From the IMG/VR virus record IMGVR_UViG_2529292921_000005, positions 1 through 13,062 of that record: a DNA stretch of 13,062 bases; one strand, 5' to 3'. The position numbers were made by a program, and so were the translations under genes. Each line of letters opens with the position of its first letter. Position 1 is the stretch's first letter. The stretch is from a virus (taxonomy: Duplodnaviria > Heunggongvirae > Uroviricota > Caudoviricetes). Positions 1-13,062 of this stretch are shown here, in pieces. The notes under the pieces are model-generated. The model had not been told where the DNA came from. It was given only the letters and a program-made list of their open reading frames with translations, and did not search any database.

Positions 1-63
1 GGCGTGCCACAGACGTCAGCAGACGGTGATGCGGACGTGAAAATGCTCATGGCCATGCCATGA
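1..63 (+). CDS. 3' end of the head scaffold / prohead protease gene (lambda C/Nu3 equivalent), partial; start lies upstream of the window
   Basis: Frame open from position 1 to TGA at 61-63 (translation GVPQTSADGDADVKMLMAMP*); sits immediately upstream of D as C/Nu3 does in lambda. Call is by synteny only; the peptide is too short for me to recognise. Confidence 0.35.
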   Translation, partial: GVPQTSADGDADVKMLMAMP

Positions 64-99
64 AGCCAGTGCTGACCATCAACAGGAGGTTTTTACAAT

Positions 100-447
100 A
101 TGGTAACGAAAAACATCACTGAACAGCGTGCGGAAGTACGTATTTTTGCCGGTAATGATCCGGCTCATACCGCCACAGGCAGCAGCGGGATTTCCTCGGC
201 AACACCGGCACTGACGCCACTGATGCTGGATGAAGCCAGCGGGAAACTGGTGGTCTGGGACGGACAGAAAGCCGGTAGTGCAGTTGGCATACTGGTACTG
301 CCGCTTGAAGGCACAGAGACGGTACTGACCTATTACAAGTCGGGGACCTTTGCGACGGAGGCAATCCGCTGGCCTGAAAGTGTGGATGAACACAAAAAGG
401 CCAATGCCTTTGCCGGCAGTGCCCTGAGTCACGCGGCGCTGCCGTAA
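100..447 (+). CDS. D: head decoration protein (gpD-like)
   Basis: 115-aa ORF; AGGAGG 12 nt upstream of ATG; motifs DPAHTATG and LTYYKSGTF...WPE match lambda gpD as I remember it; position directly upstream of the major capsid gene. Confidence 0.9.
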   Translation: MVTKNITEQRAEVRIFAGNDPAHTATGSSGISSATPALTPLMLDEASGKLVVWDGQKAGSAVGILVLPLEGTETVLTYYKSGTFATEAIRWPESVDEHKKANAFAGSALSHAALP

Positions 448-455
448 CACGTTAT

Positions 456-475
456 CAGGCCACCGCGGTGGCCTG
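456..475. other. perfect 20-bp palindrome (CAGGCCACCG|CGGTGGCCTG) in the D-E intergenic spacer; possible RNA hairpin or protein-binding site
   Basis: Direct reading: 456-465 is the exact reverse complement of 466-475. Lies between the D stop (447) and the E RBS/start (505). Confidence 0.5.
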
Positions 476-504
476 ACTGATTTCTGAATGAAAGGAACTG
501 ATTT

Positions 505-1533
505 ATGGGATTGTTTACGACCCGCCAGTTACTCGGTTATACCGAACAAAAAGTGAAATTTCGTGCGCTGTTTCTGGAGCTGTTTTTCCGCCGTACGGTG
601 AATTTCCATACCGAAGAGGTGATGCTGGACAAAATTACCGGAAAAACGCCGGTGGCGGCCTATGTCTCCCCGGTTGTTGAAGGAAAAGTGCTGCGTCATC
701 GCGGTGGTGAAACCCGCGTGTTACGTCCGGGCTACGTCAAGCCGAAACACGAATTTAATTACCAGCAGGCGGTTGAGCGTCTTCCCGGTGAAGATCCGGC
801 TCAGCTGAACGACCCGGCCTACCGTCGTCTGCGTATCATCACTGATAACCTCAAACAGGAAGAGCACGCCATTGTCCAGGTGGAAGAAATGCAGGCGGTG
901 AATGCCGTGCTGTATGGCAAATACACGATGGAAGGAGACCAGTTCGAGAAAATTGAGGTCGATTTTGGCAGGTCGACGAAGAATAACATCACTCAGGGTA
1001 GTGGTAAGGAGTGGTCAAAACAGGATCGTGACACGTTCGATCCTACACATGATCTTGACCTCTACTGCGACCAGGCCAGCGGTCTTGTGAATATTGCCAT
1101 TATGGACGGTACCGTCTGGCGTCTGCTGAATGGCTTTAAATTGTTCCGCGAAAAACTGGATACCCGTCGCGGCTCTAATTCGCAACTCGAAACAGCGGTG
1201 AAAGACCTGGGCGCGGTGGTGTCCTTCAAAGGGTATTACGGCGATCTGGCCATTGTGGTGGCAAAAACGTCTTATGTGGCAGAGGACGGTACCGAAAAAC
1301 GTTATCTGCCTGAGGGCTCGCTGGTCCTGGGGAATACGGCAGCAGAGGGCATTCGTTGCTATGGTGCCATTCAGGATGCGCAGGCGTTGTCCGAAGGTGT
1401 GGTGGCCTCTTCCCGTTATCCGAAACACTGGCTGACGGTAGGGGATCCCGCCCGTGAATTTACCATGACGCAGTCCGCGCCGCTGATGGTGTTGCCGGAC
1501 CCGGATGAGTTTGTGGTGGTACAGGTGAAATAA
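505..1533 (+). CDS. E: major capsid protein (gpE-like)
   Basis: 342-aa ORF; GAAAGGAA RBS upstream; near-colinear with lambda gpE (341 aa) including PGYVKPKHE, RRGSNS.LETAVKDLG and TGDPAREFTM.QSAPLM blocks. Confidence 0.95.
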   Translation: MGLFTTRQLLGYTEQKVKFRALFLELFFRRTVNFHTEEVMLDKITGKTPVAAYVSPVVEGKVLRHRGGETRVLRPGYVKPKHEFNYQQAVERLPGEDPAQLNDPAYRRLRIITDNLKQEEHAIVQVEEMQAVNAVLYGKYTMEGDQFEKIEVDFGRSTKNNITQGSGKEWSKQDRDTFDPTHDLDLYCDQASGLVNIAIMDGTVWRLLNGFKLFREKLDTRRGSNSQLETAVKDLGAVVSFKGYYGDLAIVVAKTSYVAEDGTEKRYLPEGSLVLGNTAAEGIRCYGAIQDAQALSEGVVASSRYPKHWLTVGDPAREFTMTQSAPLMVLPDPDEFVVVQVK

Positions 1534-1541
1534 TCCGTGAG

Positions 1542-1570
1542 CGGGGGCGAAATGCCCCCGTGTCTTTTTT
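1542..1570 (+). terminator. intrinsic-terminator-like hairpin plus T tract immediately 3' of the major capsid gene
   Basis: CGGGGGC (1542-1548), loop GAAAT, GCCCCCG (1554-1560), followed by TGTCTTTTTT (1561-1570). Function (partial terminator vs mRNA-stabilising 3' structure) is inferred. Confidence 0.45.
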
Positions 1571-1584
1571 CACAGGGGGATGAT

Positions 1585-1959
1585 ATGGCAACGAAAGAGC
1601 AAAATCTGAAACGGCTTGATGAACTGGCCCTGATTCTGGGGCGTGAGCCGGATATATCCGGGAGTGCCGCAGAGATAGCGCAGCGGGTGGCAGAATGGGA
1701 AGAGGAAATGCAGTCATCCGGCGATGATGTACAGGTTATGAATATGGATATCCGGGAGAGGGAAAACGCGGCTCATGATGTTCGTGAGGAAACATCCGGC
1801 GCGTTAACGCGCATCAGAGTTCTGACCTGCCTCCATCTCTGTGGCGTTGATGGTGAAACGGGGGAATCCGTTGAGCTTGCGGATGTTGGTCGGGTGATTC
1901 TGATTATGTCCTCAGATGCAAAAACACACGTTGATGGTGGAATGGCTGTTTATGCGTGA
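1585..1959 (+). CDS. FI: DNA-packaging / head assembly protein FI-like
   Basis: ATG at 1585 preceded by AGGGGGA; acidic 124-aa product with N-terminus MATKEQNLKRLDELA similar in character to lambda FI; stop overlaps the FII start. The ORF is open from 1537, but that extension overlaps the hairpin and lacks an RBS. Confidence 0.7.
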   Translation: MATKEQNLKRLDELALILGREPDISGSAAEIAQRVAEWEEEMQSSGDDVQVMNMDIRERENAAHDVREETSGALTRIRVLTCLHLCGVDGETGESVELADVGRVILIMSSDAKTHVDGGMAVYA

Positions 1960-2305
1960 TTTTCAGAATGCCTTTGATGCCGCCCTTGCCGGGGTGGACA
2001 GTACGATTGTTGAAGTGATGGGCATCAGTGCGCAGTTCACCTCGGGGGCACAGTGTGGCAGCGAAGTTCAGGGGGTTTTTGACGATCCGGAGTCGCTGGG
2101 GTTTGCCGGTAGCGGGGTCCGTATTGAAGGAAGCTGCCCGTCATTATTTGTACGGACGGATACGGTTCGTGCTGTGCGGCGTGGTGACACGCTGACCATT
2201 AATGGTGAGACATTCTGGGTGGATCGTGTTTCTCCGGATGACGGGGGCAGTTGTTATCTCTGGCTCAACCGTGGGCAACCACCGGCAGTTAACCGGCGAC
2301 GATAA
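1952..2305 (+). CDS. FII: head-tail joining protein FII
   Basis: 117 aa, same length as lambda FII; FWVDRVSPDDGGSC.LWL..G.PPAVNRRR C-terminus recognised; start overlaps the FI stop. Confidence 0.9.
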   Translation: MRDFQNAFDAALAGVDSTIVEVMGISAQFTSGAQCGSEVQGVFDDPESLGFAGSGVRIEGSCPSLFVRTDTVRAVRRGDTLTINGETFWVDRVSPDDGGSCYLWLNRGQPPAVNRRR

Positions 2306-2319
2306 ACGCAGGGTGAATT

Positions 2320-2853
2320 ATGGCGATAAAAGGGCTTGATCAGGCGATTGAAAATCTGAGCCGGGTTCGTAAAAACGCCATTCCGGCGGCTTCAGCAATG
2401 GCCATTAACCGCGTGGCCACAACGGCGATTAATCAGTCTTCGTCACAGGTTGCCCGGGAGACCAGGGTGAGCCGGAAACTGGTAAAGGAACGGTCCAGAC
2501 TGAAACGGGCCACGGTCAGAAATCCGAATGCCAGAATTATCGTTAACCGCGGTGATCTCCCGGTGATTAAGCTGGGGATCAGGATGCCGGGGCGTCGTCC
2601 GGACAGCATACTCAAAGCCGGTCAGCATCGTTATCAGCGGGCATTTATTCAGCGATTAAAAAATGGTCGCTGGCATGTCATGCAGCGTGTGGTCGGGAAA
2701 AACCGTTACCCCATTGATGTGGTGAAAATCCCGATGGCGGCCCCACTGAAACAGGCGTTTGATGAGAATGTTGACCGTATCCGGCGTGAACGTCTGCCCG
2801 GAGAACTGGCATACGCGCTGAAACAACAACTGAGGATTGCGATAAAACGATGA
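2320..2853 (+). CDS. Z: tail completion protein Z
   Basis: 177 aa; N-terminus MAIKGL.QA.ENLSR and C-terminal RWHVMQRV.GKNRYPIDVVKIPMA block match lambda gpZ; appears shorter than lambda Z (192 aa from memory), consistent with an in-frame internal difference. Confidence 0.9.
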   Translation: MAIKGLDQAIENLSRVRKNAIPAASAMAINRVATTAINQSSSQVARETRVSRKLVKERSRLKRATVRNPNARIIVNRGDLPVIKLGIRMPGRRPDSILKAGQHRYQRAFIQRLKNGRWHVMQRVVGKNRYPIDVVKIPMAAPLKQAFDENVDRIRRERLPGELAYALKQQLRIAIKR

Positions 2854-3245
2854 AACATACTGATATCCGTGCTGCAGTGCTGGATGCACTGGAGCTGCAT
2901 GAACACGGGGCGACGCTGTTTGATGGTCGCCCCGTTGTTTTTGACGAAGAGGATTTTCCCGCGGTCGCGGTTTATCTGACGGATGCAGAGTATACCGGTG
3001 AAGAGCTGGATGCAGATACCTGGCGGGCCACACTGCATATTGAGGTGTTTTTACCAGCACAGGTACCGGATTCGGAGCTGGATTCGTGGATGGAAAGCCG
3101 GATTTATCCGGCGATGACTGCGATCCCGGCACTGGCAGACCTGATTACCACGATGGTTACGCAGGGCTATGAGTATCGTCGTGATGACGATATGGCGTTA
3201 TGGAGTTCTGCGGATCTGACTTATTCCATTACATACGAGATGTGA
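2850..3245 (+). CDS. U: tail terminator protein U
   Basis: 131 aa; ATGA start/stop overlap with Z; sequence near-identical to lambda gpU as recalled ([13 protein letters not shown]...LTYSITYEM). Confidence 0.9.
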
Positions 3246-3252
3246 GGACGAT

Positions 3253-4005
3253 ATGTCAACACCAAATCCCCTTGAGCCGGTAAAAGGTGCCGGTACCACC
3301 CTGTGGGTTTATAACGGTCAGGGTGACGCCTATGCAAACCCGTTGTCAGACGATGACTGGCAGCGACTGGCTAAGGTGAAGGATCTGACGCCGGGCGAGA
3401 TGACGGCAGAACCCTACGATGATAACTACCTGGATGATGAAGACGCGGACTGGACTGCGACCGGGCAGGGGCAGAAGTCTGCAGGAGATACCAGTTTTAC
3501 GCTGGCCTGGAAACCGGGAGAAGAAGGTCAGAAAGGGCTTATAGGCTGGTTTGAAAGCGGGGATGTGCGGGCCTATAAAATCCGTTTCCCGAACGGCACG
3601 GTGGATGTGTTCCGTGGCTGGGTCAGCAGTATCGGTAAGGCCGTAACGGCGAAGGAAGTGATCACCCGCACGGTGAAAGTGACCAACGTGGGTAAACCTT
3701 CTGTGGCGGAAGAACGCAGCGAAATTACGCCGGTCACTGCGATTAAGGTGACGCCGACATCTGGTACGGTGGCAAAAGGGAAAACAACAACCCTGACGGT
3801 TTCTTTTGAGCCGGAAAGTGCAACCGACAAAACGTTCAGAGCGGTTTCCGCCGATCCGTCAACGGGAACCATTGCTGTGAAAGATATGGCGATCACTGTG
3901 ACGGGGGTTAAGGCTGGAAAAGTGAGTATCCCCGTGATTTCCGGTAATGGTCAGTTTGCCACGGTAGCTGAAGTCACCGTTACTGAAGCGGGCGCTGCAG
4001 GGTAA
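3253..4005 (+). CDS. V: major tail tube protein V with C-terminal Ig-like domain
   Basis: 250 aa; [31 protein letters not shown] and [38 protein letters not shown] blocks match lambda gpV; C-terminal region resembles its Ig-like domain. Confidence 0.95.
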
Positions 4006-4018
4006 ACGGAGGTAATAC

Positions 4019-4450
4019 ATGTTTCTGAAAACCGAACAATTTGAATATAACGGTGTGTCCGTCACGCTTTCCGAGCTGTCTGCGCTGCAGCGTATCGAGC
4101 ATCTTGCCCTGCTGAAACGACGGGCAGAACAGGCTGAAGCCAGCGGTAACCTGCAGGTGAGCGTGGAAGACCTTGTCAGAACCGGCGCGTTTCTGGTGGC
4201 GATGTCCCTGTGGCATAACCATCCACAGAAAACGGAGTCACCATCAATGAATGAGGCTGTGATGCAGATCGAACAGGAGGTGCTCACCACCTGGCCTGCT
4301 GATGCCATTGCCCGGGCGGAAGACGTGGTGTTGCGTCTGTCCGGGATGAGCGGGGCTGTTCATGTGGATACGGATATCACCGAAGTGGCGAAAAATAACG
4401 CGCTTACTGATGATGATTTTTCTGCGGGAAAGTCTTCGACGGCGAGCTGA
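4019..4450 (+). CDS. G: tail assembly chaperone G
   Basis: 143 aa; GGAGG RBS; MFLKTE.FE.NGV.VTLSELSALQRIEHLAL matches lambda gpG. Confidence 0.9.
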   Translation: MFLKTEQFEYNGVSVTLSELSALQRIEHLALLKRRAEQAEASGNLQVSVEDLVRTGAFLVAMSLWHNHPQKTESPSMNEAVMQIEQEVLTTWPADAIARAEDVVLRLSGMSGAVHVDTDITEVAKNNALTDDDFSAGKSSTAS

Positions 4451-4890
4451 ATTTTGCCCTCAGACTGGCGCGAGAGATGGGGAGGCCTGACTGGCGCGCC
4501 ATGCTTGCCGGGATGACATCCACCGAATATGCCGACTGGCGACATTTTTACCGCACGCATTATTTTCAGGATACCCAACTGGATATGCATTTTTCCGGGC
4601 TGATGTACGCTGTACTCAGCCTGTTTTTTTGCGATCCGGATATGCATCCCTCTGATTTCAGTCTGCTTGTCCCCCGGCATGAGGAAGAGCAGGTGGAGAG
4701 GCTGGATGAGGACAAAATGCTGATGCAGAAAGCGGCAGGACTTGCCGGAGGCGTCCGGTTCGGTGGGGACGGAGGGGGCGATATTTTATCGTCTGCGGAT
4801 GTGGCGGATGTCATGGTGGATGATGCCGCATTAATGATGGCTTCAGCGGGGATTCCAGGAGGTGTGAGATATGTCCCAGCCGGTTGGTGA
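4019..4890 (+). CDS. T: tail assembly chaperone G-T fusion, produced by -1 frameshift at 4426-4432 (join 4019..4432, 4432..4890)
   Basis: The -1 frame after the slippery site has no stop until 4888-4890 and contains the T-like ORF; its end overlaps the H start, as in lambda. Confidence 0.8.
4426..4432 (+). other. programmed -1 ribosomal frameshift slippery heptamer G GGA AAG (G to G-T)
   Basis: GGGAAAG in the X XXY YYZ register relative to the G frame (codons GCG GGA AAG), 6 codons before the G stop; the -1 frame is open from here through the T ORF to 4890. Confidence 0.8.
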
Positions 4891-7432
4891 TCTTATTATT
4901 GACCTGAGTCTGGATGCGGTCCGTTTCGATGAGCAGATGAGCCGGGTAAGGCGTCATTTTTCAGGACTGGATACTGACGCCAGAAAAACCGCCAGTGCTG
5001 TTGAACAGGGCCTGAGCCGCCAGGCGCTGGCTGCACAAAAAGCCGGGATTTCCGTCGGGCAGTATAAAGCGGCCATGCGAACCCTGCCCGCACAGTTTAC
5101 GGATATCGCCACGCAGCTTGCCGGTGGTCAGAATCCCTGGCTGATCCTGCTGCAACAGGGCGGTCAGGTGAAGGACTCCTTCGGCGGGATGATCCCCATG
5201 CTCAGGGGGCTTGCCGGTGCGATCACCCTGCCGATGGTCGGGGTCACCTCGCTGGCGGTGGCGACAGGTGCGCTGGCGTACGCCTGGTACCAGGGGGATT
5301 CCACGCTTTCAGCGTTTAATAAAACCCTGGTTCTTTCCGGTAATCAGTCCGGACTGACTGCCGATCGTATGCTGACTCTCTCAAGAGCCGGGCAGGCAGC
5401 AGGGCTGACGTTTAACCAGGCGAGAGAGTCACTGGCAGCCCTGGTGAATGCCGGTGTGCGTGGTGGTGAACAGTTTGATGCCATCAACCAGAGTGTCGCG
5501 CGTTTTGCGTCTGCATCCGGTGTGGAGGTGGATAAAGTCGCTGAAGCCTTCGGGAAGCTGACCACTGACCCGACGTCGGGACTGATGGCGATGGCGCGCC
5601 AGTTCCGTAACGTGACGGCAGAGCAGATTGCGTATGTTGCGCAGCTGCAGCGTTCCGGTGATGAGGCCGGGGCCTTACAGGCGGCGAACGATATCGCCAC
5701 GAAAGGCTTTGATGAGCAGACCCGCCGCCTGAAAGAGAACATGGGCACGCTGGAGACCTGGGCAGACAGGACTGCACGGGCATTCAAATCCATGTGGGAT
5801 GCGGTGCTGGATATTGGTCGTCCTGATACCGCGCAGGAGATGCTGATTAAGGCAGAGGCTGCGTTTAAGAAAGCAGACGACATCTGGAATCTGCGCAAGG
5901 ATGATTATTTTGTTAACGATGAAGCGCGGGCGCGTTACTGGGATGATCGTGAAAAGGCCCGTCTTGCGCTTGAAGCCGCCCGAAAGAAGGCTGAGCAGCA
6001 GACTCAACAGGACAAAAATGCGCAGCAGCAGAGCGATACCGAAGCGTCACGGCTGAAATATACCGAAGAGGCGCAGAAGGCTTACGAACGGCTGCAGACG
6101 CCGCTGGAGAAATATACCGCCCGTCAGGAAGAACTGAACAAGGCACTGAAAGACGGGAAAATCCTGCAGGCGGATTACAACACGCTGATGGCGGCGGCGA
6201 AAAAGGATTATGAAGCGACGCTGAAAAAGCCGAAACAGTCCGGCGTGAAGGTGTCTGCGGGCGATCGTCAGGAAGACAGTGCTCATGCTGCCCTGCTGAC
6301 GCTTCAGGCTGAACTCCGGACGCTGGAGAAGCATGCCGGAGCAAATGAGAAAATCAGCCAGCAGCGCCGGGATTTGTGGAAGGCGGAGAGTCAGTTCGCG
6401 GTACTGGAGGAGGCGGCACAACGTCGCCAGCTGTCCGCACAGGAGAAATCCCTGCTGGCGCATAAAGATGAGACGCTGGAGTACAAACGCCAGCTGGCTG
6501 CACTTGGCGATAAGGTCACGTATCAGGAGCGTCTGAATGCGCTGGCGCAGCAGGCGGATAAATTCGCACAGCAGCAACGGGCAAAACGGGCCGCCATTGA
6601 TGCGAAAAGCCGGGGGCTGACTGACCGGCAGGCAGAACGGGAAGCCACAGAACAGCGCCTGAAGGAACAGTATGGCGATAATCCGCTGGCGCTGAATAAC
6701 GTCATGTCAGAGCAGAAAAAGACCTGGGCGGCTGAAGACCAGCTTCGCGGGAACTGGATGGCAGGCCTGAAGTCCGGCTGGAGTGAGTGGGAAGAGAGCG
6801 CCACGGACAGTATGTCGCAGGTAAAAAGTGCAGCCACGCAGACCTTTGATGGTATTGCACAGAATATGGCGGCGATGCTGACCGGCAGTGAGCAGAACTG
6901 GCGCAGCTTCACCCGTTCCGTGCTGTCCATGATGACAGAAATTCTGCTTAAGCAGGCAATGGTGGGGATTGTCGGGAGTATCGGCAGCGCCATTGGCGGG
7001 GCTGTTGGTGGCGGCGCATCCGCGTCAGGCGGTACAGCCATTCAGGCCGCTGCGGCGAAATTCCATTTTGCAACCGGAGGGTTTACGGGAACCGGCGGCA
7101 AATATGAGCCAGCGGGGATTGTTCACCGTGGTGAGTTTGTCTTCACGAAGGAGGCAACCAGCCGGATTGGCGTGGGGAATCTTTACCGGCTGATGCGCGG
7201 CTATGCCACCGGCGGTTATGTCGGTACACCGGGCAGCATGGCAGACAGCCGGTCGCAGGCGTCCGGGACGTTTGAGCAGAATAACCATGTGGTGATTAAC
7301 AACGACGGCACGAACGGGCAGATAGGGCCACAGGCGCTGAAGGCTGTTTATGACGTAGCCCGTAAGGCGGCAATGGATGTTGTGACCGGGCAGATGCGCG
7401 ATGGTGGTCTGTTCTCCGGAGGTGGACGATGA
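4871..7432 (+). CDS. H: tail tape measure protein H
   Basis: 853 aa, identical in length to lambda gpH and near-identical over long stretches as recalled; central coiled-coil region and Gly-rich C-terminal segment; GGAGG RBS. Confidence 0.95.
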   Translation: MSQPVGDLIIDLSLDAVRFDEQMSRVRRHFSGLDTDARKTASAVEQGLSRQALAAQKAGISVGQYKAAMRTLPAQFTDIATQLAGGQNPWLILLQQGGQVKDSFGGMIPMLRGLAGAITLPMVGVTSLAVATGALAYAWYQGDSTLSAFNKTLVLSGNQSGLTADRMLTLSRAGQAAGLTFNQARESLAALVNAGVRGGEQFDAINQSVARFASASGVEVDKVAEAFGKLTTDPTSGLMAMARQFRNVTAEQIAYVAQLQRSGDEAGALQAANDIATKGFDEQTRRLKENMGTLETWADRTARAFKSMWDAVLDIGRPDTAQEMLIKAEAAFKKADDIWNLRKDDYFVNDEARARYWDDREKARLALEAARKKAEQQTQQDKNAQQQSDTEASRLKYTEEAQKAYERLQTPLEKYTARQEELNKALKDGKILQADYNTLMAAAKKDYEATLKKPKQSGVKVSAGDRQEDSAHAALLTLQAELRTLEKHAGANEKISQQRRDLWKAESQFAVLEEAAQRRQLSAQEKSLLAHKDETLEYKRQLAALGDKVTYQERLNALAQQADKFAQQQRAKRAAIDAKSRGLTDRQAEREATEQRLKEQYGDNPLALNNVMSEQKKTWAAEDQLRGNWMAGLKSGWSEWEESATDSMSQVKSAATQTFDGIAQNMAAMLTGSEQNWRSFTRSVLSMMTEILLKQAMVGIVGSIGSAIGGAVGGGASASGGTAIQAAAAKFHFATGGFTGTGGKYEPAGIVHRGEFVFTKEATSRIGVGNLYRLMRGYATGGYVGTPGSMADSRSQASGTFEQNNHVVINNDGTNGQIGPQALKAVYDVARKAAMDVVTGQMRDGGLFSGGGR

Positions 7433-7758
7433 AAACCTTCCGCTGGAAAGTGAAACCCGGGATGGATGTGACATCGGCTCCTTCCGTCAGGGAGGTGCGC
7501 TTTGGTGATAGCTATTCCCAGCGTGCGCCTGCCGGGCTGAACGCTGACCTGAAAACGTACAGCGTGACGCTGTCTGTCTCCCGTGAGGAGGCCACGGCGC
7601 TGGAGTCGTTTCTGGCAGAGCACGGAGGCTGGAAGGCCTTTCTGTGGACGCCGCCTTATGGTTACAGGCAGATAAAGGTGACCTGCGCAAAATGGTCGTC
7701 GCAGGTCAGTATGTTGCGTGTTGAGTTCAGCGCAGAGTTTAAACAGGTGGTGAACTGA
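7429..7758 (+). CDS. M: tail tip protein M
   Basis: 109 aa; ATGA overlap with the H stop; near-identical to lambda gpM as recalled. Confidence 0.9.
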   Translation: MKTFRWKVKPGMDVTSAPSVREVRFGDSYSQRAPAGLNADLKTYSVTLSVSREEATALESFLAEHGGWKAFLWTPPYGYRQIKVTCAKWSSQVSMLRVEFSAEFKQVVN

Positions 7759-8455
7759 TGCAGGATATCCGGCAGGAAACACTGAATGAATGCACCCGTG
7801 CGGAGCAGTCGGCCAGCGTGGTGCTCTGGGAAATCGATCTGACAGAGGTCGGTGGAGAACGTTATTTTTCTGTAATGAGCAGAACGAAAAAGGTGAGCCG
7901 GTCACCTGGCAGGGGCGACAGTATCAGCCGTATCCCATTCAGGGGAGTGGTTTTGAACTGAATGGCAAAGGCACCAGTACGCGCCCCACGCTGACGGTTT
8001 CTAACCTGTACGGTATGGTCACCGGGATGGCGGAAGATCTGCAGAGTCTGGTCGGCGGAACGGTGGTCCGGCGTAAGGTTTACGCCCGTTTTCTGGATGC
8101 GGTGAACTTCGTCAACGGAAACAGTGACGCCGATCCGGAGCAGGAGGTGATCAGCCGCTGGCGCATTGAGCAGTGCAGCGAACTGAGCGCGGTCAGTGCC
8201 TCCTTTGTACTGTCCACGCCGACGGAAACGGACGGCGCTGTTTTTCCGGGACGTATCATGCTGGCCAACACCTGCACCTGGACCTATCGCGGCGGTGAGT
8301 GCGGTTATCACGGTCCGGCGGTCGCGGATGAATATGACCAGCCAACGTCCGATATCACGAAGGATAAATGCAGCAAATGCCTGAGCGGTTGTAAGTTTCG
8401 CAATAACGTCGGCAACTTTGGCGGCTTCCTTTCCATTAACAAACTTTCGCAGTAA
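7758..8455 (+). pseudogene. L: tail tip protein L, disrupted by a 1-nt frame change at the T5 run 7865-7869 (698 nt instead of a multiple of 3)
   Basis: Frame starting at the ATG (7758, TGATG overlap with M) encodes MQDIRQ...GGERYF and then stops at 7961 after unrelated residues; a second frame continues LFFCNEQNEKGEPVTWQ... to the TAA at 8453-8455. The two frames together reconstruct a ~232-aa L-like protein. Confidence 0.75.
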
Positions 8456-8459
8456 TCCC

Positions 8460-13062: not shown

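What the first reader, a model, noticed from the sequence alone, without database searches (positions are those of the whole stretch)
456..475. Perfect 20-bp palindrome between D and E
CAGGCCACCGCGGTGGCCTG is an exact inverted repeat with no spacer, 9 nt after the D stop and about 30 nt before the E start. As RNA it would form a 9-10 bp GC-rich stem. It is not followed by a U tract, so it looks less like a terminator and more like an RNA processing or stability element, a dimeric protein-binding site, or a REP-like element. Perfect palindromes of this length are unlikely by chance.
Basis: seen in the sequence. Interest (0 to 1): 0.35.

Follow-up and report, generated by a model that had tools for sequence, protein, structure and literature searches.

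The report
Phage-21 hairpin between D and E
The perfect palindrome is real, but it is the phage-21 version of an ordinary GC-rich RNA stem-loop that lambda-like phages carry between their head-decoration and major-capsid genes; here it lacks the usual run of U, and its role has never been measured.

Summary
CAGGCCACCGCGGTGGCCTG lies at 456-475 and the perfect palindrome runs to 22 bp (455-476). It sits between the decoration gene (shp/D, 100-447) and the major capsid gene (gp7/E, 505-1533) of a phage-21-type head module. As sense RNA it forms a 9-bp stem with a CGCG loop (-16.8 kcal/mol).

It is not a special site. Lambda, N15, phi80, Gifsy-1 and prophages of about 15 other genera have a GC-rich hairpin at this position. 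The N15 record annotates its copy as a putative rho-independent terminator. MAFFT aligns the palindrome column for column with the lambda/Gifsy hairpin, and three stem pairs are swapped compensatorily. Loops vary freely.

The phage-21 version differs in its tail. Its U-tract is the weakest of 16 lineages, so it should terminate poorly.

It is not REP-like, since it is single-copy and always in the D-E spacer (1851 of 5426 complete E. coli genomes). Its half-site is not repeated in phage 21, which argues against an operator. The stem is too short for a typical RNase III site.

The most likely role is read-through punctuation of the Q-antiterminated late mRNA, acting as a barrier to 3' exonucleases. 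It is a known kind of element and interest is low.

The parts
100..447 (+). Head decoration gene (phage 21 shp, the lambda D homologue), 115 aa, stop TAA at 445-447
   Evidence: ORF; Pfam PF02924 HDPD, E 4e-24; 98% DNA identity to phage 21 shp
455..463 (+). 5' arm of the hairpin (UCAGGCCAC)
   Evidence: pairs with 468-476
464..467 (+). Loop CGCG. It is self-complementary, which is why the DNA reads as a spacer-less palindrome. It is the most variable part among close relatives.
   Evidence: variants C10T, C12T and GC>AT all fall here
468..476 (+). 3' arm of the hairpin (GUGGCCUGA)
477..504 (+). Tail and translation-initiation region of E: CUGAUUUCUGAAUGAAAGGAACUGAUUU. There is no proper U-run. 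The Shine-Dalgarno AGGA is at 493-496.
   Evidence: Sequence; RBS annotated at the equivalent bases of M81255 and OL657228; T-tail score 0.66-1.25
505..1533 (+). Major capsid gene (phage 21 gene 7, the lambda E homologue), 342 aa
   Evidence: Pfam PF03864, E 3e-66; 61% identity to lambda E and 86% to Gifsy-1 E
1541..1561 (+). Companion hairpin directly after the E stop (GCGGGGGCgaaaUGCCCCCGU followed by GUCUUUUUU). Together with 455-476 it brackets the capsid cistron.
   Evidence: the equivalent stem-loop is annotated in N15

Best explanation
The palindrome encodes a sense-strand RNA stem-loop in the late mRNA. It is the phage-21-lineage version of the intercistronic 'terminator-type' hairpin that lambda, N15, phi80, Gifsy-1 and many related prophages carry between the decoration gene and the major capsid gene. 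I rate this identity at about 0.9. The late operon is transcribed by Q-modified RNA polymerase, which ignores terminators (established knowledge for lambda and phage 21). This copy also lacks a U-run. It is therefore read through and persists as a very stable structure in the transcript. Its most likely job is to block 3'-to-5' exonucleases and so protect the D-proximal segment. Together with the second hairpin after E, it would punctuate the long late mRNA around the two most abundant head proteins. I rate this function at about 0.45; it is inferred, not shown. The perfect DNA palindrome is a by-product of a self-complementary CGCG loop. The overall confidence given (0.6) is a blend of the identity (about 0.9) and the function (about 0.45).
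For: A 9-bp stem of -16.8 kcal/mol forms on the sense strand. A hairpin lies in the D-E spacer of lambda, Gifsy-1, N15, phi80 and prophages of Serratia, Buttiauxella, Erwinia, Kluyvera, Citrobacter, Enterobacter, Klebsiella, Trabulsiella, Pluralibacter, Phytobacter, Aeromonadaceae, Methylorubrum and Vibrio phage K280. The N15 GenBank record annotates both the post-decoration and post-capsid stem-loops as putative rho-independent terminators. In 17 lambda-type spacers, all 119 stem cells pair and one pair covaries (AU 8, GC 5, GU 4). All one-sided changes in that set are G.U or U.G wobbles, which pair only in the sense RNA. The loop is hypervariable. A sequence-only MAFFT alignment places the phage-21 palindrome column for column on the Gifsy-1 and lambda-type hairpins: 9 pairs, 97% of cells paired, 5 pairs with compensatory change, covariation 0.451 against 0.256 +/- 0.031, reached by 0 of 500 shuffles. 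Three of the phage-21 pairs (U-A, C-G, A-U) are compensated swaps. Among 203 phage-21-type loci, the frequent variants hit the loop or the loop-closing pair, while stem-breaking variants are rare. In this window every intergenic gap of 50 nt or more (D-E, E-FI, I-J) holds a strong hairpin, and the short gaps hold none.
Against: Stabilisation, processing and termination are therefore all untested. The element is dispensable in some relatives. Providencia prophages (82% E identity) have a 26-nt spacer with no hairpin. Chi, PhAER-1 and KLER1-1 lack it, as do about 9 of 13 distinct distant PF03864 modules. Among close relatives the stem is no more conserved than the rest of the spacer, and four rare variants break a stem pair. 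From memory only (the paper is not held): Sampson et al. 1988 concluded that lambda late-gene output is set mainly by translation initiation, which leaves little room for a large mRNA-level effect. The three phage-21 rows in alignment A3 represent one lineage, so the compensated swaps count as one evolutionary comparison. Short GC-rich hairpins could also align by convergence.
Confidence: 0.6

Rival explanations
1. It is a working, if weak, intrinsic terminator. It stops RNA polymerase that has not been modified by Q, such as spurious or leak-through transcription in the lysogen, before it reaches the capsid gene. Q-loaded polymerase reads through during lytic growth.
For: Fourteen of the 16 lineages compared have a textbook U-run after the hairpin, with T-scores of 2.9-5.2. 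N15 annotates its copy as a putative terminator. The loose consensus scan lists 455-476 as terminator-like. The phage L paper names this as one possible role of intra-operon terminators and says their roles are not known (PMC8022706).
Against: The phage-21 tail (ACUGAUUUCUG) has the lowest T-score of all lineages compared, 0.66-1.25. Yet its stem is among the two strongest of the 16 D-E hairpins compared (-16.8 kcal/mol; only an unnamed gammaproteobacterial locus, L282, is stronger at -17.3), and it is present in 1851 of 5426 E. coli genomes. So in this lineage the hairpin persists without the feature needed for termination.
Confidence: 0.2
2. It serves translation of E. A stable hairpin placed 16-33 nt upstream of the capsid start would insulate the E ribosome-binding site from upstream sequence. 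After endonucleolytic cleavage it could also act as a protective 5' stem-loop for the E message.
For: The distance from stem end to the E start is narrow (15-33 nt in 16 lineages), whereas the distance from the D stop to the stem varies from 3 to 32 nt. The region between hairpin and ATG is A/U-rich and carries the Shine-Dalgarno sequence.
Against: A terminator-type hairpin, a U-run and a ribosome-binding site need about 20 nt in any case, so the tight spacing may reflect nothing more than minimal packing. Relatives with 0-26 nt spacers and no hairpin still have to make capsid protein in large amounts. No pairing between the hairpin and the ribosome-binding site is predicted.
Confidence: 0.1
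3. It works at the DNA level, as the binding site of a dimeric protein, or as a cruciform or recombination site that requires perfect two-fold symmetry.
For: It is a perfect 22-bp palindrome. The commonest variant (central GC to AT, 30 of 203 loci) is again a perfect palindrome.
Against: The half-site TCAGGCCACCG occurs nowhere else in the 42.9-kb phage 21 genome beyond the control rate. Homologous hairpins in relatives have unrelated, non-palindromic loops (CUGU, GAA, UAUC and others) and different stem sequences that keep pairing. In the lambda-type hairpins every one-sided stem change is a G.U or U.G wobble, which pairs only in the sense RNA. The doubly changed loop can be explained by two transitions (the intermediate CGUG is seen once) or by template switching within a palindrome.
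Confidence: 0.04
4. It is an RNase III processing site that cuts the late transcript between D and E.
For: It is a stable intercistronic stem in a long polycistronic phage mRNA. Phage T7 uses such sites (general knowledge).
Against: The stem has only 9 continuous base pairs. It reaches 13 only with a 1-nt bulge and two G.U pairs. Natural E. coli RNase III sites span about 20 bp (general knowledge). Relatives have 7-11 bp stems.
Confidence: 0.03
5. It is a REP-like or otherwise mobile palindromic element that landed in the spacer.
For: It is a GC-rich palindrome in an intergenic gap.
Against: There is one copy in the window, one in phage 21, and one in each of two E. coli chromosomes even with 3 mismatches allowed, which matches the reversed-pattern control. 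The 2879 places found in 1851 E. coli genomes were matched with a 70-nt query that includes the D 3' end, and all 25 listed rows lie under decoration and capsid genes.
Confidence: 0.01

Closest known systems
Stem-loop between N15 gene 7 (head decoration) and gene 8 (major capsid), annotated in NC_001901 at 5980-6004 as 'putative rho-indep. transcription terminator', together with the same element in lambda (about 6098-6125) and phi80
   Same: It occupies the same position between a PF02924 decoration gene and a PF03864 capsid gene. It is on the same strand and has a GC-rich 8-9 bp stem and a 4-nt loop. It aligns column for column, with compensatory swaps. It is paired with a second stem-loop after the capsid gene.
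   Different: Lambda, N15 and phi80 have a U7 run directly after the stem (T-score about 4.7). The phage-21 copy has ACUGAUUUCUG (0.66-1.25). Its stem is stronger (-16.8 against about -12 kcal/mol), and its loop is self-complementary, which gives a perfect DNA palindrome.
Gifsy-1 D-E spacer hairpin (AAGGCCGCgaaGCGGCCUU)
   Same: This is the closest head module with a different hairpin (E 86% identical). It shares the outer stem AGGCC/GGCCU and lies close to the D stop (3 nt against 7 nt).
   Different: It has a 3-nt loop and a G-C pair where phage 21 has A-U. It has a moderate U-rich tail, UUUAUCGUAUUU, with T-score 3.15.
Intra-operon terminators of P22-like late operons (phage L / P22)
   Same: These are terminator-type hairpins inside a late operon that has a single antiterminated promoter, placed at the end of the procapsid gene module. 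The authors state that their roles are not known (PMC8022706).
   Different: The head-gene family and the position are different (after the procapsid module rather than between decoration and capsid genes).
Intercistronic mRNA-stabilising stem-loops (REP in malE-malF; the puf operon hairpin of Rhodobacter). Named from memory, not tested here.
   Same: Each is a stable hairpin without an efficient terminator tail, placed downstream of a highly expressed cistron in a polycistronic mRNA. This is the mechanism proposed here.
   Different: Those elements have measured effects on segmental mRNA half-life, and none has been measured here. REPs are dispersed repeats, whereas this element is single-copy.

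Membership tests
Lambda/N15-type D-E intercistronic terminator-type hairpin | Lies in the spacer between a lambda-D-type decoration gene and a lambda-E-type major capsid gene, on the coding strand | tested here: met
   PF02924 at 100-444 and PF03864 at 505-1530; hairpin at 455-476
Lambda/N15-type D-E intercistronic terminator-type hairpin | GC-rich stem of about 7-10 bp with a 3-6 nt loop, with pairing kept across relatives | tested here: met
   9 bp plus a 4-nt loop. In alignment A3, 97% of 135 cells pair, 5 pairs show compensatory change, and 0 of 500 shuffles reach the score.
Lambda/N15-type D-E intercistronic terminator-type hairpin | Run of U directly after the stem | tested here: not met
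   T-tail score 0.66-1.25 against 2.9-5.2 in 14 of 16 lineages
Canonical intrinsic (Rho-independent) terminator | Stable GC-rich hairpin | tested here: met
   -16.8 kcal/mol
Canonical intrinsic (Rho-independent) terminator | U-rich tract of 7-9 nt immediately 3' of the stem | tested here: not met
   The tail is ACUGAUUUCUG. Only 3-4 of the first 8 bases are U, and none is in the first position when the A476 pair is counted.
Canonical intrinsic (Rho-independent) terminator | Measured release of transcripts at the site | not testable with these tools
REP / BIME-type dispersed palindromes | Many dispersed copies in host intergenic regions | tested here: not met
   One place per E. coli chromosome at up to 3 mismatches, equal to the control. 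All 25 listed E. coli matches lie under decoration and capsid genes.
RNase III processing site | About two helical turns (roughly 20 bp) of double-stranded RNA | tested here: not met
   9 continuous bp; 13 with a bulge and two G.U pairs
Operator for a dimeric DNA-binding protein | Sequence-specific half-sites, usually repeated in the genome and conserved in sequence among relatives | tested here: not met
   The half-site is not repeated in phage 21. Relatives change the sequence while keeping the pairing.
mRNA-stabilising intercistronic stem-loop (3' exonuclease barrier) | Stable stem-loop 3' of a highly expressed cistron, without an efficient terminator tail | tested here: met
   D and E are the two most abundant head proteins (general knowledge).
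mRNA-stabilising intercistronic stem-loop (3' exonuclease barrier) | RNA 3' ends or an abundance step at the hairpin, and half-life dependent on the stem | not testable with these tools

The most novel reading that the evidence does not exclude
In the phage-21 lineage the D-E hairpin has lost its U-run yet kept, and even strengthened, its stem. It persists in a third of complete E. coli genomes. This would mean that the whole class of 'terminators' flanking the capsid gene in lambda-like late operons is maintained for a role independent of termination. On this reading the hairpins after D and after E carve exonuclease-protected D and E messages out of the roughly 20-kb Q-antiterminated transcript. 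That would add an mRNA-level layer to the stoichiometry of the two most abundant head proteins.
Probability: 0.3. Interest if true: 0.4.

Novelty: new member of a known kind. Interest (0 to 1): 0.15.

Why it matters
It matters little by itself. It shows that a striking perfect palindrome is an ordinary late-operon stem-loop. The equivalent position is already annotated in N15 as a putative terminator, and authors of P22-like genome papers have already remarked on intra-operon terminators in the late operons of those phages. Its one useful aspect is as a natural experiment. The phage-21 copy keeps the hairpin without the U-run. Comparing it with lambda's copy in isogenic laboratory constructs could separate termination from RNA-stability roles. 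The role of intra-operon 'terminators' in phage late operons is a small open question that the literature describes as not known (PMC8022706).

Tried and rejected

2. Literature. Five full-text searches found no paper with RNA ends or stability data for the lambda or phage 21 D-E spacer. Liu et al. 2013 (PNAS, ribosome profiling of lambda) and Sampson et al. 1988 (PNAS) are not held.

3. Rfam. Nothing reached gathering score in the window, Gifsy-1 or phage 21. A 10.5-bit 'isrG' match at 451-483 (E = 5.9, gathering score 100) is noise.

4. A first collection scan used a pattern with the wrong spacer length and found nothing. It was repeated correctly.

5. I first read locus L034 as a mosaic junction carrying a different hairpin. 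It is in fact the right end of an IS200C element inserted just 3' of the palindrome. The inference that 'the hairpin travels with the D module' was therefore dropped.

6. The strand-asymmetry test (G.U against A.C) within the close phage-21 family gave one wobble-compatible change against three A.C mismatches. It is uninformative there. Only the lambda-type set shows wobble-only changes.

7. REP-like, operator and RNase III readings were rejected for the reasons given under the rival explanations.

8. The antisense RNA forms the same stem. By inspection, its tail (UAACGUGUUACGG) has no U-run, so a bidirectional terminator is unlikely.

Full report
**Observation**

The window is the head-tail part of a phage-21-type lambdoid prophage. 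It is an IMG/VR fragment of 13,062 bp. It is 98% identical over 380-560 to the phage 21 head operon M81255 and to the complete phage 21 genome OL657228.

ORF 100-447 is the decoration protein (shp, the lambda D homologue; Pfam PF02924). ORF 505-1533 is the major capsid protein (gene 7, the lambda E homologue; PF03864). FI follows (PF14000).

The 20-mer CAGGCCACCGCGGTGGCCTG is exactly at 456-475. The perfect palindrome is in fact 22 bp, 455-476. It starts 9 nt after the D stop and ends 29 nt before the E start.

As RNA it folds into a 9-bp stem with a CGCG loop. The isolated hairpin is -16.8 kcal/mol. No near-copy exists in the window. Only 8 of 2000 Markov simulations of the window gave a spacer-less palindrome this long.

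**A hairpin is kept at this position in related phages**

I took the D-E spacers of relatives found by protein similarity in species-representative genomes and in phage records. These lineages all have a GC-rich hairpin in the spacer, usually followed by a run of U:
- lambda, N15 and phi80;
- prophages of Kluyvera, Citrobacter, Enterobacter, Klebsiella, Buttiauxella, Pluralibacter, Phytobacter, Trabulsiella, Erwinia, Serratia and an Aeromonadaceae MAG;
- Gifsy-1;
- two alphaproteobacterial prophages (Methylorubrum, Lichenihabitans);
- Vibrio phage K280.

The N15 GenBank record annotates the stem-loop after gene 7 (decoration) and the one after gene 8 (capsid) as 'putative rho-indep. transcription terminator'. 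The two phage 21 records do not annotate the palindrome.

The element is not universal:
- Providencia prophages (82% E identity) have a 26-nt spacer without it.
- Chi, PhAER-1 and KLER1-1 have 0-12 nt spacers.
- In an even sample of 301 gammaproteobacterial genomes, only 4 of about 13 distinct distant PF03864 modules have it.

**Selection acts on RNA pairing**

In 17 distinct lambda-type spacers the two arms (GCCGC/GCGGC core) and the U-run are invariant or nearly so, while the loop differs in almost every sequence. All 119 stem cells pair. One pair covaries (AU 8, GC 5, GU 4). Every one-sided change is a G.U or U.G wobble, which would be an A.C mismatch in the antisense RNA or in a DNA cruciform.

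MAFFT, working on sequence alone, aligns the phage-21 palindrome column for column with the Gifsy-1 and lambda-type hairpins. On that alignment:
- 97% of 135 cells pair;
- 5 of 9 pairs show compensatory change;
- the covariation score is 0.451 against 0.256 +/- 0.031, and no shuffle of 500 reaches it;
- sliding the partner by one column drops pairing to 47-56%.

Relative to lambda and Gifsy-1, the phage-21 stem carries three compensated swaps (A-U to U-A, A-U to C-G, G-C to A-U). The three phage-21 rows are one lineage, so this is one evolutionary comparison. Convergence of short GC hairpins cannot be excluded.

**Variation within the phage-21 family**

Among 203 phage-21-type loci from IMG/VR and genomes:
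- the reference 22-mer is in 136;
- a central GC-to-AT variant (loop CAUG, again a perfect palindrome) is in 30;
- G14-to-T or G14-to-C, which opens only the loop-closing pair, is in 25;
- loop changes C10T and C12T occur in a few;
- four kinds of stem-breaking change (G16A, G17A, G17T, T15C) and one wobble-compatible change (C6T) are rare.

Variation is therefore concentrated in the loop, as expected for a hairpin. At this shallow depth, however, the stem is no better conserved than the rest of the spacer. The 'perfect palindrome' is incidental: a 4-nt loop is self-complementary one time in 16.

**What distinguishes this copy**

Scoring the tail from the end of the GC core, the phage-21 element has the poorest U-tract of 16 lineages. 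Its score is 0.66-1.25, against 2.9-5.2 in 14 of them; only Trabulsiella guamensis is similar, at 1.56. Its stem is among the two strongest: -16.8 kcal/mol, exceeded only by locus L282 at -17.3, against about -12 for lambda. It should therefore be a poor intrinsic terminator.

It is nonetheless very common. The 70-nt spacer occurs at 2879 places in 1851 of 5426 complete E. coli genomes, and the 25 listed rows all lie under 'head decoration protein | major capsid protein'.

**Rival readings**

- REP-like element: rejected. There is one copy in the window, one in phage 21, and one in each of two E. coli chromosomes at up to 3 mismatches, no more than a reversed-pattern control gives.
- Operator for a dimeric protein: unlikely. 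The half-site is not repeated in phage 21, and relatives keep the pairing rather than the sequence.
- RNase III site: unlikely. The stem is 9 bp, or 13 with a bulge and two wobbles.
- Known RNA family: none matches.
- Safety terminator for polymerase not modified by Q: this remains possible for the class, but it fits this copy poorly because of the tail.
- Role in E translation: suggested only by the narrow distance from stem to ATG (15-33 nt, against 3-32 nt from the D stop to the stem). Minimal packing explains that equally well.

**Mechanism**

Shown here:
- a sense-strand hairpin that is positionally and structurally conserved, with compensatory change;
- a poor U-tract in this lineage;
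- a companion hairpin with U6 directly after E (1541-1561), and another in the I-J spacer. Every gap of 50 nt or more in this operon holds a hairpin, and the short gaps hold none.

From established knowledge: lambdoid late operons are transcribed from one promoter by Q-modified polymerase, which reads through terminators.

Inferred: the hairpin forms in the read-through transcript and blocks 3'-to-5' exonucleases. It would protect the D-proximal segment and, together with the post-E hairpin, bracket the capsid message.

**Earlier notes of this scan**

Earlier notes describe the same palindrome in other genomes and reach the same reading. I treated them as leads only. I checked the N15 annotation myself, and I derived the cross-phage comparison and the alignments independently.

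**Verdict**

This is a real and selected feature, but an ordinary one. It is a new, unannotated member of the known class of late-operon stem-loops, notable only for lacking the U-run. Interest is 0.15.

Noticed in passing
window 1541-1561 (tail to about 1570): A strong hairpin, GCGGGGGCgaaaUGCCCCCGU, followed by GUCUUUUUU lies directly after the E stop. The equivalent stem-loop is annotated as a putative terminator in N15. Chi, PhAER-1 and K280 also have a post-capsid hairpin even where the D-E one is missing. Another agent of this scan has already followed this up.
   Followed up: partly
window 9766-9785 (I-J spacer 9748-9807): A third intergenic hairpin, AAACCGCCuccgGGCGGUUU followed by UGUCGUUU (T-score 3.8), lies just before the J ribosome-binding site. 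Every gap of 50 nt or more in this late operon holds a hairpin.
   Followed up: partly
L290 2547-3262 (E. coli GmM077) and L034 1-430; corresponds to window about 482-483: An IS200C element is inserted 6-7 nt 3' of the palindrome, between D and E. The palindrome/IS200 junction is present at 80% coverage or more in 15 of 5426 complete E. coli genomes and in one IMG/VR contig. The terminal hairpin of the IS (CCUCCGGCuauGCCGGAGG plus a U-rich tail) then sits in front of E. Whether this site is a preferred IS200 target was not examined.
   Followed up: partly
window 464-467 and the same bases in 203 related loci: The hairpin loop is a hot spot. All loop substitutions are C-to-T or G-to-A transitions. 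The commonest variant changes both central bases (CGCG to CAUG), which recreates a perfect palindrome (NcoI instead of SacII site). The single-step intermediate CGUG is seen once. Cytosine deamination in an exposed loop, or template switching within the palindrome, could explain this.
   Followed up: no
L093-L108, L126-L134, L137 (genome-contig hits at 59-63% identity to the window's E protein): Lambda-type E genes appear on short, low-coverage contigs of unrelated organisms, including Chromatium, Neobacillus, Kitasatospora, Paenibacillus, Bradyrhizobium, Akkermansia, Prevotella and Corynebacterium. The one locus checked (Shewanella, L099) has a D-E spacer identical to lambda's. These are most likely lambda control-DNA contamination of the assemblies, not prophages.
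   Followed up: partly
window 7758-8455: The ORF list shows tail gene L split into two overlapping frames (7758-7961 and 7790-8455). Earlier notes of this scan attribute this to a one-base loss in a T-run. I did not re-examine it.
   Followed up: no
window 477-483 and 498-504: The heptamer CTGATTT occurs twice in the 28-nt tail: directly after the hairpin and directly before the E start codon, on either side of the Shine-Dalgarno sequence. Its significance is unknown, and it may be chance in an A/U-rich leader.
   Followed up: no

What the first reader, a model, noticed from the sequence alone, without database searches (positions are those of the whole stretch)
1534..1584. Strong hairpin plus T8 tract directly after the major capsid gene, inside a supposedly single late transcript
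CGGGGGC-GAAAT-GCCCCCG followed by TGTCTTTTTT has the form of a rho-independent terminator, yet it sits between E and FI in an operon expected to be read through as one unit under Q-type antitermination. It may act as a partial terminator or a 3' stabiliser that raises D/E mRNA relative to downstream genes, matching the high copy number of capsid proteins, and would terminate transcripts arising without antitermination.
Basis: partly seen in the sequence, partly recalled or inferred. Interest (0 to 1): 0.4.

Follow-up and report, generated by a model that had tools for sequence, protein, structure and literature searches.

The report
Terminator-like hairpin after phage capsid gene
The hairpin plus T-run after the major capsid gene is real and clearly kept by selection, but it belongs to an already recognised class of stem-loops that follow capsid genes in lambda, HK97, P22 and many other phages, and its exact role is still untested.

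Summary
An 8-bp GC-rich hairpin (1541-1561, -16.8 kcal/mol) is followed by GTCTTTTTT. The T run is T6, not T8. Together they fill the 51-nt spacer between capsid gene E (505-1533) and FI (1585-1959) of a phage-21-like late operon.

The motif alone is not rare: 31% of shuffled windows hold one somewhere. Its position and conservation are what count. In 31 of 33 sampled E-type capsid loci (25-100% protein identity), a strong hairpin of unrelated sequence follows the capsid gene. Stem changes within the phage-21 clade are compensatory or wobble.

A T-rich tail is common (13 of the 21 closer spacers) but missing in several lineages, so the hairpin is the constant part.

Public annotation already records this class. 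HK97 has a 'putative terminator' after its head gene. P22 has a 'stem_loop ... similar in location to stem-loops in phage HK97 and phage lambda'. [quoted passage not shown]

Most likely it forms or protects 3' ends of D/E capsid mRNA, and it terminates RNA polymerase that lacks the antiterminator. This is inferred; no transcript data were available. Novelty is low.

The parts
100..447 (+). Head decoration gene D (115 aa), upstream member of the D-E high-copy capsid pair
   Evidence: ORF list. Same coordinates are annotated as head decoration protein in phage 21.
455..476 (+). D-E spacer hairpin TCAGGCCAC-CGCG-GTGGCCTGA (9 pairs, -16.8 kcal/mol) with a weak T tail (CTGATTTCTG); sister element of the finding
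   Evidence: Equivalent hairpins sit in the D-E spacer of lambda and are annotated as rho-independent terminators in phage 434 and mEp237. Absent in 2 of 8 relatives.
505..1533 (+). Major capsid gene E (342 aa, PF03864)
1541..1561 (+). The hairpin: GCGGGGGC / GAAAT loop / GCCCCCGT, 8 pairs (7 G-C/C-G plus a closing G.U), -16.8 kcal/mol
   Evidence: Stem pairing is 98.4% kept across phage-21-clade variants, with 2 compensatory pairs and wobble intermediates.
1562..1570 (+). T-rich tail GTCTTTTTT (T6 at 1565-1570); the likely release site for unmodified RNA polymerase would be in the T run
   Evidence: A T-rich tail (>=5 T in 8) is present in 13 of 21 closer spacers but absent in 4 (core stems read by eye).
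1574..1580 (+). Shine-Dalgarno of FI (AGGGGGA), outside the hairpin; can alternatively pair with the 3' arm of the hairpin
   Evidence: RBS annotated at 1575-1579 in phage 21. Alternative hairpin 1555-1580 is -13.3 kcal/mol. The arm:SD duplex has p = 0.007 against shuffles, but only in the phage-21 clade and a few others.
1585..1959 (+). FI (DNA packaging chaperone) gene
   Evidence: PF14000 neighbours are found in all relatives.
9766..9788 (+). I-J spacer hairpin AAACCGCC-TCCG-GGCGGTTT followed by TGTCGTTT; the third terminator-like hairpin of the operon
   Evidence: Annotated 'terminator' in the phage 21 record.

Best explanation
This is the phage-21-type version of the stem-loop that follows the major capsid gene in lambda-like and many other tailed phages. 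It acts in the late mRNA.

Shown: a stable GC hairpin sits just after the E stop codon and ahead of the FI ribosome-binding site. It has the form of an intrinsic terminator with an imperfect U tract. Selection keeps the stem.

Inferred mechanism:
1. RNA polymerase carrying the late antiterminator Q passes the site with little loss, so the operon is still read as one unit.
2. Once the hairpin has emerged, it marks a stable 3' boundary. Transcripts that end in the T run, or longer transcripts that are cut downstream and trimmed back by 3'-5' exonucleases, stop at the hairpin.
3. D-E capsid message therefore outlasts and outnumbers FI and later message, adding modestly to the much larger effect of translation initiation.
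4. Polymerase that is not Q-modified (leak through tR', spurious starts in a lysogen) terminates here. This is a secondary benefit in lineages, like this one, that have the T tract.
For: - The hairpin and tail are present, and this is the strongest terminator-like site of the window.
- Three of the four inter-gene gaps >20 nt in 13 kb (D-E, E-FI, I-J) hold a GC hairpin. Other junctions overlap or are <=14 nt.
- All 21 representative E-FI spacers drawn from about 200 loci (54-100% E identity, about 14 unrelated hairpin sequences, 11 enterobacterial genera) carry a hairpin between the E stop and the FI SD. All fold better than shuffles, p = 0.002-0.17.
- Ten of 12 distant E-family capsid genes (25-58% identity) also have one, each p <= 0.014. 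These include phages of families other than the lambdoids, such as Salmonella SPN19 (Casjensviridae) and phages of marine alpha-proteobacteria.
- Stem substitutions are compensatory (G:C to A:T in L004/L005; lambda ATGGCCC/GGGCCAT versus Cedecea GCGGCCC/GGGCCGT) or wobble.
- T enrichment: 13 of 21 tails have >=5 T in 8, against about 1 expected (my binomial estimate).
- The hairpin never covers the FI SD.
- The same architecture follows unrelated capsid genes. HK97 gene 5 has an annotated putative terminator. P22 gene 5 has an annotated stem_loop 'similar in location to stem-loops in phage HK97 and phage lambda'. SPP1 gene 13 has a predicted terminator. T7 gene 10 is followed by Tphi.
- Weak terminators used to balance phage gene expression are described in PMC9163698.
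Against: - No RNA data were examined, so every functional step is inference.
- From memory and not verifiable here: Sampson, Hendrix, Huang and Casjens (PNAS 1988) attributed the differing yields of lambda late proteins mainly to translation initiation, with roughly even mRNA along the operon. That would limit any mRNA effect to a modest one.
- The major tail gene V, also high-copy, has only a 13-nt spacer and no hairpin. The I-J hairpin follows low-copy genes. 'After abundant genes' is therefore not a complete rule.
- Two relatives lack the D-E hairpin, and 2 of 12 distant phages have no spacer after the capsid gene.
- The hairpin starts only 7 nt after the stop codon, so a terminating ribosome would open its outer pairs.
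- The U tract is interrupted, and the terminator score is borderline (formula from memory).
Confidence: 0.55

Rival explanations
1. Fail-safe terminator only. The element exists to stop RNA polymerase that has not been modified by Q (leak past tR', spurious or read-in transcription in the prophage). It keeps head and tail genes silent in lysogens, is fully ignored during lytic growth, and has no effect on capsid mRNA level.
For: - It has intrinsic-terminator form with a T-rich tail on the coding strand only.
- T tails are enriched across relatives.
- PMC8022706 lists this as one of two possible roles for the equivalent P22/L element.
- Several such hairpins are spread along the operon: D-E, E-FI, I-J.
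Against: - The hairpin is retained where no T tract follows it: L008, L190, L182, L204, and the Marinobacter, Erythrobacter, Ruegeria and Rhodobacter phages.
- It is also retained in phages outside the lambdoid group, such as Salmonella SPN19 of the Casjensviridae.
- Its position is specifically after the capsid gene in four unrelated capsid gene families. A pure silencing device would not need that.
Confidence: 0.2
2. Translation-level device. The hairpin insulates FI initiation from the heavy ribosome traffic ending at the E stop. In the phage-21 clade it could form a three-segment switch: when ribosomes open the 5' arm, the freed 3' arm (CCCCCGTG) pairs with the FI Shine-Dalgarno (CACAGGGGG), linking E translation to both terminator formation and FI initiation.
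For: - The alternative hairpin 1555-1580 is -13.3 kcal/mol.
- The arm:SD duplex is better than shuffles in the window (p = 0.007), L197 (0.017), L004 (0.037, with changed bases GCTCC/GGAGC) and L003 (0.05).
- The hairpin lies 0-19 nt from the stop in all 21 closer spacers.
Against: - No arm:SD complementarity in lambda, L203, L006, L008, L009, L010, L190, L198-L202 or L204, so it cannot explain the universal hairpin.
- C-rich arms and G-rich SDs pair by composition, and the shuffles do not preserve the SD motif.
- The terminator hairpin is 3.5 kcal/mol more stable.
- A ribosome at the stop codon would open only about 3 outer pairs (my estimate from footprint size).
Confidence: 0.08
3. No function: a chance palindrome in a spacer, or part of a longer FI reading frame starting at GTG 1537.
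For: - The motif class occurs somewhere in 31% of shuffled windows.
- The 66-nt fold has z of only -1.5.
- An ORF 1537-1959 exists.
Against: - Hairpins are present in 31 of 33 independent lineages despite unrelated sequences.
- Stem changes are compensatory.
- Spacer lengths of 51, 51, 50 and 49 nt within the clade break the GTG frame.
- FI starts at ATG 1585 behind an annotated RBS.
Confidence: 0.03

Closest known systems
Stem-loops or putative terminators annotated directly after the major capsid gene of lambda, HK97 and P22/L
   Same: - They sit directly after the capsid gene stop, inside a single antiterminated late operon.
- They are short GC-rich stems with tetraloop-size loops, usually with a T-rich tail. 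HK97: GGGCGGG-GAAA-CCCGCCC TTTT. P22: AGGGGC-TGCG-GCCCCT TTCTTT. Lambda: ATGGCCC-TTCG-GGGCCAT TGTTTCTCT.
- The same two roles have been proposed, and the function is stated to be unknown (PMC8022706).
   Different: - The sequence is unrelated to the lambda, HK97 and P22 hairpins.
- The phage-21-type copy is not annotated in the phage 21 record, which marks only the I-J terminator.
- The T run here is longer than lambda's but separated from the stem by GTC.
T7 Tphi, the terminator immediately after major capsid gene 10
   Same: It is a terminator-type hairpin placed right after the most abundant structural gene, within a longer co-directional gene series. Inefficient terminators as a way to balance phage gene expression are cited for T7 in PMC9163698.
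   Different: Tphi acts on T7 RNA polymerase and its leakiness is intrinsic. Here the polymerase is the host enzyme, and read-through would come from a Q-type antiterminator. Nothing has been measured for this element.
Intercistronic 3' stabiliser hairpins in bacterial operons (malE-malF REP, Rhodobacter puf, E. coli papBA; recalled from established literature, not checked here)
   Same: A stable hairpin lies downstream of the cistron needed in excess. The proposed action is to block 3'-5' exonucleases so that the upstream segment outlives the rest. This would explain why lineages without a T tract keep the hairpin.
   Different: This is not a REP element: it is a single short perfect stem, not a dispersed repeat. 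It matched no Rfam family. Differential stability has not been shown for it.
Canonical Rho-independent terminators such as lambda tR' and the annotated D-E and I-J terminators of phages 434, mEp237 and 21
   Same: It has a GC stem, a short loop, a T-rich tail and the correct strand.
   Different: The stem-proximal U tract is interrupted (U G U C before U6), and the classical score is borderline (formula from memory). Annotators of phage 21 did not call it.

Membership tests
Intrinsic (Rho-independent) terminator | GC-rich stem of about 5-14 bp with a 3-8 nt loop | tested here: met
   8 pairs (7 G-C/C-G), 5-nt loop, -16.8 kcal/mol.
Intrinsic (Rho-independent) terminator | U-rich tract of about 7-9 nt immediately 3' of the stem | tested here: inconclusive
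   6 T in the first 8 nt after the stem, but the order is G-T-C then T6. The d'Aubenton-Carafa-type score is -5.0 to +5.9 depending on where the stem is taken to end (formula recalled from memory).
Intrinsic (Rho-independent) terminator | RNA 3' ends form at the U tract with unmodified RNA polymerase | not testable with these tools
   Needs in vitro transcription or Term-seq. No transcript data are held.
Capsid-gene stem-loop of lambdoid late operons (lambda / HK97 / P22 class) | Hairpin directly after the major capsid gene stop and before the next late gene, on the coding strand | tested here: met
   The hairpin starts 7 nt after the E stop and ends 23 nt before the FI ATG. The same placement is annotated in HK97 and P22.
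Capsid-gene stem-loop of lambdoid late operons (lambda / HK97 / P22 class) | Position conserved among relatives while the sequence is free to change, with pairing kept | tested here: met
   21 of 21 closer and 10 of 12 distant E-family loci. Compensatory and wobble changes in the stem.
Capsid-gene stem-loop of lambdoid late operons (lambda / HK97 / P22 class) | Lies within an operon read through by a Q-type antiterminator | not tested
   The window holds no Q gene or pR'. This is inferred from about 90% identity to phage 21 across the region and from what is known of phage 21 Q.
3' stabiliser hairpin (mRNA decay barrier) | Stable hairpin downstream of the cistron that is needed in excess, independent of a U tract | tested here: met
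   It follows E (and D). The hairpin is retained in lineages that lack a T tract.
3' stabiliser hairpin (mRNA decay barrier) | Upstream mRNA segment is more abundant or longer-lived, and this depends on the hairpin | not testable with these tools
   Needs a rifampicin chase or Northern analysis of stem mutants.
Any curated RNA family (Rfam 15) | Match at the gathering score | tested here: not met
   No match anywhere in the window.

The most novel reading that the evidence does not exclude
In the phage-21 clade the element could be more than a terminator or stabiliser. It may be a three-segment, ribosome-sensing switch. Ribosomes finishing E would open the 5' arm, and the freed 3' arm (CCCCCGTG) would pair with the FI Shine-Dalgarno (-13.3 kcal/mol). 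Heavy E translation would then both prevent termination and throttle FI initiation, while untranslated transcripts would terminate.

More broadly, the near-universal, T-tract-independent hairpin after E-type capsid genes (down to 25% protein identity) may have a primary function other than termination.
Probability: 0.08. Interest if true: 0.55.

Novelty: already known. Interest (0 to 1): 0.2.

Why it matters
If the inferred role is right, these hairpins are a simple and widely reused way for tailed phages to favour capsid message inside very long single transcripts. They would also act as built-in safety stops for polymerase that lacks the antiterminator.

Their role is openly described as unknown (PMC8022706). 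The survey here sharpens the question: the hairpin is nearly universal, while the T tract is optional. It also picks out natural variants for a direct test, namely T-less lineages and the compensatory L004 variant.

For this window it changes nothing about gene content or annotation beyond adding one regulatory feature.

Tried and rejected
- **Rfam scan of the whole window:** no family matched.
- **Fold z-score of the 66-nt region:** only -1.5, because G/C-rich shuffles also fold well. It was replaced by motif counting in shuffles and per-spacer tests.
- **First automatic FI-start detection:** it picked an in-hairpin ATG and failed. A shuffle design with exhaustive sub-hairpin folding timed out.
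- **Papers not held:** the lambda ribosome-profiling paper (tried by a DOI and a PMC id recalled from memory) and two further PMC ids recalled from memory for a lambda review and the corrected P22 genome paper. Statements about Sampson et al. 1988 and about lambda mRNA levels therefore rest on memory only.
- **Searches for lambda late-transcript 3'-end mapping:** nothing specific to E-FI turned up.
- **Papers read that did not bear on the site:**
  - The lambda RIL-seq preprint reports Hfq-bound sRNAs elsewhere (PreS, LPR2, 6S), none at E-FI.
  - The CRISPRi preprint had no relevant terminator data.
  - The EHEC Term-seq paper discusses only tR'.
- **Arm:SD alternative pairing as a general feature:** rejected, because it is absent in most families.
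- **Coding explanation (GTG 1537 start of FI):** rejected on spacer-length variation.

Full report
**What the window is**

The 13,062-base window is the late (head and tail) operon of a lambdoid phage or prophage. It is about 90% identical over 92-96% of its length to phage 21 and similar Escherichia phages.

Using the phage 21 annotation, whose coordinates match as far as FII, together with the ORF list, the genes are:
- D 100-447, E 505-1533, FI 1585-1959, FII 1952-2305;
- then Z, U, V, G/T, H, M, L, K, I, and J 9808-13005.

The finding's interval 1534-1584 is exactly the spacer between the E stop and the FI start.

**Checking the observation**

The spacer reads TCCGTGA GCGGGGGC GAAAT GCCCCCGT GTC TTTTTT CACAGGGGGATGAT.

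- The stem has 8 pairs: 1541-1548 with 1554-1561. Seven are G-C or C-G, and the closing pair is G.U.
- The core hairpin has -16.8 kcal/mol.
- It is the best terminator-like hit of the window scan.
- The uninterrupted T run is 6 bases (1565-1570), not 8, and GTC separates it from the stem.
- On the opposite strand no T tract follows the hairpin, so the element is directional.

Taken alone the motif is not statistically remarkable:
- The terminator scan finds 17 sites against 11.4 +/- 3.4 in shuffles.
- A stricter hairpin-plus-T motif occurs once in the window, against 0.585 per shuffled window; 31% of shuffles have at least one.
- The 66-nt fold has z = -1.5.

What makes it non-random is where it lies:
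- By my arithmetic, about 0.001 such motifs are expected in this 51-nt spacer on the coding strand.
- Of the four gene junctions longer than 20 nt, three hold a GC hairpin: D-E 455-476, E-FI, and I-J about 9766-9788. The Nu3-D gap does not.
- All other junctions overlap or are 14 nt or less.

**Comparative evidence**

The phage 21 spacer carries the same hairpin and T run and differs at a single base further downstream.

Lambda, whose E protein is about 61% identical, has a different hairpin in the same slot, ATGGCCC-TTCG-GGGCCAT followed by TGTTTCTCT. It has another after D, GCCGC-CTGT-GCGGC followed by TTTTTTT.

I collected loci that encode E relatives from three sources:
- species-representative genomes;
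- IMG/VR viral contigs;
- contigs encoding eight chosen homologues of 60-92% identity.

Every locus looked up by homologue keeps the order protease/scaffold, D, E, FI, FII.

The about 200 loci reduce to 21 representative E-FI spacers with about 14 mutually unrelated hairpin sequences. They come from Escherichia, Shigella, Citrobacter, Salmonella, Klebsiella, Edwardsiella, Trabulsiella, Providencia, Serratia, Erwinia and Cedecea.

- All 21 carry a GC-rich hairpin between the E stop and the FI Shine-Dalgarno. Stems have 5-11 pairs and mostly 3-5 nt loops, including GAAA, UUCG, UACG, GCGA and GCAA.
- Every spacer folds better than its shuffles, with p from 0.002 to 0.17.

Within the phage-21 clade, all stem substitutions keep the pairing:
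- G:C to A:T on both sides in L004/L005;
- G.U wobbles in L040, L046 and L191;
- overall 98.4% of cells paired, two pairs with changes on both sides, and 15 of 500 shuffles as good.

Lambda and a Cedecea prophage differ by ATGGCCC/GGGCCAT versus GCGGCCC/GGGCCGT.

A tblastn search of annotated phage genomes extended the survey to capsid genes of 25-58% identity. Ten of the 12 examined have a 45-79 nt spacer with a strong hairpin, each p <= 0.014:
- mEp237, Aeromonas PhAER-1, Proteus Saba, Salmonella SPN19 (Casjensviridae), Vibrio 187P1;
- Marinobacter PS6, Erythrobacter R16L, Pectobacterium MA11, Ruegeria V7, Rhodobacter RcMaeve.

The other two (Pararheinheimera KLER1-1 and Paenibacillus phiERICV) have no spacer.

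**The T tract**

I read the tails from the core stems by eye. Among the 21 closer spacers:
- 13 have at least 5 T in the 8 bases after the stem;
- 4 have 3-4 T;
- 4 have 2 or fewer (L008 Trabulsiella, L190, L182, L204). In these the hairpin runs straight into the FI ribosome-binding site.

About one T-rich tail would be expected by chance at 30% T, so the terminator form is favoured. It is not obligatory, however. Most of the distant marine and alpha-proteobacterial phages also lack a T tract.

The constant element is therefore the hairpin. For this window's element, a classical terminator score is borderline (-5.0 to +5.9). By the same score the lambda D-E, HK97, P22 and L010 elements are clearly positive and the T-less ones clearly negative. 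I recalled the scoring formula from memory, so this is only indicative.

**What is already known**

Public records already mark this class:
- HK97 carries 'terminator, putative' at 5192-5213, right after major head gene 5 (GGGCGGG-GAAA-CCCGCCC TTTT). It marks further ones after the tail terminator gene, the major tail gene and a moron.
- P22 carries 'stem_loop 6102..6119, putative; similar in location to stem-loops in phage HK97 and phage lambda', right after coat gene 5.
- Phage 434 and mEp237 have annotated rho-independent terminators between D and E.
- Phage 21 has an annotated terminator between I and J, but none at E-FI.

The phage L genome paper notes a putative terminator at the end of the procapsid gene module inside the single late operon. 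[quoted passage not shown] It then proposes partial termination, or stopping transcription that began without antitermination (PMC8022706).

The same layout is seen elsewhere:
- SPP1 has a predicted terminator at 8775-8815, and capsid gene 13 ends at 8777 (PMC6316719).
- T7 has Tphi immediately after gene 10 (PMC6938266).
- Leaky terminators as a means of balancing phage gene expression are discussed in PMC9163698.

**How it most likely works**

Shown:
- a selected, directional RNA hairpin with intrinsic-terminator form sits just after the capsid gene;
- it never overlaps the downstream ribosome-binding site.

Inferred:
- Q-modified polymerase reads through.
- The hairpin then marks a protected 3' end, formed either by the minority of termination events or by exonuclease trimming of processed transcripts. 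This raises and prolongs D/E message relative to FI and later genes.
- Unmodified polymerase terminates here.

I prefer this reading over a pure prophage fail-safe role for three reasons:
- The hairpin persists without a T tract.
- It persists in phages outside the lambdoid group.
- It tracks the capsid gene in four unrelated capsid families.

Points that weaken it:
- No transcript data were available.
- The effect may be small, because lambda late-protein ratios were attributed mainly to translation initiation (Sampson et al. 1988, from memory).
- The high-copy tail gene V has no such hairpin, while the I-J hairpin follows low-copy genes.

**A side observation**

In the phage-21 clade the 3' arm can alternatively pair with the FI Shine-Dalgarno (1555-1580, -13.3 kcal/mol). 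The duplex has p = 0.007 against shuffles here. Similar values are seen in L197, L004 and L003, but not in lambda or most other families. This allows an attenuator-like reading, but I rate it unlikely and clade-specific.

**Verdict**

The element is a member of an already recognised class whose function has never been settled. Interest is low. The useful product is the survey result (hairpin nearly universal, T tract optional) and a clear set of experiments.

Noticed in passing
window 455-476: The D-E spacer holds a palindromic hairpin, TCAGGCCAC-CGCG-GTGGCCTGA (9 pairs on the + strand, -16.8 kcal/mol), with a weak T tail (CTGATTTCTG). Lambda, phage 434 and mEp237 have a different hairpin with a strong T7 tail in the same slot, annotated as a rho-independent terminator in 434 and mEp237. 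Two relatives (Klebsiella L199, Salmonella L201) lack it.
   Followed up: partly
window 9766-9788: The I-J spacer holds the hairpin AAACCGCC-TCCG-GGCGGTTT followed by TGTCGTTT, with A's upstream, so it looks bidirectional. It is annotated 'terminator' in the phage 21 record. It follows low-copy tail-tip genes, which does not fit an 'after abundant genes' rule.
   Followed up: partly
window 1555-1580: There is an alternative hairpin between the 3' arm of the terminator stem (CCCCCGTG) and the FI Shine-Dalgarno (CACAGGGGG), at -13.3 kcal/mol. It is mutually exclusive with the main hairpin. It is better than shuffles in the phage-21 clade, L192 and L182, but absent in most other families.
   Followed up: partly
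window 1537-1540 with 1570-1573; also L191, L197, L009, L192, L194: A short outer helix (GTGA/TCAC here; CAGG/CCTG and CAGA/TCTG elsewhere) encloses the hairpin and places the T tract in an internal loop. It appears in several independent families. It could be chance, since the helices are only 4 bp.
   Followed up: no
window about 2104 and about 2638: There are mosaic boundaries. Phage-21-type relatives match from base 1. Lambda/434-type phages match only from 2638 (inside Z), and phage 2B8 from 2104 (inside FII). The window thus joins a phage-21-type head module to a lambda-type tail module.
   Followed up: no
window 4426-4432: A GGGAAAG slippery heptamer lies near the end of G (4019-4450). 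This is the expected site of the G-T -1 frameshift, which is annotated as a joined CDS in phage 21. A second GGGAAAG lies at 8548.
   Followed up: no
L199 1730-1826 (Klebsiella contig): The E-FI spacer is unusually long at 97 nt. It has a nested structure of -35.8 kcal/mol around a core AACCCCG...CGGGGTT hairpin. In the same locus the D-E spacer is only 26 nt and has no hairpin.
   Followed up: no
L029, L031, L034 (IMG/VR contigs): These contigs show single-base length changes in the G or C runs of the stem, which would bulge the hairpin. They are probably homopolymer sequencing errors rather than real variants.
   Followed up: no
L206 3944-3963 (HK97) versus window 4006-4018: HK97 has a T-less hairpin (TGCCGGG-TTGT-CCCGGCA), annotated as a putative terminator, after its major tail gene. 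The lambda-type V-G junction of this window is only 13 nt and has no hairpin.
   Followed up: no

What the first reader, a model, noticed from the sequence alone, without database searches (positions are those of the whole stretch)
4426..4890. Conserved G to G-T programmed -1 frameshift signal is intact
The heptamer G GGA AAG lies in the correct register 6 codons before the G stop, and the -1 frame is open through T to a stop overlapping the H start. This is the well-known tail assembly chaperone arrangement in lambdoid and many other long-tailed phages. Its presence argues that the prophage was a functional tail producer until recently, and it serves as a contrast for the apparently non-programmed frame breaks in L and I.
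Basis: partly seen in the sequence, partly recalled or inferred. Interest (0 to 1): 0.4.

Follow-up and report, generated by a model that had tools for sequence, protein, structure and literature searches.

The report
Lambda-type G/GT tail chaperone frameshift site
This is the textbook slippery site of a lambda-like prophage, at which a few percent of ribosomes are expected to slip back one base to fuse tail chaperone G to domain T; it is intact here and entirely ordinary.

Summary
GGGAAAG lies at 4426-4432 in register G GGA AAG in gene G (4019-4450). AAG is the sixth codon before the TGA. The -1 frame is open from 4417 to the TGA at 4888-4890.

One detail is wrong: that stop does not overlap the H start codon (ATG 4871). 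The two ORFs overlap by 20 nt.

The heptamer alone occurs at the chance rate (2 found, 2.0 expected). The context is what identifies it:
- It is the only in-register XXXYYYZ in the window that opens a long -1 ORF.
- G and T match the lambda families (TIGR01674, TIGR01715; PF06894, PF06223).
- They sit between the tail tube gene V and the tape measure gene H.
- The fused 290-aa product is 69% identical to lambda gpGT.
- The site is fixed at the same position in 82 of 90 related loci, and a 46%-identical relative has A AAA AAG there.
- T has no Shine-Dalgarno sequence and no conserved start.
- Changes in the G/T overlap fit constraint on the -1 frame.

I found no convincing downstream stimulatory structure.

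Verdict: an already-known programmed -1 frameshift signal, of low interest. The window is a draft contig, so the frame breaks in L and I may be sequencing errors. The "recently functional" inference is therefore weak.

The parts
3253..4005 (+). Gene V homologue (major tail tube protein with a C-terminal Ig-like domain). It is the upstream neighbour that defines the V-G-T-H context.
   Evidence: PF16461 E=5.8e-69 and PF02368 E=2.3e-16. RefSeq 'phage tail protein' in the identical E2348/69 locus.
4008..4012 (+). Shine-Dalgarno sequence GGAGG, 6 nt before the G start codon.
   Evidence: Read from the sequence.
4019..4450 (+). Gene G, the tail assembly chaperone (143 aa). This is the 0-frame product gpG.
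   Evidence: PF06894 E=3.2e-50. TIGR01674 equivalog, 161.8 bits against a cut-off of 74.45. 100% identical to gpG of E2348/69.
4426..4432 (+). Slippery heptamer G GGA AAG (Gly-Lys), the site of the -1 tandem tRNA slip.
   Evidence: In register. Identical, with its flanks TTTCTGC...T, to the lambda site. Present at the same position in 82 of 90 related loci.
4433..4450 (+). The last five codons and stop of G, overlapped by the first T-frame codons (VFDGEL).
   Evidence: There are 4 variable columns among relatives. Three fall on the third position of the -1 frame, which is the second position of the G frame. All five observed substitutions alter the G tail (Ser to Pro/Cys/Phe, Thr to Lys, Ala to Val). 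The -1 peptide stays GKVFDGEL apart from Val to Ala and Asp to Glu.
4432..4890 (+). T domain coding sequence in the -1 frame (152 aa plus TGA). It is expressed only as the C-terminal part of gpGT. The fusion is 4019..4432 joined to 4432..4890, giving 290 aa.
   Evidence: PF06223 E=3.5e-13. TIGR01715, 203.9 bits, starting at fusion residue 143, which is 11 residues before Met154 (ATG 4477). phrog_32165 matches 1-290 of 290. 69% identity to lambda gpGT over the full length.
4477..4479 (+). The internal ATG that RefSeq uses as the 'T' start. It is probably not a real initiation site.
   Evidence: There is no SD-like sequence upstream of it or of ATG 4501. The codon is Phe (TTY) in most relatives. 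Two gene callers disagree, choosing 4477 and 4501.
4857..4862 (+). Shine-Dalgarno sequence AGGAGG for H, inside the 3' end of the T frame.
   Evidence: Read from the sequence.
4871..7432 (+). Gene H, the tape measure protein (853 aa). It is the downstream neighbour and the binding partner of gpG/gpGT.
   Evidence: PF06791 E=3.8e-69 and PF09718 E=2.1e-21.

Best explanation
This is the programmed -1 ribosomal frameshift signal of a lambda-like prophage tail module.

Most ribosomes translating G read G GGA AAG in frame and terminate at TGA 4448, making the chaperone gpG (143 aa). A small fraction slips. With tRNA-Gly on GGA in the P site and tRNA-Lys (anticodon mnm5s2UUU) on AAG in the A site, both tRNAs re-pair one base back, on GGG and AAA. 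Translation then continues with GTC (4432-4434) in the -1 frame to TGA 4888, giving gpGT (290 aa).

By analogy with lambda:
- gpG and the G part of gpGT coat the tape measure protein H.
- The T part recruits the tube protein V.
- The fixed low slip rate (about 4% in lambda, roughly 30:1 G:GT) sets the stoichiometry needed for tail assembly.
- Neither protein ends up in the virion.

Shown here: the anatomy, the register, the homology, the gene order, conservation of the site, and the lack of an independent T start.

Inferred, not shown: that slipping occurs at this locus, its rate, and the roles of the proteins.

The heptamer appears to act without a dedicated downstream structure.
For: Register and open -1 frame.

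Family assignments:
- G is PF06894 and TIGR01674; T is PF06223 and TIGR01715.
- The full-length fused model phrog_32165 matches at E=2.5e-182.
- Identity to lambda gpGT is 69%, E=2e-141.

Context:
- Gene order is V-G-T-H.
- There is no promoter or terminator within 3900-5100.

Conservation of the site:
- The 15 nt around the site (TTTCTGCGGGAAAGT) are identical to lambda, although the G 3' part just upstream is highly diverged and carries indels.
- GGGAAAG is at the same position in 82 of 90 loci.
- A relative with 46% G identity has the alternative slippery heptamer A AAA AAG at the same position.
- 47 Enterobacterales loci all keep an A AAR core at the G/T junction.

Selection and expression:
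- The substitution pattern in the overlap fits selection on the -1 frame, though it rests on only four variable columns.
- No SD precedes ATG 4477 or 4501, whereas G and H have strong SDs.

Literature for lambda:
- G_GGA_AAG site, about 96% 0-frame reading, role of tRNA-Lys (PMC3296357, PMC7618472).
- 30:1 ratio and chaperone model (PMC5009743).
- G_GGA_AAG described as highly shift-prone in E. coli (PMC5009743).
Against: - Nothing in the sequence contradicts this reading.
- There is no experimental evidence for this locus.
- The prophage may be silent or defective, so the signal may never be used in this strain.
- A bare heptamer is a chance-level motif.
- RefSeq annotates T as an independent CDS.
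Confidence: 0.93

Rival explanations
1. T is an independent gene translated from its own start (ATG 4477, as RefSeq annotates it, or ATG 4501, as in the draft's gene calls). On this view the heptamer in G is incidental.
For: RefSeq has the CDS at 4477..4890, 'phage tail assembly protein T'. The draft's gene call starts at window 4501. The heptamer alone occurs at the chance rate.
Against: - There is no SD-like sequence before either ATG.
- The two callers disagree on the start.
- The TIGR01715 profile starts 11 residues upstream of Met154 (ATG 4477).
- The -1 frame peptide from the slip site onward (GKVFDGELNFALRLARE) is conserved in relatives.
- The Met codon is Phe in most relatives.
- As reviewed, the T-frame sequence is made in lambda as the C-terminal part of the frameshift product gpGT (PMC5009743, citing Levin et al. 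1993).
Confidence: 0.03
2. The frameshift is ribosomal as above, but it is tuned by a clade-specific downstream RNA structure. The structure is a stem 4440-4447/4503-4510, starting 7 nt 3' of the heptamer, which encloses a hairpin 4466-4476/4491-4501.
For: - The structure appears in the MFE fold of 4426-4520.
- It is the RNAalifold consensus of 9 relatives.
- On those sequences 92% of cells are paired and the covariation score exceeds all 500 shuffles.
- Its spacing from the heptamer is typical of stimulators.
- Paired columns vary less in the lambda clade (5 of 36 against 23 of 57, p=0.01).
Against: - The fold is not unusually stable (z=-1.61, matched or beaten by 13 of 200 shuffles; 4433-4480 alone gives z=+0.10).
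- The structure was derived from the same 9 sequences on which it was first scored.
- On 47 held-out relatives only 71.7% of cells pair, against 67.6% when shuffled. Pairs with changes on both sides number 8 against 8.2, and pair types 20 against 20.2. The +1 slid control has nearly the same covariation score.
- At third codon positions the depletion of variation disappears (p=0.26), so protein constraint on LAREMGRPDWRAML explains it.
- No compensatory change is seen within the lambda clade.
Confidence: 0.07
3. The G/T frame change is not programmed. It would be a sequencing error, or a decay mutation that split a single G-T gene, or the fusion would be made by transcriptional slippage.
For: The same contig has three single-base deletions elsewhere. 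One related contig (L079) has a homopolymer deletion right next to the site.
Against: - The same two-frame arrangement is found in lambda itself, in the complete E2348/69 genome at 100% identity, and in about 130 further loci.
- The longest run at the site is A3/G3, and the nearest homopolymer is T5. I take these to be too short for transcriptional slippage; this rests on general knowledge, not on a test made here.
Confidence: 0.01

Closest known systems
Bacteriophage lambda G / G-T programmed -1 frameshift (Levin, Hendrix and Casjens 1993; Xu, Hendrix and Duda 2004, 2013, 2014, as cited in PMC5009743)
   Same: - The same heptamer, G GGA AAG, in the same register.
- The same distance to the G stop, with AAG six codons before TGA.
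- The same 15-nt core.
- The same V-G-T-H gene order.
- G and T belong to the same equivalog families.
- The fused product is 69% identical.
   Different: - G has 3 more residues and a diverged C-terminal third.
- T has a 4-residue insertion and 4 extra C-terminal residues.
- The T/H overlap is 20 nt rather than 8.
- None of these differences touches the signal.
Prophage of E. coli O127:H6 E2348/69 (NC_011601.1, 752-765 kb) and Stx2a-converting phages
   Same: 100% identical to E2348/69 over 3900-5100. 94.3% identical to many Stx2a phages. 3498 of 5426 complete E. coli genomes hold a match to this region.
   Different: Downstream of about 7860 the window has three 1-nt deletions, and from about 8500 it is mosaic relative to E2348/69.
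G/T junctions of phi80-, N15-, Gifsy-1- and cdtI-like phages and other Enterobacterales prophages
   Same: The same G and T families. The slip site is at the G/T junction, encodes Gly-Lys and has an A AAR core.
   Different: - These mostly use G GAA AAG, which is not a strict XXXYYYZ heptamer. After the slip, P-site tRNA-Glu would pair with GGA through a G.U pair.
- G GCA AAA and G GTA AAG also occur.
- The G stop is often only 1-2 codons after AAG.
- The T domain is shorter.
E. coli dnaX -1 frameshift (A AAA AAG)
   Same: A tandem slip on a Lys AAG codon read by the single tRNA-Lys (PMC5009743).
   Different: dnaX is known to have an upstream SD-like stimulator and a downstream hairpin, to shift at about 50%, and to give a shorter product (recalled from the literature, not checked here). 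Here I saw no SD-like sequence upstream (by inspection), found no supported hairpin, and expect low efficiency and a longer product.

Membership tests
Lambda-type G/GT tail assembly chaperone frameshift | Two overlapping ORFs lie between the major tail tube gene and the tape measure gene. | tested here: met
   V is 3253-4005, G 4019-4450, the T frame 4417-4890 and H 4871-7432.
Lambda-type G/GT tail assembly chaperone frameshift | The upstream ORF belongs to the gpG family. | tested here: met
   PF06894 at 169.6 bits (cut-off 27). TIGR01674 at 161.8 bits (cut-off 74.45).
Lambda-type G/GT tail assembly chaperone frameshift | The downstream ORF is in the -1 frame and belongs to the gpT family. 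| tested here: met
   PF06223 at 50.2 bits (cut-off 25.9). TIGR01715 at 203.9 bits (cut-off 77.35). The frame is -1 relative to G.
Lambda-type G/GT tail assembly chaperone frameshift | A slippery heptamer X XXY YYZ sits in the 0-frame register near the 3' end of G, inside the overlap with the open -1 frame. | tested here: met
   G GGA AAG is at 4426-4432. The -1 frame opens at 4417.
Lambda-type G/GT tail assembly chaperone frameshift | The slip site is conserved at the homologous position in relatives. | tested here: met
   82 of 90 loci have GGGAAAG. A AAA AAG replaces it in a 46%-identical relative. An A AAR core is present in all 47 distant loci.
Lambda-type G/GT tail assembly chaperone frameshift | T has no independent translation start. 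| tested here: met
   There is no SD before ATG 4477 or 4501. The Met is not conserved. The family profile begins upstream of it. This rests on inspection and conservation, not on an expression test.
Lambda-type G/GT tail assembly chaperone frameshift | The -1 frame is under purifying selection from the slip site onward. | tested here: met
   In the overlap there are 4 variable columns, 3 of them at the third position of the -1 frame. All changes are non-synonymous in G. The sample is small. Over 4426-4656 the variable columns by -1 codon position 3/2/1 are 32/20/17.
Lambda-type G/GT tail assembly chaperone frameshift | gpGT is actually produced at a few percent of gpG, and both are required for tail assembly. 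| not testable with these tools
   Known for lambda only (PMC3296357, PMC5009743).
Stimulated -1 PRF signals (dnaX- or IS-type, with a 3' hairpin or pseudoknot or a 5' SD) | A conserved downstream structure 5-9 nt after the heptamer. | tested here: not met
   z=+0.10 and z=-1.61. The held-out covariation test fails. There is no constraint at synonymous sites. There is no Rfam match.

The most novel reading that the evidence does not exclude
In the lambda/E. coli clade only, a long-range stem (4440-4447 with 4503-4510) enclosing a hairpin (4466-4476 with 4491-4501) starts 7 nt after the heptamer. It would fine-tune the gpG:gpGT ratio and so be a previously unnoticed stimulator of a frameshift that I recall being treated as driven by the heptamer alone. 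I could not verify that view in the papers I was able to read.
Probability: 0.07. Interest if true: 0.3.

Novelty: already known. Interest (0 to 1): 0.06.

Why it matters
It matters little beyond correct annotation. The site is the classic example of a programmed frameshift that fixes the ratio of two assembly chaperones.

Recognising it here has three practical uses:
- It shows that G and T of this prophage are intact.
- It shows that the RefSeq and draft annotations of T as a stand-alone gene (starts at 4477 or 4501) miss the true 290-aa gpGT product.
- It gives an internal example of a frame change that is biological, against which the single-base breaks in L and I can be judged. Those breaks may be errors of a draft assembly.

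Tried and rejected
- **Bare motif statistics.** The heptamer occurs at the chance rate, so it cannot be used as evidence on its own.
- **Rfam.** No family matched anywhere in the window.
None was found (z=+0.10).
- **A longer consensus structure.** It looked promising on 9 sequences. It failed on 47 held-out relatives and showed no synonymous-site signal. I reject it as unsupported, though it is not strictly excluded for the lambda clade.
- **Upstream SD-like stimulator.** None is visible in 4400-4425 on inspection.
- **Solved structures of G or GT.** No sequence match in the PDB.
- **Naming the strain behind AIEW01000004.1.** The literature search for the accession found nothing. From memory the prefix may belong to the DEC diarrheagenic E. 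coli draft genomes, but this is unverified.
- **Reading Xu et al. 2013 (PMC3762263)** for a statement on stimulators. The paper is not held. Levin et al. 1993 could not be read either, so I make no cited claim about what they found on 3' sequences.
- **Looking for the window's L-to-I region in complete E. coli genomes.** The best full-length match is only 96.5% identical.

Full report
**What is in the sequence**

- Gene G runs from ATG 4019 to TGA 4448-4450 (143 aa). It is preceded by GGAGG at 4008-4012.
- GGGAAAG occupies 4426-4432. In the G frame the codons are GCG GGA AAG TCT TCG ACG GCG AGC TGA. The heptamer is therefore in the X XXY YYZ register, and AAG is the sixth codon before the stop.
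- The -1 frame has several stops just upstream, the last at 4414-4416. It is then open from 4417 to 4887 and ends at TGA 4888-4890.
- H starts at ATG 4871 behind AGGAGG at 4857-4862. T and H therefore overlap by 20 nt. In lambda the overlap is 8 nt.

**Is it more than chance?**

The heptamer itself is not: there are 2 copies in the window and 2.0 are expected. The other copy, at 8548-8554 in K, is out of register. The configuration is what stands out.

- The + strand genes (4152 codons) hold six in-register XXXYYYZ motifs.
- Only this one leads into a -1 frame that stays open for 154 codons and passes the 0-frame stop. The others end after 4-19 codons.
- Only 1.6% of codon positions have a -1 frame open for 150 codons or more.

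**What the two frames encode**

- G matches PF06894 (E=3e-50) and the equivalog TIGR01674.
- The -1 frame matches PF06223 (E=3.5e-13) and the equivalog TIGR01715 (203.9 bits).
- The neighbours are the lambda-type tube protein V and the tape measure protein H.
- I built the fusion as 4019..4432 plus 4432..4887, with G4432 read twice. It is 290 aa long.
- The fusion is 69% identical to lambda gpGT over its whole length (E=2e-141).
- It matches PHROG 32165, a family of fused GT proteins, over 1-290 of 290 (E=2.5e-182).
- No promoter-like or terminator-like site interrupts 3900-5100.

**Origin of the window**

- The window is the complete contig AIEW01000004.1 of draft assembly GCA_000249075.2.
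- Positions 3900-5100 are 100% identical to a prophage of E. coli O127:H6 E2348/69.
- The same region is 94.3% identical to many Stx2a-converting phages.
- 3498 of 5426 complete E. coli genomes hold a match to it.

**Conservation of the signal**

- Against lambda, the last third of G is highly diverged and carries indels. Even so, the 15 nt TTTCTGCGGGAAAGT are identical.
- In 90 related loci (80 viral contigs and 10 named phages), 82 have GGGAAAG at the same position.
- An Stx1a phage whose G is only 46% identical has A AAA AAG there. That is a different but equally slippery heptamer, which argues for selection on slipperiness rather than on the sequence itself.
- In 47 further Enterobacterales loci found through the T domain, every G/T junction keeps an A AAR core encoding Gly-Lys. 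Most read G GAA AAG; some read G GCA AAA, G GTA AAG or G GGA AAA.

**Which frame is under selection after the site?**

- In the 18-nt overlap, 4 columns vary among relatives. Three of them are third positions of the -1 frame and second positions of the G frame.
- All five observed substitutions change the G tail (Ser to Pro/Cys/Phe, Thr to Lys, Ala to Val). The -1 peptide stays GKVFDGEL apart from Val to Ala and Asp to Glu.
- The sample is small, but it agrees with the protein alignment of the T frame, which is conserved from the slip site onward.

**Does T have its own start?**

RefSeq annotates T from ATG 4477, and the draft's gene call starts at 4501. Four observations argue against either being a real start.

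- Neither ATG has an SD-like sequence, unlike G and H.
- The TIGR01715 profile begins 11 residues upstream of Met154.
- That Met is Phe in most relatives.
- As reviewed, the T-frame sequence is made in lambda as the C-terminal part of the frameshift product gpGT (PMC5009743, citing Levin et al. 1993).

**Mechanism**

The mechanism is inferred by homology with lambda.

- tRNA-Gly on GGA and tRNA-Lys (mnm5s2UUU) on AAG slip back one base to GGG and AAA.
- Lambda reads the 0 frame about 96% of the time, and hypomodified tRNA-Lys raises the shift (PMC3296357, PMC7618472).
- The resulting ratio of about 30:1 gpG:gpGT is needed for tail assembly. G binds the tape measure protein H and T recruits the tube protein V. 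Neither is in the virion (PMC5009743).
- G_GGA_AAG is described as highly shift-prone in E. coli (PMC5009743).

**Downstream stimulator**

For 4426-4520, z=-1.61.
- RNAalifold on 9 relatives proposed a stem 4440-4447/4503-4510 around a hairpin 4466-4476/4491-4501. On those same sequences it showed apparent covariation.
- On 47 held-out relatives the structure fails. Only 71.7% of cells pair, against 67.6% when shuffled. The counts of doubly changed pairs and of pair types equal the shuffle means. A control slid by one column scores the same.
- Within the lambda clade there are no compensatory changes.
- The lower variability of the paired columns vanishes at third codon positions (p=0.26).
- I conclude there is no supported stimulator. 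Rfam has no match.

**The add-on claim about prophage decay**

- Relative to E2348/69 the window lacks one T of a T6 run at about 7864, which breaks L.
- It lacks one A at about 8453, in the L/K spacer.
- It lacks one T at about 9194, which breaks I.
- It is mosaic from about 8500 onward.
- The broken L product is on record in this contig only.
- Because this is a draft contig, and two of the three deletions shorten runs of three or more identical bases, sequencing error is as likely as decay. The intact 7-nt signal says little about how recently the tail module was functional.

**Verdict**

The feature is the already-known lambda G/GT frameshift, and it is of low interest.

Noticed in passing
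window 7864, 8453, 9194 (L, the L/K spacer, and the K 3' end / I 5' part): There are three single-base deletions relative to the near-identical E2348/69 prophage: T6 to T5, AAA to AA, and TT to T. They break L and I. The window is a whole draft contig (AIEW01000004.1), and the 221-aa L fragment is on record only there. Sequencing error and real pseudogenisation cannot be told apart.
   Followed up: partly
window 8500-13062: Up to about 8500 the window differs from E2348/69 at only about 20 positions. It then becomes mosaic, with SNP-dense blocks in K, I and J. Homology ends at 12899, and the J ORF stops at 13005, 57 nt before the contig end. This looks like recombination between lambdoid prophages or a collapsed repeat assembly.
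   Followed up: partly
window 4477-4890; L002 (NC_011601.1 E2348C_RS03800); L093: RefSeq/PGAP and the draft's gene calls annotate T as a separate CDS from internal ATGs (4477 and 4501 respectively). The 290-aa gpGT fusion is not annotated. Several phage records do the same, while phage 21 and HK630 annotate the joined GT product.
   Followed up: yes
L111-L173 (Enterobacterales genomes), L087-L092 (phi80, mEp237, mEp213, mEp460, Gifsy-1): Most members of this G/T family use G GAA AAG, which is not a strict XXXYYYZ heptamer, at the junction. G GCA AAA, G GTA AAG and G GGA AAA also occur. The G stop is often only 1-2 codons after the Lys codon.
   Followed up: partly
L096-L110: Short or low-coverage contigs in assemblies of unrelated organisms carry lambda G-T DNA that is identical to lambda over the slip region. 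The organisms include Neobacillus, Oceanobacillus, Kitasatospora, Pseudomonas, Shewanella and Leeuwenhoekiella. This is most likely laboratory lambda DNA contamination.
   Followed up: no
L079:1895-1905 (IMGVR_UViG_2526164664_000012): The T5 run 5 nt upstream of the heptamer is T4 here. This puts the heptamer out of register and extends the G frame. It is another homopolymer indel, either an error or a mutation.
   Followed up: partly
L147 (Shigella flexneri CP182557.1): The heptamer is intact, but the T frame stops 11 codons after it and the G frame is open for only 13 codons upstream. This is a clearly decayed copy, and it shows that an intact heptamer can outlive the genes around it.
   Followed up: no
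window 8548-8554: A second GGGAAAG lies in K. It is out of register with the K frame and has no long -1 ORF.
   Followed up: yes

What the first reader, a model, noticed from the sequence alone, without database searches (positions are those of the whole stretch)
7790..7961. Frame change in tail-tip gene L at a T5 homopolymer
L starts with a canonical TGATG overlap on M, but after GGERYF the frame runs into unrelated residues and stops at 7961. The L-like sequence (LFFCNEQNEKGEPVTWQ... to the conserved Cys-rich C-terminus) continues in another frame. The switch maps to TATTTTTCTG (7863-7872), where TATTTTTTCTG would restore a single 232-codon ORF. This is either a genuine inactivating mutation, a homopolymer sequencing error, or, less likely, a slippage site.
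Basis: partly seen in the sequence, partly recalled or inferred. Interest (0 to 1): 0.55.

Follow-up and report, generated by a model that had tools for sequence, protein, structure and literature searches.

The report
One-base deletion breaks prophage tail gene L
A lambda-type prophage tail-tip gene (L) in a 2012 draft E. coli contig is split by the loss of one T from a run of six, which is either a base-calling error or an ordinary decay mutation and not a programmed frameshift.

Summary
The L reading frame starts at 7758, changes frame at a T5 run (7865-7869) and stops at 7961. The rest of L continues in the -1 frame to 8455. Restoring one T gives a 232-residue protein that aligns gap-free with lambda tail tip protein L.

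The window is the whole 13,062-bp contig AIEW01000004.1 of the E. coli DEC1B draft assembly. T5 is private to it. Nine other contigs with an identical tape-measure protein have T6. So do all 109 matching phage records and all but one of 4,135 matching complete-genome records.

I found no support for a recoding site. T5 is not conserved, there is no X_XXY_YYZ heptamer, no significant downstream RNA structure and no Rfam hit.

Error and real mutation cannot be separated without reads. I lean towards artefact (about 0.55). Two other assemblies that appear to be from the same project carry the same T6-to-T5 change in unrelated L alleles. One of them otherwise shows no indel against a finished genome over 12.2 kb.

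Real decay (about 0.41) remains plausible. The contig also has a one-base deletion truncating gene I (9195) and an IS66-family element joined to gene J (12896). Either way, the finding is ordinary.

The parts
7429..7758 (+). Gene M (tail tip protein, 109 aa), intact. Its TGA stop overlaps the L start codon (TGATG).
   Evidence: ORF list; Pfam PF05939 on the called gene; annotated 'phage tail protein' in E2348/69.
7758..7961 (+). L start frame. Residues 1-37 (to GGERYF) are authentic gpL. The next 30 codons are out-of-frame and end at a stop at 7959-7961.
   Evidence: Translation; alignment of the repaired protein to lambda gpL.
7865..7869 (+). T5 run, the site of the one-base deletion. It is T6 in every close relative and in all matching phages.
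7868..8455 (+). Remainder of L (gpL residues 38-232) in the -1 frame. It includes the four Fe-S cysteines C173, C182, C205 and C212. The mechanical ORF in this frame runs 7790-8455 and is deposited as the 221-aa protein EHU19221.1.
   Evidence: cysteine roles from PMC10721106.
8460..9215 (+). Gene K (C40/NlpC-P60 peptidase). It is 251 aa here against 247 aa in relatives, because the deletion at 9195 replaces the C-terminal FV* with SCKNGG*.
9101..9202 (+). Gene I, N-terminal 33 codons, ending at a premature TAA (9200-9202). The cause is a single T at 9195 where relatives have TT.
9203..9747 (+). Rest of gene I in the -1 frame. The gene caller lists it as a 172-aa ORF at 9229-9747.
9808..12895 (+). 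Gene J (tail tip attachment protein), about the first 1,029 codons of the 1,137 in relatives. The C-terminal part is missing from the contig. The open frame reads on into the IS as far as 13005.
12896..13062 (.). End of an IS66-family (ISCro1-like) insertion sequence, starting GTAAGCG. The contig ends inside it.
   Evidence: Window 12895-13062 is 100% identical to the ISCro1 flank in CP133871.

Best explanation
The segment is a normal lambda-type tail-tip gene L whose deposited sequence lacks one T of a conserved T6 run. Translation from the L start therefore leaves the gpL frame after residue 37 and stops 30 codons later.

The loss is unprogrammed. My preferred reading is that it is a homopolymer-length miscall in the 2012 draft assembly of E. 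coli DEC1B (contig AIEW01000004.1). On that reading the real prophage carries T6 and an intact L.

**Shown:** the identity of the gene, the exact site, its absence from all close relatives, and its recurrence in other assemblies that appear to be from the same project.

**Inferred:** that the cause is technical rather than mutational.
For: - **Source:** The window is a complete 13,062-bp draft contig of GCA_000249075.2, E. coli DEC1B.
- **Private allele:** Nine other contigs encoding the identical 853-aa tape-measure protein all call a 232-aa L. The seven loci that reach the T run all read T6.
- **Absent elsewhere:** The exact T5 66-mer occurs in 0 of 109 matching phage records. It gave 0 matches to a 36-mer across GTDB species representatives. 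It occurs in 1 of 4,135 matching complete-genome records.
- **The one exception is an error-laden assembly:** In that record nearly every neighbouring gene is flagged 'frameshifted'. Its L has a second, compensating indel 38 nt upstream.
- **Same change in the same project:** T6-to-T5 occurs in unrelated L alleles of two other assemblies. One is DEC10F. The other is AIGA01000036.1, which lies in the same accession block. Against finished strain CV839-06, the AIGA contig shows 4 substitutions and only this one indel over 12.2 kb, and 15 of 16 runs of 6 nt or more agree.
- **T6 in finished genomes:** RefSeq complete genomes with that same allele all have T6.
- **Error-prone company:** Most other public T5 instances examined sit in assemblies with pervasive homopolymer deletions.
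- **Sister drafts:** Outside mosaic patches, they show more single-base run-length changes than substitutions.
Against: - The contig is otherwise clean. Of 169 homopolymers of 4 nt or more, 168 agree with two intact relatives, including T7, T6 and A6 runs. A generally error-prone assembly is therefore not demonstrated.
- I have no shown mechanism for a site-specific miscall.
- The sequencing platform could not be established. The genome announcement is not held in the library.
- The same contig has two further lesions in adjacent tail-tip genes. One of them, the IS66-family junction in J, is structural and cannot be a base-calling error.
- The deletion in I is TT to T, which is not a long homopolymer.
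- The indels in the sister drafts lie in a prophage that also carries annotated frameshifts in the E2348/69 complete genome. Part of them may therefore be real.
Confidence: 0.55

Rival explanations
1. The T5 allele is a real mutation. Replication slippage on the T6 run removed one T in a prophage that was already, or was becoming, defective. L is then a true pseudogene, one of at least three lesions in the tail-tip module (L, I and J).
For: - Gene I is truncated after 33 codons by a TT-to-T deletion at 9195.
- Gene J is joined to an IS66-family end at 12896 and lacks its C-terminal part.
- 168 of 169 other homopolymers are correct, so the assembly is not obviously careless.
- Two indels against roughly 110 substitutions relative to the closest full-length relative is a natural-looking ratio.
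- Lambdoid prophages of pathogenic E. coli commonly carry frameshifts and IS insertions (PMC2669165).
- The neighbouring prophage type has annotated frameshifts even in the E2348/69 complete genome.
Against: - No second assembly carries this allele with T5.
- The same deletion appears in at least two other assemblies of what looks like the same project, in unrelated alleles.
- It is essentially absent from RefSeq complete genomes. That pattern is hard to explain by natural recurrence.
Confidence: 0.41
2. The T5 run is a functional slippage site. tRNA-Phe on UUU (7866-7868) slips back one base onto UUU (7865-7867), or RNA polymerase adds a U. Some full-length, wild-type gpL is then still made from the T5 allele.
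For: From the sequence alone, a -1 P-site slip on U_UUU would give exactly ...GGERYFFCNEQ..., the wild-type protein. T5 recurs in several L alleles in public data.
Against: - The state is not conserved. Every isolated phage and every close relative has T6.
- The 0-frame codons UAU UUU UCU do not form an X_XXY_YYZ heptamer (direct reading).
- The 90 nt downstream fold no better than shuffles (z = -0.78, 49 of 200 shuffles fold at least as well).
- There is no Rfam match in the window.
- The recurrences examined are mostly in error-rich assemblies.
- The bona fide lambda-type G/GT site in the same window has the canonical GGGAAAG heptamer (4426-4432) with the T ORF in the -1 frame. That shows what a real site looks like here.
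Confidence: 0.03

Closest known systems
Bacteriophage lambda tail tip protein L (gpL; Pfam PF05100; PDB 8iyk, 8iyl, 8k35, 8xcg, 9e7m)
   Same: After one T is restored, the protein aligns 1-232 to 1-232 with no gap and 228/232 identical residues. The Fe-S cysteines C173, C182, C205 and C212 are present. Gene order is M-L-K-I-J.
   Different: The deposited DNA has T5 instead of T6, so no single ORF encodes the protein.
Frameshifted or IS-disrupted genes of defective lambdoid prophages in pathogenic E. coli (e.g. the O157 Sakai prophage pool, PMC2669165)
   Same: It shows single-base frameshifts and an IS insertion in morphogenesis genes of a lambdoid prophage. Closely related strains carry several such prophages.
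   Different: It is not established here that the L lesion exists in the cell's DNA rather than only in the assembly.
Homopolymer-length errors in draft or long-read-only assemblies
   Same: It is a single-base loss in a run of six, private to one draft. The same site is also shortened in assemblies with pervasive run-length deletions.
   Different: All other runs in this contig are correct, so the error would have to be site-specific.
Lambda G/GT programmed -1 ribosomal frameshift
   Same: Both lie in the tail gene cluster, and both would need a -1 shift to join two frames.
   Different: G/GT has the canonical heptamer GGGAAAG, present here at 4426-4432. From general knowledge, it is conserved among lambdoid phages. 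The L site has no such heptamer and is not conserved.

Membership tests
Lambda gpL / Phage_tail_L (PF05100) | Collinear full-length similarity to lambda gpL | tested here: met
   The repaired protein aligns 1-232 to 1-232 of 8iyk_L, E = 4.5e-157, no gaps. There is a precomputed PF05100 hit on the 221-aa product.
Lambda gpL / Phage_tail_L (PF05100) | Four cysteines that hold the [4Fe-4S] cluster (C173, C182, C205, C212 in lambda) | tested here: met
   Cysteines are present at 173, 182, 205 and 212 of the repaired protein. Their roles are taken from PMC10721106.
Lambda gpL / Phage_tail_L (PF05100) | Position between M and K in the tail-tip gene cluster | tested here: met
   The order H-M-L-K-I-J is the same as in E2348/69 and in nine other loci.
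Lambda gpL / Phage_tail_L (PF05100) | One uninterrupted ORF | tested here: not met
   The frame changes at 7865-7869, with a stop at 7959-7961.
Programmed -1 ribosomal frameshift site | The two-frame arrangement is conserved in homologues | tested here: not met
   T6 and a single ORF are found in all top phage and E. coli hits and in all loci with the identical H protein.
Programmed -1 ribosomal frameshift site | Slippery heptamer X_XXY_YYZ in the 0 frame | tested here: not met
   The 0-frame codons are UAU UUU UCU, so only single-tRNA slippage on U_UUU is possible (direct reading).
Programmed -1 ribosomal frameshift site | Stimulatory downstream RNA structure | tested here: not met
   For 7873-7962 the MFE is -24.5 kcal/mol against a shuffle mean of -22.2 (z = -0.78). 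There is no Rfam match.
Programmed -1 ribosomal frameshift site | Measured frameshift product | not testable with these tools
   This needs a reporter assay or proteomics in a strain with no other L copy.
Assembly or base-calling artefact | Lies in a homopolymer and is private to one draft assembly | tested here: met
Assembly or base-calling artefact | The same site is miscalled in other assemblies from the same project or from error-prone platforms | tested here: met
   DEC10F, AIGA01000036.1, CP039404 and long-read assemblies L019-L027. That AIGA belongs to the DEC project is inferred from its accession block.
Assembly or base-calling artefact | Reads disagree with the consensus | not testable with these tools
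   There is no access to reads, and the platform of the project is unknown.
Decaying (defective) prophage pseudogene | Other inactivating lesions in the same prophage | tested here: met
   Gene I is truncated at 9200-9202, and gene J is joined to an IS66-family end at 12896.
Decaying (defective) prophage pseudogene | The lesion is reproduced in an independent assembly of the same lineage | tested here: inconclusive
   Exact-product look-ups found only this contig for the 221-aa product. For the 67-aa product they found only an unrelated 92%-identical Logan contig. No re-sequencing of DEC1B could be located.

The most novel reading that the evidence does not exclude
The T5 allele is real and recurs naturally, in DEC1B, DEC10F and the AIGA strain. 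On this reading the U-run acts as a leaky or reversible switch. Low-level -1 slippage of tRNA-Phe on U_UUU, or reversion from T5 to T6, would still supply the three gpL copies a tail tip needs. The run would then be a contingency locus that controls whether a prophage can build tails.
Probability: 0.03. Interest if true: 0.55.

Novelty: already known. Interest (0 to 1): 0.08.

Why it matters
It matters little biologically. The gene, its fold, its Fe-S cluster and its place in lambda tail-tip assembly are already described, and single-base frameshifts in homopolymers are routine. The practical value is in curation:
- The 221-aa 'L' protein deposited for DEC1B (EHU19221.1) is a frame artefact of a broken gene.
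- This T6 run, and a neighbouring A5 run, are recurrent sources of truncated 'hypothetical proteins' in public databases.
- This prophage should be scored as defective only on the strength of its IS-disrupted J until the L and I lesions are checked against reads.

Tried and rejected
**Led nowhere**
- Exact 36-mer with T5 across GTDB species representatives gave 0 matches.
- The look-up of the 251-aa K product is not on record.
- The look-up of the truncated J product found only this contig.
- The look-up of the 172-aa I product found three sister drafts. Their K is the normal 247 aa where complete, and their sequences keep TT at the I site. The product is therefore just a short gene call, not the same lesion.
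- I tried to establish the strain's sequencing platform and paper. Four accession or strain-name searches found nothing useful, another gave only irrelevant hits, and the DEC genome announcement is not held.

**Considered and rejected**
- *Programmed frameshift:* rejected because there is no conservation, no heptamer, no structure and no Rfam family.
- *A different L architecture in relatives:* rejected by the gap-free alignment to lambda gpL.
- *A generally error-ridden contig:* not supported by the homopolymer audit.

Full report
**1. What is in the sequence**

The window is a lambda-type head and tail gene cluster. It carries D, E, FI, FII, Z, U, V, G, T, H, M, L, K, I and J in the order of the annotated E2348/69 prophage.

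M ends with TGA at 7756-7758, and L starts with ATG at 7758-7760. From 7758 the translation follows gpL for 37 residues, to GGERYF. It then reads 30 unrelated residues and stops at 7959-7961. The frame containing the ATG at 7790 carries the rest of gpL, FFCNEQNEKGEPVTWQ... through to ...FLSINKLSQ, ending at 8455. The switch lies at a run of exactly five T, 7865-7869, within TATTTTTCTG.

Adding one T gives a 232-codon ORF. Its product aligns 1-232 to 1-232 with lambda tail tip protein L (PDB 8iyk_L), without gaps and with 228/232 identical residues. The four cysteines that hold the [4Fe-4S] cluster in lambda gpL are C173, C182, C205 and C212 (PMC10721106). All four are present.

**2. Where the window comes from**

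An exact-product look-up shows that the window is the entire contig AIEW01000004.1 of assembly GCA_000249075.2. The deposited 221-aa protein EHU19221.1 is named 'phage minor tail protein L [Escherichia coli DEC1B]'. It corresponds to the mechanical ORF 7790-8455.

The closest complete genome is EPEC strain E2348/69, at 98.4% over 12.9 kb. A closer relative is a locus of GCA_900448265.1, at 99.0%.

**3. How unusual T5 is**

- All 30 best phage hits and all 60 best E. coli hits to M+L span one extra base.
- Nine other contigs encode exactly the same 853-aa tape-measure protein, and all call an intact 232-aa L. The seven loci that reach the site all read T6.
- The exact T5 66-mer occurs in none of 109 matching phage records.
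- A 36-mer with T5 gave no match across GTDB species representatives.
- The 66-mer occurs in one of 4,135 matching complete-genome records.

That single record (CP039404) has 'frameshifted' flags on nearly every neighbouring gene. Its L is annotated as intact only because a second indel 38 nt upstream compensates, which garbles 13 residues.

**4. Is it a recoding site?**

A -1 shift is what would be needed. A single P-site slip of tRNA-Phe from UUU (7866-7868) to UUU (7865-7867) would in principle give the wild-type protein. This follows from reading the sequence. Nothing else supports the idea:
- The arrangement is not conserved (section 3).
- The 0-frame codons UAU UUU UCU do not form an X_XXY_YYZ heptamer.
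- The 90 nt downstream fold no better than shuffled sequence (z = -0.78).
- Rfam finds nothing in the window.

For contrast, the window does hold the lambda-type G/GT arrangement. The canonical GGGAAAG heptamer sits at 4426-4432, and the T ORF lies in the -1 frame.

**5. Other damage on the contig**

Alignment to two intact relatives shows a second single-base loss, a T at 9195 where relatives have TT. It stops gene I (ATG 9101) at TAA 9200-9202 after 33 codons. It also changes the K C-terminus from FV* to SCKNGG*.

Gene J is joined at 12896 to the end of an IS66-family (ISCro1-like) element. The match over 12895-13062 is 100%. The contig ends inside the IS, so about 108 C-terminal codons of J are missing from the contig.

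The K-I segment (about 8450-9750) resembles a different lambdoid prophage, the one at 1.077 Mb in E2348/69 and in sister drafts. The rest of the contig follows the GCA_900448265.1 type. This is either natural mosaicism or an assembly chimera between co-resident prophages.

**6. Error or mutation?**

*Points for a real mutation*
- The contig is otherwise clean. Of 169 homopolymers of 4 nt or more, 168 match two intact relatives, including T7, T6 and A6 runs.
- The J-IS junction is structural.
- TT to T is not a typical long-homopolymer error.
- Defective lambdoid prophages with frameshifts and IS insertions are common (PMC2669165).

*Points for an artefact*
- The allele is private to one 2012 draft contig.
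- The 90%-identity cluster of the 67-aa fragment contains 'hypothetical protein ECDEC10F_3522 [Escherichia coli DEC10F]', with the same RYF|SVMSRTKK junction.
- Contig AIGA01000036.1 lies in the same accession block and carries T5 in a quite different L allele. It differs from finished strain CV839-06 by 4 substitutions and exactly one indel over 12.2 kb, and that indel is this one. Fifteen of 16 runs of 6 nt or more agree.
- RefSeq complete genomes with that allele all have T6.
- Three hits at one run, in what appears to be one project's assemblies, against about one in several thousand copies in complete genomes, is hard to explain by natural recurrence.
- The other public T5 loci examined sit in assemblies with deletions in many homopolymers.
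- Sister drafts (AIFB, AIFD, AIEX) show more single-base run-length changes than substitutions outside mosaic patches. Part of that may be real decay, because the same prophage has annotated frameshifts in the E2348/69 complete genome.

I could not establish the sequencing platform.

**7. Verdict**

- The frame break is an unprogrammed loss of one T from a conserved T6 run in an otherwise canonical lambda L gene (combined confidence about 0.96).
- I put an assembly or base-calling artefact at about 0.55.
- I put a real pseudogenising mutation in an already defective prophage at about 0.41.
- I put functional slippage at about 0.03.

Only reads or Sanger sequencing of strain DEC1B can separate the first two. 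Both readings are ordinary, so interest is low.

Noticed in passing
window 9190-9202 (T at 9195): There is a second single-base deletion, TT to T, relative to all relatives examined. It truncates gene I after 33 codons and extends K by four residues.
   Followed up: yes
window 12896-13062: An IS66-family (ISCro1-like) end, GTAAGCG..., is joined to gene J and the contig stops inside it. J lacks about 108 C-terminal codons here.
   Followed up: partly
window ~8450-9750: The K-I segment is near-identical to a different lambdoid prophage type (the 1.077 Mb prophage of E2348/69 and DEC sister drafts). The flanks follow another type. This is either natural gene conversion or an assembly chimera.
   Followed up: partly
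window 4426-4432: The canonical lambda G/GT -1 slippery heptamer GGGAAAG lies near the end of G, with the T ORF (4477-4890) in the -1 frame. This is the known programmed frameshift.
   Followed up: partly
L028 6107 (AIGA01000036.1); protein P0003 (DEC10F): Two other assemblies carry the same T6-to-T5 change in unrelated L alleles. In L028 it is the only indel against a finished genome over 12.2 kb. DEC10F is named as a DEC strain. AIGA is assigned to the project only by its accession block.
   Followed up: partly
L001 7923-8621 (NZ_CP039404.1): RefSeq annotates this L as intact. It actually has GGG to GGGG plus T5, two compensating frameshifts that garble 13 residues, in a locus where most genes are flagged as frameshifted.
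   Followed up: yes
window 7887-7891 (A5 run): Many truncated L fragments in public data shift frame at this A5 run instead (...NEK|VSRSPG...). It is a second recurrent frameshift site that ends at the same stop.
   Followed up: no
L009 885 (AIEX01000023.1): This sister draft has A5 to A4 at a position 8 nt downstream of the window's 9195 deletion. That gives two different private indels in the K/I overlap of related assemblies.
   Followed up: no
window 7863-7872 (wild-type state in relatives): With T6 the sequence forms a canonical X_XXY_YYZ heptamer, U_UUU_UUC, with a -1-frame TAA directly after one further codon (CUG). I know of no function for this.
   Followed up: no
L005 (Logan ERR5984418, 1,619 nt): This is the only other contig encoding the identical 67-aa fragment. 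It is only 92% identical in DNA and has a further single-base deletion in L (window equivalent 8024). It is therefore an independent, error-prone or decayed copy.
   Followed up: partly
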